Shown here piece after piece: positions 1-64,000 of a stretch of 64,000 nucleotides of DNA. Source of the stretch: Corallococcus exercitus (lineage in GTDB: Bacteria > Myxococcota > Myxococcia > Myxococcales > Myxococcaceae); assembly GCF_042231735.1 (NCBI RefSeq), contig NZ_CP102577.1, forward strand, positions 2,783,281-2,847,280. The letters are read 5' to 3'. Position numbers and translations under genes: made by a program. The stretch's first letter is position 1, and each line of letters begins with the position of its first letter. Below the pieces are notes generated by a model. The model did no database searches. It saw only the letters and a program-made list of their open reading frames with translations, and had not been told where the DNA came from.

Positions 1-2015
1 CCGCGGAGCAGCACGCGCTTGAAGCGGCGGAGGCCGCGCTGTCGGCCGTGCACAGCCGGCTGGAGCGGGTGCGCTCCGAGCTCGCGGCGCTTCGCGGCCT
101 GACGCCCACCTGGCCCGCCCAGCGCAAGGGCCACCCCCCGCGCGAAGCCCCGCTGACGGCGATGCTGTCGCTCACGGGCTTCGTGGACGCGGAGCTGGCG
201 GAGCTGCAGGCCCAGGAGCTGGACCTGGAGCGGCGGCACCGCGACGCCACGAACGAGCTGGAGCTGCGCCGCCGACGCGTGCAGGAGCTGTCCTCCGCGC
301 GCAGCGTGGACCGGGCCCAGCTGTTCCGCGCGGCGCTGCTGACGCTGTCCGGTCCCATCCCGGCGGACCGGGATGCACGGCTGGTGCTGGAGTACGCGGT
401 GGCTGGCGCGCGCTGGGTGCCCACCTATGACCTGCGCCTGCCTCGCACGCTGGAGGAAGGCACGCTGCGCATGCGCGCCGCCGTCATCCAGCGGACCGGC
501 GAGGACTGGACGGGGGTGCGGCTGGCCGTCTCCACCGCGAGCCTGGAGCGGCGCGCGGAGGTGCCGGAGCTGAAGTCGCTGCGCATCGGCCGCAGCCAGC
601 CGCCGCCCGCGCGCTCGGGGTGGCGTGAACCCGCGCCGGGCCTGGAGGAGCTGTTCGCGGGCTACGACGCCCTGCACGGGGGTTCCCCGGCACCGGGGTT
701 CCAGAAGCCCCCACCGCCCATGGCCCCGCAGTACGAGGAGCCCCTTCCGGAAGCGGATGAGGACGACTACGAGGAGCAGGAGTCCTACAAGGAGATGGCC
801 ACGTTCGGAGGCGCGCCAGGAGGTGCGCCTGGCGCGTCCCGCCCGCCTCCGCCGCCTGCCCCCATGGCGGCACCGAAGTCCTCGGGAGCCTTCCTCGGCG
901 GTGCCCGGCCCTCTCCCAGCCGCAACATCACCGGAGCCATCCCCGCCGCGCCGCCGAGCATGTCCGCACCGGCGCCGGACCGGGGCGGTGGCGGCATGGA
1001 GCGCATGCGCAGCAAGAAGCGCGCGGTCATGGAGGTGGAGGAGAGCCTCGATGACGCCCCGATCAAGGACCTGCTGGGCGACGACGACGACGATGGCGAC
1101 GCGCTTCGCCGTGCGGCGGGACTGGAGCCGGCGGACAGCCTGTTCGACTACGACTCGCTGACGCTGGCCTCCGCGGCCTCTCCGCGGCAGCGGGGCCGCC
1201 TGCGCCCCCGTCCCGCGCTCATGTCGCAGGCGATGCTGTCCATCACCTCCGTCAACGTGCAGGTGGAGGTCGTGCGCCTGGAGGCCCAGGCCTTCGTCTT
1301 CGCCGAGTCCGTGAACACCGTGGAGCCCCCCATCTGGTCGGTGCCGCCGCGCGACTCCGCCCGGTACTTCGACGCGCGCTTCGACGCGGAGGCCGTCGCG
1401 GACGTGCCGTCCGATGGCGCCTGGCACACCGTGCCCATGCTGACGGTGCCCCTGGAGTTCAAGGCCGAGTACGTGTGCGTGCCCTCGGTGGAGCCGCGCG
1501 TCTTCCGCACGGTGCGCCTGGACAACGCCTCGCCGCATCCGCTGCTCGCGGGGCCGGTGGACGTGACGCTCGGGGACGAGTTCCTGATGACGTCCCCGCT
1601 GCCCACGCTGGGGCCGGGTGAGACGCAGCGGCTGGGCCTGGGCGTGGAGGAGGCGCTCCAGGTGGCGCGCAACACCCGCTTCGAGGAGGCCACGGGCGGC
1701 ATGTTCGGCAACAGCACCGTGCTCACGCACCACGTCTCCGTGGAGGTGGCGAACCACCTGTCGCGTCCCGCGAGCATCGCCATTTCCGAGCGCATTGGCG
1801 CGGTCCCCGAGTCCCAGAAGGACCTCAAGGTGGAGGAGGCGGAGGTGGTGCCGCCCTGGCAGAAGCCCACGCCCCTCCCGGGTGAAGAGGTGGTGGAGGG
1901 CGAGCGGGTGTGGCGCGTGACCGTCGCTGCTGGAGAGAAGCGTTCGATGAAGGCGACGTGGGTCGTGAAGCTGCCCGCCAGCAAGATGCTGAACGGCGGG
2001 AACCGGAGGACGTGA
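1..2015 (+). CDS. DUF4139/DUF4140 (MuiA 'mucoidy inhibitor'-like) family protein, 5'-partial. The reading frame stays open back to nt 3, so the gene starts upstream of the window.
   Basis: 655-aa ORF with an N-terminal coiled-coil (AEQHALEAAEAAL...) and a long Pro/Ala/Glu-rich low-complexity linker. C-terminal motifs (WVPTYDLRLP, VDVTLGDEFL) are typical of the myxobacterial DUF4139 family. GC3 is very high in this frame. Confidence 0.7.
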   Translation, partial: AEQHALEAAEAALSAVHSRLERVRSELAALRGLTPTWPAQRKGHPPREAPLTAMLSLTGFVDAELAELQAQELDLERRHRDATNELELRRRRVQELSSARSVDRAQLFRAALLTLSGPIPADRDARLVLEYAVAGARWVPTYDLRLPRTLEEGTLRMRAAVIQRTGEDWTGVRLAVSTASLERRAEVPELKSLRIGRSQPPPARSGWREPAPGLEELFAGYDALHGGSPAPGFQKPPPPMAPQYEEPLPEADEDDYEEQESYKEMATFGGAPGGAPGASRPPPPPAPMAAPKSSGAFLGGARPSPSRNITGAIPAAPPSMSAPAPDRGGGGMERMRSKKRAVMEVEESLDDAPIKDLLGDDDDDGDALRRAAGLEPADSLFDYDSLTLASAASPRQRGRLRPRPALMSQAMLSITSVNVQVEVVRLEAQAFVFAESVNTVEPPIWSVPPRDSARYFDARFDAEAVADVPSDGAWHTVPMLTVPLEFKAEYVCVPSVEPRVFRTVRLDNASPHPLLAGPVDVTLGDEFLMTSPLPTLGPGETQRLGLGVEEALQVARNTRFEEATGGMFGNSTVLTHHVSVEVANHLSRPASIAISERIGAVPESQKDLKVEEAEVVPPWQKPTPLPGEEVVEGERVWRVTVAAGEKRSMKATWVVKLPASKMLNGGNRRT

Positions 2016-3574
2016 TGCGCACTTCCATTCTGTTGCCCCTGGTCAAGGTGACGGTCCTGGAGGACCGGGCCCTCATCGAACGCAGCGGCGCGGTGCGGCT
2101 CCCCCCGGGCCCCTGCCGCCTCGTGGTGGACGGACTGCCGGCGGTGGCGGTGGACCGCTCGCTCCAGGCGAAGCTCACCGGCGGCGTGGTGACCCAGGCC
2201 AGCCTGCGCCGCACGATGCGCGCGGTGCTGCCGGAAGCGCTGCGTGAGCACCACTCGGAGCTGGCCAGACGCGCCTTCGAGCGCGAGCAGGTGCTGGCCC
2301 GCGCCCAGGCGGAGGTGCGGCGCCTGGAGGCGAAGCACGAGCTGCTGGAGACCGCGCGCCAGGACGTGCTGCGCGCCATCTCCGAGCGCACCGGCGCCGG
2401 AGAAGCCGATCCCGCGAAATGGAAGGAACAGCTCGCGACGGTGCGCAAGGAGCAGACCGCGGCGGACGATCAACTGCGGCAGGCCCGCCGCGACCTGGGA
2501 CGCCTGGAGCGGCAGCACATCCAGGAGACCCGCGACGTGCTGGCGCGCACGGAAGCGCTGGAGCCCACCGTGGACGTGCGCGCGGAGCTGGACGTGAGCC
2601 ACGCGGCGGGCGGTGAGACGACGTTGACGCTCAGCTACCTGGTGCCGTGCGCCGCGTGGCGGCCGGCCTACCGCGCGGTGCTGGGGCTCGCGGAGGCGGC
2701 GTCCTCGGTGACGTTGGAGTGCGAGGCCGTCGTCTGGCAGAACACCGGCGAGCCGTGGAAGGACGTGACGCTGGCCTTCTCCACGGCGCGGCCCACGCTG
2801 GGGGCCACGCCGCCCCGGCTCACGGAGGACTGGCTGACCCTGCGGGACAAGACGTCGCGCGAGAAGCAGGTGGTGGACGTCTCCCTCCGCGAGGAGTCGC
2901 TCCAGGAGACGGGCGAGGCCGGCACGCCGAAGGCCGCGGACGCGCTGCCCGGCATGGACGACGGCGGCGAGCCGGTGACGCTGTCCGCGCCGCACAAGGC
3001 CACGGTGCCGTCGGATGGCGAGGCCCACCGCGTGGCGCTGTTCTCCTTCACCGCGCCCGCCACGTCGGAGCTGGTGGCCTGTCCGGAGCAGTCCCCGCTG
3101 GTGCACCGGGTGGCGCGCTTCGACAACACGGGGCCGGCGGTGCTGCTCGCGGGGCCGGTGGACCTGGTGCGCGCCAACGGCTACGTGGGCCGCGCGCAGC
3201 TCAAGTTCGCGGGCCGGGGCGAGCGCGTGAAGCTGGGCTTCGGCAGCGAGGACTCGCTGCGCGTGTCGCGGCAGGAGGACGTGGGCGAGGAGGTCGCGCG
3301 CATCACCGGCCGGCGCACGCGCACGCAGAAGGTGAAGCTGTTCATCTCCAACATGGGCGCGAAGCCCGCGGCGCTCGCGTTGGAGGAGCGCATGCCGGTG
3401 TCGGAGGTGGAGGCGGTGGAGGTGACGATGCTCAAGGACGCCACGAAGCCCGCGCCCACGAAGGTGAGCGAAGAGGGCATCGTGCGCTTCGAGTTGAGCG
3501 TGCCGCCGCGCTCCCGTCAGACGGTGACCTTCGGCTTCACGGTGGCCCGCGGCGCGAAGGCCGCGGGCCTGTAG
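2015..3574 (+). CDS. DUF4139 family protein, a tandem paralog of the upstream gene.
   Basis: The start ATG overlaps the upstream stop (TGATG at 2013-2017) and GGAGGA sits 5 nt upstream. It shares the architecture of gene 1: coiled-coil, then PAYRAVLG / VLLAGPVDLV motifs paralleling WVPTYDLRLP / LLAGPVDVTL. Confidence 0.75.
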   Translation: MRTSILLPLVKVTVLEDRALIERSGAVRLPPGPCRLVVDGLPAVAVDRSLQAKLTGGVVTQASLRRTMRAVLPEALREHHSELARRAFEREQVLARAQAEVRRLEAKHELLETARQDVLRAISERTGAGEADPAKWKEQLATVRKEQTAADDQLRQARRDLGRLERQHIQETRDVLARTEALEPTVDVRAELDVSHAAGGETTLTLSYLVPCAAWRPAYRAVLGLAEAASSVTLECEAVVWQNTGEPWKDVTLAFSTARPTLGATPPRLTEDWLTLRDKTSREKQVVDVSLREESLQETGEAGTPKAADALPGMDDGGEPVTLSAPHKATVPSDGEAHRVALFSFTAPATSELVACPEQSPLVHRVARFDNTGPAVLLAGPVDLVRANGYVGRAQLKFAGRGERVKLGFGSEDSLRVSRQEDVGEEVARITGRRTRTQKVKLFISNMGAKPAALALEERMPVSEVEAVEVTMLKDATKPAPTKVSEEGIVRFELSVPPRSRQTVTFGFTVARGAKAAGL

Positions 3575-3588
3575 GGAACCCCCACGCC

Positions 3589-4353
3589 ATGCCCTTCGCG
3601 ACGAAGTCCGGCCGCCGCATCCACTACGAGGTCCAGGGCCACGGCCCTCCCCTGCTCCTCTTCCACGGCCTGCTCCAGCTGGGCTCGCACTGGTCGCTCA
3701 AGGGCTACGTGCCCGCGCTGACGGACGCGTACACGGTGGTGACGTTCGACTCGCTGGGGCATGGCCAGAGCGACACGCCGCACGACCTGGAGGCCTACGG
3801 GCTGCGGCACCGGGTGGAGGACGCGCTGTCGGTGCTGGACACGCTCTCCATCGACCGGGCGCACGCGTGGGGCTACTCGATGGGCGGCTGGACCGTGTGC
3901 GGCCTGGCGTCCTTCGCGCCGGAGCGGCTGGCGTCCTACGTGGTGGGCGGGTGGGACCCGGCGGTGGGTCTGCCCGTGGCCTACGCGGCGCTGGAGAAGC
4001 AGCTCCGGCCGGGGAAGGACGTGGACTGGTTCCAGGTGCTCCTCTTCGGCGCAAGGCGCGCGCCGGAGCTGGCGGAGGCCATCGACGCAGGGGACCTGGA
4101 GGCGCTGCGGCTGTGCCTGAAGGCCTGCGAGAAGTCGGCGGGCCTGGATGAGGCGCTGGTGCGGTCCGGACGGCCGGGGCTGCTGTACTGCGGCGCGATG
4201 GACCCGTATCACGACTCCATGAAGGCCGTGGCCGCGCGGGCCGGCGCGGCGTTCGCGACCATCGAGCACGCCGACCACGGCGGGGCCTGGGCGAAGGCAC
4301 CCAAGGTGCTGCCCCACGTCCTGCCGTTCCTTGAGTCCGTCGCGCGGTCCTGA
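3589..4353 (+). CDS. alpha/beta-hydrolase fold protein
   Basis: HGxxQxG-like N-terminus (LLLFHGLLQLGSHW) and a GYSMGG nucleophile elbow. Length ~255 aa. The 568-aa ORF 2647..4353 in the track is only an upstream extension of this frame. Confidence 0.8.
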   Translation: MPFATKSGRRIHYEVQGHGPPLLLFHGLLQLGSHWSLKGYVPALTDAYTVVTFDSLGHGQSDTPHDLEAYGLRHRVEDALSVLDTLSIDRAHAWGYSMGGWTVCGLASFAPERLASYVVGGWDPAVGLPVAYAALEKQLRPGKDVDWFQVLLFGARRAPELAEAIDAGDLEALRLCLKACEKSAGLDEALVRSGRPGLLYCGAMDPYHDSMKAVAARAGAAFATIEHADHGGAWAKAPKVLPHVLPFLESVARS

Positions 4354-4881
4354 TCAGTTCGCGGACTGGATGGCGATGACCCGGACGTCGAAGTTGGCGG
4401 CGTCCTTGCGGATGCCATGGAGCCACGCCTCGCCCTGGCCGAACATCACGCCCTGTTCGTTGACGAAGAGGTCCGCGTAACGCTGCCGGGTGATGACCTT
4501 GGCGATGGCCGGGGTGACGATGGCGTCGTAATGCCTCACGAACGCCGCGCCGTCGGGCAGCTTCACCCTCCTGCCGCCGATGTTCGCGGTGAAGGGGTAC
4601 GCCACCAGGGCCGCGACCGCCTTCGCGTCGCGCGCGGCCACGGCCCTCTGGAACGACGCGAAGGTCTGCGCATACTTCGCGGGCTCACCGAGGACACCCT
4701 GGATGCGCGCGTTGACCGCGGCGATGTCTTCAGCGGTCCCGGCATCTGGAGGCACGGCGACGAGGTTGGGTGCGGCCGGCGGCGCGGTGGACCGTGGGGA
4801 AGCCCCTGGCGGATCCGTGCGTGGGCAGGCCGTCGAGGACACGAGGACGACGGCGGCAAGCCGCGGAGGTTTCGTCTGCAT
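4354..4881 (-). CDS. secreted/lipoprotein of unknown function
   Basis: N-terminal signal (MQTKPPRLAAVVLVSSTAC) with a lipobox-like STAC. 175 aa with high GC3. Confidence 0.55.
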   Translation of the reverse strand: MQTKPPRLAAVVLVSSTACPRTDPPGASPRSTAPPAAPNLVAVPPDAGTAEDIAAVNARIQGVLGEPAKYAQTFASFQRAVAARDAKAVAALVAYPFTANIGGRRVKLPDGAAFVRHYDAIVTPAIAKVITRQRYADLFVNEQGVMFGQGEAWLHGIRKDAANFDVRVIAIQSAN

Positions 4882-4949
4882 GGTCTTCCCCCCGCCAGGA
4901 CCGACAACGTGATCCTGGCAACGTCAGACTTTACAGAACCCAATTCCTC

Positions 4950-6122
4950 TCAGCGCATACCCTGCACCAGGGTCTGAAGCTGACGTCTCGCGGCCGACTC
5001 CGGAACGCGCCGGATTAGTGCATCGCGGACAAAGCGAGCAGCCGTGTTCTCCCACTGGGCCATCTGTCCCATCTGGCGTGAACGCACGACGAACTCATTG
5101 GCACGCTTCACCCGGCGGGACTCGTAGACGCGCAGGGCCTCCTCCACGCTGCCCGGGGCCGCGAGGCACTCCCCGAGCACGACGCCGTCCTCGATGGCCT
5201 GGCAGCCGCCCTGCCCCAGGTTCGGGGTCATCGGATGCGCGGCGTCGCCCAGGAGCGTCACGCGCCCCTTGCTCCAGCGCCGCACCGGCGGACGGTCATG
5301 GATGTCCGTGCGCAGGACCCGCTCCGGCGACGTGGCCGCGATCATCTGCGCGATGGGCGCGTGCCATCCGGCGAAGCGCTCCTGGAGCACGGCGAGCGTC
5401 TGGCCCGGCGCGTCCTCCGACCCCTGCGGCGCATTCAGCGTTGCGTACCAGTACACCTCGCCATGGCCGATGGGCACGATGCCGAAGCGGGCCCCGGGCC
5501 CCCAGGTCTCCGTGAAGTGGCCGTCCTTCACCAGGTCCGGAGCCACGCAGATGCCACGCCAGCTGGTGTAGCCGGAGTAGCGCGTGGGCTGCGCGCCCAG
5601 CAGGCGGGCCCTCACGGCGGAGCGCAGGCCATCCGCGCCCACCAGGACGTCGCCGGAGACGGTGCCGCCATCGGACAACGACACCGTGACGCGGGCGCCG
5701 TCATCCTGGAAGTCCGTCACGGAGACGCCCAGCCGCACGGCCTCTTCCGGGCCCGCGTGGGCGCGAAGGACGGCCTGGAGGCGGGCGCGGTGGATGGACA
5801 CCATCGGAGCATCCAGGTCCACCTGGAGCGAGCGCGCGTCGAAGCCGGTGATGCGAACTCCCGCCGGGTCGAGGATGAGGGTCTGCTCGGCGCGCTCGCC
5901 CTCCGCGACCACCGCGTCACACAGGCCGATGCGGCGCAGGGCGACCGAGGCGTTCATCTGCACGGTGATGCCCGCGCCCACCGGCCGCAGCGCATCCGCG
6001 CGTTCGAACACGGTGGCGCGGACTCCCGCGCGACGGAGGGCACAGGCCAGCGTGAGGCCTCCAATGCCGGCTCCAGCGATGAGGACGTGACGGGACGACG
6101 GGGACGTCATGGCGGCCTCCAT
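4950..6122 (-). CDS. FAD-dependent monooxygenase (salicylate hydroxylase / UbiH-like aromatic hydroxylase family)
   Basis: GxGxxG dinucleotide fold (IAGAGIGGLTLA), a DG motif (VGADG), and the GDAAH...G(Q)G FAD fingerprint (LLGDAAHPMTPNLGQGG). Confidence 0.85.
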   Translation of the reverse strand: MEAAMTSPSSRHVLIAGAGIGGLTLACALRRAGVRATVFERADALRPVGAGITVQMNASVALRRIGLCDAVVAEGERAEQTLILDPAGVRITGFDARSLQVDLDAPMVSIHRARLQAVLRAHAGPEEAVRLGVSVTDFQDDGARVTVSLSDGGTVSGDVLVGADGLRSAVRARLLGAQPTRYSGYTSWRGICVAPDLVKDGHFTETWGPGARFGIVPIGHGEVYWYATLNAPQGSEDAPGQTLAVLQERFAGWHAPIAQMIAATSPERVLRTDIHDRPPVRRWSKGRVTLLGDAAHPMTPNLGQGGCQAIEDGVVLGECLAAPGSVEEALRVYESRRVKRANEFVVRSRQMGQMAQWENTAARFVRDALIRRVPESAARRQLQTLVQGMR

Positions 6123-6140
6123 ACGGGCCGGCGCTGGCGT

Positions 6141-6989
6141 TCAACCGAACCAGCGGCCGGAGTCAGGAGCAAAGACTCGCACGCGTTCGAGCAGCGCCGC
6201 CGGCAGACGGGCCTGGAGCGTCGCGTGGACCTGCGCGGGGCTGTAAGCCTGACTGAAGTGCATCAGGACCAGGGCCTCGTTCTGGAAGCGGTCCGCCATG
6301 GAGGCGATCTCCTCCAGGTGGATGTGGGCGCGCTCCTGCGCGTCGCGGACGGTGCGCTCCGCGTCGATGAACGTGCATTCGAGGATGAGCACGCGGCTGT
6401 CGAACAGGGACGGCTGGCGCTCCAGCACGTTGGAGAGGGTGTCGGTGCAGTAGGCCAGCTCCAGGCGTTCGACCTCGTCGAACAGGGGCTCACCGGCCTG
6501 GCGACGGCGGCCGATTTCAGCGGGAGGCAGCTCGCGGTACTCGGGCTTGAGCTTCGCGACGCGGCGGAGGAACTGGTAGCCCAGCGATGGCACGGGATGG
6601 TGCGTGCGGAAGGCGCGGACCCACAGGTCCTGCTGCACCTTCACGGTGTCGCCGGGACGCAGGGGAACGGTGCGGATATCGGACTTCATCCGGTGCAGGC
6701 GCCCCAGGGCCGCGAGCGCCTCCTGCACGGGCGCTTCAATCTCCGCCGGCAGGTAGACGAACGGCGGCCCCTTCCCCACGAGCGCGCGGATGCCCAGGAG
6801 CGACCCCAGCGCGCTCGCATGGTCCGCATGCCCATGGCTGAGGAAGATGCGGTCGGTGGTGGCGAAGGAGCGGATGGGGATGCCCGCGTCGAGCAGCACC
6901 CCCAGCTCCGGTACCAGGAGCGACGTGTACACGCCGCCCACGGACACACCGCGCACGGTATAGGGTCCCGCCTGCACCTCGGTCAGCAT
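6141..6989 (-). CDS. MBL-fold metallo-hydrolase (RNase Z / beta-lactamase-like)
   Basis: HxHxDH motif (LSHGHADHASALG). Start chosen at MLTEVQ with GGAG upstream; a start at 7052 is also possible. Confidence 0.75.
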   Translation of the reverse strand: MLTEVQAGPYTVRGVSVGGVYTSLLVPELGVLLDAGIPIRSFATTDRIFLSHGHADHASALGSLLGIRALVGKGPPFVYLPAEIEAPVQEALAALGRLHRMKSDIRTVPLRPGDTVKVQQDLWVRAFRTHHPVPSLGYQFLRRVAKLKPEYRELPPAEIGRRRQAGEPLFDEVERLELAYCTDTLSNVLERQPSLFDSRVLILECTFIDAERTVRDAQERAHIHLEEIASMADRFQNEALVLMHFSQAYSPAQVHATLQARLPAALLERVRVFAPDSGRWFG

Positions 6990-7027
6990 GCACGGCAGCT
7001 TATGCGGACTCCGGGAGGAAGACGTCC

Positions 7028-7828
7028 ATGCGGTTGAGCCTGCGGCGGACATGGCTTCTCGCGATCACGGTGCTGCTCCAGTCGTGTGGAGGCGCGCACC
7101 GGCGGATTCAGTACGACTTCGACAGCGCGACGAACTCCTGCAGGACCCAGCCCGCCTACTGCGCTCAGGCCGCGGGAGAGGAGGCGGTGATTCCCCGGGC
7201 CGTGCGGACGTTCGCGACAGCGGGAGGCTCCGCGGCGGCGGCCGTGAAGCTCCTGGATGCCGCGCTGAAGCAGCAGGTGAAAAAGGCGCTGGAGGAGTGC
7301 GCGGACAAGGCGCGAGCAGCGGTCATCCTCGCGAACTTCGGGACCCGAAGCCCGACGCCGCAGGAGTGCAAGGAGGAGGTCCGCGACGCACAGGGCCGGA
7401 CCATCACCCGAGCCATCAAGCTCGGAAACGAGATGCACCGGGTCGCCTTGCAGTGCGCCATGGAGAAGCTGAACGAACTCCGTCCGGGTGGTTTCAGTCT
7501 TGAGCCCACGTATCTGTATGACCTGTCCAGTGGGAAGACAACCTGGCTATCACCCGCCGAAGTGGCTCGCATCCGGCAGCGTGGCAGCCTGGGAGAATTG
7601 AAGGGGTCTCTTGTTCCCGACGTGGTCCTTCACTCGGGTGACCCGGCGTGGGTTCAAGATGTTTATGACTTCAAGTTCCCCTGTACGGATATCGACAAAC
7701 GGCCACGTTGGCGAAAATACCCACCGGGACATCCCTATGACGGCTTGACCCAGAATGAGGTCTACCGCCAGGCGTTCGGCCTGAGAGAGGTCCTTCAAGT
7801 GAATCCCTATCTCGGAGCTGGACTGTAA
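7028..7828 (+). CDS. lipoprotein with a C-terminal PD-(D/E)xK-like motif; putative polymorphic nuclease toxin
   Basis: Lipoprotein signal plus lipobox (LLQSC|GG). The C-terminus carries E..(VPDVV)..(DVYDFK), which fits a restriction-endonuclease-fold catalytic core. The gene lies in a locally low-GC stretch (~7.38-8.1 kb). Confidence 0.45.
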   Translation: MRLSLRRTWLLAITVLLQSCGGAHRRIQYDFDSATNSCRTQPAYCAQAAGEEAVIPRAVRTFATAGGSAAAAVKLLDAALKQQVKKALEECADKARAAVILANFGTRSPTPQECKEEVRDAQGRTITRAIKLGNEMHRVALQCAMEKLNELRPGGFSLEPTYLYDLSSGKTTWLSPAEVARIRQRGSLGELKGSLVPDVVLHSGDPAWVQDVYDFKFPCTDIDKRPRWRKYPPGHPYDGLTQNEVYRQAFGLREVLQVNPYLGAGL

Positions 7829-7831
7829 GTC

Positions 7832-8725
7832 ATGAGCCACTCACCACTTCAGATGACGCGTCGAGGTCGAATCGTCACGCAGGTCGGCTTGAGCCTTTGT
7901 TTTTACCTTCCCAAACCCACGTTGGACGTCAATCAGGCGGTTTCTGAATCACTGCAGACGTACCTTCACGCCATCTCGCCCCAGCCGTTCACGCACTACT
8001 CGGATGACGAGGGTGAATGGCAGGAGCTGGACGCAGCCGGCTGGGCTGTGATTCACGAGAATTTACAACAGCCGCTCAGATCAATCGTCTTGCTCACCAA
8101 CGACACCGCCTATCCCAACGGATACGAGTTTCATTACGACGGCAAGGACATCCATGCCCCCATCTTCCGTCGCGACCCAGGTCCCGTGAGCGCGGTTCGA
8201 TTTGTTCTTCCGCTGTCATGGATGAGCACCCACGGACCCGACAGCGTCCGGAAGCTGGCGCTGGCCCTGGCGGCACCGCTGCCATTCAGCTCAGGACACG
8301 CGGGACTGGCCGTCACCGGCTTCCTCGGTGTGGGCTCGGTCACATCGGAGCTGGTTCCCCAATTGGTCCAGTACCCCGGTGTCGACCTCATGGAGCTGGA
8401 TCTGGTCTCCTCGGCGATCGGCACCCGCCTGCGCGTCCCGCACTGGATGACGTTCATCGGCGAGCCTTCGCTGGGCGCCATGGGAGGCGTGGACTTCCTG
8501 CGCTCCCAGCTCCACACGCCGGGCACCACCGTGGAAGCCCTCGACGCGTCCCGGGCGGTCGTCACCCTGGGCCCTGAACCGCTCGCCGGCGGTCCGGACC
8601 AGCCGCTTCTGGCCTACCGGGAGCTGGCCCGTGTCCTGGAGCCCTGGGCCTTCCACGCCACCCAGCGTCCCGCGGACTTTCCCGACGACGACTTCTTCCC
8701 GTGGGACCGCCGGTTCCTCGACTGA
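7832..8725 (+). CDS. cytoplasmic protein of unknown function; putative cognate immunity protein
   Basis: Starts 4 nt after the stop of the putative toxin gene. No signal peptide. Its 5' half is low-GC like the toxin gene. No recognisable catalytic motif. Confidence 0.4.
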   Translation: MSHSPLQMTRRGRIVTQVGLSLCFYLPKPTLDVNQAVSESLQTYLHAISPQPFTHYSDDEGEWQELDAAGWAVIHENLQQPLRSIVLLTNDTAYPNGYEFHYDGKDIHAPIFRRDPGPVSAVRFVLPLSWMSTHGPDSVRKLALALAAPLPFSSGHAGLAVTGFLGVGSVTSELVPQLVQYPGVDLMELDLVSSAIGTRLRVPHWMTFIGEPSLGAMGGVDFLRSQLHTPGTTVEALDASRAVVTLGPEPLAGGPDQPLLAYRELARVLEPWAFHATQRPADFPDDDFFPWDRRFLD

Positions 8726-8749
8726 ACCGGCGTCCCTTCCGGGCGCGGT

Positions 8750-9817
8750 TCAGTTCTTCGCGCGCTCGTACTGGTGTGGCCACAACACGTCCGAGCGCAG
8801 CTCCTTCGCGGCGCGCAGCGGCCAGTACGGATCCCTCAGCAGCTCCCGCGCGATGATGACCAGGTCCGCCTGCCCCGTGGCCAGGATGTGCTCGGCCTGG
8901 AACGCGGAGCGGATCATCCCCACCGCGCCCGTCAGCACGCCCGCCTCCTTGCGCACCTTCTCCGCCAGGTGCGTCTGGTAGCCCGGCCCCACCGGGATCT
9001 TCGCGGACGGCACCACGCCGCCCGACGAGCAGTCGATGAGGTCCACGCCCTCCTTCGCCACCAGCCTGGCCAGCGCCACGGAGTCCTCCGGCGTCCAGCC
9101 TCCGTCCACCCAGTCCGTCGCGGAGATGCGCATGAACAGCGGCAGCGACTCCGGCCACTTCGCCCGCACCGCGCGCGTCACCTCCAGCGCGAAGCGCGTC
9201 CGGTTCTCGAACGTGCCGCCGTACCTGTCCGTCCGCTTGTTCGACAGCGGAGACAGGAACTCGTGCAGCAGGTAGCCGTGCGCCGCGTGCAGCTCGATGA
9301 CCTGGAAGCCCGCCGCCTTCGCCCGCACCGCCGAGTCCGCGAACGCCTTCACGATGCGCTGGATGCCCGCCTCGTCCAGCGCCACCGGCACGGGATAGCC
9401 CTCCTCGAAGGCCTCCGTCGTCGGCCCCAGCACCGTCCAGCCGCCATGCTCCGGCTCCACGCGCTTGCCCGCGTCCCATGGGCGGGGCGTGGAGGCCTTG
9501 CGTCCCGCGTGCGCCAGCTGGACGCCTGACGCGGCCCCGTTCTGGTGCATGAAGCGGTTGATGCGCGCCAACTGCTCCACGTGCGCGTCCTTCCACAGCC
9601 CCAGGTCCTGCGGCGAGATGCGGCCCTCCGGCTCCACCGCCGTCGCCTCCGTCAACACCAGCCCCGCGCCCCCCACCGCGCGGCTGCCCAGGTGCACCAC
9701 GTGCCACTCGTTCGCGAAGCCGTCCTCGCTCGAGTACATGCACATGGGCGAGACCACCACGCGGTTGCGCATGGTGATGTCCCGCAGCTTCAGGGGGGTG
9801 AACAGCTTGCTGCTCAT
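8750..9817 (-). CDS. NADPH dehydrogenase / NADH:flavin oxidoreductase (Old Yellow Enzyme, YqjM/NamA-like)
   Basis: OYE signature regions (MCMYSS, HAAHGYLLHEFLSP, RTDRYGG). Confidence 0.9.
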   Translation of the reverse strand: MSSKLFTPLKLRDITMRNRVVVSPMCMYSSEDGFANEWHVVHLGSRAVGGAGLVLTEATAVEPEGRISPQDLGLWKDAHVEQLARINRFMHQNGAASGVQLAHAGRKASTPRPWDAGKRVEPEHGGWTVLGPTTEAFEEGYPVPVALDEAGIQRIVKAFADSAVRAKAAGFQVIELHAAHGYLLHEFLSPLSNKRTDRYGGTFENRTRFALEVTRAVRAKWPESLPLFMRISATDWVDGGWTPEDSVALARLVAKEGVDLIDCSSGGVVPSAKIPVGPGYQTHLAEKVRKEAGVLTGAVGMIRSAFQAEHILATGQADLVIIARELLRDPYWPLRAAKELRSDVLWPHQYERAKN

Positions 9818-10440
9818 GTCGGATCCTTTCGGGGAATCGAAGGCGTCTCTTCCGGCAGCCCCAGCGCCGCGCGCACCTGGGCCGTGCTCTTGCCCAGCCA
9901 GTGCCGCCGGTGGTTCTCCTGCGTCGACAGGCTGCGCGTCTCCATGCGGTCCACGTAGAGCGTGCCGTCCAGGTGATCCAGCTCGTGCTGGAGGATGCGC
10001 GCGTACCAGCCCCGCGCGGACACCGTCACCGGCTGCCCGTTCTCATCCAGCGCCTCCACGCGCACCCCGCGCGCCCGGGCCACCAGCGCCGCGAAGCCGT
10101 TCACGCTCAGGCAGCCCTCGTGGAACTCCATCGGCGTGGAGTCCTCCACCACCAGCTTCGGGTTGATCAGCACGTGGAAGGCCACCGGCGCCCGCTCCCG
10201 CAGCGCCAGGTCCGCGGGCGAAGCGCCGGCCTGGTACTCCGCCCGGTCCTCGATGACCACCAGCCGCAGGCCCACGCCCACCTGCGGCGCCGCGAGCCCC
10301 ACGCCGGGCGCGTCGCGCATCGTGTCGCGCATCAACTGGATGAGCTGCCGCGTCTGCTCGCTGCCGATTTCTTCCGGGGTCAGCTCGCGTGCGCGCTGAC
10401 GCAGCACCGGTTCCCCCGCCTGGACGATCTTGAGCACCAT
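9814..10440 (-). CDS. def: peptide deformylase
   Basis: The three Def motifs are present (GVGLAAPQVG, EGCLS, HELDHLDG). It overlaps the downstream flavin oxidoreductase gene by 4 nt (ATGA), so the two are one operon. Confidence 0.9.
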   Translation of the reverse strand: MVLKIVQAGEPVLRQRARELTPEEIGSEQTRQLIQLMRDTMRDAPGVGLAAPQVGVGLRLVVIEDRAEYQAGASPADLALRERAPVAFHVLINPKLVVEDSTPMEFHEGCLSVNGFAALVARARGVRVEALDENGQPVTVSARGWYARILQHELDHLDGTLYVDRMETRSLSTQENHRRHWLGKSTAQVRAALGLPEETPSIPRKDPT

Positions 10441-10578
10441 GGTGGCCCCACCGTAGCAACCGCTCTCCCGCCGCGCCGCATCGCCGTGGGGACGGCATGG
10501 GCCCGGCCGCCCGGCTCCCCACGGAGGGGGCAGCCCCTGGCGTGAGGGGGTGCCACTGACGGTAGGCTGCGTCGCACC

Positions 10579-11076
10579 ATGGCTCGCCGCAAGAAGGCCG
10601 ACGAAACCACCGCGCGCGTGCGCAACCTGCTCGCCCTCGACGCCGCCGGCATCATGCGCCGGCTGGCCGCACGCCGGGAGGAGATGTTCCTCCTCTTCTC
10701 CCGCCTGCGCAGCCGCGACCCGCTGGTGGAGACGGTGGCCTCACGCTACGCGGACGGCGCCTTCGCCCAGCTCATCCACCTCTCCGAACAGGAGCAGGCG
10801 GTGGTGGACCACTTCTACGGACGCCTGGACGAGCTGCGCTGGTACTTCACGTACACCGAGGACATGCCCGGCACGGCGCACCAGACCTTCAGCGCGCTGC
10901 ACCGCCGCCTGGAGGAGAGCTACCGCCTGTTCGTGGAGACGCTGGGCCTGCCCGTCCAGCCCGACGGCGTGCGCGTGGTGAACGCGGAGGCCGTCCGCCA
11001 GGAGGACACGGCCGCGGAAGCAACGCCCGTGGCGCTCGCCCCGCTGCCCCGCCGCCGCCGCGCGCCGCCCGCCTGA
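10579..11076 (+). CDS. hypothetical protein
   Basis: 165-aa ORF with good GC3 and no recognisable motif. Confidence 0.45.
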   Translation: MARRKKADETTARVRNLLALDAAGIMRRLAARREEMFLLFSRLRSRDPLVETVASRYADGAFAQLIHLSEQEQAVVDHFYGRLDELRWYFTYTEDMPGTAHQTFSALHRRLEESYRLFVETLGLPVQPDGVRVVNAEAVRQEDTAAEATPVALAPLPRRRRAPPA

Positions 11077-11078
11077 CT

Positions 11079-12230
11079 TCAGGCCGCGGAGGCTTCCGCC
11101 CGCGCGTCCGCGGCGGACATGGCCGGAGCCGCGGCCTTCACCAGCCGCTTCATGGACGCCTTGCCCACGACGACGTCCACCATCTTCCGCGCGCGCGTCC
11201 AGACGCTCTCCTGGACGTAGGGGATGCCGTACTTCTCGCAGAGGGCGCGCACGTGCGGCTGCGCCTCGCGGTACTTCAGCATCGGCAGGTCCGGCCAGAG
11301 GTGGTGCTCGATCTGGTAGTTCAGCCACAGGTGGGCGTAGTCGTTGAGGTCGCCGCCGGTGGCGTAGTTCGCGCTGCCCACCACCTGCTGCACCATGCGC
11401 TCCGCCTTGTTCGCGGGCGCGGAGTCGAAGCGGTACAGGTCCTCGCCGGTGTGATTGGGCCCCACCACGAAGAACGTGTGCAGGTTGGTGACGACGTCCG
11501 CCAGCACGGAGTTGCAGAAGACGCTGAACGCCGCCCACGGCCCCAGCACCAGGAACGCCGCCGGGTACAGCCCGAAGAAGACGGTGGCGTACGGCAGGTA
11601 GCAGCGCGTGAAGAGCTCCCACAGCTCCGCGCGCGTCAGCGCCCCACCCTCGCGCCGCCCCTTGCGGCGCAGCGACCCCAGCGTCTCCGGCGCGTAGTAG
11701 CTCGCGCGCCAGGTGACGGCCAGCAGCGCCAGCTGCACGTAGCGCAGGGCCAGCGGCCGGCTGTTGTCGCGCAGCGAGCCCTCCGCGTTGCGCTCCAGCA
11801 GGTCCGGATCCGCGTCCTCGCCGGTGTGCGAGTGGTGCAGCACGTTGTGCTCGAAGACCCACGCCTCCGGCAGCATCCAGTCCAGCCAGTCCACGAACCG
11901 GCGCTTCCCCTTCGCGAAGCCCTTGCTGGTGCGCGACGCGGGCATGCCCGGCACGCGGTCATAGCCCCGGTGCCCCACGTGGTGCATGAGCAGCCAGCGC
12001 GTGGAGCGGCCCAGGCCCAGCGCCACCGCGGAGAGCGGATTGGGCGCGATCCACGCCGTGGCCAGGCCCAGCGCGGACGCCACCTTCCCCCAGCGCTCCA
12101 GCTTCCGCAGGTGCGCCGCGTCCGGCTCGCCCAGGTTCGCGTCCAGCCGGGCGCGCAGCTCCTTCAGCTCCCGGTAGAAGCCCTCCACGTCCACGGAAGC
12201 CAGGTCGAAGTCGGGGGTGCCGCGGGACAT
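11079..12230 (-). CDS. membrane fatty-acid desaturase (acyl-lipid desaturase family)
   Basis: Three His boxes (HHVGH, HNVLHHSH, EHHLWPDLP) with hydrophobic spans. Start at MSRGTPDF with GAGGAG at -7. Confidence 0.8.
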   Translation of the reverse strand: MSRGTPDFDLASVDVEGFYRELKELRARLDANLGEPDAAHLRKLERWGKVASALGLATAWIAPNPLSAVALGLGRSTRWLLMHHVGHRGYDRVPGMPASRTSKGFAKGKRRFVDWLDWMLPEAWVFEHNVLHHSHTGEDADPDLLERNAEGSLRDNSRPLALRYVQLALLAVTWRASYYAPETLGSLRRKGRREGGALTRAELWELFTRCYLPYATVFFGLYPAAFLVLGPWAAFSVFCNSVLADVVTNLHTFFVVGPNHTGEDLYRFDSAPANKAERMVQQVVGSANYATGGDLNDYAHLWLNYQIEHHLWPDLPMLKYREAQPHVRALCEKYGIPYVQESVWTRARKMVDVVVGKASMKRLVKAAAPAMSAADARAEASAA

Positions 12231-12328
12231 GCGAAGGACTCCTCGGGAGCGGGACGGGGACCCCGGCCGGAACGGGCCGCACCGTAGCCTCCACCCGCCC
12301 CCACGCAAAGCGTCCCGTCCCGCCCCGC

Positions 12329-12805
12329 TCAGCCGCCCGCCGGGCGGCGGGGCAACACCAGCTTCGCGACGAGCACCTGCACCACGTCACCCTGCTGGTT
12401 GCGCGTCTCGCTGCGCACGGTGGCGATGCCCCGGTCCGGCCGCGTGCGCGAGGGCGTCACCTCCAGCACCTCGCTCTCCACGTGAAGGACGTCCCCCGGG
12501 CGTGTGGGCCTGGGCCAGCGGATGTCCCCGCCCGCCCCCACGATGCCGCCCTGGAAGGGCAGCCCGCTCTGGACGTTGAGCTTCATGGTGAGGGCCGCCG
12601 TGTGCCAGCCGCTCGCCGCCAGCCCCTCGAAGAGCGTCTCCTTCGCCGCGGCGTCGTCCAGGTGGAAGGCCTGCGGATCGAACTCGCGCGCGAAGGCGAT
12701 GATCTGCGCCGCGTCCAGCGTGTGCGTGCCGCTGATGAACTTCTGCCCCACCGACAGGTCGTCCAGGAACAGCGCCTGCCGCCCACCCTCTTCCGTCGAA
12801 GCCAT
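12329..12805 (-). CDS. MaoC-like (R)-specific enoyl-CoA hydratase/dehydratase (hot-dog fold)
   Basis: MaoC hot-dog sequence (FAREFDPQAFHLD...GGIVGAG). It sits directly upstream of, and co-oriented with, the desaturase. Confidence 0.75.
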   Translation of the reverse strand: MASTEEGGRQALFLDDLSVGQKFISGTHTLDAAQIIAFAREFDPQAFHLDDAAAKETLFEGLAASGWHTAALTMKLNVQSGLPFQGGIVGAGGDIRWPRPTRPGDVLHVESEVLEVTPSRTRPDRGIATVRSETRNQQGDVVQVLVAKLVLPRRPAGG

Positions 12806-13038
12806 GCCCGCGTCCCTCCAAGATTGATGCATATCCAGATGATGAGGATAATGCATCCGCGCGGAGGGCGCCCCTTCATCGACAGGGGAGCGCCGTTCCC
12901 TCCCTTTCCGCGGGCCCGGTGTCCACTGTTCTCCAGGGCGCACTGAAGGCCCGGGACGACACATGCGGGACGCCGAACGTTGAACATCGCGCGCACGCGC
13001 CGGCGGACACACGTTGAAACAGCCAGGGCCCACGGACC

Positions 13039-14454
13039 GTGCGGTATGAGCAGAGCGTGCCGCTCCCCCGCTTCCGCCATCACCTGTCCGTCCTCGCCGT
13101 GGCCCTGACGGGCCTGGCCGCCCCCGTGGCCCACGCCGACGAGGACCTGCCTGTGTCCGAGCTCCACCGCCCCCAGGTGGCGGAGGTGACGGTGGAGGGC
13201 GCGAACAAGACGACGTCCTCGACGGTGCGCGCGTTCGGGCAGCTGGACGTGGGCGACGAGGTGGACGGCGAGGAGCTGGAGAAGGTGGAGCGGCGGCTGC
13301 TGGCCACGGGGCTGTTCCAGGACGTGCGCGCGAGCACGGAGCCCATGGCCGACGGACGCGTGCGGCTGGTGCTGCGGGTGAAGGACAAGGCGTCGTGGGT
13401 GGTGGCCCCCACGGTGGCGCTGTCCTCCGCGAACACCGGCGGCGGGCTGCTCTACGCGGAGAACAACCTGGGCGGCCGCGCGAAGAAGCTCGCCGTCGCG
13501 GCGCAGGTGAGCACCGGCGAGAGCGGCGTGTACGTGGGCTTCCTGGATCCCATCGTCTTCGGCCTGCCGCAGCTCAAGTTCAGCCTGGAGGGACAGCTCA
13601 AGAGCGACCGCGTGGACGAGTACCGTCCGGACGCCAACCAGGACGACCCGGAGATCCTCCGGCGCACGCGCTTCAACTCGGCGTCCCTCAGCTCCGAGCT
13701 GGGCTTCATCCTCTTCGAGCGCGTGCGCGCGGCGGCGAAGTACCGCGTGTCCAGCATCGACGCGCGGGCGCCGGACCCCGAGAAGCCGGTGACGACGCAG
13801 GCCTTCTCCACCGGCCCTTCCCTGCGCGACACGTCGCTGCGCTTCATGGTGGGACTGGACTCGCGCCAGACGCTGCACGCGGTGACGGAGGGGCTCAACC
13901 TGGAGGGCTCCTACGAGGTGTCCGTCCCGGGCGTGTGGAGCGAGTTCCGCTACCGCAAGTTCGGCATCCTCTACCGCCACGGCCTGCGCTTCTTCAGCGA
14001 GAACAACCTGGTGCTGCGCGGGGAGCTGGCCGTGGGCAAGGACCTGCCCTTCCACCAGGAGCTGGTGATGGGCGGCACCACGCTGCGCGGCTTCCAGTAC
14101 CGGCAGTTCCGCGGCGACACGCGGGTCACCTTCACCGCCGAGTACCACTTCCCTCTCTTCAAGGTGAAGTCGCTGGCCTTCCGGGGCCTGGGCTTCTCCG
14201 ACACGGGCGTCATCGCGTGGCGCGACCTGCCCTCGGACGGGCTGCTGCGCGACGCCAGCGGACGCGTCATCCGCGGCTACCTGCCGCAGACGATGGCGAG
14301 CCAGAACTCCGCGACCCTGGCCCAGGGCGTGGGCGCGGGCCTGCGGCTGTACCTCAACAACGTCGTGCTGCCCCTGCTGGGGGTGGACGTCGCCTACGGG
14401 GTCAACTCCGGCCAGGTGCGCTTCTACCTCGTGGCCGGAGTCACGCCTTCCTGA
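13039..14454 (+). CDS. Omp85/BamA-family outer-membrane beta-barrel protein with one POTRA domain
   Basis: Signal peptide, a POTRA-like segment (VAEVTVEGANKT...LLATGLFQDV...VRLVLRVKDK), and a barrel-start motif (ENNLGGRAKKL). Confidence 0.7.
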   Translation: MRYEQSVPLPRFRHHLSVLAVALTGLAAPVAHADEDLPVSELHRPQVAEVTVEGANKTTSSTVRAFGQLDVGDEVDGEELEKVERRLLATGLFQDVRASTEPMADGRVRLVLRVKDKASWVVAPTVALSSANTGGGLLYAENNLGGRAKKLAVAAQVSTGESGVYVGFLDPIVFGLPQLKFSLEGQLKSDRVDEYRPDANQDDPEILRRTRFNSASLSSELGFILFERVRAAAKYRVSSIDARAPDPEKPVTTQAFSTGPSLRDTSLRFMVGLDSRQTLHAVTEGLNLEGSYEVSVPGVWSEFRYRKFGILYRHGLRFFSENNLVLRGELAVGKDLPFHQELVMGGTTLRGFQYRQFRGDTRVTFTAEYHFPLFKVKSLAFRGLGFSDTGVIAWRDLPSDGLLRDASGRVIRGYLPQTMASQNSATLAQGVGAGLRLYLNNVVLPLLGVDVAYGVNSGQVRFYLVAGVTPS

Positions 14455-14464
14455 GGCGGCCCGC

Positions 14465-15421
14465 TCAGCTGGCGCGGGCGTTGACGCCCACGTCCGCGGC
14501 CGGAGCCGGAAGCACCACGCCGGGCCACGACTCCGGCGGCAGCGTCAGGCTGAACGGCGGCGCCTCGCCGAGCACCGTCCGCCACAGCGCCTTGTCCGCG
14601 CACAGCGCCTGGGCGATGCGGCCGGACGTCGTGCGCACGCGCTCCACGACGGCCTGGTACTCCTCGGGCGTCTGCGCCTCCAGCATCGCGACGACGTTCT
14701 CCCAGACGCGCTGCCGCCAGACGATGAGCATCTGCATGACGGCCCGCTCCACCACGGGGCGGCTGAAGGGCACCTTCAGCAGCAGCTTCGTGGAGGTGCA
14801 GCGATAGCGCTCGGCGAGCAGGTCCAGGCACTCCGGGATGCACGAGCGGAGGATCTCGTTCACGTGGAAGTAGTCGTGCCGGTAGCGCGCCAGGCGGCGC
14901 GCATCCGCCGGCGGGGACTGGTGCGCGATGTTGTCGTAGACGACCATTCCCAGGTCGTGGTTGATGTGGGCGCTCACGCCCAGGAGCGCGTCCTGATACG
15001 GCTGCGTGAGTCCCTGGGCGGGATAGTGCGTCGCGAAGCGCCACGCCGCGGTGGGCAGCGGCAGGTTCTTCAGCGAGTCGCGCACCGCGATGAGCGCCTC
15101 TTCCGCGAAGCGGCCCGTCAGGTGCGACAGCCACTCGGGCTCGAGGAAGCCGCCCGCGTCCGGCCTGCTCAGCAGGTGGACGACCTTCCGGGTGACGATG
15201 GCGTAGATGTCCAGGAAGATGGCGCGTGAGTCATTGCGCGCGTTCAGCCGGCCGAGGATCTTCTCCAGCCCCTCCAGCGCCTCCTCGGCGTTGACGGGGT
15301 TCCAGAGCACGTCATCCAGCTGGATGGGTCCCTGCGCATCCGGCGCCTTCGTCTCGTGGAGGTGGACGGGCTTCGAACGCTGCTTGCGAGGGGACAGGGA
15401 AGAGGCCGGTGAAACAGTCAT
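14465..15421 (-). CDS. hypothetical protein
   Basis: 319-aa ORF starting at MTVSPASS. High GC3. No motif recognised. Confidence 0.5.
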   Translation of the reverse strand: MTVSPASSLSPRKQRSKPVHLHETKAPDAQGPIQLDDVLWNPVNAEEALEGLEKILGRLNARNDSRAIFLDIYAIVTRKVVHLLSRPDAGGFLEPEWLSHLTGRFAEEALIAVRDSLKNLPLPTAAWRFATHYPAQGLTQPYQDALLGVSAHINHDLGMVVYDNIAHQSPPADARRLARYRHDYFHVNEILRSCIPECLDLLAERYRCTSTKLLLKVPFSRPVVERAVMQMLIVWRQRVWENVVAMLEAQTPEEYQAVVERVRTTSGRIAQALCADKALWRTVLGEAPPFSLTLPPESWPGVVLPAPAADVGVNARAS

Positions 15422-15580
15422 GGAATGACGCTCCGCGGGGTGGGGGAACGACTTCGCATGAAAGCTTATATCAACCTGTACTTCCTGTGACACCAGCCCA
15501 CCCCGGAAGCGGCGAACCGTTTCAACAAGCCCCCGCGTGTCGACACTCACGCGAGGGCTTTTGTCACACCGTCGTCAAAC

Positions 15581-16834
15581 TCAGGGCGCGGTGCCTTCGC
15601 TGACGGTGCCGCCCGTCTTGCCCAGGACGTACTTCGCCAGGGACAGGGCGTTGTTCTCGTCGACGAGCGTCTCGTAGGTGGGCATCTGCGTGCCGGGCTT
15701 GAAGGACTCCGGGTTGCGGATCCACTTGGCCACTTCCTCGGGGGCCTTGCCCTTGGCGCCCTGGAGCTTGGCCTCGTAGGCCTTGCCGGGGGCGTGGCAG
15801 GTCGCGCAGCCCAGGGCGCTGAACATCTTCTCCGGGTCGTTGGTGGGCTCCGCCTTGGGGCGGCCACCGGCGGGGGGCGGCACCACCTTGTCGTTGGGCT
15901 TCATGGAGCGCAGGAAGGTGTAGAGGGCCGTGAGCTCCGCGTCGTCCGCGTAGCGGTACTTGGGCATGGGGGCGCGCAGGATGTAGCCCCCGGGCGTCAC
16001 GCCCGTGCGCATGGCCAGGATGAACTCATCCAGCGTCCACTTGCCGATGCCGGCCGTCTCGCTGACGGTGATGTTGGGCGACAGCAGCTTGCCCTCGCCG
16101 CCCAGCGGCGTCAGGTCGAACTCGAAGCCGCCGCTCAGCACGGTGTCCGGGTGCTGCAGCTTCACCGCGCTGCCGTCGAAGCCCGGCGAGTGGCAGAAGA
16201 CGCAGTCGTAGACGCTGCCGGCCAGGTAGCGGCCGTACTCCACGGAGTCCGCCGCCTTCGCGGGCACGGGCACCGGCTCCGTGCGGCCCTTGTCGTTGAT
16301 GCCCATGGCGAACGCGAACACCATGCGGCCCGGGGGCGTCAGCTCGGAGCGCGGCGGCTGCTGCTTCTCCGGCGCGAAGTCCGGGTGCCCGGAGCGCATG
16401 AAGCCGATGACCGCCGCGATGTCCTTGTCACCCATGTTGGGGAACGCGGGCATGGGGCGGAAGTGGTGGCTCTTGTCGATGCCGTTGATCACCATGCGGG
16501 CGATCTCCTGGTCCGTCCAGGCCCCCACGCCCTTCTCCGGGTCGGACGTGATGTTCGCCGAGTAGAACGTGCCCAGGTCGGGCGGGAAGTCGTGCATCCG
16601 AACGCCCACGGGCTTGGTGTTGCCACCGCCCGCGTGACACTCGGCACACACCGCGCGGAAGACCTGCTCACCGCGGGCAATGCCCTCCGGCGAGGTGTCG
16701 CGCGTGATGTTGGGCAGCGCCACGTAGTCATACGACTTGTTGATCTTGTGGGTGGCCACGCCCATGGCGGTACCCGCGCCAATCAAGACCAGGGCGACCA
16801 GCACTCCAATGGCCAGCAGGATCTTCTTCATCAT
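15581..16834 (-). CDS. membrane-anchored triheme cytochrome c. It resembles the cytochrome subunit of membrane-bound flavoprotein or PQQ dehydrogenases.
   Basis: N-terminal TM helix (MMKKILLAIGVLVALVLIGAG) and three CxxCH motifs (CAECH, CVFCH, CATCH) spaced like AdhB/GADH cytochrome subunits. Confidence 0.8.
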   Translation of the reverse strand: MMKKILLAIGVLVALVLIGAGTAMGVATHKINKSYDYVALPNITRDTSPEGIARGEQVFRAVCAECHAGGGNTKPVGVRMHDFPPDLGTFYSANITSDPEKGVGAWTDQEIARMVINGIDKSHHFRPMPAFPNMGDKDIAAVIGFMRSGHPDFAPEKQQPPRSELTPPGRMVFAFAMGINDKGRTEPVPVPAKAADSVEYGRYLAGSVYDCVFCHSPGFDGSAVKLQHPDTVLSGGFEFDLTPLGGEGKLLSPNITVSETAGIGKWTLDEFILAMRTGVTPGGYILRAPMPKYRYADDAELTALYTFLRSMKPNDKVVPPPAGGRPKAEPTNDPEKMFSALGCATCHAPGKAYEAKLQGAKGKAPEEVAKWIRNPESFKPGTQMPTYETLVDENNALSLAKYVLGKTGGTVSEGTAP

Positions 16835-16933
16835 GGGGAATGTTGCTCCGGACGAACGGGGACGAAACACGGACGCTCCGTCCTCCCCACGGGGAGGGGG
16901 AACGGAGCGCAGGCGCTGAGACGGGTGCGGCGG

Positions 16934-18061
16934 CTACTGCCCGGGCACGCAGGTGCTGGGCGGGGGAATGGAGGGCGTCGCCGAGGGGACCGCGGGCGCC
17001 ATCTGCAGGCCCGCGAACGTGACGAGCCCCGGGATCTGCGGGAGCTCCAGCGGCTGCAGCGACCAGGGACGGTTCTCCGCCGCGCTCGTCGTGGCGTCCT
17101 TCGCCGTGTACGTCACGTTGCCCGGAGGCCCCATGAGCGGCGGGTGGACGATGGCCACCAGGCCCAGGCTGCTGTGGGGCGCGGGCGGACCCGGCGCGAT
17201 GAAGAAGCCGCGCGTGGACTGCAGGGCCGCGACCGGCGGCGGCAGCGGCGCGCCGACGGGTGCCCACTCGATGTTGAGCACGCGGCCGGACGAGGCCTCC
17301 ACGGTGGTGTTGGGCGCGGGCACGCGGAACACCGGGAAGCCCGGCTGGTACAGCCAGAAGACCGTGATGCCGCCGAAGCGGCCCGGGTTGAGCAGGTCCG
17401 CCACCGTCACGGACGTGCCCTCGGAGGACAGGTACTTCGCCACCGCCTCCAGGATGCCCTTGTCGCTCACCTGGAGCGCTTCCAGGCCCACGCACGCGCT
17501 GTGCGCCGGCACCACCGGCCGGATGGTCAACGTGGGCAGGTAGTTGCCCTCCGGCACGGGCGGCAGCGGGAACGGCGCCGGCACGTCGTTGGCCAGGGAG
17601 GGCGGAGTGGGCAGCGTGGGCAGCGAGCCCAGGGAGAGGACGAAGAACGGCGGCCCCCGGCGCGTGGGCACCTTGTCCAGGGTCCACAGGCCGGCGGCGC
17701 TGGACAGCGTGGGCGGTGCCGGGTCGGGCGGCCGGCCCGTCGCCGGGTCCGGCACCGTGTCCTGCAGGGTGATGGGCGCGTTGCGCACCACCGCGCGCTG
17801 CAAGAGCGGGCTGAACTCCGCGTACAGCGGCGGCAGCGCGCACCGCGCGGGCGGCGGCGCGCAGTTGGCCAGGTTGATGAAGTAGGCCTCCGGGTCCACC
17901 GTGAAGCCCGTCAGCCGGGAGGTGAGGCCCGCCGGCTCGCGGTTCTCATAGGTGGGGCGCGGCGTGAAGGTGGACGACGCGGGGGAGTTGGAGGATTCCG
18001 TGCAGCCGGCGTTCAGCACGGCCGCGCCGAGCAGCGTTCCGACGAAGAGGGCTTTTTGCAT
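16934..18061 (-). CDS. Pro-rich lipoprotein of unknown function
   Basis: Lipobox LNAGC after the signal peptide. About 375 aa, very Pro-rich. It sits between the two cytochrome genes, with 15 bp to the upstream gene. Confidence 0.6.
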   Translation of the reverse strand: MQKALFVGTLLGAAVLNAGCTESSNSPASSTFTPRPTYENREPAGLTSRLTGFTVDPEAYFINLANCAPPPARCALPPLYAEFSPLLQRAVVRNAPITLQDTVPDPATGRPPDPAPPTLSSAAGLWTLDKVPTRRGPPFFVLSLGSLPTLPTPPSLANDVPAPFPLPPVPEGNYLPTLTIRPVVPAHSACVGLEALQVSDKGILEAVAKYLSSEGTSVTVADLLNPGRFGGITVFWLYQPGFPVFRVPAPNTTVEASSGRVLNIEWAPVGAPLPPPVAALQSTRGFFIAPGPPAPHSSLGLVAIVHPPLMGPPGNVTYTAKDATTSAAENRPWSLQPLELPQIPGLVTFAGLQMAPAVPSATPSIPPPSTCVPGQ

Positions 18062-18076
18062 GGCGGGTCGCATCCC

Positions 18077-19987
18077 CTACTTCGCGGGGAGGATGTGGCC
18101 GGCGGGGAGCTGCTCGCCGCCGTGGCACGTCTGCGCGCAGTTGCCGAACTTGCTGGGCGTGCCGCGCTGGTTGAAGGCGATCTGGAAGAACTCGTCCCCG
18201 TGCTGGGAGATGTGGCACGAGCCGCACAGCGCCAGGCTGGGCCGCTCCGTGCTCTTGCGCGTCAGGTGGCACACGGTGCAGTCCGCGCGGTTCGCCGGGT
18301 AGCTGGGCGAGTTCATGTGGATGCGGTGCACCATCTCCTGCGTGCGGCCCACCGTGTCCGTGTCGTAGTGGTGGCAGACCTTGCAGCTCTCGATGTGGTC
18401 CACCGACAGGCCGTGGCGCAGGTTGTCCAGCGACAGCACGCCGCGGTGGCAGATCTGGCAGTTGCCCACGTTGCCCGGGTACGTCGTGGGCTCGTCCTGG
18501 CCCACCTGGAAGAAGAACGGGTTCAGCTTCGCGACGCGCTCGCCCATGGACGCGCGGTTGAACTTCACCAGCGCCACGTAGGTGCCCGGCTTCGCGTCCG
18601 GGGGCAGCGTGAACGTCTGGCGCGTGGGCCACTTGTAGTCCATCAGGCCCGGCGTCAGGCCCGTGAGCGTGGCGTCATCCAGGAACGCGAACGGGAACGG
18701 CTTGGCGAAGAACTGGGGCTTGTCGCTGGGGTTGCCCAGCACCTGGAGGTCCTGGAGCGGGCCGGCGATGGCCACGTTGGAGATGGAGTCGTTCTCCGTG
18801 ACGGTCGCGATGACGTTGGGGACGAACGTCTGGATGCCGTTGGCCTGGCCGCTGATGATCTCCTTCGCGCTGGGCAGCAGGTCCTTGGAGTGCAGGTGGG
18901 CGCCCGCGCTGTCGCGCAGGTCCACGTAGACGCTCACGTCCTCGCCGGGCTTGTAGAAGCTGCCCTCCTTCGGGGGAGCGAACACCAGCCGCGAGTCCAG
19001 GCCCGGGCTGCACTGCACCGGGTTGCCGGCGTCGTCGGTGCAGGTGGAGGGGCGCTCATCCGGGATGACGTACGTCACCGGGAAGTAGAACGGCTTGTCC
19101 GGCAGCTGGCTCCAGGTGGCCTTGAGCGCGCCGGGGCCCGACAGGCGCGGGATGCGCAGCACCTTGAAGGGGTTGGTGCTGCCCACCATGTCCACGCGCG
19201 CGATGGTGCGCGTGATGGCGCTCTGGTCCAGGCCGCCCGGGAAGCCCGCCACGGTGCCGGGGTCCTTGTCACCGGGGAAGCGCGGCGGCTTGAGGTTCTC
19301 CGAACGCCAGGAGAAGCGGCTGTGGCCGGCGTAGGGGGACGACGCCAGCAGCTCCGAGCGCAGGTAGGTCTGGCTGGCGCGCGAGGTGCCCGTCTCGTCC
19401 AGCACCTCCACGGTGATGGTGTCGTCCTTCACCTTCTGCCAGTTCGCGTTGCCGAACTGCACCTCGCGGGTCCAGCAGTCCTCCACGGCGCCGGCGAGGC
19501 TGTAGAAGCTCCACTCGTCCGGGCCCTGGTTGACGTTGCCCCAGTCCAGGCCCGCGAACACGGACTGGTTCTTGATCCACCCGAGCGCGGCGGTCTGGTC
19601 GTTGGGGTTGTTGTGCTGGTTGACCACGGTCTCCGAGACGGAGAACTGGTTCAGGAAGTACTGGTTGTCCGAGAGGATCTGCAGCGTCCCGGTGGGAGGC
19701 GACAGCGTCAGCGGGTTCTGCGCGAGCGGCGTGATGCACACGTCCGGGTACGGGACGGGCACGCCGTTCTTCGCCACCATCTGCCCGTTGGGCAGGAAGG
19801 CGCAGCCATTGATGTACTGGAGGCTGAGCCGGATCGCGCCGGAGTTGAGCCCCTGGTAGGGGTCGAACCGCTTGGCGCCGCGACCCGTGGTGGACCCCTC
19901 GTCGTCAGTGACCTTGAGGAGGTTGCAGGACAGCAGGGGCACCAGCAGGGCGCACCACGCGCTCTTCAACAGGATTGAGCGATTCAT
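18077..19987 (-). CDS. penta-heme c-type cytochrome lipoprotein
   Basis: Lipoprotein signal (LLSC). Five heme-binding motifs are clustered in the last ~130 aa (CQICH, CKVCH, CTVCH, CGSCH, CAQTCH). The ~480-aa N-terminal domain is of unknown fold. Confidence 0.8.
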   Translation of the reverse strand: MNRSILLKSAWCALLVPLLSCNLLKVTDDEGSTTGRGAKRFDPYQGLNSGAIRLSLQYINGCAFLPNGQMVAKNGVPVPYPDVCITPLAQNPLTLSPPTGTLQILSDNQYFLNQFSVSETVVNQHNNPNDQTAALGWIKNQSVFAGLDWGNVNQGPDEWSFYSLAGAVEDCWTREVQFGNANWQKVKDDTITVEVLDETGTSRASQTYLRSELLASSPYAGHSRFSWRSENLKPPRFPGDKDPGTVAGFPGGLDQSAITRTIARVDMVGSTNPFKVLRIPRLSGPGALKATWSQLPDKPFYFPVTYVIPDERPSTCTDDAGNPVQCSPGLDSRLVFAPPKEGSFYKPGEDVSVYVDLRDSAGAHLHSKDLLPSAKEIISGQANGIQTFVPNVIATVTENDSISNVAIAGPLQDLQVLGNPSDKPQFFAKPFPFAFLDDATLTGLTPGLMDYKWPTRQTFTLPPDAKPGTYVALVKFNRASMGERVAKLNPFFFQVGQDEPTTYPGNVGNCQICHRGVLSLDNLRHGLSVDHIESCKVCHHYDTDTVGRTQEMVHRIHMNSPSYPANRADCTVCHLTRKSTERPSLALCGSCHISQHGDEFFQIAFNQRGTPSKFGNCAQTCHGGEQLPAGHILPAK

Positions 19988-20223
19988 GGAAGACGAGGCC
20001 GGAGGCAGGCAGGGGGAGGAAAGGGAGCAGGTGTCCTCACGCGCGGGCCCACGCGTCCCACCCTTCCCGACGCCGCCAGCGCTCCGCCACGCGGAGACGG
20101 TGAGGCCCGGTAAGGGTTGGGAGGAGAACACCTCATCGGTTCAAACTGACCACATTATGAGAGTCCGCGCAATTCGTGGACTTCAGATCGCGCAGGGGGG
20201 CTGAGTGCCCGCCGCCGCCTGAC

Positions 20224-21168
20224 TCAGGGCGTCGTCCGGGGCCAGAAGCTGAGGCCCGCGGACAGGAGCAGCGCGAAGACGAGCCCCAGCGCCGCGGTCT
20301 TCCCCAGGTGCGGGTTGAGCGCGCTGCCGTCCTCCCTCCAGATGGCGCGGATCTGCTTCACCGCGAGTGGCAGGGCCGCCAGCGGGAAGAGCCAGCCGCC
20401 CGCGTGCTCCGGCAGCAACAGCCAGGCGAGCACCGGGAGCACGAACGCGCCTCCCACCGCCAGCGTGTACTCCCACTGCCCGAAGCGCTGGCCGAAGCGC
20501 ACCACGAGCGTGCGCTTGCCGGCGACGACGTCCGTCTTGCGGTCGCGCAGGTTGTTCACCGCGAGGATGCCGGCGGAGAACAGCCCCATGGACAGCCCCG
20601 CCAGCCACACGGCCGGCGTGACGTGGTGGGTGAGCACGACGTAGCTGCCGCTCACCCCCAGGAGCCCGAAGATGATCAGCACCAGCACGTCCCCCAGCCC
20701 CAGGTAGCCCAGGGGGATGGGGCCCGCGGAGTAGAAGACCGCGCCCGCCAGACAGAAGGCGCCGCCCGCGAACACCGGCCACCCTTCCGCCTGCGTCAAG
20801 AGCAGCAGCGCGAGCGAGGAGCCCGTGAACGCCAGCGCCGCGGCCGTCGCCACCTCGCGCGCGGACAGCCAGCCCTTCTGCGTGACGCGCGCGGGCCCCA
20901 GGCGCGCCTCGGTGTCCGCGCCGCGCTCGAAGTCCGCGTAGTCGTTCACCAGGTTGCTGACGATCTGCATGAGCACGAAGCCCACCAGGAACGTGAGCGC
21001 GGGCACCGGCCGCCAGCTGCCCTCCGCGTTGGCGAAGGCCCAGCCCAGCACCGTGGGCGCGACGGAAGCGGTCAGCGTCTTGGGCCGCAGCGCGAGCCAC
21101 CAGATGCGGGCCAGAGGGGGTTTGGCTTCGAGCGCGACACTCGACGACGGGAGACTCGGGGTGGCCAT
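20224..21168 (-). CDS. menA: 1,4-dihydroxy-2-naphthoate polyprenyltransferase (UbiA family)
   Basis: UbiA prenyltransferase Asp-rich motif (NDYADFERG), ~9 TM helices, 314 aa. Confidence 0.8.
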   Translation of the reverse strand: MATPSLPSSSVALEAKPPLARIWWLALRPKTLTASVAPTVLGWAFANAEGSWRPVPALTFLVGFVLMQIVSNLVNDYADFERGADTEARLGPARVTQKGWLSAREVATAAALAFTGSSLALLLLTQAEGWPVFAGGAFCLAGAVFYSAGPIPLGYLGLGDVLVLIIFGLLGVSGSYVVLTHHVTPAVWLAGLSMGLFSAGILAVNNLRDRKTDVVAGKRTLVVRFGQRFGQWEYTLAVGGAFVLPVLAWLLLPEHAGGWLFPLAALPLAVKQIRAIWREDGSALNPHLGKTAALGLVFALLLSAGLSFWPRTTP

Positions 21169-21360
21169 GGATGTCCGGGGGAGGGCAGCAGCCGCACGGT
21201 AAAGCTACAAGCCCACCAGCGGCAAGAGGACGCAATGTCTCACATTCATCCTCCTCATGTATCACCTGATACAGGCCCGCACCGTCGGTAGCAGACGCGC
21301 CTTGTCAACACTCCGTCCGCCCGCGGCGTGACTCAAAGGCAGACACCAGTCACACCTCAA

Positions 21361-21415
21361 GTTAATTCAAGAACAAGTAGAATTAATTGAATAGAAGGCT
21401 TAGTGGATGATAAAA
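21361..21415. promoter_or_regulatory. AT-rich (~25% GC) block with TTCAA...TTGAA symmetry immediately upstream of the lipoprotein gene
   Basis: gttaattcaagaacaagtagaattaattgaatagaaggcttagtggatgataaaagg. This is highly atypical for this genome. A GTATCA-cc-TGATAC palindrome lies at 21259-21272. Confidence 0.4.
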
Positions 21416-21416
21416 G

Positions 21417-22118
21417 GTGGCCATGAACTCCTCTTCCTTCTCCTCCTCCCCTGCCCCGTCCCTTTCGCGCCGGGGTGCCCTGGCGCTGCTGGGTGCGCTC
21501 GCGTTCGCACTCGCCGGCTGCCAGCCGGTCCTCTCCATCGCCGACGCGCGGTCTCGCGCCGACGGGTCGGAGGTGACGGTGCAGGGCGCGGTCACCGTGC
21601 CCCCCGGCGCGTTCGCCTCCGCCATGGGCGACGAGGGCTTCGCCATCCAGGACGACACCGGCGGCATCTACGTGAAGCTCGAGGAGAAGCTGTCCTTCGG
21701 ACTGGGGGCCCGCGTGCGAGTCACCGGCACGCTGGACGAGCAGAACCAGCTGCGCATCCTCAAGACGGTGCCCGTGGACGTGGACCTGAGGCCCGGCACG
21801 GAGCAGGTGGCGCCCCAGGACGTCACCACCGGCGGTGTGAACGAGTCCGTGGAGGGCGAGCTCATCCGCGTGAGCGGCGCCATCACCCAGGCCTTCGTGG
21901 ACGACTCGCCCTACGGCTACAAGCTCTACATCGACGACGGCACCGGCGAGGTGCAGGTGTTCGTCCACGTGTCCGCCGGGTTCGACAAGGCCGCGCTCCA
22001 GGCCCTCACCGTGGGACAGCGCATCACCGTGGTGGGGCTGGCCGCGCAGTACGAGACCACCTACGAGGTCGCCCCCCGCATGCCGAGCGACCTGGTGGTC
22101 CAGACGACCACCCCCTGA
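21417..22118 (+). CDS. lipoprotein of unknown function
   Basis: Lipoprotein signal (LAFALAGC). It follows an unusual AT-rich upstream region. Confidence 0.55.
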   Translation: MAMNSSSFSSSPAPSLSRRGALALLGALAFALAGCQPVLSIADARSRADGSEVTVQGAVTVPPGAFASAMGDEGFAIQDDTGGIYVKLEEKLSFGLGARVRVTGTLDEQNQLRILKTVPVDVDLRPGTEQVAPQDVTTGGVNESVEGELIRVSGAITQAFVDDSPYGYKLYIDDGTGEVQVFVHVSAGFDKAALQALTVGQRITVVGLAAQYETTYEVAPRMPSDLVVQTTTP

Positions 22119-22328
22119 CGGGCAGGCGGGCGCCCCTGGGTATCTGGTGCCCCAGGAGCCAGTCGAGGGGCCGGCGGGCCGTTGGCTTTCGTGCAACACC
22201 CCTGATGTGGGCCCGGGGGCGGATGCACGATAGCCAACGCGCGCCTGGCAAGCAGTCAGCCGGGCAGGTTCCAAGCACACCGGCAGTGCCAATCCATCGG
22301 GGTCCCTGGCGGACGAACGAGGGCTGGC

Positions 22329-24779
22329 ATGGACGGACTTCGAGGAACAGCTGCGGTCTTGCTTGCGTGCGCGGGCCTGTGGGCCCCGGGCGCCGCGTGG
22401 GCGCAGGCCGCCGGTGAGGACGACTCCGGCGACGTGATGTCGGAAGAGAAGCTGGAGGCCCTGCTCGACACGCCGACGGCGCAGCCCTCCCAGGACGAGG
22501 TGACGGCGGAGGCCTTCGGGCCGGAGCGGCTGACGCCCTACTTCGCGGAAGGCCTGCTGGCGAAGGCGAAGGCGGAGTTCGACCGGGGCCGGTACAAGTC
22601 CGCGCGGGCGCTGCTCGCCACGGAGTCCCCCCCTTCCCTCCCCGGCCGCTTCCTCCAGGCCCAGAGCGCGTTCCTCGCGCGCGACTTCGCCACCGCCGCC
22701 GCGGAGTTCACCGCGCTCGCGGAGGACTACGCGCCCCTGCGCGACCACTGCCTGATGCGGGCCGCGCAGTCGCATGAGCGGCTGCGCAAGCCGCTGCGCG
22801 CGGCGGAGCAGTACGGCCAGGTGAGCCCGGGCTCCCCGCTCTACCCGGAGGCCCGCTTCACCATGGCGCGCGTGCTCAAGCGCCAGCTGCGCATCCCCGA
22901 GGCGCTGACCGCGCTGCAGGAGTTCATCGACAGCCGGCAGGCCCGCGGCCCGGACGCGCTCCGCATGAAGGCGCTGCTCGCGTACTGCGACCTGGCGCGC
23001 GCGCAGGGCATGTACAACGCCGAGCACCGCGCGCTGCTGGAGGTCTGGGCCACCGCGCCCCTGTCACCGGAGGCGGACCGCGCTCGCGCCCTGCTGCGCG
23101 ACCTGCCCCTGCCCATGAAGTGGCGCGTGCGCCGCGCGGAGGCGCTGGTGGAGCTGCACCAGAACGTCGCGGCCATGAACATGCTGGCCCGCTCGGGCCC
23201 CCGGACGGAGCTCCCGGACGAGCTGGCCTGCCGCGCCCAGCTCACCCTGGGCCGCGCGCTGCGCAAGGAGCGCCAGCACCGCCGCGCCATCCAGGTGCTG
23301 GAGCCGGTGGCGCGCGAGTGCCTGTCGCCCGAGCAGCGGCCGCAGGCGCTCTACCTGCTCGCCTATTCGCAGTCGGTGGTGCAGCCGGAAGCGGCGGTGG
23401 AGACGTACGCCACGCTGGCGCGGGACTACCCGGAGCACGGCTACGCGGACGACGCGCTGTTCTTCGAGGCCTGGACGCAGCAGCGCCTGAACCGCACGGA
23501 CGAAGCGCTTCAGAACTACGAGGCGCTGGCGAAGCGCTACCCCGCGGGCAACTTCGCCGCCGAGGCCCTCTTCCGCGCCTTCTGGCTGCACCTGCGCAAG
23601 AACGAGACGCAGCCGGGTCTGGCGTCGCTGATGGCGGTGGAGCAGCTGCCGGAGGCCGCGCGCACCGACGAGGCCCTGTGGCGCGCGCGCTACTGGCAGG
23701 CGCGGGTCCAGGAGAACGGCGGCGCGCTGGACGCGGCGCTCGCGCGCTACGAGCTCATCGCCACCGAGCGCCCCACGGCCTGGTACGGCCTGCTGTCCCG
23801 CACGCGGCTGGCGCAGCACGCGCCGGAGCGGCTGGCGCGGCTGACGGAGGCCTCCGCGCAGGCCGTCCCCGCGAAGACGCTGAACACCGCCGCGCCGGCC
23901 AGCGACGAGGTCTGGCCCCTGCCCCCGGGCCCGCTCCGGAAGGATCCGCGCTTCGCGGCGGGCGTGGAGCTCTTGCGCCTGGGACAGCCGGGCGTGGTGG
24001 AGGAGCTGCTCGCGGTGGACACGCGCGGCCTGGCGGAGGCGCCCGCGCGGCTGCTCTACCAGACCATGCGCCGCACCGGCCGGGGCCGGGCCACGCGGCA
24101 GGTGGCCCGCGTGACGCTGCGCCAGGAGGCCGCGGGCCCCTTGAGCGCCGCGTCCCGCCCGGTGTGGGAGGCGACGTGGCCGCTCGCGTTCCGGCCGCTC
24201 ATCCAGAGCCATTCGCGGGCCGCGCGCGTGGATCCGGACCTCCTGCAGGGCCTCATCCGCGAGGAGAGCCGGTTCAACCCGCGCGCGCGCTCCTCCACCG
24301 GCGCGCTGGGGCTCGCGCAGCTCATGCCCGGCACGGCGAAGCAGGTGGCGGACTCGCTCAAGCTGGCGTCGTTCGAGGTGTCGTCGCTCCTCCAGCCCGC
24401 GCAGAACATCCGGCTGGGCGCGACGTACCTGGGCTCGCTGCTCAAGCACTTCGGCGGCAACCCCGCCTACGCCGTGGCCGCCTACAACGCGGGCCCCGCC
24501 GCGGTGGAGCGCTGGCGCAAGGCCCTGCCCCAGGCGGAGCTGGACGAGTGGGTGGAGCACATCGCCTTCGATGAGACCCGCGACTACGTGAAGCGCGTGC
24601 TCAGCAGCTACAGCGCCTACAAGCTGCTCTACGCGAATGAGGTCCCGGCCTCCTTCGCGCCGGCGCGCAAGGCCCCGCTGGAGGCCGCGCGCACGCCCTC
24701 GGTGAGCCCCGCCACCGGCGTGGGCGGCAGCGGCCGGAACGTGGCGACGCCCACGTCCTCCGTCTCCGGGAGACGCTAG
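22329..24779 (+). CDS. soluble lytic murein transglycosylase (TPR/superhelical N-domain plus SLT catalytic domain)
   Basis: Signal peptide and long alpha-helical repeats. The C-terminal SLT motifs are present (EESRFNPRARSSTGALGLAQLMP, AYNAGPAAVERW). Confidence 0.9.
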   Translation: MDGLRGTAAVLLACAGLWAPGAAWAQAAGEDDSGDVMSEEKLEALLDTPTAQPSQDEVTAEAFGPERLTPYFAEGLLAKAKAEFDRGRYKSARALLATESPPSLPGRFLQAQSAFLARDFATAAAEFTALAEDYAPLRDHCLMRAAQSHERLRKPLRAAEQYGQVSPGSPLYPEARFTMARVLKRQLRIPEALTALQEFIDSRQARGPDALRMKALLAYCDLARAQGMYNAEHRALLEVWATAPLSPEADRARALLRDLPLPMKWRVRRAEALVELHQNVAAMNMLARSGPRTELPDELACRAQLTLGRALRKERQHRRAIQVLEPVARECLSPEQRPQALYLLAYSQSVVQPEAAVETYATLARDYPEHGYADDALFFEAWTQQRLNRTDEALQNYEALAKRYPAGNFAAEALFRAFWLHLRKNETQPGLASLMAVEQLPEAARTDEALWRARYWQARVQENGGALDAALARYELIATERPTAWYGLLSRTRLAQHAPERLARLTEASAQAVPAKTLNTAAPASDEVWPLPPGPLRKDPRFAAGVELLRLGQPGVVEELLAVDTRGLAEAPARLLYQTMRRTGRGRATRQVARVTLRQEAAGPLSAASRPVWEATWPLAFRPLIQSHSRAARVDPDLLQGLIREESRFNPRARSSTGALGLAQLMPGTAKQVADSLKLASFEVSSLLQPAQNIRLGATYLGSLLKHFGGNPAYAVAAYNAGPAAVERWRKALPQAELDEWVEHIAFDETRDYVKRVLSSYSAYKLLYANEVPASFAPARKAPLEAARTPSVSPATGVGGSGRNVATPTSSVSGRR

Positions 24780-24832
24780 CGGCACGACGCCGGACGGGAG
24801 TCGCGAGGCCCCCGTCCGGCACGCCTTCCCTG

Positions 24833-25645
24833 CTACTTCACGCCCGTGGGCTGCGTGATGGACTCCGACCGGATGGTGTACTGGCCGGCGATGGCGTTCG
24901 TGTCGATGCCCGTGAAGTGACGGTACGGGTACGCGCCATCCGCGATGATCTCGATGAACTCCACCGAGTCACCCGTGACGGACTTGCCGTTGAGGTCCAC
25001 GGCGAAGGTGTTCTTCTCCGCGTCCACGCGCCACACGCACGCGCCCACGTTCGTCTCCGCGGAGCCGGTGGACAGCCCGTCGATGTCGAAGTCGTTCAGG
25101 AAGTGGTGGTGCATCTCCGCCCAGCGGAGGAAGTCCCGGAAGTTGGTGAAGACGATCATCATCCCGGCCGGCTGCTGGCTGGAGCCCTGGAGCACGCCGC
25201 CCCGGTAGACGTTCATCCGGTACGCGGAGCCGCCCGGTGAGCCCGTGAACGTGGGCACCAGGTTGACCGAGTTCGCCTCACGGCCCGGGGTGACCTTCAG
25301 CGTGCTGACGACCTGATCCCCATCGCGCGCGGCCAGCTGGTAGCCGCCCTGCGCGCCCAGGCTGAACGCCACGCGCTGCTCCCACTTCACCGCCTGCGCG
25401 AAGCTGCTGGAGACGCCGTCCTTCTGCGTCAGCAGCCCCGACACCGCCAGCCCGTCCGCGACGGAGTCCACCTTCGCCCGGCCCAACGCGCAGGTCGTGA
25501 TGCCCTCGAACTTCTTCACACACTGGGACGCCGCGGACTCCTGCGCGCTCAGCGAACCGGCGGCCTGTCCGTCGTCACCGCCCGCGCAACCCGTCATGCC
25601 CAGCAGCAGGGACGCCAGCAGGGAACCCGTCATCTTCAGGTGCAT
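24833..25645 (-). CDS. lipoprotein of unknown function
   Basis: Signal plus lipobox (LLLGMTGC). 270 aa. Confidence 0.55.
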   Translation of the reverse strand: MHLKMTGSLLASLLLGMTGCAGGDDGQAAGSLSAQESAASQCVKKFEGITTCALGRAKVDSVADGLAVSGLLTQKDGVSSSFAQAVKWEQRVAFSLGAQGGYQLAARDGDQVVSTLKVTPGREANSVNLVPTFTGSPGGSAYRMNVYRGGVLQGSSQQPAGMMIVFTNFRDFLRWAEMHHHFLNDFDIDGLSTGSAETNVGACVWRVDAEKNTFAVDLNGKSVTGDSVEFIEIIADGAYPYRHFTGIDTNAIAGQYTIRSESITQPTGVK

Positions 25646-25762
25646 GCACTACCTCATCGTGTGGGGTGGACTGCCCGCGGCCCTACTGCACCCCGCGCGC
25701 CAATACCCGGAGTCCGTCTGTTTTCACTCTTGCAATTCATTGCGTGAGAAAACAGGAGTAGC

Positions 25763-25781
25763 GTTTCATGCTACATGAAAC
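25763..25781. promoter_or_regulatory. perfect 8-bp inverted repeat GTTTCATG-cta-CATGAAAC upstream of the M28 peptidase gene
   Basis: Seen directly. It is flanked by further partial palindromes (GTTTTC...GAAAAC, TGCAAT..ATTGCG) at 25716-25750. Confidence 0.4.
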
Positions 25782-25964
25782 ACACGCCATGTGACGGTCC
25801 CGGTCTCACGCGGAGCGCCAGGACGTCTCGCGCCCGGGCATGCTCGTGAAACCTGGATTCAAGGGATGAGCCGTGCGCGGGTGGAACTTTGCAGTGGCTC
25901 ACAACTCCGGCGTGGCCGGTCGGATAATCTGGGGAGCGCGGTTCCTCCCCCCGGACACCCCACC

Positions 25965-27374
25965 ATGGCCTCGAAGATCAACGACAGCTCGCGTCCCCTC
26001 ACCTCCGTCTCGCGGTTGTCCTCGCAGGACGCCCGGAGCTCGGAGGCGAAGACCCGGAACCGCCCCCTCGCGTGGAAGGACGGCTTCGAGTCCTCCGGGG
26101 CGCGCCCCGGCTCCAAGCTGCCGCAGCTGCCGGCGCCGCCTCCGGTGCTGTCGCTGCCGCCGCCCGCCACCACGACGCCGGTGCCGCCGGAGGCTCCCAC
26201 CGAGCCGCCCGTGTCGGCCGACTCGGATCCGATGACGCACATCGAGTACCTGGCGTCGGACGCGCTGCAGGGACGTGACAGCCCCTCCGCGGGCCTGGAC
26301 GCCGCTTCCGTCTACGTGCAGGCGCACGCGGAGAAGTACGGGCTCGTGGGCCCCAACATCAACAACCCGGAGAACCCCTTCCAGCAGCGCTTCAACGTCT
26401 ACTCGTGGCTGGGCGCGGACAAGGCGGGCGAGGAGGCCGGCGCGGCCCACGCCGGGCACGCCGAGCACAAGGAGTTCGGCCACACCCTGTTCCAGGAGGG
26501 CTTCTACCTGGACGAGAAGATGCCCAGGGACACGCTGAAGCGGCTCAATCAGCAGTACGAGCAGACGATGAAGGCGGCGGGCCAGACGGTGGTGCCGGCG
26601 CGCACGGGCCCGCAGCGCAGCGTGGAGGAGCTCAAGCAGGTGGCCACCGCCACGGGCCAGGCGGTGAACACCATGGCCCTGCTGCCCGGAACCGGCCCGC
26701 ACAAGGACGAGGTCATCGTCGTGATGGCCCACCTGGACCACGTGGGCGTGGACCGCAAGGGCAACGCCTACAACGGCGCGGACGACAACGCGTCCGGCAG
26801 CGCGGTGCTGATGGCGGCGGTGCCGGAGCTGGCGGAGGCCGCGAAGAACGGCAAGCTGGACCGCTCCGTGCTCTTCGTCTGGACGGGCGCGGAGGAGAAG
26901 GGGCTGGTGGGCTCGCAGTACTTCGTGGACCACCCCATCCCCGGCCTGGAGCTGAAGAACATCGCCGGCGTCATCAACACGGACATGGTGGGCCGCTGGG
27001 ATGATCAGCGCCTGTCCGTGGTGGACACCAACACCCGGGGCCAGCCCAACTACTTCCGCGACGTGGTGGACCAGGCGAACCAGCAGCTGGCGGATCCGTT
27101 CGACCGCATCAACCGCGACATCAACGTCTACCGCGACCGGCAGGACGGCGCGTCCTTCGGGCGCAAGGGCGAGGACGTCCTCTTCCTCTTCGAGGGCCTG
27201 TCCAACCCCGAGGGCGGCGGCGACCTCATCCCCGAGTACCACCGGCAGGATGACGACATCGACAAGATCATCGAGGACAACGGCGGCAACAAGCCCCGCC
27301 GCGTGAAGGACCTGCTGCTCAACGTCATCCACCTGGCGGCGAACCGCACGACGGAGCCGCAGCCGCCGAAGTAG
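25965..27374 (+). CDS. M28-family zinc aminopeptidase
   Basis: M28 metal and catalytic motifs (HLDHVG, NGADDNASGSAVLM, GAEEKGLVGS). The start is uncertain; ATG at 25965 chosen. Confidence 0.8.
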   Translation: MASKINDSSRPLTSVSRLSSQDARSSEAKTRNRPLAWKDGFESSGARPGSKLPQLPAPPPVLSLPPPATTTPVPPEAPTEPPVSADSDPMTHIEYLASDALQGRDSPSAGLDAASVYVQAHAEKYGLVGPNINNPENPFQQRFNVYSWLGADKAGEEAGAAHAGHAEHKEFGHTLFQEGFYLDEKMPRDTLKRLNQQYEQTMKAAGQTVVPARTGPQRSVEELKQVATATGQAVNTMALLPGTGPHKDEVIVVMAHLDHVGVDRKGNAYNGADDNASGSAVLMAAVPELAEAAKNGKLDRSVLFVWTGAEEKGLVGSQYFVDHPIPGLELKNIAGVINTDMVGRWDDQRLSVVDTNTRGQPNYFRDVVDQANQQLADPFDRINRDINVYRDRQDGASFGRKGEDVLFLFEGLSNPEGGGDLIPEYHRQDDDIDKIIEDNGGNKPRRVKDLLLNVIHLAANRTTEPQPPK

Positions 27375-27434
27375 CCGCTCGCGGCACCTTCCGCCGGAAG
27401 GGAGCCCTTCCGGCGGGAGCTTCCAGCGGGCCTG

Positions 27435-28319
27435 CTAGGCGGCCAGCTTCTCCCCGCTGCCTTCCACGGGACGGCCGGAGAGCGCGGCGACCTCATGGTC
27501 GCTCAGCACGAGCTTCTCCTCGGAGCCGCGCCAGACGAACGGGATGCCGGGCTGGCGGTACAGGTTCGCGGGGATCTCCTGCGCCAGCTGCGCGTGCAGC
27601 TCCGGCAGCTTGGACCAGTGCAGACCGTGCCGCGTGTGATGCGCGGTGTGGTAGCCCAGGTTGCCCGTCATCAGGTTGTAGCCCTTGTGGAGGATGTTGT
27701 ACGAGGCCTCCGAGTGGTTGGCCGTCTCCAGCCCCACGTGGTGGAAGTACGTGGCCCAGGTCGTCACGTAGAGCGACGCCATCATGGGCAAGAGGAACAC
27801 GAAGAGCGCGTTGTAGGGGTTCACCCAGAACAGGCCCGCCAGCAGCACCACCTGGAGCGCGGCCATCCACACGAACACGCGCAGCGCCTTGGGGTGATGC
27901 TTCTTCCCCACCTGGAACGCTCGCGGGTACGCGGTCAGCGCCGTGCTCAGCGAGTACTCCACCTCCGCCATCGTGGAGCCGTCAGCGCGCTTCCAGCGCG
28001 ACTCGTCCTGCGTCTGGTCCAGGTAGTTCTTGTGGTGGCCCAGCACGTGGTGGAGGAACCACGCCTGCGACGTCACGCCCGTCTGGAAGCCGAAGACGAT
28101 CTCCAACAGGCGGTTGGGCAGCGCGTGCTTGAAGAAGGACAGGTGCTGGTGGTGGTGGTTCCACGAGCAGATCCATCCCTTGGGGATGATGCCCAGCCCG
28201 AACCACAGCACCGGCACCCACCAGCTGCGCGCCGTGAGGAACACCGTCACGTCGAGCGCGAACACACTCAGGAACATCAGGACCGGGATGCGATCTTCAG
28301 GGTGCCGGAACAGGGTCAT
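27435..28319 (-). CDS. small membrane desaturase/hydroxylase-like di-iron enzyme (fatty acid desaturase superfamily)
   Basis: His boxes (NHHHQH, HHVLGHH, HTAHH) and 4-5 TM helices. 294 aa. Confidence 0.75.
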   Translation of the reverse strand: MTLFRHPEDRIPVLMFLSVFALDVTVFLTARSWWVPVLWFGLGIIPKGWICSWNHHHQHLSFFKHALPNRLLEIVFGFQTGVTSQAWFLHHVLGHHKNYLDQTQDESRWKRADGSTMAEVEYSLSTALTAYPRAFQVGKKHHPKALRVFVWMAALQVVLLAGLFWVNPYNALFVFLLPMMASLYVTTWATYFHHVGLETANHSEASYNILHKGYNLMTGNLGYHTAHHTRHGLHWSKLPELHAQLAQEIPANLYRQPGIPFVWRGSEEKLVLSDHEVAALSGRPVEGSGEKLAA

Positions 28320-28478
28320 GCGCCTTCCACGACAAGAGGAGCCAAGGGAGAAATGCCGATTTTCTGACTGTAGGACGGCAGCCCCCACCCCGAACAGCCC
28401 ACCCTCGCCTGCCTGCACGTTCCACACTGACGGTAAACCACGTAGTCACGTTGAACTTGTCTTTCCATTATTCCAAGA

Positions 28479-28499
28479 ATCACAGTCCTGTCTTGTGAT
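28479..28499. promoter_or_regulatory. perfect inverted repeat ATCACA-N9-TGTGAT in the divergent promoter region between the small desaturase and the heme-oxygenase-like gene
   Basis: Seen directly in the sequence. It lies in a locally AT-richer intergenic region. Confidence 0.45.
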
Positions 28500-28541
28500 A
28501 AACGCCGACCCAGCCCTTTTGGACCCAACCTGGAGGCGGCA

Positions 28542-29204
28542 ATGCGGAACCAGACCATCGAGGCGGCGCTCGCGAAGAACCCCCACCGTGAGCAGCTCAT
28601 CAAGCATCGGTTCTTCGAGGTGGTGGATGAGAAGGCCTTCAGCCGCGACCAGGCGGAGATGGTGCTGGGGCAGTGGTGGCACCCCCTGCACTACTTCCCC
28701 GACTTCCTGAGCAAGCTCATTGCCGTCTGTCCGCAGATGGAGATGAAGACGGCGGTGACCCACATCCTGAACCAGGAGGTGGGCGAGGGAGACCCGGCGC
28801 GCGCGCACGAGCGCTTCTTCATCCAGACGATGACGGACGCTGGCTTCACGAAGGCGGGCGTGTCGGAGGCGGACATGACGCCCGCCACGCGCCGGCTCAT
28901 CGACGGCTACCAGCGCGCCACGGACAACCACCTCACCGGCCTGGGCTTCCTCTACGGCACGGAGGTGGCGGACCTCACCATGGTGGCCAAGCTGGGCAAG
29001 CTGGTGCGCCGCACCACGGGCCTCAAGGCCCTGCCCTGGGTGGACATCCACGTGAAGCAGGAGCCGGACCACGTGGAGACGGCCGGCCATACGGTGGGCC
29101 TCCAGTACACCGACGCGGAGCTGGCCACCATCACCCGCGGCGCCGAGGAGATGTGGCAGCTGTGGGTGGGATTCTTCGAGGAGCTGCGCAACCGCGTCGT
29201 CTGA
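28542..29204 (+). CDS. heme-oxygenase-like fold protein (TenA/PqqC/CADD-like iron-containing redox enzyme family)
   Basis: All-helical, 220 aa, with E/H-containing helices (EVGEGDPARAHERFF). Divergently transcribed from the desaturase. Confidence 0.55.
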   Translation: MRNQTIEAALAKNPHREQLIKHRFFEVVDEKAFSRDQAEMVLGQWWHPLHYFPDFLSKLIAVCPQMEMKTAVTHILNQEVGEGDPARAHERFFIQTMTDAGFTKAGVSEADMTPATRRLIDGYQRATDNHLTGLGFLYGTEVADLTMVAKLGKLVRRTTGLKALPWVDIHVKQEPDHVETAGHTVGLQYTDAELATITRGAEEMWQLWVGFFEELRNRVV

Positions 29205-29288
29205 GCGGCCCCTTCACGTCAAGCGCAACCCCCTGGAATCCGTACGTTTTCGCACGGAACACTGGCGAATCTCTCCAGGTAGGGTAGT

Positions 29289-29309
29289 CACTCCCGCGTC
29301 ACGGGAGTG
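29289..29309. promoter_or_regulatory. inverted repeat CACTCCCG-cgtca-CGGGAGTG between the heme-oxygenase-like gene and the DUF47-PiT operon. It could be a terminator hairpin or an operator.
   Basis: Seen directly. No downstream U-tract. Confidence 0.35.
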
Positions 29310-29382
29310 TCACCCCCATGCGGCGCCACCCTCCTCCCGTGGCGGACCGCGCCTGTCCCTCCAGGCGCCGAGGGAGATCCCC

Positions 29383-30009
29383 ATGCTCGAAAAGCTGATG
29401 CCGAAGTCGGACGAGTTCTTCGACGACTTCGACGCGCAATGCGCCAGGACCGTCGAGGGAGCGAAGCTCCTGCACGAGCTCCTGGCGGACTTCCGTGACG
29501 TGCCCGCGCGCGTCCAGGCCCTCAAGGACGTGGAGCACAAGGGCGACGAGGTCACCCACACGGCCTTCAACCGGCTCCACCAGCAGTTCATCACCCCGTT
29601 CGACCGGGGGCAGATCCACACGCTCCTGTCGCGCATCGACGACGTGCTGGACCTGACCAACGCGGCGGCGGCGCGCCTGCTCTACTACGAGATTGAGACC
29701 AGCCGGCCGGACGCCACGGAGCTGGCGCGGCTCCTGGTGCTCTCCACGCAGAAGGTGCAGGAGGTCGTCGCGGCGCTGCGGCTCATCAAGAAGCCGGAGC
29801 AGATCCTCGCGGGCTGCAAGGAGATCAAGCACCTGGAGACCCAGGCGGATGAAGTCCTGCGCGCGGGCATGGGCCGGCTGTTCAAGAGCGGCGTGGATAC
29901 CCTGACCATCATCAAGTGGAAGGAGATCTACGACCTCATCGAGACGGCCACCGACAAGTGCCAGGGCGTGGCCAACGTCATCGAAGGCGTCGTGCTGGAG
30001 CACTCCTGA
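29383..30009 (+). CDS. DUF47 / TIGR00153 phosphate-transport regulator-like protein (PhoU-like fold)
   Basis: Typical DUF47 sequence (HKGDEVTH...ETQADEV). AGGGAG RBS at -7. Precedes the PiT gene by 1 nt. Confidence 0.85.
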   Translation: MLEKLMPKSDEFFDDFDAQCARTVEGAKLLHELLADFRDVPARVQALKDVEHKGDEVTHTAFNRLHQQFITPFDRGQIHTLLSRIDDVLDLTNAAAARLLYYEIETSRPDATELARLLVLSTQKVQEVVAALRLIKKPEQILAGCKEIKHLETQADEVLRAGMGRLFKSGVDTLTIIKWKEIYDLIETATDKCQGVANVIEGVVLEHS

Positions 30010-30010
30010 G

Positions 30011-31036
30011 ATGCTGCTCGCAGCGGTCGTCTCCATCGTCGTCGTCGCGCTCATCTTCGACTTCATCAACGGGTTCCACGACGCGGCGAACTCCATCGCC
30101 ACCGTGGTGTCCACGCGCGTGCTGTCGCCGAACCTGGCCGTGGCATGGGCCGCGTTCTTCAACTTCATCGCGGCGTTCGCGGGCGGCGTGCACGTGGCCA
30201 ACACCATGGGCAAGGGCATCATCAACTTCGAGATGCTCCGCGCGGCCGGCCCCACCGCGGTGCTGCTGGTCGTCTTCTCGTCGCTGATGGGCGCCATCGT
30301 CTGGAACCTGCTCACCTGGTGGTGGGGGCTGCCCTCGTCGTCGTCGCACGCGCTGGCGGGCGGGATGATTGGCGCCACGCTGCCCGTGCTGGGCTTCCAG
30401 GGGCTGGTGGGCAGCGGCATCGCGCGCATCGCGGCCTTCATCGTGCTGTCGCCGCTCATCGGCATGACGCTGGGCATCGGGATGATGCTGGCCAGCACCT
30501 GGGCGGTGCACCGTCAGACGCCGCTGCGGGTGGACACCTGGTTCCGCCGGCTGCAGCTGGTGTCGTCCGCCATCTTCTCCTTCAGCCACGGCACCAACGA
30601 CGCGCAGAAGGTCATGGGCATCATCGCGGTGGTGCTCTTCGGCACCATCTGGCGCGACCGGCCGTTCCACATCGACTGGTGGATGATCATCTCCTGCCAC
30701 GCGGCCATCGCGCTGGGCACGTTCTTCGGCGGCTGGCGCATCATCCGCACCATGGGCCACAGCCTCACGAAGCTGGCGCCCATTGGCGGCTTCAGCGCGG
30801 AGACGGGCGGCGGCGTCACCATCATCGCGCTGGCGGAACTGGGCATCCCCGTCTCCACCACGCACACCATCACGGGCGCCATCGTCGGCGTGGGGTCCAC
30901 GCGCGGCTGGCGCGCCGTGAAGTGGGGCACCGCCGGCCGCATCATCTGGGCGTGGGTGTTCACCATCCCCGCCGCCGCGCTGGTGTCCGTCATCGTCTAC
31001 GGACTCACGCTGGCGGTGGTGCGGCTGGTGGGCTGA
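30011..31036 (+). CDS. inorganic phosphate transporter, PiT family
   Basis: Repeated PiT signature (GFHDAANSIATVV and a second NDAQK-containing repeat). 10+ TM helices. Confidence 0.9.
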   Translation: MLLAAVVSIVVVALIFDFINGFHDAANSIATVVSTRVLSPNLAVAWAAFFNFIAAFAGGVHVANTMGKGIINFEMLRAAGPTAVLLVVFSSLMGAIVWNLLTWWWGLPSSSSHALAGGMIGATLPVLGFQGLVGSGIARIAAFIVLSPLIGMTLGIGMMLASTWAVHRQTPLRVDTWFRRLQLVSSAIFSFSHGTNDAQKVMGIIAVVLFGTIWRDRPFHIDWWMIISCHAAIALGTFFGGWRIIRTMGHSLTKLAPIGGFSAETGGGVTIIALAELGIPVSTTHTITGAIVGVGSTRGWRAVKWGTAGRIIWAWVFTIPAAALVSVIVYGLTLAVVRLVG

Positions 31037-31087
31037 AGCGAGCCCCCGGGCGCGGGGGGGGAACAGCCCCCGCGCCACGGCCCTTGC

Positions 31088-32866
31088 CTACCGGACGTTG
31101 AGCGCCGACGGCGTCCCGCCCACGGACGGCGGGACGAAGGGCACCACCTTCTTGTTCTGCCACTGGACCAGCTTCAGCGACGGGTCCTCCAGCGGCACGT
31201 CGAAGGTGTAGGAGATGCGCGTGGGGAAGTTCCCGTCCATCTCCTCGATGCGAATCTTCAGGCCCTTCATGTCGAACTCCTGCCCCAGGGCCACCGGGTG
31301 GCGCGCGGCGCGGTGGATGCGCTCCTCGATGGAGTCCAGGAAGTGGCCGCCCTTGGGGAGCGACAGCTCCAGGGAGTTGGGCCCGGTGCGCGTCACCTTC
31401 TGCTCGTTGAGCGAATAGGACAGCACCCACCAGGCCTTCGGCAGCGGCATGCCCGTGGACCACCAGCGCACGGAGCCGTAGATGCCGATGATGCCGTTGG
31501 GGGCGTTGAGCACCACCAGCCGCTGCTCGGGCAGCTTCGACTCGTCCAGGGCCTCCTCGTAGCGCGCCTGCACGCGCGCCATGAGGGCGTCCGTCTGCAC
31601 GTAGGCCTCCATGGTCTGCCACCAGACGTAGGGCGCGGCCACCACGTGCAGCAGGGCCATCACCGCGGCGCCGGCCAGCACCGCCCCCGCGCGGAACGTG
31701 CGCGCCCGGCCCCGCCACGCCTGGCGCAGCACCACGGCCATGCCCACCGCCATGCCAAGGCTGGGCACGATGAGCGTGCGCGAGCCGGCGAACGCGGAGT
31801 TGGCCAGCCACGTGGACACGAACGCGCCCGTCAGCATCCAGCCCACCGTGCGCCGCTCCGCGGCCTCCAGCTGGGGCCACACGCCCCACACGAGCAGCGC
31901 GAACAGCGTCAGCCCCGCGGCGCCCAGGATGGTGAACAGGGGCACCAGCGACTGGTCGAAGATGAAGTCCGGGGGCGCGTTCAGCGTCAGGCCCGCGATG
32001 GCGGCCGGGACGCGGGTGAGCATGGCCTTGAACCAGTCCACCGGCGTTCCCACGGCGTCCAGGTACATGTCCGAGGCGCCCGCGCCGTAGCCCAGCGCGC
32101 GGTACAGCACGAAGTAGCAGGCCATCAGCACGCCGAAGGGGATGAGCCCCTTGAGCTTGTCCTTCGCCTGCCCCGGCCCGGAGAAGGCCTCGTAGGCCAG
32201 CACGTACGGGCTGAGGATGACCATGGTCTCGCCGCACAGGAGCGCCAGCGTGAAGGACACCAGCGCGCCCACCAGGAAGTTCGTGCGCTTCTCCTCGCGC
32301 CACTTCACGTGGAAGTAGAGGCCGAGGATGCCGAAGAGCAGCGACATCACCACGCTGCGGTACGACAGCCAGCCCAGCACCGCCGAGTGCGAGCCCCAGA
32401 TGGCGAAGAGGAACATCGACACGCCCGCCAGCGCCGTGGGCAGCACGCGCTTGAGCAGCACGCCCGCCAGCACCACCAGGCCCACGTACCAGAGCACCGA
32501 GTGCAGCAGGTAGCCCGCGGCGACGCGGTTGTAGAGCAGGTGATCCAGTCCGTAGAGCAGGCTGCCCAGGGGCCGGAAGAACGAGACGCGCACCGTGGGC
32601 TCCACCCACCACGGGAAGACGCCCACCTCCGCCAGCCGCAGCGTGTGCTCCGGGATGCCGGTGGCCGTGCGGTACACGTCCAGGGGCGTGTTGCCCAGGG
32701 GCGCGGGCGGCGGCACGTTGTCCCAGACGCCCAGCCAGATGTAGTCATCCGGCATGAAACCCACGCGCAGTGCCATCAAGCCCAGCACCAGCGCGAGCAC
32801 GGTGGAGATCCAAAAGTAACGTTTAAACGGCCAACCCGGGGCGGCTGGCGGGGGAGAGGTATCCAT
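31088..32866 (-). CDS. polytopic membrane protein with a C-terminal soluble domain; possibly a GT-C-type glycosyltransferase-like protein
   Basis: About 12 hydrophobic helices in the first ~420 aa, then a ~170-aa hydrophilic domain. The competing ORFs 31005..32612(-) and 31298..32905(+) are R/G/A-rich artefacts. Confidence 0.55.
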   Translation of the reverse strand: MDTSPPPAAPGWPFKRYFWISTVLALVLGLMALRVGFMPDDYIWLGVWDNVPPPAPLGNTPLDVYRTATGIPEHTLRLAEVGVFPWWVEPTVRVSFFRPLGSLLYGLDHLLYNRVAAGYLLHSVLWYVGLVVLAGVLLKRVLPTALAGVSMFLFAIWGSHSAVLGWLSYRSVVMSLLFGILGLYFHVKWREEKRTNFLVGALVSFTLALLCGETMVILSPYVLAYEAFSGPGQAKDKLKGLIPFGVLMACYFVLYRALGYGAGASDMYLDAVGTPVDWFKAMLTRVPAAIAGLTLNAPPDFIFDQSLVPLFTILGAAGLTLFALLVWGVWPQLEAAERRTVGWMLTGAFVSTWLANSAFAGSRTLIVPSLGMAVGMAVVLRQAWRGRARTFRAGAVLAGAAVMALLHVVAAPYVWWQTMEAYVQTDALMARVQARYEEALDESKLPEQRLVVLNAPNGIIGIYGSVRWWSTGMPLPKAWWVLSYSLNEQKVTRTGPNSLELSLPKGGHFLDSIEERIHRAARHPVALGQEFDMKGLKIRIEEMDGNFPTRISYTFDVPLEDPSLKLVQWQNKKVVPFVPPSVGGTPSALNVR

Positions 32867-33086
32867 GTTTCAAAGATCTATCAGCACGGCCCCCACGCGA
32901 GATAGGTCCTCCTGGGTCGTCCGCTGACACCGGAAACACGCCCAGTGCGGTGCGCGCGGCGGAGATCCTTTGCCAGTGCCCGGACTCCGGGTGATCCTCC
33001 GCCGACGAAGGGGGACGCAGTCCGGCAGGTGCATTCACGCACGGGCGCGGCCCGTTTCCATCCGCGCCGCCGCCGGGCCCGCACGC

Positions 33087-34559
33087 ATGCGCATCGCCAT
33101 CATCGCCACGTACACCCATCCGACCCGCCTGCGAATCAAGGAACCCTCCATCATGCAGTCCTCGGTGCCGGAGCTCATCGCGGGCCTGTGCCCGGAGCAC
33201 GCCGAGGTGGAGATCTTCAACGAGAAGGAGGCGGACCTGCCGTTGGACCGGCACTGGGACCTGGTCTTCTTCTCGTACCTGCACTCGTACTACGAGCACA
33301 CGAAGGTCCTCTCCACCCTCTTCCGCCAGCGCGGGATGACGACGGTGGCGGGCGGCCGGCACGCGGGGCACTTCCCCGACGACGCGGCGAAGTACTTCGA
33401 CGCGGTCATCACCGGGGAGCCGGAGTCCAACGTGCCCGCGCTCATCGCGGACTTCGAGAAGGGTGAATTGAAGCCGCGCTACAGCCTGCCGTCCCAGGGC
33501 GCCGCCGCCATCCGGCCGTACCGCTACGAGCTCATCGACTTCACGCACAACAAGGTGCGCCTGCCGGGCATCGAGGCGTCGCGCGGCTGCCCCTTCACCT
33601 GCAACTTCTGCGTGCTCACCGGCCACGAGCGCTACCGCTTCCGGCCCGTCCCGGAGGTCATCGACGAGATCCAGACGCGCATGCGCTGGAACCCGAACTT
33701 CCTGGGGCTGATGGGGGACGCGTTCGTCTTCCTGGACAACAACCTGGGCGGCTCGCCCAAGTACCTGCGCGCGCTGTGCGAAGCGCTCATCCCCCTGAAG
33801 AAGACCTGGGGCTGCGCCCTCACCTTCAACGTGCTCAAGGACGAGTCGCTGGTGAAGCTGATGGCGAAGGCGGGCTGCCGCTACGTCTACACCGGCCTGG
33901 AGTCGCTCAACCCGGACTCGATCAAGGCGATGAACAAGGGCCAGAACAAGCTGTCGGAGGTGGACGCCGTCATCCGCCGCGTCTTCTCCGCCGGCATCCT
34001 CCTGTCCTTCGGGCTCATCGTCGGCTCGGACGGGGACACCAACGAGTACCTGCACCGGCTGCCGGAGTACCTGGCGGACCTGAAGTACTTCTCCGTCACG
34101 TTCCTGGGCATCGTGTGCCCCTACCCGGAGACGCCCTTCTTCCGCGAGCTCCAGGCGCAAGACAGGCTCCTGCCCGGCACCACCAGCCGCGACTACGACG
34201 GCTACACGCTGTGCCACCGGCCCAAGCAGCTGCACGCGTCGGAGGTGGTGGAGCACTTCCAGCGGCTGTGCCACACGCTGGGGAGCCTGCCCAACGTCGC
34301 GCGGCACTACGCGTCCAAGCTGATGATGAGCGACCTGCCCCGCTACAAGCAGACCATCCTCTTCTCCGGCCCCGAAATCGTCAGCATCCGCAACCCGGTG
34401 AAGAACCCGGCGCGCCGCTACATCGCGGGCCTGGACGCGATTGAAGCCTGGGACGCGGAGCAGATGGACAGGCTGGGCCTCACGCCGCAGGTCTTGACTG
34501 GACCCGGGACGGCAGGCGCACGTCCCACGCCAGTCCCAGGCCTCGCAGCGCACGGATGA
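33087..34559 (+). CDS. B12-binding-domain radical SAM enzyme
   Basis: N-terminal cobalamin-binding-like Rossmann segment, then a radical-SAM Cx3Cx2C motif (CPFTCNFC) and glycine-rich SAM motifs (FLDNNLGG). Confidence 0.8.
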   Translation: MRIAIIATYTHPTRLRIKEPSIMQSSVPELIAGLCPEHAEVEIFNEKEADLPLDRHWDLVFFSYLHSYYEHTKVLSTLFRQRGMTTVAGGRHAGHFPDDAAKYFDAVITGEPESNVPALIADFEKGELKPRYSLPSQGAAAIRPYRYELIDFTHNKVRLPGIEASRGCPFTCNFCVLTGHERYRFRPVPEVIDEIQTRMRWNPNFLGLMGDAFVFLDNNLGGSPKYLRALCEALIPLKKTWGCALTFNVLKDESLVKLMAKAGCRYVYTGLESLNPDSIKAMNKGQNKLSEVDAVIRRVFSAGILLSFGLIVGSDGDTNEYLHRLPEYLADLKYFSVTFLGIVCPYPETPFFRELQAQDRLLPGTTSRDYDGYTLCHRPKQLHASEVVEHFQRLCHTLGSLPNVARHYASKLMMSDLPRYKQTILFSGPEIVSIRNPVKNPARRYIAGLDAIEAWDAEQMDRLGLTPQVLTGPGTAGARPTPVPGLAAHG

Positions 34560-35310
34560 AGAGCCAGCCCGGGTCCCACTGCCACCACACCCAGCCGTGC
34601 CGCGCGGACGCGGGGAAGGCGTGGTGGTTGTTGTGCCAGCCCTCGCCCAGCGCCAGCACGCTCACCCACCACACGTTGCGGCTGTGGTCGCGCGTGTCGT
34701 GGACGCGGTGGCCGAACGCCGCGTGGCACACGGAGTTCACCGCGTAGGTGCTCTGCATCCAGCACACCACCGGCAGGAAGAAGTACGCGGGCACCGTGCG
34801 CCAGCCGAACGTCAGCCCCACGAAGAGCACCGCCAGCACCTGCGGCGCGATGCGGTAGCGCAGGAGCCAGTGGTAGTAGCCGTCGTTCGCCATGTCGCGG
34901 CACCAGGTGCGCCAGCCGTCCTCCTCGGTGGAGGCCTCGTTGAGGATCCACCCCATGTGCGCGTACCAGAAGCCCCGCAGGGGCGAGTGCACGTCCCCTT
35001 CCGCGTCCGCCTTCGCGTGGTGCAGCCGGTGGTTGGCGGCCCACAGGAGCGGGCTGCCCTGCGCCGTCAGCATGGCCACCGTCACCAGCGCGTACTCCAC
35101 CCAGCGGGGGCACGCGAAGGCGCGGTGGCACAGGAGGCGGTGCAGCCCCACCGTCGTGCCCAGGCCAATGGACACGTACACGGCCAGCGCCACCGGCAGC
35201 GCGTACGGCGGCCAGGGCAGGAAGAACGCCAGCGCGGCCAGCGCGTGCACCACGAGCATGTAGCCGACGATGACGGGACTGAGCTGGAAGCGGAGCGGTG
35301 CGGTGGTCAT
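34480..35310 (-). CDS. acyl-CoA delta-9 desaturase (stearoyl-CoA desaturase family)
   Basis: His boxes (HRLLCHR, HRLHH, HNNHH) and the characteristic 4-TM topology. Its 3' end overlaps the radical-SAM gene convergently by ~80 nt. Confidence 0.85.
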   Translation of the reverse strand: MTTAPLRFQLSPVIVGYMLVVHALAALAFFLPWPPYALPVALAVYVSIGLGTTVGLHRLLCHRAFACPRWVEYALVTVAMLTAQGSPLLWAANHRLHHAKADAEGDVHSPLRGFWYAHMGWILNEASTEEDGWRTWCRDMANDGYYHWLLRYRIAPQVLAVLFVGLTFGWRTVPAYFFLPVVCWMQSTYAVNSVCHAAFGHRVHDTRDHSRNVWWVSVLALGEGWHNNHHAFPASARHGWVWWQWDPGWLFIRALRGLGLAWDVRLPSRVQSRPAA

Positions 35311-35389
35311 GGCCCGGTGCGGATGCGAGGAAGAAGCACGGAAGTCTAGGGGCCCCGCCTGACGGGACAAGGAATGCGCTCCCCGCGCG

Positions 35390-38300
35390 TCACATCACGC
35401 GGGCGTCACGGGCGCCCGCGGCCTGGGGCAGCGGCAGCGCCTCCGCGGGCGGCAGCTGGGTCGCGGCCTGGAAGCGGTCCACGCGGCGCAGCTCCGCGCG
35501 GGCCTCCACCTGCGTGAAGATTTCGCGCGCGCGGGCGAGGAAGGCCTCGCGCCGGTGGGGCAGCGCCACCGCCGCGTCGAAGTAGGCCACCCCCGTCTCC
35601 CAGCGGTTGGGGCTCTTCTCCAGGACGGCGATGGCCTCCAGGAACACCGGCTCCGCGGCCTTCGGGCCCTTGCGCAGGGCCAGCGAGCGCGCCGTCACGC
35701 GCAGCGCCGGGCCCTTCAGGTACGGGTAGAGCCGGGCGATGACGCGCGCCTTGATGCAGGACAGCCGCACGATTCGCAGCAGCTCCTTGCGCGGCACCAC
35801 CGTGGCGCCCTCCTCCAGCGCGAAGAGGGCCGCCTCCGCCGCGTCCACCAGCCCCACCTGGAGGAAGGGCACCAGCACCTGGTAGCTCCAGATGCTCTTG
35901 AAGCAGCGCACCGCGACGAGCGCGGCCTCCTCCACCTGGTGCTCGCGCACGGTGACGTTGGCCAGGTGGTTGAGGCTGGCGCACTGGTTGGCCAGGTCCG
36001 CCACCTCCTCGCTGATGCGCAGGCCCTGCTCCAGCTCCGCGCACAGCTCGCCCACGTCGCCTTCGCCCAGGAGGTAGCGGCACATGGGCGCCCACGAGTG
36101 CGCCCAGCCCTGGTGCATCAGCGCGTTGAGCTCCACGCCAATGGTCTTCATCTGCTCGTAGAGCGCTTCGGCCGTGCGGAAGCGCGAGTGGAGGAACTCG
36201 CCCGTGGCCTGCATCATCAGGGACGTCTGGCGCTCCCAGCGCTCGCCCACCTGGCGCAGCGTGGAGACGGCCTCCTCCTGGAACTCCCACGCGCGCTGCA
36301 GCTCGTTGGCGAAGAAGGCCTGGATGCCCAGGCGGCTGAGCGCGAGCCCCTCCGCCACCGGGTCCTTGGAGCGCCGCGCGTACTCCAGCGCCTTCTCACA
36401 GTGGTAGCGCGCGCGCTTGAGCAGCCCCGCGCCGAACAAGAGCGTGCCGTAGTAGCCGCGCGCCAGGCTCATGGCGTAGTCGTTGCGCGAGCGCTCCGCC
36501 ATGTTGGTGGACACCAGCGTCGCCCACGTGAGCTTCATGATGTCCGCGAAGTAGTAGATGCGGATGAGCGAGTTGAGCGTGGACAGCTGCTGGAGGTAGT
36601 TGCCCAGCCGGGATGCGGGCAGCGGCCGCAGGATGAACGGCAGCAGCGACGCGAGCCCCCGCAGCAGCAGGTTGGCCAGCGTGCGCAGGCCCAGCGCGGG
36701 CAGGCTCCGTGGAAGGCTGCGGCCCCGGAGCACCAGGGACTTCTCCAGGTGCTGCGTGGCGAGCGCGGACTCGCCCTTCTCCTGGTGCGCGCGGCCCAGG
36801 CCCAGGTGCAGCTCCGCCTGGCGCTGGGGTTCCTCCTCGTCCACCAGGCACTGCTCGAACATCAGGATGGCGTTGGCGTAGTGGCCCGCCTGGAGCAGCG
36901 TCTCCGCCAGCTCCTGCATCACCCGGCGCGTCTTGAGGAGCATCGCCTCCGGGTCCACGGGGGCGACGGTGCCCAGGAGCTCCAGCCCGCGGTTGTAGTG
37001 GTAGAGCGCGTCGTCGTTCGCGTACTGCGCCCGCGCGCTGCGGGCCGCCATCAGCGTGTACTCCAGGCCCTTGTCCTCCACGTTGCCCGCGAGGAAGTGG
37101 AACGCGAGCAGACCCGCGGAGGCCGCGAGGTTGTCGTTCGCGCGGACCTCCAGGTAGCGCGCGAGCCGGCGGTGCAGGTCCTCGCGCGCCGACACCAGGA
37201 GCGTGTTGTAGGCCACGTCCCGGATGACGATGTGCTTGAAGAGGCAGGTGTACGGCTCCTCCTGCTCCAGCAGGATGAGGCCCAGGCGCTGGAGCGTGTC
37301 CATGGCCTCGCGCAGCCGCTGTGCGCCCAGCGTGGGCACCAACGCCGCCACCGCGTCCAGCGTGAAGATGCGCCCGATGACGGACGCCACCTTCACCACC
37401 AGCTTCTCCGTCTCGCTGAGCAGGTCGATGCGCGACAGCACCACGTCCTGGATGGAGTCCGGCAGCAGCAGGTCCTGCAGGCCGCGCTTGAGCTCCATCC
37501 GCGTGGAGCCGGGCTCGGCCAGGCCCAGGTAGCCCTGCTCCGCCAGGCCCTCCACGATGGACTCGATGAAGAACGGGTTGCCCTGCACCTTCGCGAGCAG
37601 CCGGTCCTCCAGCGCGACGTCCGGCGGCGACAGGCGCAGGTGCACGCGCAGGAGCGCCCGCGTGTCCTCCTCGTCCAGGCTCACCAGGTCCACGGGGAGG
37701 AACTCGGGCAGCTCGCGCAGGCCCTTGACCTGGTCGCCCGGGCGCATCGTCGCCAGCACCATGATGCGGTGCGAGCCCACGCGCAGCGCGAGGTACTGGA
37801 GCAGGTCCAGCGAGATGTAGTCCGCCCAGTGCAGGTCCTCGAAGAAGAGCAGCAGCGGCTGCGCGCGGCTCAGGCTCTCCAGGAGCTGGAAGACGATTTG
37901 AAACACCTTCTGCTGCTTGCGCCGCGCGTCCATCCCCGACGTGGCGGACGTCTCCTCCAGCGACATGCCGAGGATGCCCGCCATCACGGGGATCCACTCC
38001 GGCCCCACGTCCTCCAGGCCCTCCAGCCCCTGGCGCAGGCGCGTCAGCTGCGCCTCCGTGTCGTCCGAGTCATGCAGCCCGAACGCCTGGAGCAGCACCT
38101 CCTTCCAGGGGAAGAAGGGGGTGAAGGCCTCGTAGGAATAGCAGACGCCGTACAGCGCCCGGGCGCCGCCCTCCTCCGCGTCCTCCAGCACGCGCGCGCC
38201 CAGCCGCGACTTGCCGATGCCCGCCTCGCCGGACACCACGCACACGCGGCCCTGGCCGGCGAACGCCGCGGTGAGCGACTCGTGCAGCACGTTGAGCTCG

Positions 38301-39691
38301 CGGCTGCGGCCGATGATGTCGCCCCGGCCCTTGACGAAGAGGCCGCGGCGCGTCTCCCCCAAGAGCCGGTACACCGGCACGGAGCGCGAGACGCCCTTCA
38401 GCTTCGCGTCCTCGACGAACTCGGTGGCGAAGCCACCCTGCCGCGAGCGCGTCTGGGTGTTGGCGCACAGGTGCACGCCGCCCTGGCGTCCGCCGTGCGT
38501 CATCAGGCGCGCGGCCATGTTCACGACCTCGCCCAGCGCCGAGTAGCCCTTGCGCGTGGGCGAGCCCATGTCGCCGCAGTAGGCGTGGCCGGTGGCGATG
38601 CCGATCTGCAGCTCGTCGAGGAACGGGAACTGCTCGCGCGCCTTGAGCAGCTTGCAGGCCAGCCGGCACGCCAGCACCTCCTTGTTCTGCTGGGCGGTGG
38701 GCGCGCCGAACAGGACGTAGAGGACGTTGCCCTTGTCCGTGAAGTCCGTCATCAGCAGCACGCCACCGTGGTGGGCGCTCTCGCGCTGGACGAACTCGTA
38801 GTAGGCGTTGAGGTCGCGGGTGAAGGCTTCTGGATCCGCGTCCGACGACGCGTGGGTGAAGCGCACGAAGAAGCAGGTGACGTCGCGGAAGTCGCCCGCG
38901 AACTCCTGGTGCGCGGTGGTGATCTTCGTGAAGAGCACCGGGTGCAGCAGCAGCGCGCACCGGCCCACCAGCTCCGCCCCGCCCGTGGGCGCGGGCAGCG
39001 GGCGCTTCACGGCCTCCACCGGCGCGTCGAGCGCCAGCCGGTGGTTGCCGCCGTCACGCGGCTCGCCCCGGCGCGCGGACTCCGGCAGCGCCGCCCAGGC
39101 CCGGGGGCTCAGGACGACCTCCGACACCGTGGCCTGCTTCTCCGCGCCCACCGCCTGCGCCAGCGGCTCGCCCACGAGCGCCGGGTGCATCCACAGGCCG
39201 GTGGCGCCCATCACGATGCGGGTCGCCTCCCCGAAGCCGATGCCGATGCGCGACGACACGCCGAAGCGCTGGCCCAACAGCTCCAGCCGGGCGAAGCGCG
39301 CGAGCCGGCGCTGCACGCCCAGCGCGCACACCGCCGCGCGCTGCACCACGTCGCCGTCCGCCTCGCCGGGCGCGGCCTCGAAGCACGCGAGGATGGAGTC
39401 ACCGGCGAACTGGTAGATGTCCCCGCCGTGGTCGCGGACCACGTCGATCATCTCCGTGTAGTAGTTCGTCAGCAGGCGCTGGAGCGCGTCGATGCCGCGC
39501 GGGCCCGCGCCGCTCAGCCCCACCACGATGGGCGTGAAGCCCGCGATGTCCAGGAGCAGGATGGCGCCCCGCACGCCTTCCGCCAGGGGCAGCGCGTCCG
39601 CCGCCTGGCTCCCGAGCCGCGCGAGGATGGCCGCCGGCACGTAGGGCGCCAGCGTCGCGACGACGGGGTCAATGGGCTGCGTGGAGGGCAT
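35390..39691 (-). CDS. multidomain signalling protein: two class-III adenylate/guanylate-cyclase-like domains, a STAND/AAA ATPase, and C-terminal TPR/helical repeats
   Basis: Cyclase-like segments (ILLLDIAGFT...YQFAGDSIL and a second FVRFTH...GDMGSP), a Walker A (VSGEAGIGKS), and a long helical-repeat C-terminus. About 1430 aa from MPSTQPID. Confidence 0.8.
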   Translation of the reverse strand: MPSTQPIDPVVATLAPYVPAAILARLGSQAADALPLAEGVRGAILLLDIAGFTPIVVGLSGAGPRGIDALQRLLTNYYTEMIDVVRDHGGDIYQFAGDSILACFEAAPGEADGDVVQRAAVCALGVQRRLARFARLELLGQRFGVSSRIGIGFGEATRIVMGATGLWMHPALVGEPLAQAVGAEKQATVSEVVLSPRAWAALPESARRGEPRDGGNHRLALDAPVEAVKRPLPAPTGGAELVGRCALLLHPVLFTKITTAHQEFAGDFRDVTCFFVRFTHASSDADPEAFTRDLNAYYEFVQRESAHHGGVLLMTDFTDKGNVLYVLFGAPTAQQNKEVLACRLACKLLKAREQFPFLDELQIGIATGHAYCGDMGSPTRKGYSALGEVVNMAARLMTHGGRQGGVHLCANTQTRSRQGGFATEFVEDAKLKGVSRSVPVYRLLGETRRGLFVKGRGDIIGRSRELNVLHESLTAAFAGQGRVCVVSGEAGIGKSRLGARVLEDAEEGGARALYGVCYSYEAFTPFFPWKEVLLQAFGLHDSDDTEAQLTRLRQGLEGLEDVGPEWIPVMAGILGMSLEETSATSGMDARRKQQKVFQIVFQLLESLSRAQPLLLFFEDLHWADYISLDLLQYLALRVGSHRIMVLATMRPGDQVKGLRELPEFLPVDLVSLDEEDTRALLRVHLRLSPPDVALEDRLLAKVQGNPFFIESIVEGLAEQGYLGLAEPGSTRMELKRGLQDLLLPDSIQDVVLSRIDLLSETEKLVVKVASVIGRIFTLDAVAALVPTLGAQRLREAMDTLQRLGLILLEQEEPYTCLFKHIVIRDVAYNTLLVSAREDLHRRLARYLEVRANDNLAASAGLLAFHFLAGNVEDKGLEYTLMAARSARAQYANDDALYHYNRGLELLGTVAPVDPEAMLLKTRRVMQELAETLLQAGHYANAILMFEQCLVDEEEPQRQAELHLGLGRAHQEKGESALATQHLEKSLVLRGRSLPRSLPALGLRTLANLLLRGLASLLPFILRPLPASRLGNYLQQLSTLNSLIRIYYFADIMKLTWATLVSTNMAERSRNDYAMSLARGYYGTLLFGAGLLKRARYHCEKALEYARRSKDPVAEGLALSRLGIQAFFANELQRAWEFQEEAVSTLRQVGERWERQTSLMMQATGEFLHSRFRTAEALYEQMKTIGVELNALMHQGWAHSWAPMCRYLLGEGDVGELCAELEQGLRISEEVADLANQCASLNHLANVTVREHQVEEAALVAVRCFKSIWSYQVLVPFLQVGLVDAAEAALFALEEGATVVPRKELLRIVRLSCIKARVIARLYPYLKGPALRVTARSLALRKGPKAAEPVFLEAIAVLEKSPNRWETGVAYFDAAVALPHRREAFLARAREIFTQVEARAELRRVDRFQAATQLPPAEALPLPQAAGARDARVM

Positions 39692-39708
39692 CCCCGGGGG
39701 CTTTCCGC

Positions 39709-40176
39709 TCAGGACAGGTTGGCGTAGCGCAGGTAGAGGGCGCCCAGGCACACGGCGCCGTAGAGGGGAATCTCCGCCGTCTCCGTCCAGGGCTGCTGCT
39801 TCATCACCGCGCCCCAGACGTGCACCGCCGTCATGATGCCGCCAATGAGGCCGATGAGCTCGAAGATGACCAGGTGGCTCTTGGGGTCCGGGATGAACTG
39901 CACCACCGCGATGATGACGGACAGCGCCAGGCCTCCCAGGCAGCGCGCGAAGTAGACCGTCAAGTCGTTGTTGCCCGTGGGCAGCTCCCACCCGAACCAG
40001 CGCGCCCAGCGCAGCGGCACGAACAGCAACGGCAGCGCGTAGACGACCGCGAAGACCGAGGTGGAGACCGCGAGGAACCAGCTGGCCAGCGGATAGTCGG
40101 GGTTGATCATGATGGCGGACGAGGCAAGGGCACCGGGCGTCCTGCTGCCGGGCGCACCCTGCCCCACGCTGTCCAT
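39709..40176 (-). CDS. small integral membrane protein (3-4 TM helices)
   Basis: Hydrophobic helices. The start may be MINPDY at about 40110. Confidence 0.45.
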   Translation of the reverse strand: MDSVGQGAPGSRTPGALASSAIMINPDYPLASWFLAVSTSVFAVVYALPLLFVPLRWARWFGWELPTGNNDLTVYFARCLGGLALSVIIAVVQFIPDPKSHLVIFELIGLIGGIMTAVHVWGAVMKQQPWTETAEIPLYGAVCLGALYLRYANLS

Positions 40177-40243
40177 CCTAGAATCTTTTCCCTCCCCGTG
40201 GGGCGCCTTCCCCCCACCCGGCCCCCGTCAGCCCGGCTGCCGG

Positions 40244-40774
40244 CTAGCGGGTGGCGGCCAGGAGGAACTCGGCCACCCGCTCCAGGGAGGTGGTGCGCTC
40301 GGCTTCCGCCGGGAAGCGCCGGAAGGCCTCCGGGGGCCCGTGCAGGATGAGCGGCTTGCCATAGCGCAGCGCCAGGACGGCCTCCGCCGCGGTGCCCGCC
40401 CCTCCGGGTAGCGCGACCAGGGCGTGCGGCGTCAGCACGTTGATGTGGTTGCGGCTCATCGGGTCCGTGCCCTGCTCCCCGCTGAGCGGCAGGTGCGTGT
40501 AGATGGGGATTTCGATATCCGTGTTCGGGTAGCCGGGCCGGGGCTGGTACCGGCCATCCGCCCCGACAGTGCCGGGGATGATGCCGATGGCCGCCCCCCG
40601 CCGCCCCTCCACCTGGACGAAGGCCCCCGCCGCGACGCTCATGACGCCCCCGCCCGCGCCCGTCAGCAGGTCGAAGCCCGCCTCGGCAATCCACCGCGCC
40701 AGGGGGACGACCCACTCCTCGTGGGCCTCCGTGCCGGAGCCGAACACTCCGATGATGCGGCGGTGTCTGCGCAT
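40244..40774 (-). CDS. LOG-family (TIGR00725-like) Rossmann-fold protein
   Basis: GxGxxG (IGVFGSGT) and the PGGxGTxxE motif (LPGGAGTAAEAV) typical of LOG/YvdD-like proteins. Confidence 0.7.
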   Translation of the reverse strand: MRRHRRIIGVFGSGTEAHEEWVVPLARWIAEAGFDLLTGAGGGVMSVAAGAFVQVEGRRGAAIGIIPGTVGADGRYQPRPGYPNTDIEIPIYTHLPLSGEQGTDPMSRNHINVLTPHALVALPGGAGTAAEAVLALRYGKPLILHGPPEAFRRFPAEAERTTSLERVAEFLLAATR

Positions 40775-41017
40775 GACTGCGTCCTCCCCGAAAAACTGGA
40801 ACTACGTGAGCCCCTGTTCCATGCGAATCCCCGGCCAACGCCGCAAGGGCTCACGGACCGGCGTGCGGCCCGGCTCCCGTCCACCCGTGGAAGGTGCGCG
40901 GCGCGAGCGTCGCCTGGCCGTCGCTTGTCTCCTCCCGGAGCGCGAGGCCCTCCCGCACGACCCGTGATGTCGGACCCCTCCTCTACCTTCGTTCGCGAGT
41001 GAGCGAGGAGGCCGCCC

Positions 41018-41320
41018 ATGTTCGACGCCTGTGGAGGTTGTGAGCGCCGTGGCACCGCCGGAGAGGTGTTCGACTGGTGCGCGCACTGCGAGTTGTCCCT
41101 GTGTCCCGGCTGCCTCCAGCGCGGCTGCTGCGGCAGCGTGCCCGCGGACTCCGGGCGGGGCGCGCCCAGGGAGCTGCCCGAGCCGCCTCCCGAGCGCGAG
41201 CCCCTGCCGGAGGACTTCGGCGGCCGCTGCTGCACGCACGCCCGCGCGGTGGCGTGCTCCTGCGCCTTCCACTGGGTCTGCGTGCGCCACGGCGACCTGC
41301 ACGTGGGCACCCACGACTGA
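41018..41320 (+). CDS. small Cys-rich protein (putative zinc-ribbon / B-box-like)
   Basis: 100 aa with about 14 Cys in paired CxxC arrangements (CGGC, CAHC, CPGC, CC). Strong RBS (GAGGAGG) 6 nt upstream of the ATG. Convergent with the kinase gene. Confidence 0.5.
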   Translation: MFDACGGCERRGTAGEVFDWCAHCELSLCPGCLQRGCCGSVPADSGRGAPRELPEPPPEREPLPEDFGGRCCTHARAVACSCAFHWVCVRHGDLHVGTHD

Positions 41321-41414
41321 GGACGTGAAGCCTCACCCCTGTGTGGGCGTTGACACACCGGACCGGAAGGAGGCCCCGTGGTGGCGGCCCCCGGCCCGTG
41401 TCATTCCGTCCGGC

Positions 41415-44400
41415 TCAGGGCACGTCCAGCGCGACGCCCTGTCCCGGCACGGCCATCACCCAGCGGACGACGTCCGGCTTGCCGCCGCAGGTGACGCGCA
41501 CCTCGAACTCACGCCCCGCGGGCATGGGGCTGGCGAGCGGCGTCTGGCCCTGGAGCACCTGCGAGCCCAGCGCCACGCGGCAGCCCTGGGCACCGGTGAC
41601 GCTGAGCGTGCCCCGGGCATCCGCCTGGGGCGCGGCGTCCGCGAGCGTGCGCAGGTCGATGTGCTCCGACTTCGGCACCTTGCCGAAGCGGTGCAGCTTG
41701 CCCTCCACGGCCGTGGAGACGAGCCAGCCGGAGGGGTCCTCCGGCAGGGCGTTGCTGCCTTCCAGCAGCACGCCGGACACGTAGACGCGCTCGCCCTCCT
41801 GGGCGTTGCGCACCTCCACGCCGCCCTTGGGCAGCAGGAACACCAGCGCGAGCCCCGCGAGCACCAGGCCCACGCCCCCCACGACGAGCCCCTTGCGCTG
41901 GCCGGACGTCAGCCCCTTCCCCGTCGCGTCGGCGGCGGGCACCTGGGCCGCGGGGGCGGCCACGGCGTGGACGGGCGGAGGAGGCGCGGCCACGGGAGCC
42001 GCCGGAGGGCGCACGGGCGCGGCCACGGGCGGCGGCGGCGCGGCCACGGGCGGCGGCGGCGAGGGGTGGTTCCCTCCATAGGCCGCGTGCGTGCCCGTCT
42101 GCGGCGGGTGGGCACTTCCCTGCGGCGGGGCCGCGTATTGCGCGTGGGTGCCCCCGTGCTGCGGATGGGCGGCCACGGGGGGAGGCGCCACGGCGGCCAC
42201 GGGGGGAGGCGGCGGGGCCGAGGTCAGGGGCGCCACGGAGGGCACCGACACCGACGGACGCGCGGGCGCCTGCGGCGGAGGCCCCACGCGCGTGGGCACG
42301 TTGGCGGCGGCCGCCGGGCGCACCGCGGTGGGCGGCGGCAGCGGTGACGCGGGCGGCGGCGCGGCCGGGCGCGACGGACGGGGCGCGGGCGCGGCGGCCA
42401 CGGGCGGGGAGGCCACCGGGGGCGCGGCGACGGGAGGACGTGTCGGATCCGAGGTGACGGAGACGACCTCGGTGCCGCGCTCGGCGGCCTCCGGCGGGGA
42501 GGCCACCGGGGGCGGCTCCATCCGGGGCATGCTGCCGGAACCGCCGCGCACGGGCGGACGGGACAGGTCCGACGGGGCGCGCATGTCGCTGCCGGAGCCC
42601 GTGCCCGGGGCGCGCGAGTGCGAGCCCGTCCCCGGCATCAGCGCCCGGGGGTTGGAGCCCGTGCCCGAGCCGGCGATGGACGACGGCGCGTACTCGGAGA
42701 GCCGGTCGCCCAGCGCCTCCTTGAAGAACTGCGCCACCGACGCGGGCGACGAGGACAGCCGGTGGTGCGCGATGACGGCTTCAATCTCCTCGCGCATCGC
42801 CGCCGCGGAGGGCGTGCGGCGCGCCGGGTCCTTCACCAGCGCGCGCAGGATGAGGTCCGACACGTCCTGCGGGATGTGGGGCCGCAGCTGCGAGGGCACC
42901 GGCGCGGGCTCGCGCACGATGGCCGCGAGCGTGGCCGCGTCGTGGTCGCGGCGGAACGGCAGCTGGCCGGTGAGCAGCTCGAAGAGCACCACGCCCAGCG
43001 CGAACACGTCGTTGCGCCAGTCCAGCGGACGGCCGCTGGCGGCCTCCGGGGAGAGGTACGAAATCTTCCCCTTGATGACGCCCGCCTGCGTCTGCTCCTC
43101 GCCCTGCACCTTGGCGATGCCGAAGTCCGACAGCTTGATGGCGCCGTCCAGCGACACCAGCACGTTGTGGGGGCTGACGTCGCGGTGCACCACCGGGTGC
43201 GCGGTGCCGGACGGGTCCACGTAGCTGTGCGCGTAGTGCAGGCCCGCGGCGACCTCCGCCACGATGCGCAGCGCGTGCTCCAAGGGCAGCGCCATGCCCT
43301 TGCGGCGCAGCTCCGTGAGCAGGCGCTTCAGGTCCGGGCCGCGCACGTACTCCATCAGGATGTACGCCACGCCGTCCGTCACGCCCACGTCGAAGGTCTG
43401 GACGATGTTGGGGTGCGTGAGGCGCGCGTTGGCGCGGGCCTCCGCGAAGAGCATGTCGACGAACTCAGGATTCTCAGCGAACTGCGCGAGAATCTTCTTC
43501 ATCACGACGAACTTCTCGAAGCCCTTCACGCCCTGCTGCTTGGCGAGGAACACCTCCGCCATGCCGCCCTGCCCCAGCCGGCGGATGATCTGCAGCCGCG
43601 CGCTGCCGCCGTGCACGTCCGTGGGCGACGTGCCCCGGGCGCCGGGGTCCGCGTTGGTGGAGCCGAAGAGGTACTGGCTGAGCGCGCGCTGCTCCAGCGC
43701 CTCGATGTCGTCCAGCGGCTTGTCGGTGAGCGGCGTGCGCGCGAGCAGCCCCTGGAACTGCGCGAGCGCCGGAGCCCGGGCGCTGCCGCCGCAGACGGGG
43801 CACACGCGGTCCAGGGTGCCCTTGGCGCGCAGCACCTCCAGGTACTCGTTGGTCTGGATGCGCTGGTGGGTGACCTGGCCGCAGTTGCGGCAGTCGCACG
43901 GCAGCCACAGCGTGGCCAGCTTCGCCGGCAGCGCCTTGGTGGACTTCGCCAGCACGCCCAGCAGCGGCGGCGGCACGCGGCAGAGCACCACCTGGGCGCC
44001 CTGCGACGCCACCTCCAGCACCTGTTCGATGCGCGGCAGCGCCTCCGGCTCCACCGTGCTCACGTGGCAGCAGTCGAACGCGACGCGCCCCTCCAGGCCG
44101 GACGCCAGCCGGCGCACGTTGAGGTCGCCCTTGAGCGTGCTGGCCAGGGTGATGAAGGTGATGTCGTCCTGGACGATCTTCAGGTGCGAGGACAGCTCGG
44201 ACGGCTCGTTCGGGAGGCCCGCGCGCAGGTAGCGCAGCACGGCGGGGTCCACCGCGGAGAACTGCTGGCGGCGCGCGAAGTCGAAGAACTCCGTGGGCTC
44301 GTCCGCGAACTCCAGCGGCTGGGCGCACACGGGGCAGTGGTGCGGCGGGGCACCGCCCGCCTCCACGACCTTGCTCTCCTCCACCAGGCGGACCAGCCGC

Positions 44401-44753
44401 AGCCGGTCCTCCTTGCAGAAGCGGCACGAGTACGGCGCCAGCAGCGAGAGCACGCGCGCGACGCCCGCGAAGCCCTCCACCATGTTGAGCTGATCCACCA
44501 CCACCGGCGGTGCGTTGACGACGTACAGCCCCGACACGCCCTGCGGCGGGTGGCCGGCGAACTCAATCCACCGGCGGACCCCGAAGGAGCTGATGCGCTC
44601 CACCAGCCCCAGGTCCACCACCACCAGGCCCTGGAGGCCCTTGGACGCTGGCGAGAGGGGGAAGGTTTCGTCGATCACCCCGGCCACGCGCACGTGGGTC
44701 AGACTGCCCACGCGCAGGGAGGTGATGCTGGCATTGGAAGTTTGGCTCTCCAC
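41415..44753 (-). CDS. membrane Ser/Thr protein kinase with an N-terminal STAS (anti-sigma-factor antagonist-like) domain, two zinc-ribbon repeats, a Pro-rich linker, a TM helix and a C-terminal periplasmic domain
   Basis: The STAS pattern is VVVDLGLVERISSFGVRRW...LYVVNAPPVVVDQL. There are two Cx2C...Cx2C modules. Kinase motifs are a Gly loop (LGQGGMAEVF), the invariant Lys (VVMKKIL), a catalytic loop (HRDVSPHN), DFG and SPE. A TM helix (LVVGGVGLVLAGLALVFLL) separates the C-terminal domain. Confidence 0.8.
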   Translation of the reverse strand: MESQTSNASITSLRVGSLTHVRVAGVIDETFPLSPASKGLQGLVVVDLGLVERISSFGVRRWIEFAGHPPQGVSGLYVVNAPPVVVDQLNMVEGFAGVARVLSLLAPYSCRFCKEDRLRLVRLVEESKVVEAGGAPPHHCPVCAQPLEFADEPTEFFDFARRQQFSAVDPAVLRYLRAGLPNEPSELSSHLKIVQDDITFITLASTLKGDLNVRRLASGLEGRVAFDCCHVSTVEPEALPRIEQVLEVASQGAQVVLCRVPPPLLGVLAKSTKALPAKLATLWLPCDCRNCGQVTHQRIQTNEYLEVLRAKGTLDRVCPVCGGSARAPALAQFQGLLARTPLTDKPLDDIEALEQRALSQYLFGSTNADPGARGTSPTDVHGGSARLQIIRRLGQGGMAEVFLAKQQGVKGFEKFVVMKKILAQFAENPEFVDMLFAEARANARLTHPNIVQTFDVGVTDGVAYILMEYVRGPDLKRLLTELRRKGMALPLEHALRIVAEVAAGLHYAHSYVDPSGTAHPVVHRDVSPHNVLVSLDGAIKLSDFGIAKVQGEEQTQAGVIKGKISYLSPEAASGRPLDWRNDVFALGVVLFELLTGQLPFRRDHDAATLAAIVREPAPVPSQLRPHIPQDVSDLILRALVKDPARRTPSAAAMREEIEAVIAHHRLSSSPASVAQFFKEALGDRLSEYAPSSIAGSGTGSNPRALMPGTGSHSRAPGTGSGSDMRAPSDLSRPPVRGGSGSMPRMEPPPVASPPEAAERGTEVVSVTSDPTRPPVAAPPVASPPVAAAPAPRPSRPAAPPPASPLPPPTAVRPAAAANVPTRVGPPPQAPARPSVSVPSVAPLTSAPPPPPVAAVAPPPVAAHPQHGGTHAQYAAPPQGSAHPPQTGTHAAYGGNHPSPPPPVAAPPPPVAAPVRPPAAPVAAPPPPVHAVAAPAAQVPAADATGKGLTSGQRKGLVVGGVGLVLAGLALVFLLPKGGVEVRNAQEGERVYVSGVLLEGSNALPEDPSGWLVSTAVEGKLHRFGKVPKSEHIDLRTLADAAPQADARGTLSVTGAQGCRVALGSQVLQGQTPLASPMPAGREFEVRVTCGGKPDVVRWVMAVPGQGVALDVP
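41950..42215 (-). repeat. in-frame tandem nucleotide repeats encoding a Pro/Ala/Val-rich linker of the kinase
   Basis: A perfect 21-bp tandem repeat (gcggccacgggcggcggcggc, twice, at 42019-42060) and near-repeats (ggccacggggggaggcg, twice, around 42171-42211). Confidence 0.7.
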
Positions 44754-44757
44754 CCGC

Positions 44758-45603
44758 CTACCCTCGTTCCAGACAGAACAGCAGCGACTTGGGCTGCGCG
44801 GCCCGGCGGCGCGCGTCCCCCAGGTCCACCGCGCAGGCGAACTGGGTCCGCTTCCCCGGAGTCACCCGCACCGCGACCGCGTCGCTGTGCTCCAGGATGC
44901 GCCGCAGACCCAGGCCCGCGCCACCACCCGAAGCATCCACCTGCGCCTTCTCACCCCACGCCTTCACCACCCGCACCAGCGGTGACACCGACAGGCGGCC
45001 GAAGCGATCCGTCGCCTCCAGCCAGGCCCGGCCGTCCGCCACCGCCCAGGACAGCAGGCAGCGATCCTCCTCCGCCACCGACTGCACCTGTCCGCGCCGG
45101 TGGGCGTACTTCGGCTCGCCGCCCGCGTCCACCGGCGCGTCGAGCAGTGCGTTCACACCAATCTCATGGACGACATCCGCCACCCGGCTGGCCGCCGCCT
45201 TGGAGCCGCCGGCCTGGAGGACGCCTTCCGCCGCGCGCTCCCCCGCCGCCGTCACCTCCGCGACACTGCCCAGCCACGCCACCGACGTGGCGGCTTCCCG
45301 GGGAATCATGGGCTCGCCGCGCAGGAGCGCGCCGAGCAGCCGCGCCTCCCAGGCGGACGGCTGGCCGCCCTCACCGCGCGTGGCCAGGAGCAGCGCCGGG
45401 GGCTGCCGCTCCAGGAGCGCCGCGTGGGCGGGGGTGAACCGCCCGTCGAACAGCACCAGGTGCGGCGCCGCGTCGTCACCGCGCCCCAAAAGGACGCCGT
45501 CCCGGGCCAGCACCCCGGAGGCCTTCTCCAGCGCCTCCGGCGTGAGCGTCGTGTCCGGCGTCAACTTCAGGGGGGCATCCTTCACGGCGGCGACGGTATC
45601 CAC
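44758..45603 (-). CDS. two-domain protein with a C-terminal GHKL ATPase resembling RsbW/SpoIIAB (anti-sigma factor / protein serine kinase)
   Basis: N-box-like (VHEIGVNALLDA), D/G1-like (VADGRAWL), G2 (SGGGAGLGLRRIL) and a following beta strand (AVAVRVTPGKRTQFACAV), in the same order as RsbW. 4 nt from the kinase gene. Confidence 0.5.
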   Translation of the reverse strand: MDTVAAVKDAPLKLTPDTTLTPEALEKASGVLARDGVLLGRGDDAAPHLVLFDGRFTPAHAALLERQPPALLLATRGEGGQPSAWEARLLGALLRGEPMIPREAATSVAWLGSVAEVTAAGERAAEGVLQAGGSKAAASRVADVVHEIGVNALLDAPVDAGGEPKYAHRRGQVQSVAEEDRCLLSWAVADGRAWLEATDRFGRLSVSPLVRVVKAWGEKAQVDASGGGAGLGLRRILEHSDAVAVRVTPGKRTQFACAVDLGDARRRAAQPKSLLFCLERG

Positions 45604-45609
45604 AGCGCT

Positions 45610-48213
45610 CTAATAATGCAGTCGAACTTCGGTGAAGACGCCCAGCGGGGGGGCGGGGAAGCCGTGGGACTCCTCGTACTTCGCGTTGAAGAGGTTGGTG
45701 CCCAGCAGGGACACGGCCACGCGCTCGTGGACGTTGAAGCCCACGCGCGCGGTCGCGGTGATGTAGCTGGGCAGCTTCACGCGGGTGGTGGTGCCGGCGA
45801 TCTCATCCACCACGAAGCCCGGGTCGAAGCGCGGGCCCACGAACAGGCCGTACAGCTCCACGAAGGCGAACTTGCCGATGTTGGTGCGGCCGCGCAGGTA
45901 GACGCGGTGGGTGGGCGCGTAGTCCAGCGGGTAGCTGGCCCCGCCGCCCACGGGCAGCGCCTCGGCGTCCAGGAACTGGTAGGCCACGTCGAAGGACGAG
46001 TTGAGGGCCGGCACCTGCGCCGCGGCCTCCGCCTCGAAGCCCGCCACGCGCGCGTCGCCCAGGTTCTTGAACTGGGACGTGGAGCCGAAGAGGAGCTCCT
46101 GGTTGATGAAGTTGCGGGCGCGGTTGTAGAAGCCGGTGCCCGTCAGGCGCACCTTGCGGTCGAACGGCCAGAAGTCCACCGCCGCCTCCACCGTGTCCAG
46201 CGTCTCCGCGCGCAGGGCCGGGTTGCCCAGGAGCGTCGCCGCGTACATCTGCTGGTTGATGGCCAGCTCCGCCAGCGTGGGCGCGCGGAAGGCGCGGCCG
46301 TAGTTGGTGCGCAGCGTGAGCAGCTCCGGGATGGCGTGGAACACGACGCTGGCGCGCGGGGACACCTGGTCCGTCTTCGCCTCCCAGACCTTGGAGGGGA
46401 TCTGGTAGTTGTCGTAGCGGGCGCCCGCGCCCACCACCAGCCGCTCCGTGACGCGGTACTCGGCGTCCACGAAGCCGCCCAGGATGGTCTGCTTCGTGTC
46501 GTCCAGGGTCAGGCCGGGCAGCACGTTCTGGTTGTTCACCTGGTCGGCCTTCACGTCGCCGCCCACGGTGACGGACAGCTTGTCCAGGGAGAACAGCGCG
46601 CGCGCCTCACCGCCCAGGCGGCTGCGCTTGCCCAGCGTGTCCTCGAGCGCGCCGGTGATTTCGTTCTCCAGCGTCACGTTGCGGCGCTTGAAGAACGTGT
46701 AGGCCTGGGCGAACACGCGCACGTTGTCCGTCACCTGCTGATCCAGCTGCAGGGCGGCGTTCAGGTTCTGGACGTGCTCGTTGTCCTGCGCGGTGTAGTG
46801 GCAGCGGCCGCAGTTGCCCACGGTGGAGATGTTCTGGCCACCGGGCCGGCCGATGTTGCCGTCGGTGAAGTCCGCGTCCAGGGCGAGGGGCCCCACGCGG
46901 ACCTTGCCGTTCACCTGGTGCACCAGCGAGTCCTCGTTGGTGTCCGTCTGGCCCAGCTGCTGGTTGTTGAAGAGCTGCGGGCCGTCCGAGCCGAAGCCGT
47001 AGTAGCCGAGCAGCGCCTCCACCGGACCGCCGCGGCCGGCGACGTTGGTCTGCAGGCGCCACGTCTTGTCCTGGCCCGCGAGGATGCGCGCGTCGGCGCC
47101 CACGTTCTGGCCCTTGGCGATGAGGTCCGCGGGCTGGCGCTCGATGATGTTGATGACGCCGCTGAAGGCGTTGGAGCCGTAGAGCGACGAACCCGGGCCG
47201 CGGATGACCTCCACCTGCTTGAGGTTGGTCATCGGCGTCGTCTCATCCGCGTAGAACTGGCCCGTCCAGGGGTCCGTCAGCGGACGGCCGTCCTTGAGGA
47301 GCAGCAGGCGGTTGGACAGGTAGTTGGAGCCCAGGCCGCGCGCGCTCACCGCCGCCTTGCGCATGGAGCCCCGGCGGCACTCCATGCCGGGGAAGTACTG
47401 GATGGCCTCGCAGAGCGAGAACTGGCCGGTGCCCTCCAGCTCCTCCGCCGGAATCCAGGACACCGTGAGGGGCACGTCGGAGATGCGCTGGCTGCGCTTG
47501 GACGCCGTGGTGACGACGGCCTCGCTCAGCGCCAGGTTGATGTTCTTCTCCAGGTCGTCGCCGCCGCCCAGGTCCGGGCCGTCCAGGCCGGAGAGGCTGG
47601 AGGGCGGAGGCAGCGCGCGGTCCGTGGTGGGCTCCGTGAAGGGCGCGCGGTCCGGGACGTTGTCGGCCGTCCGGGGCTGCGACGACGGCAGCACCGCGCC
47701 CGTGCCCAGCGCCGGCGCGGGCGGCGGGTTGGACGGGATGTCGGTCATCAGCGGCCCGTCATAGGGCGACGTCGAGGCAGGCGTCCCGGGCGAGGCCACG
47801 GGCAGCGGATCCGCCACGGACGGGCCGACGCCAGGGCCGGCCACCGGGGCGGGCGGCGCGGGCGGCGGCTCGGTGGCGAGCACCGGCTCCTGCGGGGCGG
47901 GCGCGTCCGCGGGAATGGGCTCCGGCTCCACCGGCGGAGGCGGCGTCTTCGCGCCCCGGCGCGTCTTCGCCGTGCGCGGAGGCTTCGCCCCCGGAGTGGC
48001 GGCCTTGGCGCCCGGCGGGGTGGCCGCGCGCTTGCGGGAGGCCTTCGTCCGCGTCTTGGGAGCAGGCTCCTGGGCCTCCTGGGCCTGGGCCGTCTCCACC
48101 GCGAACAGCGACAGCGCGCAGACCACCAGCGTGAGGCATGCGCGCGCGCCCAGCCGGCCGGCAAACCCCTTCACCGCGCTGGTGCGCGGCCCACCGTACT
48201 CAGTCGAGTCCAT
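45610..48213 (-). CDS. TonB-dependent outer-membrane receptor with a long disordered N-terminal extension
   Basis: Signal peptide, then ~200 aa of Lys/Pro/Ala-rich low complexity. Plug domain (TonB-box-like ALSEAVVTTAS, RGPGSSLYGSNAFSGVINI) and a long beta-barrel. The start may be 48297. Confidence 0.8.
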   Translation of the reverse strand: MDSTEYGGPRTSAVKGFAGRLGARACLTLVVCALSLFAVETAQAQEAQEPAPKTRTKASRKRAATPPGAKAATPGAKPPRTAKTRRGAKTPPPPVEPEPIPADAPAPQEPVLATEPPPAPPAPVAGPGVGPSVADPLPVASPGTPASTSPYDGPLMTDIPSNPPPAPALGTGAVLPSSQPRTADNVPDRAPFTEPTTDRALPPPSSLSGLDGPDLGGGDDLEKNINLALSEAVVTTASKRSQRISDVPLTVSWIPAEELEGTGQFSLCEAIQYFPGMECRRGSMRKAAVSARGLGSNYLSNRLLLLKDGRPLTDPWTGQFYADETTPMTNLKQVEVIRGPGSSLYGSNAFSGVINIIERQPADLIAKGQNVGADARILAGQDKTWRLQTNVAGRGGPVEALLGYYGFGSDGPQLFNNQQLGQTDTNEDSLVHQVNGKVRVGPLALDADFTDGNIGRPGGQNISTVGNCGRCHYTAQDNEHVQNLNAALQLDQQVTDNVRVFAQAYTFFKRRNVTLENEITGALEDTLGKRSRLGGEARALFSLDKLSVTVGGDVKADQVNNQNVLPGLTLDDTKQTILGGFVDAEYRVTERLVVGAGARYDNYQIPSKVWEAKTDQVSPRASVVFHAIPELLTLRTNYGRAFRAPTLAELAINQQMYAATLLGNPALRAETLDTVEAAVDFWPFDRKVRLTGTGFYNRARNFINQELLFGSTSQFKNLGDARVAGFEAEAAAQVPALNSSFDVAYQFLDAEALPVGGGASYPLDYAPTHRVYLRGRTNIGKFAFVELYGLFVGPRFDPGFVVDEIAGTTTRVKLPSYITATARVGFNVHERVAVSLLGTNLFNAKYEESHGFPAPPLGVFTEVRLHY

Positions 48214-48447
48214 CGTTCTCAATTCCACGAGGGGAAGCAGGGATGTCCGCGGTCCGTGCGCCAGGATCCAGAGCCGGTGCGACTGGCAATCGTCCACAGG
48301 GGCGAGTTTCCGCCCCTGAACGGTGGCGTTCCGCTCGACTTCTCAAACTACCGCAATAACTCACCTAAGGCCAAGTCGTGGCTGTCGATCCAGGCAAATC
48401 ACGCGAACGGCGGCGGGAGCGCCGCGCGCGGATCAGCCACGGCGCAA

Positions 48448-49374
48448 TCAGTCATCCGGCTGTTCAGCGGACACGGCCAGGTCGTCCGCGAACGGCGGCA
48501 GCGCGGGACCCAGTGACTCGGACTGCACGAGCACGGGCGTCTCCACCCGCAGGTCGGGGGCGTCCGCGAGGACGGGCTGGCGGCGTGGGGGGCCCTGGGT
48601 GACGAGCTTGCGGAAGTCCTCGAACTCGCGGCCCTGGATGCGGGCGAAGGCGTCGAACGGGGCGACCACACCCACGGAGGACAGGGACTGGGACAACGCG
48701 TCCCCCCCGCCCTTCAGGTCCACCAGCACGGCGCCCGGCACCCGGACGCTCTTGAAGAGCACCCGCATGTCCCTGGGCACGTGCGCCACCGGCACGAGCG
48801 CGGCCTCCGCGCCCTTCGCCTCCAGCATCTTCACCGCCGACTCCACGTTGGGCACCGGCACCAGCTTGAAGTGCTTCTGGGCATCCAGGTCGCCGCCCAG
48901 CACGACGTGGGAGACGAACTTCGGATCCGCGGGGCCCGCGCCCTTCACCAGCGCCATGCGCTTGCCGGCGAGGTCCTTCACGGTGCCCTTCTGGGTGGAG
49001 ATGATGGCCCAGCGCTGCTGCGTCTCACCGGCGCGCGGCGCGTACGCCACGGGCTGCGCCTTGGCGCCCAGCTGCACCGCGGCCCAGCCGTCCACCACGG
49101 CGAAGTCGATCTGCCCCTCCCCCACCGCCTTGGAGAAGTCCTCGTAGCGGCCGAAGCTCTTGGCGCCCACGGGGCGGCCCAGGCTGGCCTCCAGCTTCTG
49201 GGCCAGGGCCTCCGCGTACTGGAAGCGCTCCTGGCCGTCCGACAGCGTGGTGGCGAGGAACACGCCCAGCGTGGCCTTCTTCGGCGCGGCGGACGCGGGA
49301 CGGGAGATGACAACGGAGAACAGCACGGCGGCGAGCAGGAGGCTCCCCCGCGCGACAAGGGATGGCGTCTTCAC
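48448..49374 (-). CDS. periplasmic PhnD/SsuA-like substrate-binding protein
   Basis: Signal peptide and type-2 periplasmic-binding fold features. It overlaps the TPR gene stop by 4 nt. Confidence 0.65.
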   Translation of the reverse strand: MKTPSLVARGSLLLAAVLFSVVISRPASAAPKKATLGVFLATTLSDGQERFQYAEALAQKLEASLGRPVGAKSFGRYEDFSKAVGEGQIDFAVVDGWAAVQLGAKAQPVAYAPRAGETQQRWAIISTQKGTVKDLAGKRMALVKGAGPADPKFVSHVVLGGDLDAQKHFKLVPVPNVESAVKMLEAKGAEAALVPVAHVPRDMRVLFKSVRVPGAVLVDLKGGGDALSQSLSSVGVVAPFDAFARIQGREFEDFRKLVTQGPPRRQPVLADAPDLRVETPVLVQSESLGPALPPFADDLAVSAEQPDD

Positions 49375-51896
49375 GGCGTCTCCTCCGCGACCCCGGTGGC
49401 CGGCGTGACGCCCTGTGCGTCACCCAGTCCATGGAGGCCCTGCAGGCGGTCCTTCCATTCACGCACCTGGGCGGCGCGGGTGCCCGCGCCGGAGGCCAGG
49501 TAGCGGCGCCAGGCCTCCACGGCCTCGGCGGGTTCATGCCGGCGCTCCTGCGCGTCGATGCCCAGGTTGAGCGAGGCGACGGGCACGGCGGTCTCCAGGC
49601 GCTTCCACGTCGCGAGCGCGGAGGCCGCTTCGCCCTGGCGCCAGTCCACGCACGCCAGGTTGTGCTGCACCAGCGCGTCGTCGGGCGTCGCGGCGAGCGC
49701 GGCCTTCAGCGCCTTCTCCGATGCCCTCATGTTGCCGGAGGCGTACGCGAGCGCCGCCTCGCGGCGCAGCAGCGCGCCGGTGAGGTGGCCCATCCACTTC
49801 GGCTGTCCGGGCATGGGCTTCTTCTGCGCGGCGGTGAGCAGCTTGCGCGCGGGCGCGACCTTGCCCTGGCGGTAGAGCACCCACGCGTCCGCGAGCGCGC
49901 GCGTGTTGGGCCACGCCCACTCCGGCGCCGGGGTGAGCGAGCGCTTGAGGCCGGCGGAGGCCTCCGCGAACCGCCCTTCTTCCGCGCGCGTGAGTGCCCG
50001 GGCGAAGGTGGCCAGCTTCGCCAGGTCCGTGCGCTTGCCGGTGCCCAGGCGGTCCACCGCGTCCAGGTCCCGGTTCGCCGCGGCCGCGTCGCCGGCCTCC
50101 AGCTTCGCCAGGGCCCGGCGCACCAGCACGCGGGGCAGGTTCGCCTCCGCCACCTTCGAGGCCGTCTTGGAGGGCCCCGCGTCCGTCAGCCGCTGCACGG
50201 CGGCGTCCACCTGGCCCAGCTCCACCTCCGCGAGCGCGGCGCCCGCGGACGCCTCCGCGCGCTGATCCGGCTCCTGCGTGGCCTCGCCGGACTGGGTGAA
50301 GGCGGCGAGCGCTCCTTGCGCGTCGCCACTGCCCAGCCGCGCGTAGCCCAGGAGCAGGTGCTCGCGCCAGGTCGCGCCCGGCAGCGTCACCGCGCCCTCC
50401 AGCACCTTGCGGGCCTCCGCGTACTGGTGGCTGTCCAGCAGCGCCGCGCCCAGGCGGCGGGCCATGGGGACGGAGCGGTCCAGGTCGTAGGCGCGGCGCA
50501 GGTCGCGCACGGCGTCGTCCAGGCGCTGCGTGCCGGCGCGGTCGCGTGCGCGGTGCGCCAGCGCCCGGGCCAGCCACTGCTTCGCGCCGGGGTGGCCGGG
50601 TTCGACCTGGAGCGCGCTGCCGTAGTCCTCGATGGCCTGGTCCCACTGGCCGGTGGCGAAGTGATCCGCGCCCAGCAGCATCCAGCCCAGCGCCTGGCGC
50701 GGGGCCATCTCCACCACGCGCCGGTGCACCTCCACCGCTCGCTGGTAGCGGCCGGCGCGGCGGTTGACGGAGCCCAGCGTCGCCCACAGCTCCAGGCTGC
50801 CGCCGCCCGTCTTCACCGCGGACTCCAGGAACTGGATGGCCTCCTCGTGGCGCGCCTGCGCCTGGAGCGCCTTGCCCACGGCGATCTGCCCCAGGAGCAG
50901 GCCCGGCTGCAGCTCCAGCACCTTGCGGAACTCCGCCTCCGCCTGCGCGGGCTGCTTCTGCGCGAGCCGCACGTCACCCAGCAAGAGGTGCGCGGCGGGC
51001 GTCGAGCCCAGCTTCATGAGCGCGGTGGCCTGGAGGTCCGCGCGCGGCACGTCGCCCGCGGCGAGGTACTGGCGCGCGAGGCGCTCCTTGGGCTCCGCCG
51101 CCTGCGGGTACTTCGTCACCAGCCGCTCCAGCAGCGCGCGGGCCTCCGGCACGCGGCCCTCCAGCTCCAGCACGGCGGAGAGGCCGATCTGCGCGGTCGC
51201 GGACTCGGCGCGGCCGGCCTGCGCCTTCTCGAAGGAGGCGCGCGCGGCGACGGCGTCGCGGCGGATGAGGTGCGCCTTGCCCAGCAGCTCGTGGATCTGG
51301 AAGTCGTTGCCCGCGAGCTTCTCCGGGCGCAGCACCAGGTAGCGCTGCAGCCGCGTCACGGCGCGGTTCCCGTCCTGGACGTAGAGGTAGTAGCTGGCCA
51401 GGTAGTAGTGGACGATGAGGTGGTCGGGCTGATCCGCGGCGGCCACCTGCTCCAGCACCGGCACGGCCTCCGGGAAGCGGCGCAGCTTGAAGTACGCCGT
51501 GCCCAGCGGGTACGCGAGCGACAGCTCCGACGGGTTCTGCGCGAACACCGGCTGGAGGCGGGCCACCGTGCGCTGGAAGTCCTGGAGCGCGTTGGCGGCG
51601 CTGCCCAGGCCCGCGGCGGCGTACACGGACTGCGGCTCCTGCGCGAGCGACTGCTCGAAGAGCTGGAGCGCCTTCTTGAACTTCTCCTCTGCCTCCTGCT
51701 TGTCGCCCTTGGAGAGGGCGGCGTTGGCGGACACAAGGGCCTGTTCGCCCTGCACCGTCATGCGCTGCGCCTCGGTGGCGGGCGGCGGGCGGAACTGGGC
51801 GAGCGCCGTCGGCGGGCCGGCCAGGGTGGCCAGCAGGACGAGCGCGGTGGAGACGCGGCGCGGGGAGCGGATGAATGGGCGCATGCGGTTCGTCAC
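49371..51896 (-). CDS. periplasmic TPR-repeat protein (841 aa)
   Basis: Signal peptide, then ~20 TPR-like helical repeats. It overlaps the upstream phosphatase gene by 4 nt. Confidence 0.75.
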   Translation of the reverse strand: MTNRMRPFIRSPRRVSTALVLLATLAGPPTALAQFRPPPATEAQRMTVQGEQALVSANAALSKGDKQEAEEKFKKALQLFEQSLAQEPQSVYAAAGLGSAANALQDFQRTVARLQPVFAQNPSELSLAYPLGTAYFKLRRFPEAVPVLEQVAAADQPDHLIVHYYLASYYLYVQDGNRAVTRLQRYLVLRPEKLAGNDFQIHELLGKAHLIRRDAVAARASFEKAQAGRAESATAQIGLSAVLELEGRVPEARALLERLVTKYPQAAEPKERLARQYLAAGDVPRADLQATALMKLGSTPAAHLLLGDVRLAQKQPAQAEAEFRKVLELQPGLLLGQIAVGKALQAQARHEEAIQFLESAVKTGGGSLELWATLGSVNRRAGRYQRAVEVHRRVVEMAPRQALGWMLLGADHFATGQWDQAIEDYGSALQVEPGHPGAKQWLARALAHRARDRAGTQRLDDAVRDLRRAYDLDRSVPMARRLGAALLDSHQYAEARKVLEGAVTLPGATWREHLLLGYARLGSGDAQGALAAFTQSGEATQEPDQRAEASAGAALAEVELGQVDAAVQRLTDAGPSKTASKVAEANLPRVLVRRALAKLEAGDAAAANRDLDAVDRLGTGKRTDLAKLATFARALTRAEEGRFAEASAGLKRSLTPAPEWAWPNTRALADAWVLYRQGKVAPARKLLTAAQKKPMPGQPKWMGHLTGALLRREAALAYASGNMRASEKALKAALAATPDDALVQHNLACVDWRQGEAASALATWKRLETAVPVASLNLGIDAQERRHEPAEAVEAWRRYLASGAGTRAAQVREWKDRLQGLHGLGDAQGVTPATGVAEETP

Positions 51897-53710
51897 GGCG
51901 TGGGGGCGGGGCTGAATTCGGCGACGATGACGGTGATGTCGTCGCGCTGGGGCTGGCCGGCGCTGTACGCGCGCACGTCCGCGAGGAGCGCGTCGCGAAG
52001 GGCGTCGGCGGGAAGGTGCGCGTGGGTCTGGAGCGCGGCGGCCAGGCGCTGCGTGCCGTAGAGGCGGTTGGCGCCGTCGCGCGCCTCGGTGAGGCCGTCC
52101 GTGTACCAGACGATGATGTCACCGGGGCTCAGCTGCGCCTGGCGCGACGTGAACTGCGAGGCGACGTTCGCGCCCAGCAGCGGGCCGCGCGCCGGCAGCG
52201 ACGCCATCTGCCGCGTGTTCCGGTTGTAGATGGCCGCCGCCGGGTGGGCGCCCGCCGCGTAGTCGATGCTGCCGCTGTACACGTCGATGACCGCGAGCGC
52301 GCTGGACATCTGGTGCTCGCCGCGGCCCACGTTGGCCAGCGTCACGTTGAGCGCGGTGATGAGCATCTGCGCGTGCACCTGCGACGGCTCGCGCAGCGTC
52401 ATCGCGGAGGCGAAGCCGCTGGTGGCGCTGGTGGCGACCAGCGACGTGGACAGGCCGTGGCCCGTCACGTCTCCAATGCCAATGACGACGCGCCGGTCGT
52501 CCAGCGCGGCGCGGAACCACCAGTCGCCGCCGCACGCGTCCGCGGGCACCACCAGCCCGGCGAGCCGCAGCGGGCCCACCGTCACGGCCTCTCGGCCCGG
52601 CAGGAGCGTCTCCTGCACGGTGCGCGCGAGCGACACCTCGCGCTCCAGCTGCGCCTTGGCGCGCACGTCCTCCAGGAGGACCTTGATGCGCTCCGCCATG
52701 TGGTTGAACACCACGCCCAGCGTCGTCACTTCACGGCCCGCGCCCGGCGCCGTGCCCGCGCGGGCGCCCAGGTCACCGGCGGCCAGCTGCATCACGCGGT
52801 GGGTGAGCACGCCCAGCGGCTTGGTGATGCGGCGGCTCTGGAAGGCGGCCAGCACGCCGGCCAGCACCACGAAGCCCACGCCCAGGCCCACGATGCGCAG
52901 CGTGTTGGCGCGCACCGCGGCGCGGTTGGTCTCCTCCAGTTCGTGCAGCTGCTTCTGCAGGTCCTCCAGCGAGTAGCTGATGACGACCACGCCCTTGCCG
53001 CCCTGCGAGCCGTAGTCGAGCGGCTCCTGGAACTCGAAGACGGGCTGGCCGTTGAAGAAGGCGCTGGCCCAGCGGCGCTCCGCGGTGCGGCCCCCGGAGG
53101 ACTCCCCCAGCTTGGCGGCCGGGTCGCTGTCCGCGACGAGCTGCCCGTCCGCGTCGAACATCTGCACGCGCAGGATGTTGCGGTTGTCCGCGATGATGGA
53201 GCGCGCGACCTCCGTGAGGAACGCGTAGTTGTTGTCGCGCAGGCTGGTGGCGGAGGTGAGCGCCAGCGTGTGGCTCACCGTCTGGCCCAGCTCGCGCGCC
53301 TGGGACTGCAGCCGCTGCGTGAACCGGTCCGACGTCGCGGTGAGCTGCGCCTCCGTCGTCTTCGCCGACAGCGCGGCCAGGAGGCCCACGATGATGATGA
53401 CCAGCGCGCCCGTGGTGAGCAGCAGCAGCTGATCCAACCGCAGCCCACGGATGGCCGCCACGTTGGGCAGCTCTCCGGCCTCCATGGGCGCGATGACCGT
53501 GCTCGTGGGCTCCGCGGCCGGCAGCCCCAGCGCCCCGGTCAGCCGGGTGGCCGTGTTCTCCCCGCGCAGGGCGGTGAGGTCCCGGGAGTGGGTGCCCGTG
53601 TACTCCGGCGGAGGGGGCGGGGTGCCAGGCCCTGCGTCGTGGGAATCTCCGGACGCATCGGGGGAATCTGGCACGGGGTCGAGGCGCGTGTTCGTACGGG
53701 ACAAAGGCAA
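51893..53710 (-). CDS. membrane sensor PP2C/SpoIIE-family protein Ser/Thr phosphatase (RsbU-like) with a periplasmic domain and HAMP
   Basis: Two TM helices flank a ~200-aa periplasmic domain, followed by a HAMP-like linker. The PP2C motifs are present (GGDWW, GDVTGHG, VWYTDGLTEA, DDITV). Confidence 0.8.
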   Translation of the reverse strand: MPLSRTNTRLDPVPDSPDASGDSHDAGPGTPPPPPEYTGTHSRDLTALRGENTATRLTGALGLPAAEPTSTVIAPMEAGELPNVAAIRGLRLDQLLLLTTGALVIIIVGLLAALSAKTTEAQLTATSDRFTQRLQSQARELGQTVSHTLALTSATSLRDNNYAFLTEVARSIIADNRNILRVQMFDADGQLVADSDPAAKLGESSGGRTAERRWASAFFNGQPVFEFQEPLDYGSQGGKGVVVISYSLEDLQKQLHELEETNRAAVRANTLRIVGLGVGFVVLAGVLAAFQSRRITKPLGVLTHRVMQLAAGDLGARAGTAPGAGREVTTLGVVFNHMAERIKVLLEDVRAKAQLEREVSLARTVQETLLPGREAVTVGPLRLAGLVVPADACGGDWWFRAALDDRRVVIGIGDVTGHGLSTSLVATSATSGFASAMTLREPSQVHAQMLITALNVTLANVGRGEHQMSSALAVIDVYSGSIDYAAGAHPAAAIYNRNTRQMASLPARGPLLGANVASQFTSRQAQLSPGDIIVWYTDGLTEARDGANRLYGTQRLAAALQTHAHLPADALRDALLADVRAYSAGQPQRDDITVIVAEFSPAPTP

Positions 53711-54046
53711 ACCTGGGAGAGCCCGCGGGGGAACGCGGTCGGGACGGCGCGGACTCTATCGCACTTCCTGATTGACGCGAGGAGTCCACCTGTCGGGATT
53801 TCCCTCGGGAGCGCCCCCTCCTCCGGCCCCTCAGCGGCCGTGCGATCAGCCTCCACCGGGGGTGTTCCCACCCGCGGGAAGCAGCACGTCACAGGGGGAT
53901 GGATGAGTTCCGCTCATTGCCGCGTCGCGCCACCCGGGGGCCCAAACGGTGACGGCGAACACCCGTGACATCAGCGTCCTTGAGTCGGGAGGCCGCATCC
54001 GGAGTATAGGGGCGTCCCTTTCCTTTCCCTTCGAGGTCCTCCGCCC

Positions 54047-55054
54047 GTGTCCCGGCCCCGGTTGATCAAAGAAAACTCCGCGCCGCTTTCGCTCGCCCGA
54101 GAGCAGCTCATCCGCATCCACGACCTGATGGTGAAGGCGCGAGTCCTGGAGGAGCGCCTCATCCAGATGTACAAGCAGGGCCACGGCTACTTCTGGATTG
54201 GCGGCCCCGGTGAGGAGGCGTTCAACGTCCCCCTGGGCATGCTCATGAAGGTGGGCGAGGGCCCGGCCTACGACTACCTGCACGCGCACTACCGCCAGTC
54301 CGCGACGCTCCTGGCCATGGGCGAGGAGCCCATCGGGGCGCTGCGGCAGATGAAGAACACGGCCACGGACCCCTACTCCGGCGGCCGCAACTTCGCGGGC
54401 CACTTCAGCCGGCGCTCGAAGAACATCGCCCCGGTCACCTCCCCCATCGAGGTGCAGTACGCCATCGCGCCGGGCACGGCCATGGCCCAGAAGCGCCACG
54501 GCGGCGAAGGCATCACCATCGTCACGGGCGGCGACGCGGGCACGGCCGAGGGCGATTTCGCCAGCGGGCTCATCTGGAGCAGCCGCCCGGCGAACCCGCT
54601 GCCCATCCTGATCATCGTCACCAACAACAAGTGGGGCATCAGCACCACGTCGGACGGCCAGCACGGCGAGACGAACATCGCGGACCGCGCGCGCGCCTTC
54701 AACATCCCGGCGAAGACCATCAACGGCAATGATCCGGTGGAGTCCTACCAGGAGCTGCAGGCCGCGATGGACTACGTGCGCAAGGAGCGCAAGCCGTACT
54801 TCATCGAGGCGCGCGTGTCGCGCCTGTACGGGCACTCGTCCGCGTCCGGCGCCAACTTCGTGAACGAGGAGCAGGACTGCCTGCGCCTGTTCGAGGCGCG
54901 GCTGGAGCAGGAGGGCGTCCTCGACCGCAAGCAGATGGACGAGGTGCGCAACCGCTACACGGAGGAGCTGGCCGCCGCGGCGCGCACCGTGCGTGACGAG
55001 CCGCAGCCCTCTGGCGACTCCATCTGGGAACACATCTACGCGGAGAAGAAATAA
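54047..55054 (+). CDS. 2-oxoacid dehydrogenase E1 component alpha subunit (pyruvate / branched-chain keto-acid dehydrogenase E1alpha)
   Basis: TPP-binding motif (GGDAGTAEGDFASGL...IIVTNNKWGIST). It may correspond to a two-gene esg/bkd-type locus (inference). Confidence 0.85.
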   Translation: MSRPRLIKENSAPLSLAREQLIRIHDLMVKARVLEERLIQMYKQGHGYFWIGGPGEEAFNVPLGMLMKVGEGPAYDYLHAHYRQSATLLAMGEEPIGALRQMKNTATDPYSGGRNFAGHFSRRSKNIAPVTSPIEVQYAIAPGTAMAQKRHGGEGITIVTGGDAGTAEGDFASGLIWSSRPANPLPILIIVTNNKWGISTTSDGQHGETNIADRARAFNIPAKTINGNDPVESYQELQAAMDYVRKERKPYFIEARVSRLYGHSSASGANFVNEEQDCLRLFEARLEQEGVLDRKQMDEVRNRYTEELAAAARTVRDEPQPSGDSIWEHIYAEKK

Positions 55055-55056
55055 CC

Positions 55057-56112
55057 ATGGCGAACATGGCACAGGCCATCCGCATGGCCCTGCACTACGC
55101 GGAAGAGAACCTGGGCGTCACCGACATCTTCGGCGAGGACGTGGGCGCCCCGCTGGGCGGCGTCTTCACCTGCACCCAGGGCCTGAAGACGGCGTGGAAC
55201 AGCCCCCTGGACGAGCGCGGCATCATCGGCGCGGCCATGGGCCTGGCGATGGCGGGCAACCGCCCCGTCGCGGAGATCCAGTTCTGCGACTACATCTACA
55301 ACACCATCGACCTGCTCAAGCTCGCGGGCAACACGCACTGGGCGACGAACGGTGACTGGGCCATGCCCATGGTGGTGCGCACGCCCGTGGGCAGCGGCAT
55401 CCGCGGGTCGCTGTACCACTCGCATTCCTTCGACGCGACGATGACGCACATCCCCGGCTGGAAGGTGGTCATCCCCTCCACCCCGCTGGACGCGTACGGC
55501 CTGCTCATCTCCGCGTGCCAGGACCCCAACCCCGTCATGTTCCTGGAGCCCAAGGCGCTCCTGCGCGTGAAGGGAGACGAGCGCATCCCGGGCGAGCCCG
55601 AGGACGACCGCGCGCTGTCGAAGATGATCGACGCGCCGCTGGGTGACCGCTCGCAGTGGAAGCCCCAGTGGCCCACGCTGGAGGCGTTCGCGATCCCCAT
55701 TGGCAAGGGCAAGGTGGTGCGCGAGGGCACCCAGGCCACCGTCGTCAGCTACGGCCGCACGATGCCCCTGTGCATCAAGGCCGCGGCGCAGCTGGCGGAG
55801 GAGGGCCTGAGCGTGGAGGTCATCGACATGCGCTCGCTCTGGCCGTACGACTGGGACCTCATCAAGGCCTCCGTCCAGAAGACGGGCCGCGTGCTCTTCG
55901 TCAACGAGGACACCGAGGTCACGAACTTCGGCGAGCACCTGGTCCGGCGCACCGTGGAGGAGCTGTTCTACTCGCTGCTCGCGCCGCCCCGGCTGGTGGC
56001 CGGCAAGTTCATCCCGGGCATCGGCCTGGCGGACGCGCTGGAGATGGCGTCCGTGCCGCAGCAGAACGACATCACCACCGCCCTGCGCAGCCTCTGCGGC
56101 GAGCAGCCGTAG
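55057..56112 (+). CDS. 2-oxoacid dehydrogenase E1 component beta subunit
   Basis: Transketolase-like pyrimidine-binding and C-terminal domains (GEDVGAPLGGVFTCTQGL, RTPVGSGIRGSLYHS). Starts 2 nt after E1alpha. Confidence 0.85.
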   Translation: MANMAQAIRMALHYAEENLGVTDIFGEDVGAPLGGVFTCTQGLKTAWNSPLDERGIIGAAMGLAMAGNRPVAEIQFCDYIYNTIDLLKLAGNTHWATNGDWAMPMVVRTPVGSGIRGSLYHSHSFDATMTHIPGWKVVIPSTPLDAYGLLISACQDPNPVMFLEPKALLRVKGDERIPGEPEDDRALSKMIDAPLGDRSQWKPQWPTLEAFAIPIGKGKVVREGTQATVVSYGRTMPLCIKAAAQLAEEGLSVEVIDMRSLWPYDWDLIKASVQKTGRVLFVNEDTEVTNFGEHLVRRTVEELFYSLLAPPRLVAGKFIPGIGLADALEMASVPQQNDITTALRSLCGEQP

Positions 56113-56226
56113 GCCGCCCTCGTTCCACCGAGCGCGGAAAGTCACACGGGCCGCCGTTCCTCTTTGGAGGCCGGCGGCCCTGTCGTTAGAATCCCAACTT
56201 CCGTGTCCCAGCCCATCGTCCGCACC

Positions 56227-56694
56227 ATGACCCCCGCCCCTGACGCCAACGCCTTCCGTATCCGCCGCGCGCGCCGTGGCGACGCCGAGGTCATGGCCCT
56301 GCTGCTGCGCGAGCTGGGCTACCCCCAGGGCACCGATCAGCAGACGGTGCACTGGGTCATCAGCCATCCGGAGATTGAGATCTTCGTCGCGGGAGATCCG
56401 CAGGACCGCGCGGTGGGCATGGTGTCCTTCTCCCACCGGCCGCAGCTGCGGCTGCGCGGGCGCGTGGCCACCGTGGACGAGCTCGTCGTGTCCGAGGGCT
56501 GGCGCCGCCGGGGCGTGGGCCGCGCGCTGCTCGCGCAGGTGGCCCAGCGCGGCAAGGTGCTGAGCGTGAAGCAGCTCCAGCTCATCGCCCCCATCAACGT
56601 CACCGACGAGACGCGCGCCTTCTACCGGGCGTGCGGCTACGTGGAAGGCGACTCCGGGGTGTTCCGCCACGCGGAGTACGAGCCGCAGAAGTAG
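56227..56694 (+). CDS. GNAT-family N-acetyltransferase
   Basis: Acetyl-CoA-binding motif (RRGVGRALL). The start may be 56164. Confidence 0.7.
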   Translation: MTPAPDANAFRIRRARRGDAEVMALLLRELGYPQGTDQQTVHWVISHPEIEIFVAGDPQDRAVGMVSFSHRPQLRLRGRVATVDELVVSEGWRRRGVGRALLAQVAQRGKVLSVKQLQLIAPINVTDETRAFYRACGYVEGDSGVFRHAEYEPQK

Positions 56695-56717
56695 CGATGA
56701 GGGTGGCGGTGCCGCGA

Positions 56718-56771
56718 GGGCCGGGCGCTCGGCCCGGGCCCCTTCGCGACAGGAGAGCGCTTTTCAGCGCT
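56718..56771. terminator. two GC-rich hairpins between the convergent GNAT (+) and PilZ (-) genes
   Basis: gggccg-ggcgct-cggccc (56718-56735) and agcgc-tttt-cagcgct (56756-56771). The second overlaps the PilZ stop. Confidence 0.4.
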
Positions 56772-57120
56772 TGAAGCTCGCGATGACGCGGCGCAGGCGC
56801 TCGTGGTCCTCTTCGCTCACGTCGATGAAGCGCACGCCGATGGCCTCCGCCTCGTCGCGCACCCAGGCGACGATGCCGGTGAGGTGGAACTCCTCGCCGT
56901 CCACCACCATGGCCAGCCGCACCTGCGCGCCCACGTCGTAGGACTTGCGCGTGCGCAGGCACAATCCACCGGCGGACAGGTTCAGCGAGTAGGCCCGCAG
57001 CGCACGCGCCGCGTCCTCCATCTGCTCGAAGCGCACCTCGAACCGCGCCGCCACGCGCTCCTCGGCGCGACGGTTCATGTACGGGTCTGGTTCCACCGGC
57101 CCATCCAACTTCGTGTTCAT
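56764..57120 (-). CDS. PilZ-domain protein (c-di-GMP-binding), stand-alone
   Basis: RRxxxR (RRAEER) and DxSxGG (NLSAGGL) PilZ motifs. Confidence 0.75.
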   Translation of the reverse strand: MNTKLDGPVEPDPYMNRRAEERVAARFEVRFEQMEDAARALRAYSLNLSAGGLCLRTRKSYDVGAQVRLAMVVDGEEFHLTGIVAWVRDEAEAIGVRFIDVSEEDHERLRRVIASFKR

Positions 57121-57247
57121 GCGCACCCTGACCCCCTCGGTTCTCGGACCGGAAGTGTCGGCTGGTTTCCAGGCCCGGTTCAAGGGCCCCCGGACGACGG
57201 AACGCCTCGTGTAAGTCCCAGGCTACTTCGACGCCAGGAGTTTCCGG

Positions 57248-58144
57248 ATGCGTGCACGTCTCGTGTTGTTGGGTGGCGCCCTGCTGATGGGGCTGTGGGT
57301 GGCGGGCTGCGACGACGAACCAACTGTCCGGCCGCCAACGGATGCGGGCACTACCCTGGATTCCGGGACGGACGCCGGTGATTCCGGGACTGTCGACCCG
57401 GGTGACGGCGGGGGCGGCGGAAGCTCCGACTTCGCGTGCAACGTGCCGAAGCAGGAGGGCTGCGCGGCGGGCCAGAACTGTCTGTACACGGACCTGACGG
57501 ATGGCGGCACGGGCAGCCAGTGCTTCGCGGGCGCGTGCGACGTGGTCCGCCAGAGCGGCTGTCCGGCCGGACAGCGGTGCACCTACGTGGGTTCGGACGG
57601 CGGGACCACGCAGCGCCAGTGCGTCGCGGCGGGCACCGCCACGGAGGGCGCGCCGTGCACGCTGGCCGAGTTGCCTCCGGGACAGACGTATGACACGTGC
57701 GCGGCGGGCCTCTACTGCAAGGACGAGACGCAGGGCGACGGCGGCACGGCGTTCTTCTGCCGCAAGCTGTGCCACGCGACGTCCGACTGCGGCTCCGGCG
57801 AGTGCAACACCGTGCTGCGCCTGACGGGCACGCGCGAGCTGCCGCTGGTGTGCGGCCCGGCCTCCGCGTCGTGTGATGCGTTCGCGCAGGACTGCGAGAG
57901 CCCGCTGGCCTGCTACCCGACCACCACCGGCCCGGTGTGCGCGGGCCAGGGGGCGCTGGGCGAAGGCGCCGCGTGCGAGTTCAGCAACCAGTGTTCACGG
58001 GGAAGCACCTGCGTGATGGCCGGCGGCAGCGGCACGTGCCGGACGCTGTGCCGGCTGCCCGCGGGCTCGCCGGGGTGCGCGGACGGCGTGGCCTGCCGGC
58101 CCATCAACAACAACGGCAGCGACGTGGGCGCCTGCGTCCCATAG
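57248..58144 (+). CDS. Cys-rich repeat lipoprotein
   Basis: Signal plus lipobox (LWVAGC). Four or five repeated Cys modules (C..GC.AGQ.C.Y). Confidence 0.6.
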   Translation: MRARLVLLGGALLMGLWVAGCDDEPTVRPPTDAGTTLDSGTDAGDSGTVDPGDGGGGGSSDFACNVPKQEGCAAGQNCLYTDLTDGGTGSQCFAGACDVVRQSGCPAGQRCTYVGSDGGTTQRQCVAAGTATEGAPCTLAELPPGQTYDTCAAGLYCKDETQGDGGTAFFCRKLCHATSDCGSGECNTVLRLTGTRELPLVCGPASASCDAFAQDCESPLACYPTTTGPVCAGQGALGEGAACEFSNQCSRGSTCVMAGGSGTCRTLCRLPAGSPGCADGVACRPINNNGSDVGACVP

Positions 58145-58363
58145 GCAAGGGATTGCCCACGGAAGGAAGCTCCCCGGCCCGGGGTGGCGAGCGCGCGGGT
58201 CCTCCCGGGGGCCGGCCCGCCACCGCCTGGGGCGGGCCCTGCGCCGTCCGTTCCCGGCGCGGGGATGTTCAGGGCCTCCCGGGATTGGCGCGCGCCATGA
58301 ATCCCCCGGGTCGCCGCGAAGGCACGTCGTGCACATTGTCTTGCGCCGGGAGGTGTCGTGGGC

Positions 58364-59635
58364 ATGGGTCTGAGGAAGGCGCTGCGCTGGGGATGTTTCG
58401 GGGTCCTGGGCCTGCTGGCGGGGTGTGGGGGCATGGACGACGGCGGCTCGCCGGAGGAGCCCTTCGGCGCGGGCCAGACGGACGCCCGGGTCACCGCGCC
58501 GGCGGATGCCGTGGAGGCCGCGCCCGCGCTGACGCTGCATGACGAGCGCCGGGTCCAGGCCACGCCGCCCGTGGCGCCCCTGCCCGCCCGGTTCCAGCCC
58601 GCCTTCCACCAGGCGCTGCGGGAGTCGCTCTCCGTGGGCAGCTTCACCACGTTCCGGATGAAGGTGCCGGTGGGGCGCGCGGGCAGCCGCGTGCGCGTCA
58701 CCTTCCGCTCCGGTGACGGCAGCCTGACGCTGCAGCGGGCCACGGTGGCGAAGGCTGGCGCCAACGGCGCGCTGGCGTCCGCTCCGGTGGCGCTCACCTT
58801 CAGCGGCAACGCGGGCTTCACCACGGGCACGCGCACGCTGGTGACGTCGGATGCGGTCGCGTTCCCGGTGGGCTTCGGCGACGAGCTGGCCATCTCCTTC
58901 GAGGTGAAGGGCGCCCTGGGCAAGAGCCGCATCCAGGCGTTCCCGGACAGCTGGACGCGGGCCGGGGCGTACGCGACGGCGCAGGGCGCGCTGGGCGGCC
59001 AGGCCTGGGCGTTCGCCACGGGCGTGGCGACGGTGGACGTGGAAGGGACGCCGGGCCGGGCCTTCGTGACCATCGGCGACAGCATCACGGAAGGCTACAT
59101 GGACGACCAGAACGACACGCGCGACACGTGGTCGTTCCTGACGCAGCGGCAGCTCGGCCTGCCGGTGGTGAACTCGGGGGCGTCCGGGCAGGGCTTCTGG
59201 GACGCGAACCTCCAGCTGCCGCAGGAGGTGCTCTCCCTGCAGGGCGTCACCGACTGCATCGTCCTGCTGGGCGTCAACGACCTGGCCGCGGAGGACATGA
59301 CGGTGCCGAAGCTGCAGCAGCGGATGACCCAGCTGCTGGATCAGCTCCAGCCCATGTGCCGGCTGTGGGTCAGCACGCTCTTGCCCAAGGAGAAGATGGG
59401 CGCCGACGGCGGCGACGTGGAGCTGATGAAGGCCCAGCGCCACGAGTTCAACGCGTGGATCCGCGGCCTGACGCGCGCGGATGTCATCGACCTGGAGGCC
59501 GTGACGCGCCAGCCGGGCAACGTGGACCTCTTCATCGACGGCCTGGAGACCGACGGCATCCACCCGAACGCGAAGGGCCACCAGCTCATGGCGGCCGAGG
59601 TGGTCCGGGTCCTCAAGGCGAAGGGCGGCCTGTAG
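58364..59635 (+). CDS. SGNH/GDSL-hydrolase-domain lipoprotein
   Basis: Lipobox (LLAGC). The SGNH blocks are present (GDSITEG, GVNDL, DGIHPN). Confidence 0.7.
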   Translation: MGLRKALRWGCFGVLGLLAGCGGMDDGGSPEEPFGAGQTDARVTAPADAVEAAPALTLHDERRVQATPPVAPLPARFQPAFHQALRESLSVGSFTTFRMKVPVGRAGSRVRVTFRSGDGSLTLQRATVAKAGANGALASAPVALTFSGNAGFTTGTRTLVTSDAVAFPVGFGDELAISFEVKGALGKSRIQAFPDSWTRAGAYATAQGALGGQAWAFATGVATVDVEGTPGRAFVTIGDSITEGYMDDQNDTRDTWSFLTQRQLGLPVVNSGASGQGFWDANLQLPQEVLSLQGVTDCIVLLGVNDLAAEDMTVPKLQQRMTQLLDQLQPMCRLWVSTLLPKEKMGADGGDVELMKAQRHEFNAWIRGLTRADVIDLEAVTRQPGNVDLFIDGLETDGIHPNAKGHQLMAAEVVRVLKAKGGL

Positions 59636-59737
59636 GCGCCTGCCCGGCTGGAAAGCGCACGAGGGGTTTGAATAGTTTCGGGGGCGCCCCGTCCAGGCAG
59701 CGTTCCCCAGCTTTCACAACTCCCGGAGCACACCCCC

Positions 59738-60091
59738 ATGCGCGCCCTGCCCGCCGCCCTCGTCGTCGCCTGCCTCGCCCTGCCCTCGCTCGTCCACGCG
59801 TCCGCGCTGCGCTGTGACAACAAGCTCGTGTCGGAGGGGTCCTCCAAGGCGGACGCGCTGGCCAAGTGCGGTGAGCCCGTGTCGAGGGAGACCAAGACGC
59901 AGTACGTGACCAACAAGGCCCGGACCGGGACGCGGGACGCGAGCCGCTACGACGAGGCCGCCACCGAGGTCACGACCTCCACGACCGTGGAGGAGTGGAC
60001 CTACAACTTCGGCCCCAACCGGCTCATGCAGACCGCCATCTTCCGGGACGGCCGCCTCGTGGAAGTGCGCAGCGGCTCCTACGGCTACTGA
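59738..60091 (+). CDS. small secreted protein (DUF2845-like)
   Basis: Signal peptide, two Cys residues, 117 aa. Confidence 0.5.
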   Translation: MRALPAALVVACLALPSLVHASALRCDNKLVSEGSSKADALAKCGEPVSRETKTQYVTNKARTGTRDASRYDEAATEVTTSTTVEEWTYNFGPNRLMQTAIFRDGRLVEVRSGSYGY

Positions 60092-60123
60092 CGGACTCCG
60101 GAGAGCCGCCGGCGGGCCTTTCG

Positions 60124-60846
60124 TCATGCGGACGGCGCGGTGGCCTCCAACAGCCCGTGCTTCTGGAGCAGCGCGGCCAGCGCGGGGGGCGCGAGCATCC
60201 AGTCCTCGCGGGTGGGCACCCAGCGCACGGGGGCGCCAGCGGCGGCGAGCCGCGCGTTCACCTCCGCGATCATCGGGGCGAAGGTGGGCTGCGGCACGTC
60301 CCAGCTTCCCACGCCGGCCTGGACCTCCACGGCGCCAGGCTCCACTCGCACCGCGGGCTGGCCCTGCACCGGATGAAGGGCGAAACCCGGCAGGTAGGGC
60401 TGCATGGCGGCGGACAGCCGCTCCAGCAGCGTCGGGTCCTCGAAGGGGTGGGCGCCCTCCAGGTCGAAGAAGGTGGGCAGCTGCGCCTGGAGCTCGTCGC
60501 GCAGCGGGTCCTCCTTGCTGTCGCGCCAGGCGTGCTCGGCCAGGACGCGGGCCTCGTGGGGGATGCGGATCTCCCAGCGCTCCAGGAGCGCGAGCAGCTC
60601 CGCCACGCGCTCCACCTCCTCCCACGGCGGCTCCACGCGCGTGAGCCAGGCCACCTCCGCCACCGTCTGTCCCCGGCGCAGGCCCGTCACCCGGTCCCCC
60701 TTGCGCAGCTGGAAGGGCGGCGCCTGGGTGAACTCCTGATCCGGATAGAGGGCGGTGTGCAGCAACCCCGTCCCGTGCTCCGGGCGCACGCGCGCGAAGC
60801 CGTGCTTGGGGTTGATCTCCTCCACGACGAACGTCTCCTGGGCCAT
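60124..60846 (-). CDS. hypothetical protein
   Basis: 240 aa with good GC3 and no motif. Confidence 0.45.
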   Translation of the reverse strand: MAQETFVVEEINPKHGFARVRPEHGTGLLHTALYPDQEFTQAPPFQLRKGDRVTGLRRGQTVAEVAWLTRVEPPWEEVERVAELLALLERWEIRIPHEARVLAEHAWRDSKEDPLRDELQAQLPTFFDLEGAHPFEDPTLLERLSAAMQPYLPGFALHPVQGQPAVRVEPGAVEVQAGVGSWDVPQPTFAPMIAEVNARLAAAGAPVRWVPTREDWMLAPPALAALLQKHGLLEATAPSA

Positions 60847-60855
60847 GGCTCTTCT

Positions 60856-63525
60856 CTAACCGGTGTTCCGCATGCCCGCAGCGATGCCGTTGAGCGCCAG
60901 CAGCAGCGGCCGGTCGCACTCCGCGTCTCCGTCGCGCTTGCGCTTGAGCAGCTCCACCTGGAGGAAGGACATGGGGTCCACGTAGGGGTTGCGCAGCGCG
61001 ATGCTCCGCTGCAGCTGCGGGTTGTTGTCCAAGAGCTTCGCCTCCCCGGTGAGCGACTTCACCGCGCGGCGCGTGCGCGAGTGCTCCTGCTGGATGCGCA
61101 GCCACAGGGGCCGCGTGGACGCGGGGGCCAGCTTCGCGTACCGCGCCGCGATGGCCATGTCCGTCTTGGCCAGCACCATGGTCACGTTGTCGATGACCGT
61201 GTGGAAGAAGGGCCACTCCTTGTACATGCGCTGCAAGAGCGCCGCGCCCTCCGGCGTGGCCGCGTACGCCTCCAGCGCGCTGCCCACGCCGTACCAGGCC
61301 GGGAGGATGGCGCGCGTCTGCGTCCACGCGAAGCTCCAGGGGATGGCGCGCAGCGTGTCCAGCCCGCCCGCCTTGCGCTTGCTGGGGCGCGAGCCGATGG
61401 GCAGCGCGGCGATCTCCTCCACCGGCGTGCCCGTCATGAAGAACTCCACGAAGCGCGGGTCCTCCCAGACGAGCGCGCGGTACGCCTTGCGCCCCTCCTC
61501 CGCCAGCACGTCGAAGGCGGCGCGGAAGGCGGACTCGTCCTCCGGGGACGGGCGCGGCTGCGCGTCGAGCGTGTGCAACAGCACGCCGCCCACCACCAGC
61601 TCCAGCGTGCGCTGCGTGAGCTCCGGGCGCGCGTACTTGTGGTCCATCGCCTCGCCCTGTTCGGTGGCCTTGTAGGCCCCGGCCACCGTGCCCGGCGGCA
61701 GCGCGAGGATGGCCGTCTGGGCGGGGCCGCCGCCGCGCGCCACCGTCTCACCCCGGCCGTGGAACAGGCGCAGGGGCACGTCGTGCTCGTCCGCCACGTG
61801 GGTGAGCGCCACCTGGGCGCGGTACAGCGCGGCGGCCGCGGCGAGCAGGCCCACCTCCTTGCCGGAGTCGCTGTAGCCCACCATCACCTCCTGCACGCCC
61901 CGGCCCTTCAGGTGCTGGCGGTACTCCGGGTGCGCGAAGAGCTGGCGCAGCACGTCCGGCCCGCCGTCCAGCGCGCCCAGCTGCTCGAAGAGGGGCGCCA
62001 CGTCCACGGTGGCGCACTGGAGCTTCGCGTCCCAGAGCCCCGCGTGCTTCAGGCACTGGAAGGCCGCCAGCACGTCGTCCGCCGTGGAGGCCATGGAGAG
62101 GATGAGCGTGCGGCAGACGGACTCGCCGCCCTCGTCCTGGCCCTCGCGCAGCTTCGCCAGCACCTCCAGGAGCCGCTTGCCGCCCTCGGTGGGGGCCGGT
62201 CCGCCGTTGAAGGACGCCGCCGCGCTCACCGCGTCCTCCGCGGGGGCCCGGACCTCCAGTTCGCCCAGGCCCAGGCCCAGCGCGCGGACGCGCTCGGACA
62301 TGCGGCGCACCTCGCGCAGGCCCGCGTGCTCCGCGCGCGCCGCGAAGAGCGACCGCTCCAGCACCGCGAGGTCGTCCCCCAGCGCCTCCGGTGAGCGGTA
62401 GGCCCCGGGCGGCAGCGTGGACGCCTGGCCCCGCCGCCGCGCCAGCACGTGCTCCAGCGCCAGCGACAGCCGCTCCTCCATGAAGCGCAGCTTGCGGCGC
62501 CACGGCTCTCCCAGCGTGCGCGGGCCCTGCTGCTTCGCCACGTCCGGCAGCGCCTTCGCGTCCTCCTCCAGCGAGCGCTCCAGCTCCTGGGTGGGGCGCG
62601 CGTGCCGCTCCGACTGCGACAGCATCCCGCCCAGCCGCTCCACGTCGCGCAAGAGCAGCCGCAGCCCCCGGGCGCGGTGCGCGCGCAGCGTGTCCGCGAA
62701 CACCTCCGGCGTCACCAGCGGGTTGCCGTCCATGTCGCCGCCCACCCACGAGTGCACGCGCACGGGCGTGTCCAGCACGCCCAGGGGCTCGCCGTAGGCG
62801 CGCTCGAAGGCCCAGTCCAGCGCCTCCGGCAGCCGGGCCACCGGCTCCGACAGCATCTCCTCCACGTACCAGTGGACGTTCTTCACCTCGTCGCCCACGG
62901 TGGGGCGCTCGCGGCGCAGCTCGTCCGTCTGCCAGAGCGCGGTGATCTCCTCGCGCATGGCCGAAAGGTTCGCGGCCGACTCGCGCGGGGTGAGCGCGCA
63001 GCGGTCGCGCTCCTCCAGGAGCTGCGCCAGCCGGTAGAGCTTCTCCAGCAGCGTCCGCCGGACCGCCTGGGTCGGGTGCGCGGTGAACGTCAGCGTCACC
63101 TTCAGCGTGCCCAGCGTCTCCCGCACCTTGTCGGCGCTCACGCCCGCGGCCTTCAGCGTCAGGAGCGTCGCCTCCAGTGAACCCTTCTGGGGCCGGGTGG
63201 CGGTGGGGCTCGCGTGGGCCCGGGCGCGGCGGATGCGGTGGTGCTGCTCAGCAAGGTTGACCAGCTGGAAGTAGACGGAGAAGGCGCGCAGCACCGGCTC
63301 CACCTGCTCCGAGGGCAGCCTGCGCAACACCGCCGCCAGCTCCGCCGCCGCGGCGCGTCGTCCCGCCACCGGACCGCGCCGCCGCTGGATGGCCAGGTGC
63401 CGGACCTCCTCCTCCTTGTCGAACAGGGCCTGTCCCTCCTGTTCCACCAACACCTCACCCAGCAGCCGGCCCAAGAGCCGGACATCCCGCCGCAGCGGGG
63501 GATCCACGGGACGTGAACGCGCCAT
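60856..63525 (-). CDS. ppc: phosphoenolpyruvate carboxylase
   Basis: PEPC signatures (TFTAHPTQ, VMVGYSDSGKEVG) and a C-terminal ...MRNTG. 889 aa. Confidence 0.92.
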   Translation of the reverse strand: MARSRPVDPPLRRDVRLLGRLLGEVLVEQEGQALFDKEEEVRHLAIQRRRGPVAGRRAAAAELAAVLRRLPSEQVEPVLRAFSVYFQLVNLAEQHHRIRRARAHASPTATRPQKGSLEATLLTLKAAGVSADKVRETLGTLKVTLTFTAHPTQAVRRTLLEKLYRLAQLLEERDRCALTPRESAANLSAMREEITALWQTDELRRERPTVGDEVKNVHWYVEEMLSEPVARLPEALDWAFERAYGEPLGVLDTPVRVHSWVGGDMDGNPLVTPEVFADTLRAHRARGLRLLLRDVERLGGMLSQSERHARPTQELERSLEEDAKALPDVAKQQGPRTLGEPWRRKLRFMEERLSLALEHVLARRRGQASTLPPGAYRSPEALGDDLAVLERSLFAARAEHAGLREVRRMSERVRALGLGLGELEVRAPAEDAVSAAASFNGGPAPTEGGKRLLEVLAKLREGQDEGGESVCRTLILSMASTADDVLAAFQCLKHAGLWDAKLQCATVDVAPLFEQLGALDGGPDVLRQLFAHPEYRQHLKGRGVQEVMVGYSDSGKEVGLLAAAAALYRAQVALTHVADEHDVPLRLFHGRGETVARGGGPAQTAILALPPGTVAGAYKATEQGEAMDHKYARPELTQRTLELVVGGVLLHTLDAQPRPSPEDESAFRAAFDVLAEEGRKAYRALVWEDPRFVEFFMTGTPVEEIAALPIGSRPSKRKAGGLDTLRAIPWSFAWTQTRAILPAWYGVGSALEAYAATPEGAALLQRMYKEWPFFHTVIDNVTMVLAKTDMAIAARYAKLAPASTRPLWLRIQQEHSRTRRAVKSLTGEAKLLDNNPQLQRSIALRNPYVDPMSFLQVELLKRKRDGDAECDRPLLLALNGIAAGMRNTG

Positions 63526-63726
63526 ATCGGACCGGCACCGTAGTCCTTCGCCCCCCGCCCTCCCCTACCCAATCTCGGATTTTCGGCCAACGTCGAACGG
63601 AGGACGCTCTCCGTCCTTGCAGGAAAAATTTAGCCTCCCGGTCTTCCCTTTAGGACATGGCTTCCATTAGAAAGTGGGCGCACCCGGACCCTGCCGGGAT
63701 GTCTGACCTGACCCTGAAGGAGTGGC

Positions 63727-64000
63727 AATGCGGAAGAATCCGTCTTGGCTGGCCCTGGGCCTGCTCGCGTTCGCGCCGACCGCGTACGCGGAGCGTGCCT
63801 GGTACGAAAAGCCGCAACCCGACGTCGCTGCGCCGTCCGCGTCGTTGCGCAAGTCCGTCGTTCAGGACATCACGGACGACCTGCCCCACCGTCTGGGTGA
63901 GCAGCAGAAGGAGCTGAAGGCGCAGGCCCTGCGGGAGCGGCTGGAGGGCAGCGGCCAGGCCGGCCGCGTGCACAAGCTGGCGAACGGCAAGTTCGTGGAG
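63727..64000 (+). CDS. secreted protein, 3'-partial (it runs off the window end)
   Basis: ATG at 63727 followed by a signal peptide (MRKNPSWLALGLLAFAPTAYA). The frame is open to the end of the window. It is missing from the ORF track because no stop lies within the window. Confidence 0.5.

Follow-up and report, generated by a model that had tools for sequence, protein, structure and literature searches.

A probable SitA/SitI-type toxin-immunity operon encoding a predicted PD-(D/E)xK nuclease lipoprotein at a conserved Corallococcus hotspot

The stretch of DNA analyzed here (the window, 64 kb of the Corallococcus exercitus genome) carries a compact cassette of two genes that run antisense to both flanking genes. 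The limits of the cassette were set by tblastn synteny together with an alignment of its junctions with L006, and its features are as follows.

7009..8749, no strand assigned: the whole cassette, 1741 bp, corresponding to the DNA missing at the empty site of Corallococcus sp. RDP092CA
7013..7019, plus strand: GGGAGGA, a Shine-Dalgarno sequence as read from the letters, separated by 8 nt from the ATG of gene 1
7028..7828, plus strand: gene 1, an open reading frame starting MRLSLRRTWLLAITVLLQSC, then GG, and encoding a predicted 266-aa lipoprotein toxin
7028..7087, plus strand: type II signal peptide with the lipobox LLQS-C20 at its end
7088..7249, plus strand: N-terminal tether or linker, residues 21-74, delimited by the alignment, the structural model and the domain boundaries in fusions
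7250..7825, plus strand: toxin domain, residues 75-266, with a PD-(D/E)xK (restriction-endonuclease-like) fold
7436..7438, plus strand: codon of H137, invariant in the alignment and located in the first core helix (H128-151)
7616..7621, plus strand: codons of P197-D198 ("PD"), invariant in 47 sequences, at the start of strand 199-202
7640..8240, plus strand: hypervariable low-GC core, covering gene 1 residues ~205-266 and gene 2 residues ~1-135
7667..7675, plus strand: codons of D214-F215-K216 ("(D/E)xK"), at the end of strand 209-215
7751..7765, plus strand: codons of Q242-N-E-V-Y246 (QxxxY), with Q242 and Y246 invariant, in helix 242-250
7832..8725, plus strand: gene 2, encoding a 297-aa cytoplasmic protein of the TsiV/DUF3396 immunity family

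Both open reading frames stand as first called, at 7028-7828 (266 aa) and 7832-8725 (297 aa), and belong to the same operon, with a 3-nt spacer between the gene 1 stop codon (TAA, 7826-7828) and the gene 2 ATG at 7832. At its left edge the cassette abuts a 19-nt spacer upstream of the start of an MBL-fold gene (6989, minus strand), and its right edge is formed by the stop codon of a flavin oxidoreductase gene (8750-8752, minus strand). The neighborhood, which encodes a peptide deformylase and a monooxygenase in addition to these two proteins, has no type VI genes next to the cassette, and a scan of the cassette for an integrase, a tRNA or terminal repeats found none, in agreement with the first-pass annotation, which had placed the pair between housekeeping genes without an integrase. 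Scans of the locus for promoters and terminators gave no result, which is weakly informative in a 71% GC genome. Neither gene has a paralogue elsewhere in the 64-kb window, where the cassette is thus present in a single copy.

The same annotation had pictured the pair as an orphan island on horizontally acquired DNA, and this part of the proposal does not hold: among 12 sampled genomes of Corallococcus, 11 carry the cassette at this one hotspot, and low GC content and hypervariability are confined to the inner core of the cassette. The absence of an integrase, a tRNA and terminal repeats, together with the genus-wide synteny of the cassette, led us to reject a recent mobile island. The number of copies at this one conserved site is 0, 1 or 2, with one genome having an empty site and tandem pairs being found in L012, L033 and L036; two family members each are also encoded by one C. 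interemptor assembly (P0008 and P0096) and by Corallococcus sp. bb12-1 (P0016 and P0407).

The local drop in GC content noted at first pass is real and constitutes the minimum of the window, but it reaches about 56% rather than about 50%: GC content is 56.0% over 7850-7990, 56.6% over 7400-8100 and 56.2% over the core (7640-8240), and the lowest 100-nt window within the dip, at 8046, has 49%. Against a mean of 71%, positions 7651-8150 (54.4% GC, z -4.5) and 7426-8225 (56.6% GC, z -4.4) are the lowest 500-nt and 800-nt windows, respectively, of the 64 kb, and GC3 falls to 0.65-0.69 inside the dip, compared with 0.88-0.97 in the flanking genes. Rather than the full cassette, the dip spans the second half of gene 1 and the first third of gene 2. 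Elsewhere in the window, the low-GC spots are ordinary DNA between genes.

Compared with other Corallococcus alleles, the core is 54-67% identical at the nucleotide level, the remainder of the cassette 85-94% and the flanking DNA 91-99%. Synonymous divergence follows the same boundaries, with a core dS of 1.1-1.8 (dN 0.3-0.47) that is about ten-fold the flank dS of 0.12-0.25. The dN/dS ratio in the core is 0.2-0.3, not above 1, and therefore speaks only for old, divergent alleles and is no direct demonstration of diversifying selection; simple positive selection in situ was rejected as the origin of the variable core, since dS is inflated as much as dN. The C. caeni protein P0139, which looked like an orphan immunity fragment, corresponds to the C-terminal portion of a complete immunity protein, P0124, and hence provides no evidence of displaced alleles. 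We presume that the core, 7640-8240, encodes the specificity-determining interface between toxin and immunity protein.

The gene 1 product is 100% identical to P0001, which is annotated in Corallococcus exercitus as a hypothetical protein, and has 116 homologues; all named ones are myxobacterial, and most of the others are nameless. The lipobox LLQSC, already recognized in the first inspection of the sequence, is confirmed and is conserved across the family, a lipobox-like motif being present in 82 of 87 full-length members. The lipobox Cys is followed by Gly at +2 and Arg at +7, so that the inner-membrane retention signal (+2 Lys or +7 Ala; sorting rule quoted in PMC5562445) is lacking, and +2 Lys occurs in none of the family members. 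Given the signal peptide, the predicted lipidation of Cys20 and the lack of a retention signal, the protein is predicted to be anchored in the outer membrane. The tether that follows contains a conserved motif (DSAT..C38R..PA.C45A in the family alignment), is modelled as disordered with pLDDT below 55, and is missing where the toxin domain is fused to other carriers, as judged from the domain boundaries in P0094, P0114, P0375 and P0271; it may serve in delivery or as an escort.

The structure predicted for residues 75-266 is restriction-endonuclease-like, with an alpha-beta-beta-beta-alpha-beta core in which an Asp starts strand 2 and the (D/E)xK motif lies in strand 3, and the catalytic residues are invariant; the nuclease core of restriction-endonuclease fold proposed from the sequence is thereby supported. 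Both motif strings on which that proposal was built, V196-P197-D198-V199-V200 and D211-V212-Y213-D214-F215-K216, are present, although the spacing of 17 aa given for them is slightly off, with 10 residues between the strings and 16 from D198 to D214. In the family alignment K216 is invariant, and 90% or more of the sequences retain D214. Comparison with RecB-type nucleases makes H137 a candidate metal ligand, and we take the QxxxY motif to place gene 1 in the RecB/Cas4/lambda-exonuclease clade. The motif set H..PD..DxK..QxxxY as a whole looks RecB/Cas4-like, and the invariant set of four Cys residues might build a Cas4-like metal cluster. The more specific assignment to a Tox-REase-type domain did not survive, as Pfam searches with gene 1, read up to E 1, gave no Tox-REase model. 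The VRR_NUC Pfam model has no match in gene 1 either, searches of Pfam, NCBIfam and PDB sequences with the single protein, with 47 members and with a profile gave no meaningful match, and comparison of the gene 1 model with the PDB by Foldseek gave no significant match.

For gene 2, to which the first-pass annotation had given no family, a named one was found: residues 37-292 match Pfam PF11876 (E 1.2e-42; 146.6 bits at a cut-off of 25), and the family profile finds PA0821 of P. aeruginosa (7drg) among PDB sequences at E 2.8e-10. An AF2 model with pLDDT of 92.3 matches the same structure in Foldseek (E 6e-17, TM-score 0.80), with weaker matches to TsiT/Imm52 (E 3e-6 to 8e-5), and the product has no signal peptide. 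By sequence and modelled fold, gene 2 clearly encodes a bona fide member of the TsiV/DUF3396 family of immunity proteins, members of which have been proven to be immunity proteins against PD-(D/E)xK type VI effectors (PMC9635880). PF11876 membership, the PA0821 fold and the 3-nt spacer all support the original view of gene 2 as a coupled immunity gene.

Homologues of the gene 1 toxin domain are mounted on other carriers as well. One such domain forms part of a SitA6 lipoprotein (P0094; TIGR02269, 91.6 bits), another lies behind a SitA5 escort domain (P0114; NF050093, E 5e-23) and others behind a PAAR-like domain (P0375 and P0399; PF13665, E 9e-37). Two of these three contexts were examined, the SitA6 fusion and the PAAR-like type VI cluster of Kiloniellales, and in both the next gene encodes a TsiV protein (41% identity after the SitA6 fusion; for Kiloniellales, 25% identity to gene 2 at E 3e-34). 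A TsiV gene also lies downstream of toxin homologues in Stigmatella and in Myxococcus. One nuclease/immunity cartridge is thus common to predicted outer-membrane-exchange lipoproteins, whether stand-alone, SitA5-type or SitA6-type, and to PAAR-like type VI effectors.

Taken together, genes 1 and 2 probably make up an operon of polymorphic toxin and immunity protein that belongs with the SitA/SitI systems of myxobacteria, with outer membrane exchange as the presumed route of delivery; the immunity family, the fold, the modular toxin domain and the hypervariable core all favor this reading, which had been suggested at the outset. We posit that the gene 1 protein is exported as a lipoprotein, lipidated at Cys20 and anchored in the outer membrane through its ~55-residue tether, and that its 190-residue globular domain acts as a metal-dependent PD-(D/E)xK nuclease with a candidate active site made up of H137, D198, D214, K216 and Q242/Y246. 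Upon outer-membrane fusion with a neighbor that bears a compatible TraA receptor, the lipoprotein would be handed over, and the nuclease would then get into the cytoplasm of the recipient and cut its DNA. SitA-like delivery through outer membrane exchange is the route that we consider most likely, and the named homologues of lipoprotein form come from Corallococcus, Myxococcus, Pyxidicoccus, Archangium, Vitiosangium and Stigmatella, all Myxococcaceae or Archangiaceae. At the level of groups rather than of this particular genome, these myxobacteria, Corallococcus included, carry traAB (PMC6372800). The gene 2 protein, translationally coupled and cytoplasmic, would neutralize the cognate toxin through direct binding, and we therefore propose that clonemates survive whereas non-kin that carry a different allele succumb. 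The last ~60 residues of the toxin and the first ~135 residues of the immunity protein would set the specificity, and both segments may be swapped jointly among strains by recombination, with the conserved outer parts of the cassette serving as arms.

Some of the evidence cited above could be accommodated by other roles. We consider it unlikely that the toxin-immunity module is mainly a selfish addiction or stabilization element that acts at its own locus by post-segregational killing, and not an intercellular weapon. Its persistence at a single hotspot throughout the genus would suit addiction, and plasmid pMF1 has been reported to rely for post-segregational killing on pMF1.20 and pMF1.19, a lipoprotein nuclease of SitA6 type with its partner (PMC6091211), yet the conserved lipoprotein export signal would be superfluous for an intracellular addiction toxin, and polymorphic toxins that act between cells typically show such allelic hypervariability of the interface and such tandem arrays. 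One role does not preclude the other. Export could also serve a different end, with the nuclease released on outer-membrane vesicles or secreted against prey or extracellular DNA while gene 2 guards the producer, as in the case of barstar and barnase. Myxobacteria are predators that release hydrolase-loaded vesicles, and a predicted outer-membrane lipoprotein with a nuclease fold would fit among their cargo. An inhibitor that guards the producer, however, need not co-vary by allele with the C-terminal tail of the enzyme, yet divergence is concentrated there, and the same domain and immunity pair serves inter-bacterial type VI attack in other bacteria, making this scenario improbable in our view.

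The NCBI name of the gene 2 product, "type VI immunity family protein," suggests instead an effector-immunity pair of a type VI secretion system, an idea to which we give almost no credence. PAAR, VgrG, Rhs and adaptor domains are all absent from gene 1, which starts with a lipoprotein signal peptide, and the adjacent genes are housekeeping genes. Sec export is not known to be compatible with loading on a cytoplasmic type VI spike. The name is nevertheless understandable, in that type VI pairs served to define the immunity family (PMC9635880) and, in Kiloniellales, a PAAR-like domain encoded beside VgrG carries a relative of the toxin domain; applied to the partner proteins of these lipoproteins, the "type VI immunity" label is misleading and is corrected here. 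Finally, gene 1 could be a structural or enzymatic lipoprotein other than a nuclease, which would require that its conserved Asp and Lys residues and its likeness to the restriction-endonuclease fold be coincidental; we regard this as very improbable.

If the operon is indeed an exchange-delivered toxin-immunity pair of the SitA/SitI type, its place among the described families has to be considered. Published SitA toxins are lipoprotein nucleases with a sitI gene downstream and many loci per genome (PMC8546572). Gene 1 matches neither of the NCBIfam models SitA5_escort (NF050093) and SitA6 (TIGR02269) at E up to 1, and its N-terminal region comprises only ~55 residues, in contrast to the long escorts known from SitA families. 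Tentatively, and with less confidence than we place in the SitA/SitI assignment itself, the cassette could represent a further, undescribed family of exchange toxins beyond the six SitA families, in which a ~55-residue tether with a Cys motif replaces the escort and the warhead and antidote are those of an alphaproteobacterial type VI module. The gene 1 family may, on the other hand, be identical to SitA7, one of the published families, which is non-modular and a predicted DNase. A new family would illustrate how a single toxin-immunity cartridge has passed in nature between delivery machines that are unrelated to each other. In either case the system is of a known kind, a myxobacterial system of kin/non-kin discrimination, and thus makes a good example without establishing a new principle. 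A function is nonetheless proposed for ~260 sequence clusters of "hypothetical lipoproteins," almost all of them myxobacterial, and the locus amounts to a natural experiment, in which the flanks are alike across strains, the site is found in empty, single and tandem states, and the core is sharply bounded. The sharp bounds of the core mark the likely specificity residues, so that cognate and non-cognate pairs for studies of kin-discrimination specificity are easily chosen.

The cassette combines traits of systems that have been described separately. The closest parallels are with SitA/SitI, the myxobacterial swarm-inhibition toxins that are transferred by TraAB outer membrane exchange and comprise the families SitA1/2, 3, 4, 5, 6 and 7 (Vassallo et al. 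2017, PMC5562445; Vassallo et al. 2021, PMC8546572). As in these systems, the gene 1 product is predicted to be an outer-membrane lipoprotein that ends in a nuclease toxin domain, an immunity gene comes directly after gene 1 in one operon, the named homologues of lipoprotein form are confined to groups of myxobacteria that have traAB, the alleles are polymorphic, and a genome can hold several copies; the gene 1 toxin domain itself also occurs on SitA5 and SitA6 scaffolds. Unlike SitA/SitI, the cassette has no upstream sitB gene, its short N-terminal region takes the place of a recognizable SitA5 escort or SitA6 sequence, and it is lodged in a string of housekeeping genes and not in a prophage-like element. 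The type VI pairs TseV/TsiV, represented by TseV1-4/TsiV1-4 of S. bongori and by PA0822/PA0821 of P. aeruginosa (Hespanhol et al. 2022, PMC9635880), share with it the immunity family (PF11876/DUF3396), the PD-(D/E)xK toxin superfamily and the order of toxin followed by immunity gene, whereas gene 1 differs from TseV in lacking a VRR_NUC match, a PAAR-like domain and type VI linkage and in having a lipoprotein signal instead. TseT/TsiT (Imm52) of P. aeruginosa is more remote: the TseT toxin is a PD-(D/E)xK nuclease (PMC9635880) and the TsiT fold is distantly related to that of gene 2, but TsiT belongs to another Pfam family, TseT is delivered by type VI secretion, and the structural match is far weaker than that to PA0821. 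The PAAR-like (DUF4150) effectors P0375 and P0399 of Kiloniellales, in turn, have a homologous toxin domain (33% identity, E 2e-18) that shares with gene 1 the four Cys residues, PD, DFKFPC and Q..Y, and they are followed, like gene 1, by a TsiV homologue; they differ in belonging to Alphaproteobacteria, in having no signal peptide and in being delivered by type VI secretion, with a DUF2169 adaptor and VgrG adjacent.

We read this locus as a well-supported polymorphic lipoprotein toxin and immunity cassette, with a predicted nuclease role for the toxin. Both open reading frames sit at the positions claimed by the first-pass annotation, which had proposed a SitA/SitI-like pair; a conserved TsiV partner, a lipobox and a hypervariable core support that proposal.

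7009-8749 (1741 bp): cassette, from alignment with the empty site of Corallococcus sp. RDP092CA
8 nt 5' of the gene 1 ATG, plus strand: ribosome-binding site GGGAGGA, from the sequence
7028-7828, plus strand: gene 1, open reading frame of 266 aa
7298-7300, 7367-7369, 7454-7456 and 7682-7684: codons of the invariant C91, C114, C143 and C219 of gene 1
7832-8725, plus strand: gene 2, open reading frame of 297 aa

Gene 1 ends in a TAA stop at 7826-7828, followed by the gene 2 start at 7832. It begins with MRLSLRRTWLLAITVLLQSC, a signal peptide and a lipobox with Cys20 at its end. A lipobox-like motif is found in 82 of 87 full-length family members, none with Lys after the Cys, and the remainder look like start-codon miscalls. 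With Gly at +2 and Arg at +7, gene 1 is predicted to be sorted to the outer membrane under the rule applied to SitA1 (PMC5562445). Every named homologue of lipoprotein form comes from Myxococcaceae or Archangiaceae, groups in which the traAB outer-membrane-exchange genes are present, Corallococcus included (PMC6372800).

Gene 2 belongs to TsiV/DUF3396, an immunity family that already has a name. NCBI lists an identical protein (100%) as "type VI immunity family protein", and Pfam PF11876 (formerly DUF3396; now "TsiV, type VI immunity for VRR-NUC") covers almost the full length of gene 2 (E 1.2e-42; 146.6 bits vs a cut-off of 25). A profile of 32 myxobacterial homologues matches Pseudomonas aeruginosa PA0821, whose structure is solved (PDB 7drg; E 2.8e-10), and the AlphaFold model (pLDDT 92.3) aligns with 7drg in Foldseek at E 6e-17 and TM-score 0.80, with weaker matches to TsiT/Imm52 immunity proteins. 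The initial view of gene 2 as a protein without recognizable motif must be updated, because these matches lead to a family whose immunity to PD-(D/E)xK type VI effectors has been proven by experiment (PMC9635880).

Identity between gene 1 and a C. exercitus "hypothetical protein" is 100%; gene 1, its 46 aligned relatives and their profile match nothing in Pfam, NCBIfam or PDB sequences, and neither VRR_NUC nor Tox-REase models match gene 1. When 1.84 billion cluster representatives were searched exhaustively with a profile, just 258 relatives were recovered; the family is therefore small. The motif that had been picked out is present (V196-P197-D198-V199-V200 and D211-V212-Y213-D214-F215-K216), and in the alignment H137, P197, D198, V200, H202, K216, F217, Q242, Y246 and four cysteines, C91, C114, C143 and C219, are invariant, D214 almost so. 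The AlphaFold model is confident over residues 75-266 (pLDDT >93) and of low confidence over 1-74; it places P197-D198 just before strand 199-202, D214-x-K216 at the end of strand 209-215 and Q242..Y246 within the helix that follows. We take this H..D..DxK..QxxxY series to be the RecB/Cas4/lambda-exonuclease-type motif set, not that of VRR-Nuc. Cas4 proteins are also the best structural matches to the toxin domain; like Cas4, in which four Cys hold an iron-sulfur cluster, it has four invariant Cys. These may pair as disulfides, bind zinc or ligate an Fe-S cluster; since they are retained in relatives lacking a signal peptide (the non-lipoproteins P0375, P0370 and P0376), they belong to the nuclease domain and are not tied to the periplasm.

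The same domain recurs on other scaffolds. In the homologue P0094 it follows a near-complete SitA6 lipoprotein (TIGR02269, the "SitA6 family polymorphic toxin lipoprotein" model; 91.6 bits vs a cut-off of 85.75), in P0114 the end portion of a SitA5 escort domain (NF050093, E 4.9e-23), in P0375 and P0399 a PAAR-like type VI domain (PF13665, E 9e-37) and in P0271 a different 500-residue N-terminus. P0094 is a soil-metagenome protein (locus L059, 1100-2455) whose SitA6 part is itself a reported nuclease, so that a single lipoprotein combines two modules predicted to be nucleases. All these fusions begin at gene 1 residue ~75-90, which sets the domain boundary and leaves residues 21-74 as a family-specific N-terminal part. 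The partner travels with the domain: the Kiloniellales PAAR-like version belongs to an auxiliary type VI cluster that also encodes VgrG and a DUF2169 adaptor, and the gene directly downstream of it is a PF11876 gene (toxin domain 33% identity to gene 1, E 2e-18; immunity protein 25% to gene 2, E 3e-34), and TsiV homologues lie downstream of P0094 (41% identity), of a Stigmatella homologue and of a Myxococcus homologue at another chromosomal site. Retention of one immunity partner across phyla and delivery scaffolds is strong comparative support for a toxin-immunity pair. Many Myxococcus genomes, that of M. xanthus DK1622 among them, hold a gene 1 homologue (P0378-P0391, cluster of P0041) overlapped by 4 nt by a TsiV gene; the pair (locus L060, 4001-5706) sits elsewhere on the chromosome, between PLD-like and Ppx/GppA genes.

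Sliding-window identity between this cassette and other Corallococcus alleles gave the following profile.

Flanking genes: 91-99% identity
Cassette outer parts: 85-94% identity
Core, 7640-8240, vs L002, L003 and L005 (Corallococcus loci): 54-67% identity
Core, 7640-8240, vs L001 and L004 (same allele class): 75-82% identity

The core comprises gene 1 residues ~205-266 and gene 2 residues ~1-135. Against C. caeni, identity reaches 92% over gene 2 residues 131-297 and just 76% over the whole protein, so that gene 2 is plainly mosaic. By Nei-Gojobori estimates, core dS is 1.1-1.8 and dN 0.3-0.47, compared with a dS of 0.12-0.25 in flanking genes and a dN of 0.005-0.03 in the MBL-fold gene. A local burst of positive selection was rejected, as dN/dS is only 0.2-0.3 and dS is high; because of these same values, the core reads as a set of old, divergent alleles that would be swapped by recombination and maintained in the population, an especially clean population-genetic signature.

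The core coincides with a dip in GC. Only part of the cassette is affected, namely gene 1 over its C-terminal half and gene 2 over its N-terminal third. Such a dip had been noticed initially, and it is indeed the lowest 500-nt and 800-nt window of the 64 kb (mean 71%, z ~ -4.5), at a depth nearer 56% than the ~50% claimed (56.0% over 7850-7990; 56.6% over 7400-8100; 49% in just one 100-nt window). GC3 is 0.65-0.69 in the dip vs 0.88-0.97 in flanking genes; since most Corallococcus alleles likewise show reduced GC3 in the core, this is a trait of the variable segment, not of the strain. The next-lowest stretches, 21226-21425 (50.5%) and 28251-28750 (59%), are intergenic or gene-end DNA by UbiA prenyltransferase, fatty-acid desaturase and haem-oxygenase-like genes; neither toxin nor immunity signatures turned up in them.

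Among 54 loci centred on the neighbouring MBL-fold gene, 12 of them from Corallococcus, the pair occupies the identical place between the MBL-fold and flavin oxidoreductase genes in 11 of the 12; in RDP092CA (locus L006) the site is empty, the MBL-fold gene lying 22 nt past the oxidoreductase stop (L006 5978-6001). The cassette, which runs antisense within a co-directional string (peptide deformylase, flavin oxidoreductase, MBL-fold protein, monooxygenase), carries no target duplication, terminal repeats, tRNA or integrase. Because of the syntenic pairs and the lack of mobility features, the site is a long-standing hotspot and a recent orphan island is ruled out: the housekeeping neighbours without integrase were described correctly, the orphan status was not. 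Pyxidicoccus fallax has a pair one gene farther along, and the M. xanthus MBL-fold locus has none at the site. Two tandem pairs occur in Corallococcus sp. CA053C (L012 2586-5909) and in L033 (2504-5889) and L036 (2432-5904), both placed with Myxococcus by flank identity; tandem copies diverge from each other about as much as from the allele here (42-63% protein identity to genes 1 and 2). A mechanical MBL-fold ORF (6141-7052, minus strand) that overlaps gene 1 was discarded, as the empty-site genome shows the true start at ATG 6989 (MLTEVQAG...), with no overlap. From this start (minus strand) to that of gene 1 (7028, plus strand) there are 38 nt. The tight spacing (6989-7028 and 8726-8752) implies either that the gene 1 and MBL-fold promoters lie inside coding DNA or that oxidoreductase read-through yields antisense RNA over the toxin-immunity genes.

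Genes 1 and 2 very probably form a toxin-immunity pair, and delivery by outer membrane exchange is the somewhat likelier route; a SitA/SitI-like system is the best-supported explanation. We posit that an outer-membrane lipoprotein, a putative nuclease, would be handed to neighbouring cells via TraAB, and that clonemates would be protected by a cytoplasmic, allele-specific TsiV-type protein that neutralizes it. Published SitA toxins share precisely such architecture, and are many and polymorphic per genome (PMC8546572). Four other readings are less well supported. One is an addiction module (compare pMF1.19/20, PMC6091211); the conserved lipoprotein signal, the variable core and the tandem pairs speak against it. 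Another is a predatory nuclease, or one carried on vesicles, whose inhibitor protects the producer; against it stand the divergence concentrated in the toxin tail and the type VI use of a related pair in other bacteria. A type VI effector would be in keeping with the PAAR-like fusions and the TsiV family; gene 1 itself has a lipoprotein signal, no PAAR domain and housekeeping neighbours. In the last reading gene 1 would not encode a nuclease.

Escort domain aside, the pair shows every SitA/SitI feature readable from sequence; SitA5 and SitA6 models do not match gene 1, and whereas SitA families have escort domains, the sole candidate escort element here, the conserved motif DSAT..C..PA.C in the N-terminal part, is far smaller. 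SitA7 is described as non-modular with a predicted DNase, outside the listed AHH nucleases; the gene 1 family would fit, compared by description alone, and the chances that the two are the same are about evenly balanced. M. xanthus DK1622, the model strain, already carries a genetically testable member (ABF89164.1, "putative lipoprotein"). With TseV/TsiV the cassette shares the immunity family, whereas gene 1 lacks the VRR_NUC and PAAR/type VI features. The cassette informatively connects the toxin cartridges of type VI systems with those of outer membrane exchange.

Follow-up and report, generated by a model that had tools for sequence, protein, structure and literature searches.

In the window (the whole stretch of 64,000 nucleotides, 64 kb, of Corallococcus exercitus DNA analysed here), four consecutive genes encode a MenA-type prenyltransferase (menA), a pentahaem cytochrome c lipoprotein (cyt5), a second lipoprotein (partner) and a trihaem cytochrome c (cyt3), with GC3 values of 0.96–0.98 for all four minus-strand ORFs (0.98 for cyt5) (Table 1). 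A plus-strand ORF of 1394 aa (15794–19978) was discarded as an antisense shadow, with a GC content of 0.965 at its codon position 1. The last three genes are co-directional and separated by 15 and 99 nt, reproducing the layout given in a preliminary description of this DNA; the first gap shortens to 3 nt if the partner starts at the alternative ATG 18073 instead of ATG 18061, and 236 nt separate menA from cyt5. Pfam scans of the neighbours recovered the partner lipoprotein, the class-I cytochrome c, a DUF5995 gene and a convergent Omp85 gene, and no gene for an MtrA-like decahaem cytochrome or an MtrB-like porin. DUF5995 was considered as a fifth operon member and rejected: it follows cyt3 in some Corallococcus loci but not in others, and its likely true start (ATG 15421) lies behind an AT-richer spacer of ~160 nt, a patchy presence and a long spacer that probably place it outside the unit.

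Table 1 Features of the menA-cyt5-partner-cyt3 locus, in window coordinates.
Feature	Position	Strand	Evidence
menA paralogue, 314 aa	20224-21168	minus	TIGR00751 + PF01040
Conserved block upstream of cyt5	19988-20185	minus	near-invariant in 11 Corallococcus loci
cyt5, pentahaem c-type cytochrome lipoprotein, 636 aa	18077-19987	minus	GC3, five haem motifs
cyt5 N-terminal beta-sandwich array, ~aa 45-500	18488-19855	minus	
cyt5 C-terminal pentahaem domain, ~aa 505-636	18080-18475	minus	PF22113, MtrC/OmcA/MtrF PDB chains
partner, proline-rich haem-free lipoprotein, 375 aa	16934-18061	minus	
GC-rich conserved hairpin, partner/cyt3 intergenic	16874-16910	minus	covarying arms
cyt3, trihaem class-I cytochrome c, N-terminal anchor, 417 aa	15581-16834	minus	PF13442, PF00034, PDB homology
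DUF5995 gene, downstream of cyt3	14465-15550	minus	PF19458 at 1.4e-46

The block upstream of cyt5 spans ~195 nt, is near-invariant in loci whose proteins differ by 5–15%, and comprises a palindrome (GTCC(R)CG-N5-CGCGGAC), a CATAAT-like (-10-like) box and a GC-rich, possibly structured leader. In one locus (L012) it stays beside cyt5 although extra DNA separates menA, which indicates a putative promoter or regulatory block belonging to cyt5 independently. Since cyt5 has this conserved block of its own, co-transcription with menA is doubtful; thus, from the menA-adjacent operon proposed in the preliminary description, the adjacency was kept, whereas a single operon including menA became questionable. 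An Rfam search of the intergenic regions at E up to 1, this block included, returned no riboswitch or known RNA, and a scan for the sigma-70 consensus gave no promoter match. The arms of the hairpin between partner and cyt3 covary between Corallococcus clades; the hairpin overlaps a terminator-like match, of a kind no commoner here than in shuffled sequence.

The cyt5 product begins with a signal peptide and a lipobox (LLSC) whose Cys21 was invariant in 52 homologues, and its haem motifs (residues 510, 535, 570, 588 and 617) all fall within aa 510–622. The lipoprotein assignment and the five C-terminal haem sites described previously were therefore retained, but not their uniform CXXCH type, the fifth being CAQTCH (CX3CH); this set of four CXXCH and one CXXXCH was kept in 68 of 68 homologues. 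Conservation of the motifs in orthologues had been named as a point to check, and all five were invariant in the 52 homologues, together with five distal histidines (H525, H554, H557, H596 and H631). This invariance argues that the haems are functional, and we infer that they are bis-His ligated; having no open coordination site, cyt5 would serve electron transfer rather than catalysis. Its N-terminal region is an array of Ig/macroglobulin-like beta-sandwich domains free of cofactor motifs, and no solved structure was found to resemble the whole protein. PF22113 scored 23.6 bits against the window protein, below its cut-off of 30, and matched 31 of the 52 family members at E<1e-3 (best 2.6e-7), while the family profile retrieved MtrC, OmcA and MtrF chains from the PDB at E-values of 0.0025–0.027. 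The C-terminal domain thus appears to be like domains II/IV of MtrC/MtrF.

Consistently with the initial account of a Pro-rich lipoprotein, the partner contains 17.1% proline and an invariant lipobox cysteine; it is composed of beta-sandwiches and showed no cofactor site and no haem. Neither cyt5 nor the partner has a fold typical of enzymes or any conserved catalytic residues. In nearly all 67 loci the partner gene comes directly after cyt5, at a distance of 8–30 nt, and the two proteins co-evolve (r=0.87 over the 67 loci; clades and co-evolution were compared from identity matrices). The conserved functional core is cyt5 plus its partner. A cytochrome c gene joins the pair in most loci, and some loci hold the pair alone; what endured of the three-gene set first described is this core, the cytochrome c component varying in position, haem number and anchoring.

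The cyt3 protein has a single strongly hydrophobic helix (aa 5–27, Kyte-Doolittle 2.65) and three CXXCH motifs (at 63, 211 and 343, spaced by 148 and 132 aa), each with an M-P motif downstream, in agreement with an N-terminally anchored trihaem cytochrome. Its suspected resemblance to the cytochrome subunits of dehydrogenases was borne out by PDB matches to FAD-glucose dehydrogenase (8hdd_B, E 9.4e-24), fructose dehydrogenase (7w2j_C, 3e-20) and alcohol dehydrogenase (8gy2_B, 1.5e-17). The anchor helix was retained in all cassette types linked to menaquinone (men) genes, and a signal-peptidase site was not consistent. Quinol dehydrogenases of the NapC/NirT/CymA type are membrane-anchored tetrahaem proteins with bis-His CXXCH motifs close together; assignment of cyt3 to this type was rejected on its matches to class-I cytochrome c models only and its wide motif spacing. 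The absence of a partner dehydrogenase or oxidase from the operon, pointed out before, extended to the wider family: neither the window locus nor any of 67 related loci contained a dehydrogenase gene, and no oxidase gene was found at any cassette locus examined.

The cassette family was found in Cystobacterineae only and is common there, with hosts in Myxococcus, Corallococcus, Archangium, Hyalangium, Melittangium, Pyxidicoccus and others, often in two or three copies per genome. Contrary to the preliminary description, which called it unusual for an aerobic myxobacterium, it is therefore conserved across Myxococcus-type genera. All members are annotated as hypothetical, and the literature held no mention of MXAN_1610-1613 and no description of myxobacterial multihaem lipoproteins. 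In a sister clade that includes M. xanthus MXAN_1612 there was no men linkage; the upstream gene encodes a Rieske oxygenase (cytoplasmic, with no signal peptide), and the dihaem cytochrome c is a lipoprotein that lacks a transmembrane helix. More distant relatives carrying the C-terminal half of cyt5 adjoin a 1287-aa multihaem cytochrome or a TonB-dependent outer-membrane receptor. The gene context of one distant relative, in Pendulispora, was uninformative.

The window menA scored 188.4 bits against TIGR00751 (cut-off 102.15) and matched PF01040, of the UbiA fold, at 2.2e-33. Orthologues of at least 67% identity occurred in Corallococcus-like genomes only, the next falling to 54% or less, and the 306-aa MenA of the canonical menF-D-H-A-C-E cluster of Corallococcus and Citreicoccus was 47% identical to the window protein (44–47% for cluster-borne MenA). 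No further men genes were found in the 64-kb window. The cassette of C. coralloides B035 occupies 5.69–5.71 Mb and the mxq cluster 5.44–5.48 Mb (PMC8955186, Table S6); cassette and cluster are thus ~0.2 Mb apart in this species, and ~2 Mb apart in Melittangium. By these comparisons, the window menA is a second, lineage-specific copy apart from the men/mxq cluster, not the pathway gene. Its position directly upstream on the same strand had been correctly recorded; the cluster bears a different MenA.

Linkage to men genes took three forms within the clade of the window cassette. In the first, the second menA paralogue lies upstream of the cassette on the same strand, and the Corallococcus copy holds this position in every type-A locus; in Hyalangium and relatives, the cassette is inserted into the men cluster, where it separates menF from menD, two genes that overlap in the canonical cluster; in a third arrangement, menA is divergent and menF lies downstream of the cassette. 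Three such arrangements within one clade are unlikely to reflect chance, and this comparative evidence strengthened the menaquinone link proposed earlier.

Like cyt5, the Shewanella cytochromes MtrC, OmcA, MtrF and UndA are lipoproteins with beta-rich domains. Members of the MtrC/OmcA family carry ten or eleven haems, with pentahaem domains II and IV alternating with two beta-barrel domains, whereas cyt5 has five motifs in one pentahaem domain, one of them a CX3CH site, a longer and different N-terminal beta-sandwich array, and an obligatory haem-free lipoprotein partner instead of the MtrA/MtrB porin-cytochrome. The combination of one MtrC-like pentahaem domain with a beta-sandwich array and such a partner adds a new multihaem architecture. 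Dehydrogenase cytochrome subunits (Burkholderia FAD-GDH beta, Gluconobacter FDH subunit C and ADH subunit II) couple to the membrane quinone; cyt3 is homologous to them over the first two haem domains and shares their three class-I CXXCH...Met units, but its third haem domain is weakly related, its anchor is an N-terminal helix, no catalytic subunit genes lie nearby, and its quinone would be menaquinone, not ubiquinone.

In the flavin-based extracellular electron-transfer (FLEET) locus of Firmicutes such as Listeria and Lactiplantibacillus, the gene for the MenA-type DmkA lies beside that for a lipoprotein electron carrier, which takes electrons out of the cell from the (demethyl)menaquinone pool (PMC9888254). 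The cassette has this genomic logic in common, a dedicated MenA-type prenyltransferase next to a lipoprotein carrier, whereas MenA/UbiA is the sole sequence relationship, its envelope is Gram-negative and its carriers hold c-type haems in place of flavinylated PplA; the Pfam and NCBIfam matches of the locus included no Ndh2, EetA/EetB, FmnB or flavinylated PplA. The mxq/menaquinone cluster of Cystobacterineae has the same taxonomic range as the cassette and encloses the Hyalangium-type cassette, but the cassette genes are not among mxqA-O and lie elsewhere in Corallococcus, Melittangium and Myxococcus genomes.

We propose, with roughly even confidence, that the cassette encodes an envelope module for electron transfer coupled to menaquinone. 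Anchored in the inner membrane through its N-terminal helix, cyt3 would expose three His/Met haems to the periplasm and is predicted to exchange electrons with the menaquinone/menaquinol pool, since the homologous dehydrogenase cytochrome subunits do so with quinones, and to hand electrons to cyt5 or take them from it. The five bis-His haems of cyt5 would form an MtrC-like electron wire on a beta-sandwich scaffold, acting in complex with the partner, probably an outer-membrane docking or positioning subunit, and the adjoining extra menA may supply or tune quinone for the module. Outward flow, from menaquinol through cyt3 and cyt5/partner and ending at an acceptor in the periplasm or outside the cell, appears the more likely direction. 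The invariant haem sites, the homology and anchor of cyt3, the co-evolution of cyt5 with its partner, the men linkage, the FLEET precedent and the multihaem or TonB-dependent neighbours of distant relatives all argue for such a module. Against it stand the lack of a porin-like or MtrA/MtrB-like gene to cross the outer membrane, the sister clade without men linkage, the loci with the pair alone, and an apparent promoter of cyt5's own, so that menA adjacency may not mean co-expression. Moreover, His/Met haems usually have a higher potential than bis-His haems, so that electrons leaving cyt3 might have to run uphill to reach cyt5, and cyt3-type subunits, by homology, normally reduce quinone.

The same module might instead run inward, which we consider unlikely: cyt5/partner would draw electrons from a reductant outside the cell or in the periplasm (Fe(II), reduced humics, hydroquinones or a prey-derived compound), and cyt3, like a membrane-tethered cytochrome c, would pass them to the quinone pool or a terminal oxidase. 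Thermodynamics naturally favours a low-potential bis-His wire that feeds His/Met haems of higher potential; among characterised proteins, the nearest relatives of cyt3 supply the quinone pool with electrons taken from an enzyme; and the hosts are aerobes with oxidases available. However, at about -74 mV menaquinone accepts electrons poorly from typical His/Met haems, the men linkage fits a quinol donor at least equally, and no examined locus supplies the oxidase. It also seems rather improbable that the proximity of menA is incidental, with cyt3 an ordinary respiratory cytochrome c and cyt5/partner a general envelope haem protein, be it a periplasmic or outer-membrane electron buffer, a haem or iron store, or a haem-bearing adhesin. 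The menA-cyt5 gap with its separate promoter-like block, the many loci without men genes, and Ig-like/macroglobulin-like domains typical of surface or adhesive proteins would suit such an account, which is at odds with the three independent men-linked arrangements, the fixed place of the lineage-specific Corallococcus paralogue and the cytochrome c gene that accompanies most pairs.

A role in quinone chemistry, not respiration, would make the cassette a redox step on the periplasmic face by which menaquinone, or the hydroxylated myxoquinones of Cystobacterineae, are matured, modified or recycled, such as the missing reduction postulated in the making of myxoquinones. The published myxoquinone pathway has no identified reductase (PMC8955186), a gap that favours this role, as do the match between the family's range and that of the reported myxoquinone producers, the cassette within a men/mxq-type cluster in Hyalangium and relatives, and the Rieske oxygenase link of the sister clade. 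We nevertheless judge it very unlikely, given that the five haems are apparently six-coordinate, that neither lipoprotein looks like an enzyme, that the cassette genes fall outside the published mxq cluster definitions and, in C. coralloides and Melittangium, far from the cluster, and that the Rieske protein is cytoplasmic.

Returning to the menaquinone-coupled module, a broader and doubtful extension is that Cystobacterineae, regarded as strict aerobes, own a lineage-specific and hitherto unrecognised extracellular or envelope electron-transfer system, in which the cyt5/partner complex works with a membrane cytochrome c on the quinol side where one is encoded. As in FLEET, a menA paralogue of its own would give some lineages a dedicated naphthoquinone pool, and the product of the second Corallococcus MenA may differ from the bulk quinone; myxoquinones, which are unusually water-soluble, might serve as shuttles, and paralogous cassettes might be tuned to different redox partners in swarming, predation or oxygen-limited fruiting. 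Myxococcus-group myxobacteria are model social predators whose respiration is treated as simple aerobic, menaquinone-dependent transport. That an uncharacterised family repeatedly lies near genes for the synthesis of menaquinone (vitamin K2) hints at an unstudied path by which electrons travel between the quinones of the membrane and the envelope, starting from the former. A multi-copy pentahaem lipoprotein family tied to menaquinone synthesis would thus point to electron movement into or out of the envelope, and M. xanthus MXAN_1611-1613 offer genetic targets for it in a tractable organism.

The window encodes a 636-aa pentahaem lipoprotein (cyt5), a haem-free Pro-rich lipoprotein next to it (the partner) and a trihaem cytochrome c with an N-terminal membrane anchor (cyt3), here called the cassette, with a menaquinone prenyltransferase gene (menA) upstream. 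Identities of 100% for the partner and 97-98% for cyt5 place the DNA in Corallococcus exercitus or a very near relative. Since GC content is ~70% across the region, long ORFs occur on both strands, and true frames were told from false by codon-position GC, with GC3 values of 0.96-0.98 in the minus-strand frames. A 1394-aa plus-strand ORF antisense to three real genes was rejected as a high-GC artefact, its high GC at codon position 1 (0.965) identifying it as an antisense shadow. Intergenic gaps measured 236 nt (menA/cyt5), 15 nt (cyt5/partner) and 99 nt (partner/cyt3). A DUF5995 gene, also counted among the real minus-strand genes, lies 3' of cyt3 in some strains only; convergent to it is an Omp85-family gene, and this Omp85/DUF5995 synteny is also present in C. 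coralloides B035. That the Omp85-family protein handles the cassette lipoproteins would be pure speculation.

Coordinates of the features discussed (window positions, unless a fetched locus of a relative is named, which has its own coordinates)
Feature	Locus	Position	Strand	Remarks
menA	window	20224-21168	-	real gene by codon-position GC
Block upstream of cyt5	window	19988-20185	-	~195 nt
cyt5	window	18077-19987	-	636 aa; real gene by codon-position GC
Partner	window	16934-18061	-	375 aa; real gene by codon-position GC; alternative ATG four codons upstream
GC-rich hairpin	window	16874-16910	-	between partner stop and cyt3 start
cyt3	window	15581-16834	-	417 aa; real gene by codon-position GC
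Rejected ORF	window	15794-19978	+	1394 aa
DUF5995 gene	window	14465-15550	-	
Omp85-family gene	window	13039-14454	+	one POTRA domain
Acidic small ORF	L001 (M. xanthus)	5719-5901		60 aa
Rieske/VanA_C oxygenase gene	L001 (M. xanthus)	5919-6923		
SnoaL-like gene	L004 (Hyalangium versicolor)	11103-11513	-	
Extra ORF-like DNA	L012 (C. coralloides KYC2213)	9235-9800		~540 nt
Tandem C-terminal-half cyt5 relatives	L070	4057-11957		after 1287-aa multihaem cytochrome
C-terminal-half cyt5 relative	L071	805-4857		

cyt5 begins with a signal peptide and lipobox (…LLVPLLSC) and carries its haem motifs within residues 510-622 (CQICH, CKVCH, CTVCH, CGSCH and CAQTCH). The genes, lipoproteins, anchor and haem counts were as the preliminary description gave them, except that the fifth cyt5 motif is CX3CH and not CXXCH; this 4+1 pattern was present in 68/68 cyt5 copies from 67 loci. 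Across 52 aligned homologues, the most distant at 40% identity, the five haem motifs, H525, H554, H557, H596, H631 and the lipobox Cys were invariant and, as this gives five distal His for five haems, the pattern suggests bis-His, six-coordinate haems of the electron-transfer type. An AlphaFold2 model showed residues ~50-500 (pLDDT mostly >90) to be all beta-strand, arranged in several sandwich domains; the haem domain was modelled poorly, as is to be expected of a model lacking haems. This domain matched Pfam PF22113 (MtrC/MtrF domains II/IV) weakly (23.6 bits, below cut-off); 31 of the 52 relatives matched it at E<1e-3, and the family profile retrieved MtrC, OmcA and MtrF chains from the PDB (E 0.0025-0.027).

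Proline makes up 17.1% of the partner, whose lipobox Cys is invariant. Domain-model searches found no family match for it, and its structural model (pLDDT 79) consists of transthyretin/CnaB/carboxypeptidase-regulatory-type sandwiches, with no conserved His or Met pointing to a cofactor. cyt3 combines a single very hydrophobic N-terminal segment with three CXXCH…MP units, and its previously suggested likeness to dehydrogenase cytochrome subunits was borne out by clear homology (E 9.4e-24 to 1.5e-17) to cytochrome c subunits from the membrane-bound dehydrogenases of glucose, fructose and alcohol; no dehydrogenase gene lies near it.

A word-indexed search of 5.8 billion proteins retrieved 138 cyt5 relatives, all of ~620-660 aa and annotated "hypothetical" throughout; those with an organism name came from Myxococcaceae or Archangiaceae only, except one record labelled Comamonas. 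Exhaustive HMMER searching of 1.84 billion cluster representatives yielded only ~15 full-length clusters, together with a second tier, including Pendulispora and deltaproteobacterial and Planctomycetota MAGs, similar to the C-terminal half of cyt5 only. Among such C-terminal-half relatives, a tandem pair follows a multihaem cytochrome (L070), another lies directly upstream of a TonB-dependent receptor (L071) and one distant relative is solitary. Several genomes contain two or three cassettes. In M. xanthus DK1622 the family is represented by MXAN_1612, and a search of the literature library found no mention of MXAN_1610-1613. Since the family is common within the suborder Cystobacterineae, the preliminary view that these genes are unusual for an aerobic myxobacterium is unsupported.

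We compared genomic context in 61 fetched genome loci and in loci from an exact look-up, annotated by tblastn with the window proteins, menaquinone synthesis (men) proteins and a Rieske protein. The partner gene lay directly 3' of cyt5 in essentially every locus, and distances between cyt5 copies were correlated with those between their partners (r=0.87), the partner evolving faster; these two genes form the conserved core. The accompanying cytochrome c varied, being trihaem, with a transmembrane anchor and downstream in Corallococcus; trihaem, anchored and upstream in the Hyalangium type; dihaem and anchored in the Melittangium type; and a dihaem lipoprotein in the Myxococcus type. Pair-only loci had none of these four types adjacent, and two of them had other c-type cytochrome genes within ~5 kb.

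Clustering of cyt5 gave two main groups, with all men-linked loci in that of the window. These showed a same-strand menA upstream of the cassette (10/10 Corallococcus loci of this type), insertion of the cassette into an entire shikimate/men cluster in Hyalangium versicolor and MAGs, between menF and menD (overlapping genes in the canonical cluster), or a menA upstream in divergent orientation, one MAG also having menF on the downstream side. In H. versicolor the menF/menD insertion also includes a SnoaL-like gene. Members of the second group, among them Myxococcus, Archangium and Pyxidicoccus, have a gene for a cytoplasmic Rieske/VanA-type oxygenase ahead of the cassette; it is immediately upstream throughout the Myxococcus/Archangium clade (L001 and 23 other loci), and the nearest named model, 4beta-methylsterol monooxygenase, matches weakly (1.9e-13). 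Just upstream of the oxygenase gene in L001, near an NRPS gene, a 60-aa acidic ORF (…EEIDFLLEEIESKIAPLALA) could be a peptide precursor.

The window menA is an extra copy. Its product passes the MenA equivalog cut-off, and orthologues of at least 67% identity occur in Corallococcus-like genomes only, all others being at most 54% identical. These lower matches include a 306-aa MenA (47%) from a Corallococcus/Citreicoccus strain, encoded within a canonical menF-menD-menH-menA-menC-menE cluster. This cluster is the counterpart of the published myxoquinone (mxq) cluster, in which MenA (MxqL) likewise has 306 aa (PMC8955186). The positions given for mxq are 5.44-5.48 Mb in C. coralloides B035 and 8.33 Mb in Melittangium (PMC8955186); the cassette lies at 5.69-5.71 Mb in the former, together with its menA, and at 6.22 Mb in the latter.

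The block upstream of the cyt5 start is almost invariant among 11 Corallococcus loci. It opens with a palindrome, GTCC(R)CG-N5-CGCGGAC, and a CATAAT-like box; the remainder is GC-rich, with possible hairpins showing compensatory changes at four base pairs, all from one clade. No Rfam family matched the block, and a simple promoter scan found nothing. In C. coralloides KYC2213 extra DNA, seen in this strain only, parts menA from the block, which remains with cyt5; this indicates a regulated promoter or leader belonging to cyt5, which could be an operator plus structured 5' leader. Obligatory co-transcription of the cassette with menA is unlikely, and a single cyt5-partner-cyt3 unit is plausible. 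The hairpin between partner and cyt3 is conserved, its arms covarying between Corallococcus clades, and may be an attenuator or mRNA-stabilising element.

The evidence supports a function in electron transfer, given the invariant six-coordinate haems predicted for cyt5 and its MtrC-like wire domain, the anchored cytochrome related to quinone-reactive subunits, the obligatory lipoprotein partner and the recurrent linkage to menaquinone synthesis. We propose a menaquinone-coupled envelope module, in which cyt3 at the inner membrane would exchange electrons with the menaquinone pool, and a cyt5/partner complex would carry them to or from a partner in the periplasm or at the surface. Localisation of M. 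xanthus lipoproteins follows a +2 residue rule, by which both cyt5 and partner are probably at the outer membrane. The extra MenA might feed or tune quinone for the module, an arrangement similar to that of DmkA in the FLEET locus of Firmicutes (PMC9888254).

Outward flow, from quinol to acceptor, is favoured. Inward flow through the same module is a serious rival, since cyt3 homologues reduce quinone and His/Met haems usually have higher potentials than bis-His haems. Participation in modifying quinone or myxoquinone remains as another rival, the cassette having a taxonomic range identical to that of myxoquinone, whose published pathway lacks a reductase (PMC8955186), but the cassette proteins contain no catalytic-looking site. 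The remaining alternative, that menA adjacency is coincidental, is opposed by the three independent men-linked arrangements.

The component classes of this proposed electron-transfer module, namely c-type multihaem lipoprotein, class-I trihaem cytochrome and MenA, are all known; the architecture of cyt5, its obligate partner, the confinement of the family to Cystobacterineae and its recurrent linkage to menaquinone genes appear to be undescribed.

Follow-up and report, generated by a model that had tools for sequence, protein, structure and literature searches.

Heme-oxygenase-like di-iron oxidases (HDOs) have repeatedly been a source of new chemistry, as in the cases of BesC, SznF and PolF. 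BesC is the 4-chloro-allylglycine synthase of Streptomyces cattleya, and CADD (CT610) is the self-sacrificing p-aminobenzoate (pABA) synthase of Chlamydia, in which Tyr27 is the residue that is cleaved to yield pABA. The Pseudomonas 1-undecene synthase UndA is the one HDO known to act on fatty acids. MboA has been described as a further HDO with new chemistry (PMC13185094).

Here we analyzed a 64-kb stretch of Corallococcus DNA (the window), in which an HDO gene and a gene for a membrane di-iron desaturase/oxygenase are transcribed divergently. The two ORFs, the spacer between them and an inverted repeat in this spacer had been listed in a preliminary description of the stretch, and all of them were found at the positions given below. 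In that description the two genes were read as a co-regulated pathway for an unusual lipid (terminal olefin or oxidised acyl), with the palindrome as operator. The fold assignments made there stood, but the co-regulated lipid pathway with a shared operator did not. We consider it likely that desaturase and HDO each stand as an independent unit of one gene and came to lie head-to-head only in Corallococcus, that the HDO comes from an NRPS-associated clade and that the palindrome is not a shared operator.

Results

The HDO gene (28542-29204, plus strand) encodes a protein of 220 aa, which matched the Pfam family PF14518 (Haem_oxygenas_2) with E = 1.7e-28 and 100.1 bits against a threshold of 28.9. 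The AF2 model of the protein was all-helical with a pLDDT of 89, and CADD, BesC, UndA, PolF and HrmI were matched in Foldseek at TM 0.68-0.79 and probability 1.0, with at most 19% identity. These results bear out the heme-oxygenase-like fold that had been proposed from the sequence. A check of the di-iron ligands had also been suggested, and all six, E79 (or E82), H89, E141, H170, E174 and H177, were present and invariant among 17 family members. Together they form a 3-His/3-carboxylate dinuclear ligand set that is collinear with the ligand pattern of BesC. As the ligands were complete and invariant, the protein was assigned to the HDOs rather than to TenA or PqqC. The clade has in addition an invariant motif of its own, GQWWHPLHYFP. 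Within Corallococcus the dN/dS of the HDO gene was 0.07-0.13, and this purifying selection indicates that the gene is still functional. No signature of recent transfer was found in the composition, with GC3 of 0.95 for the HDO gene, 0.92 for the desaturase gene and similar values for the neighbours.

The desaturase gene (27435-28319, minus strand) encodes a protein of 294 aa from its ATG, which belongs to the FA_desaturase family and has an AlkB-like fold. The mechanically called ORF is longer and extends to a GTG at 28427 (330 aa); in the homologues the start is at MTLFR, and they span the 294-aa form in full (100%). The protein matched PF00487 (FA_desaturase) with E = 9e-29 and 101.4 bits against a cut-off of 29.7. 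Its His boxes NHHHQH (54-59), HHVxGHH (90-96), HH (193-194) and HTAHH (224-228) were all invariant in an 18-sequence alignment, and the AF2 model (pLDDT 91) contained long TM helices, in agreement with the His-box membrane enzyme described previously. Among solved structures FtAlkB (8sbb) was the top match with E = 3.6e-4 and TM 0.57, and no match to PDB sequences was obtained with either the family profile or the single sequence. Across the genera of Myxococcaceae the identity of the desaturase was 70-93%, and the homologues of M. xanthus and Cystobacter have neighbours different from those in the window. A search of the literature on the M. xanthus homologue MXAN_1742 (desaturase and lipoxygenase) gave nothing usable. 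Paralogy of the two desaturase genes of the window was rejected with a BLASTP E of 0.57. The plasmalogen desaturase CarF/TMEM189 was also rejected, as no match to its family was detected and PF00487 was the only family matched at E ≤ 0.01. No crt genes, the context looked for in the case of CrtW, lie near the desaturase gene in the window.

Co-conservation of the two genes was then analyzed from both sides. In a genome scan for the HDO, 80 HDO-carrying genomes were collected and searched for the desaturase with tblastn. The desaturase adjoined the HDO only in Corallococcus (7 loci, with an eighth cut at a contig end); it was absent beside the HDO in Citreicoccus, whose HDO is 85% identical, in Pyxidicoccus (80%) and at about 70 other loci. 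From the desaturase side, neighbours were analyzed at 82 loci of a metagenome scan for the family, with a host GC of 36-72%. An HDO was found within about 7 kb of the desaturase-family gene at 0 of the 82 loci, and no neighbour of any kind recurred among them. Co-conservation, which the preliminary description had named as a point on which its pathway would stand or fall, was thus missing at HDO loci and desaturase loci alike.

The divergent spacer (28320-28541, 222 bp, no strand) had a GC of 0.56 as compared to 0.71 for the whole window, and the intergenic region is therefore AT-richer, as had been noted. Eight Corallococcus species have kept the two genes in divergent orientation together with much of the spacer sequence, so that, judged from sequence, there is room for shared regulation in this genus. 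No regulator gene was seen next to the pair with Pfam in the window neighbourhood, and an Rfam scan of 27300-29500 gave no match.

Comparison with Corallococcus sp. BB11-1 showed that the HDO gene lies in a segment of 822 bp (28401-29222, no strand), consisting of 141 bp upstream, the gene itself and 18 bp downstream. This segment was present in 8 Corallococcus species and missing at the same site in BB11-1, which has identical synteny and a desaturase gene but neither the HDO nor the palindrome. In a blastn comparison of window positions 27000-30100 with the BB11-1 locus L165, 27476-28400 aligned with L165 7844-6920 and 29223-30100 with L165 6863-5994, with 822 bp between the two blocks in the window versus 56 bp in L165. 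No remnant of the HDO was detected in L165 by tblastn. Of the spacer only 28320-28400 is common to the window and BB11-1. Direct repeats were looked for on either side of the segment as a sign of mobile insertion, and none was convincing. The alignments indicate that the juxtaposition of desaturase and HDO is due to a lineage-specific indel.

The inverted repeat ATCACA-N9-TGTGAT (ATCACAGTCCTGTCTTGTGAT; 28479-28499, no strand) occurs as a sole copy in the 64 kb and falls within this HDO-specific segment. It was perfect in two of nine Corallococcus sequences, the window and L011. In the seven others the left arm reads ATCGCA, ATCTCA, ATAGCA or ATCGCT, the right arm never varies and no compensatory change accompanies the drift of the left arm. 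The repeat was not conserved in Citreicoccus or Pyxidicoccus. When the 222-bp spacer was shuffled and inverted repeats with perfect 6-bp arms 0-20 nt apart were counted, 0.94 repeats were expected by chance and at least one was found in 52% of the shuffles; the window as a whole has about 3 such repeats per 222 bp. With its place in the indel segment, its uncompensated drift and its chance-level occurrence, the repeat does not behave as the shared operator for which it had been taken, and it is most likely a chance repeat in the upstream segment of the HDO gene.

The right half of the repeat overlaps the block TTGTGATAAAC (28493-28503, plus strand), which is invariant in Corallococcus. This block lies about 40 nt before the HDO start codon and probably represents a -10-like element of the extended type (TGnGATAAA), although a consensus promoter scan made no call at it. 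A GGAGG ribosome-binding site of the HDO gene is located at 28532-28536 (plus strand). The palindrome, whose conserved right half overlaps this probable -10 element of the HDO gene, is in our reading not a shared operator. On the desaturase strand a sigma-70-like promoter match (AAGACA-16-AATAAT with TG before the -10; 28467-28494, minus strand) also overlaps the repeat, with 1 match found as compared to 0.1 expected in shuffles. It is not a general promoter of the desaturase, because the segment is absent from BB11-1.

The neighbours of the HDO in other genomes were clustered after filtering of the genes by GC3. Outside Corallococcus and Citreicoccus an NRPS/PKS gene was found within 6 kb of the HDO at 66 of 71 loci and within 600 bp at 50 of the 71. 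None was found near the HDO at the nine Corallococcus and Citreicoccus loci, and there is no NRPS within the 64-kb window. The NRPS-adjacent members come from Acidobacteriota, Eisenbacteria, Dyella, Kofleriaceae and Pyxidicoccus. Based on Pfam, the NRPS neighbours comprise C-A-T modules, a TE domain and a FAAL-like start, and are accompanied by MFS, methyltransferase, CmlA-like hydroxylase and luciferase-like monooxygenase genes. The NRPSs beside the clade begin with the FAAL-like domain, those of Dyella with a condensation domain; the Pyxidicoccus NRPS has an apparent condensation-domain start, its first C domain being deduced from domain counts. By their domain content these NRPSs look like lipopeptide synthetases. 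In a NJ tree of the HDO, the NRPS-linked Pyxidicoccus sequence branched outside a pair of Citreicoccus and Corallococcus. The NRPS adjoining the Pyxidicoccus HDO showed generic NRPS similarity of 44-50% to Corallococcus, where the listed proteins were all shorter than about 1,925 aa.

Discussion

To judge from its neighbours elsewhere and from the tree, the HDO of the window belongs to an uncharacterised clade of NRPS-associated enzymes, from whose usual setting it has been detached. Because the clade adjoins NRPS genes, its ancestral role was most likely the synthesis or tailoring of building blocks for nonribosomal (lipo)peptides. We infer that in the lineage of Citreicoccus and Corallococcus the gene became detached from the NRPS, in this direction, and came to lie upstream of a DUF47-Pit operon. 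As it is under purifying selection, the detached HDO would serve a distant cluster in trans or have taken on a new role. The lipopeptide type of the neighbouring NRPSs leaves room for a fatty-acyl substrate, as for UndA. With its own motif GQWWHPLHYFP, a Phe in place of the CADD Tyr, all six ligands and lipopeptide-type NRPSs for neighbours in at least five lineages of bacteria, the clade may possibly carry out oxidative chemistry that is new to HDOs, and the detached Corallococcus/Citreicoccus copy may have a role independent of NRPSs, conceivably on a fatty-acyl substrate; we put forward both ideas tentatively.

The operon downstream of the HDO (29383-31036, plus strand), identified with Pfam and NCBIfam, encodes a DUF47 (PhoU_div) protein and a PHO4/Pit-type phosphate transporter, and it seems very unlikely that the HDO is functionally tied to it, whether as a co-transcribed gene or as a participant in the homeostasis of phosphate or metals. 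The same-strand order HDO-DUF47-PHO4 is common to Corallococcus and Citreicoccus with 85-90% identity for all three genes, and it stays while the upstream neighbour of the HDO differs between the two genera. Neither a terminator-like site nor a promoter was found between HDO and DUF47. However, the gap between the two genes measures 178 bp, of which the last 160 bp are about 89% conserved (aligned block) in the HDO-less BB11-1, and there the DUF47-Pit pair persists without the HDO. The adjacency is moreover absent in Pyxidicoccus and all 70 other loci, and no HDO is known to act in the homeostasis of phosphate or metals.

The lipid pathway of the preliminary description we regard as very unlikely. 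It would fit with the divergent arrangement and spacer kept in eight Corallococcus species, with the promoter-like site on the desaturase strand that overlaps the repeat, with the lipopeptide-looking NRPSs beside the HDO clade and with the structural match (TM 0.68-0.74) to UndA, an HDO that decarboxylates fatty acids. Against this, the two genes do not co-occur outside Corallococcus in either direction, in BB11-1 the desaturase is found with neither HDO nor palindrome, the left arm of a repeat that is expected by chance drifts uncompensated, and the pair has no adjacent regulator gene. The missing co-conservation largely refutes this reading.

A CADD-type self-sacrificing p-aminobenzoate synthase, serving folate or an NRPS starter unit, is highly improbable. 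CADD (8va9, 1rcw) was the top Foldseek match of the HDO with TM 0.75-0.78, a 4-aminobenzoate synthase chain was the second-best profile match (E = 8.5e-7) and TIGR04305 was the sole NCBIfam match, but at 44.4 bits against a cut-off of 200, and the identity to CADD was 13-15%. The Tyr27 of CT610 aligns with Phe25 of the HDO, and this Phe was invariant in 17 of 17 aligned members. The HDO lysines 150 and 153, which we take to lie near the expected place of the CADD amino donor Lys152 (the CT610-HDO alignment stops at residue 131, short of Lys152 of CT610), are replaced by Gly, Asn, Ala, Val, Thr or Gln in most relatives. Lastly, a metal-free TenA thiaminase II or PqqC, an outcome that the preliminary description had itself named as contrary to its proposal, is next to impossible. 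In its favor, close homologues are annotated as 'TenA family transcriptional regulator' or 'PQQ biosynthesis protein C' and TenA structures were among the Foldseek matches. Against it, these TenA matches had lower TM scores and 10-12% identity, PF03070 was not matched by the HDO at E ≤ 0.01, all six di-iron ligands are invariant and no thi or pqq genes lie near the HDO in the window.

We thus favor two independent single-gene units. The HDO is a soluble oxidase that folds into a helical bundle and has its dinuclear 3-His/3-carboxylate site complete, and in this site O2 may be activated at an Fe2 (or Fe/Mn) centre for the oxidation of a small-molecule substrate. The desaturase is an integral-membrane di-iron enzyme of the AlkB/FADS type, a core gene of Myxococcaceae that is stand-alone and widespread elsewhere. 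It would use O2 and an unlinked electron donor for the desaturation or oxygenation of membrane-bound acyl chains.

The locus is a clean case of genus-level synteny and a 6-bp palindrome that together mimic a functional pair. Our analysis points to an uncharacterised HDO clade with a tight link to NRPSs, and since the orphan copy is a small, soluble and conserved HDO from a myxobacterium that can be cultured, it makes a reasonable subject for enzymology.

As compared to described systems, the desaturase resembles AlkB (FtAlkB, PDB 8sbb and 8f6t) most, which is its best solved-structure match and belongs with it to the PF00487 membrane FADS superfamily. The motifs follow what we take to be the order of AlkB, with HxxxH, HxxxHH, an extra (Y/F)HHxGL motif and HxxHH. 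The desaturase is however about 100 residues shorter, 18-19% identical and, unlike AlkB, without adjacent rubredoxin or reductase genes. CarF/TMEM189 and UndB, the candidates named earlier, are likewise His-rich di-iron membrane enzymes, but CarF/TMEM189 falls into a Pfam family other than PF00487. With UndA (PDB 4wwj, 6p5q) the HDO has the fold in common at TM 0.68-0.74, but the identity is 11-12% with no match at the sequence level, and the neighbours of the HDO clade are NRPS genes and not lipid genes, in contrast to UndA. CADD/CT610 is of similar size (about 220-230 aa) and has almost collinear ligand positions. The closest counterpart is BesC (PDB 7twa), the best sequence-profile match of the HDO with E = 6.7e-8. 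The HDO is only 16-18% identical to BesC-type enzymes, carries the clade-specific motif, and its copy in the window, unlike them, has no surrounding biosynthetic cluster. However, it has the fold of BesC and of the amino-acid-modifying HDOs HrmI/BelK, PolF and MboA (TM 0.70-0.78), the BesC pattern E...H / E / H-x3-E-x2-H aligns with it residue for residue, and most members of its clade are housed in peptide natural-product clusters, as are the BesC-type HDOs.

Gene calls and identity of the two proteins

The desaturase ORF spans 27435-28427 on the minus strand of the window (GC 0.71). The ATG at 28319 was preferred as its start (27435-28319, 294 aa, MTLFRH...), because every homologue starts there, the nearest having 294 aa at 100% coverage. 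The gap to the M28 peptidase gene is just 60 bp. The gene for the heme-oxygenase-like di-iron oxidase (HDO) lies on the plus strand at 28542-29204 (220 aa) and has a native codon composition (GC3 0.95). The 222-bp spacer between the two genes (GC 0.56) contains the palindrome ATCACAGTCCTGTCTTGTGAT at 28479-28499; genes, spacer and palindrome were all found where the preliminary description had placed them. Against Corallococcus proteins, the two window proteins showed 98% and 93% identity.

As judged from alignments and predicted structures, both proteins carry the folds and residues of di-iron enzymes that activate O2, and the folds first assigned to them were confirmed with Pfam, alignments and models. 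The HDO matched Haem_oxygenas_2 with 100 bits. Residues E79, E82, H89, E141, H170, E174 and H177 were invariant among 17 sequences of 51-98% identity, so the di-iron ligands proposed for checking are present, and in a profile alignment they coincided with the BesC ligand pattern E...H / E / H-x3-E-x2-H. The AF2 model (pLDDT 89) matched CADD, a Nostoc CADD-like protein, BesC, UndA, PolF and HrmI (TM 0.7-0.79, identity ≤19%). A CADD-type pABA synthase was rejected, as TIGR04305 scored 44 bits (cut-off 200) and the position of CT610 Tyr27, the residue sacrificed for pABA, is an invariant Phe in the family. TenA and PqqC were rejected on the Pfam match and the invariant metal ligands. On this evidence the protein is a true di-metal HDO. 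It adds a member to an established superfamily and falls in a clade without a characterised representative.

FA_desaturase (PF00487) was the sole Pfam match of the desaturase (101 bits), and no NCBIfam model matched. Its His boxes (NHHHQH, HHVxGHH, HTAHH) and an extra FHHxGL motif were invariant in an 18-sequence alignment. The AlphaFold model was confident (pLDDT 91), with the AlkB alkane monooxygenase (8sbb) as the only significant match among solved structures (E=3.6e-4, TM 0.57). A CarF/TMEM189 identity was rejected, there being no Pfam match to that family at E≤0.01. The protein is an AlkB/FADS-type membrane di-iron enzyme, a putative desaturase and an ordinary, uncharacterised member of PF00487.

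The palindrome and other regulatory sequence

The palindrome had been described as an operator-like element shared by both genes; a shared operator was not supported, since the left arm varies and such a repeat is expected by chance. The right arm, inside the invariant TTGTGATAAAC, was unchanged in all nine Corallococcus spacers. The left arm read ATCACA in two, ATCGCA in four, and ATCTCA, ATAGCA and ATCGCT in one each, leaving the palindrome perfect in 2/9 and a compensating change in none. In Citreicoccus and Pyxidicoccus no recognisable copy lay upstream of the HDO. In shuffled spacers the mean number of perfect 6-bp inverted repeats (spacer 0-20) was 0.94, and 52% held at least one; the expectation of 0.04 per 64 kb holds only for this palindrome, with its exact sequence and spacing specified in advance. 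Some 40 nt before the HDO ATG, the invariant right half reads TGnGATAAA, a putative extended -10 element of the HDO gene, and GGAGG follows at 28532-28536. A promoter consensus scan did not report this element; its promoter-like match lay on the other strand (28494-28467). No Rfam element or terminator was present.

An imperfect hairpin (GGGTAGTCACTCCCG-N5-CGGGAGTGTCACCCC) was seen at 29282-29316, some 70 nt before the DUF47-Pit phosphate transporter operon. It is kept in the HDO-less locus of Corallococcus sp. BB11-1 and may help to regulate the operon.

Co-conservation of the desaturase and the HDO

A co-regulated lipid pathway of the two enzymes had been proposed, and absence of co-conservation, which the preliminary description itself had named as evidence against it, is what we found from the HDO side, from the desaturase side and within the genus. 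In a tblastn search of 80 HDO loci (one genome per species) the desaturase adjoined the HDO only in Corallococcus (loci L005 and L007-L012; L006 ends at a contig edge). It was not found beside the HDO in Citreicoccus inhibens or Pyxidicoccus caerfyrddinensis (HDO 85% and 80% identical), nor in about 70 other loci from Thermoanaerobaculia, other Acidobacteriota, Eisenbacteria, Dyella and Kofleriaceae. Conversely, 80 metagenome desaturase loci and the Myxococcus xanthus and Cystobacter homologues had no HDO homologue within ~7 kb, and no neighbour recurred in more than six of these 82. The Cystobacter homologue (77%) is surrounded by polysaccharide genes, and that of M. xanthus (73%) is preceded by two lipoxygenases and a P450. 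Judged by gene neighbourhoods, the desaturase and the HDO are not genomically coupled and form no system; a functional pairing was not supported.

In M. xanthus (JABFNT010000006; locus L001, 247-6846) the desaturase shares an overlapping stop/start with the cytochrome P450 gene. The arrangement resembles an operon of the oxylipin type, a likelier setting for specialised lipid metabolism than the window locus.

The BB11-1 locus has the gene order of the window (SLT, hypothetical, M28 peptidase, desaturase, DUF47, Pit, radical SAM, second desaturase, cyclase) and lacks the HDO. A window segment of 822 bp (28401-29222) is replaced by 56 bp in BB11-1; it comprises the HDO gene with the 141 bp in front of it, palindrome included, and the 18 bp behind it. 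BB11-1 either lost the HDO or never gained it at this site. A polytopic membrane protein of 592 aa (31088-32866, minus strand, between Pit and the radical SAM gene), with no match in Pfam or NCBIfam, is kept in eight Corallococcus loci and missing at that position in BB11-1, and is therefore a second indel in the neighbourhood. In C. llansteffanensis (L011) and Corallococcus sp. CA053C (L012) the spacer has an extra insertion of ~117 bp (at about 7700-7850 of these loci), so it is structurally plastic within the genus.

BB11-1 also has a Macro-domain gene between the desaturase and M28 peptidase genes (L165, 7914-8582) that is not at that position in the window. At 32970-35370 in the window the second FA_desaturase gene (296 aa) is convergent with a gene for a radical SAM protein of the B12-binding type (529 aa), which matched lipid, hopanoid and BchE-type radical SAM models weakly; BB11-1 has this pair too. 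This second desaturase is DesA-family-like (90 bits) and unrelated to the first (BLASTP E=0.57).

Genomic context and history of the HDO clade

Outside Corallococcus and Citreicoccus the recurrent HDO neighbour was a multimodular NRPS, sometimes PKS, found within 6 kb in 66/71 loci and within 600 bp in 50. It is either divergent from the HDO or follows it directly in the same orientation, in some loci with stop and start codons overlapping. By Pfam these NRPSs have C-A-T modules, a TE domain and a FAAL-like loading domain. The FAAL-like domain stands at the start in Thermoanaerobaculia; the Dyella NRPS has a condensation domain first (residues 21-452), and domain counts suggest the same start in Pyxidicoccus. 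Other neighbours were an MFS transporter, a methyltransferase, a DegT aminotransferase, a CmlA-like beta-hydroxylase and a luciferase-like monooxygenase. The Dyella, Rudaea and Kofleriaceae clusters (Dyella locus L068, 2959-8687; L072, L075, L078, L080) also have an encapsulin-like gene of the Phage_capsid family, flanked on one side by a gene for a DegT aminotransferase and on the other by SDR and methyltransferase genes.

In a neighbour-joining tree the Myxococcaceae HDOs formed one clade, with Pyxidicoccus (HDO-MFS-NRPS) branching first, then Citreicoccus (allantoinase, flavin-oxidoreductase-like gene, HDO-DUF47-Pit) and after it Corallococcus. By parsimony, the NRPS linkage is ancestral, the HDO moved beside DUF47-Pit in the ancestor of Citreicoccus and Corallococcus, and the desaturase became its upstream neighbour in Corallococcus only. 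With a dN/dS of 0.07-0.13 among Corallococcus species and all ligands kept, the orphan copy is not decaying. In C. inhibens the gene divergent from the HDO (L013, 6290-7735) encodes a protein of 481 aa that matched NAD(P)H/flavin oxidoreductases weakly and could be a redox partner, because the HDO MboA has a dedicated reductase (PMC13185094).

Proposed functions and comparison with known enzymes

The desaturase would act by itself on acyl chains in the membrane, served by a generic electron donor. The HDO would oxidise a small-molecule substrate that, in the native context of its clade, may feed or decorate a nonribosomal (lipo)peptide; the Corallococcus enzyme would work in trans or on something else. 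The HDO fold can handle fatty acids, as in UndA. With this precedent and the FAAL-like or condensation domains at the start of adjacent NRPSs, a fatty-acyl substrate is possible, which does not rescue the link to the neighbouring desaturase.

For a specialist the window itself holds no surprise. The HDO clade is a fair target for enzymology, because HDOs near peptide-forming enzymes, such as MboA, still yield new chemistry (PMC13185094). Among characterised proteins BesC is closest to the HDO, at 16-18% identity.
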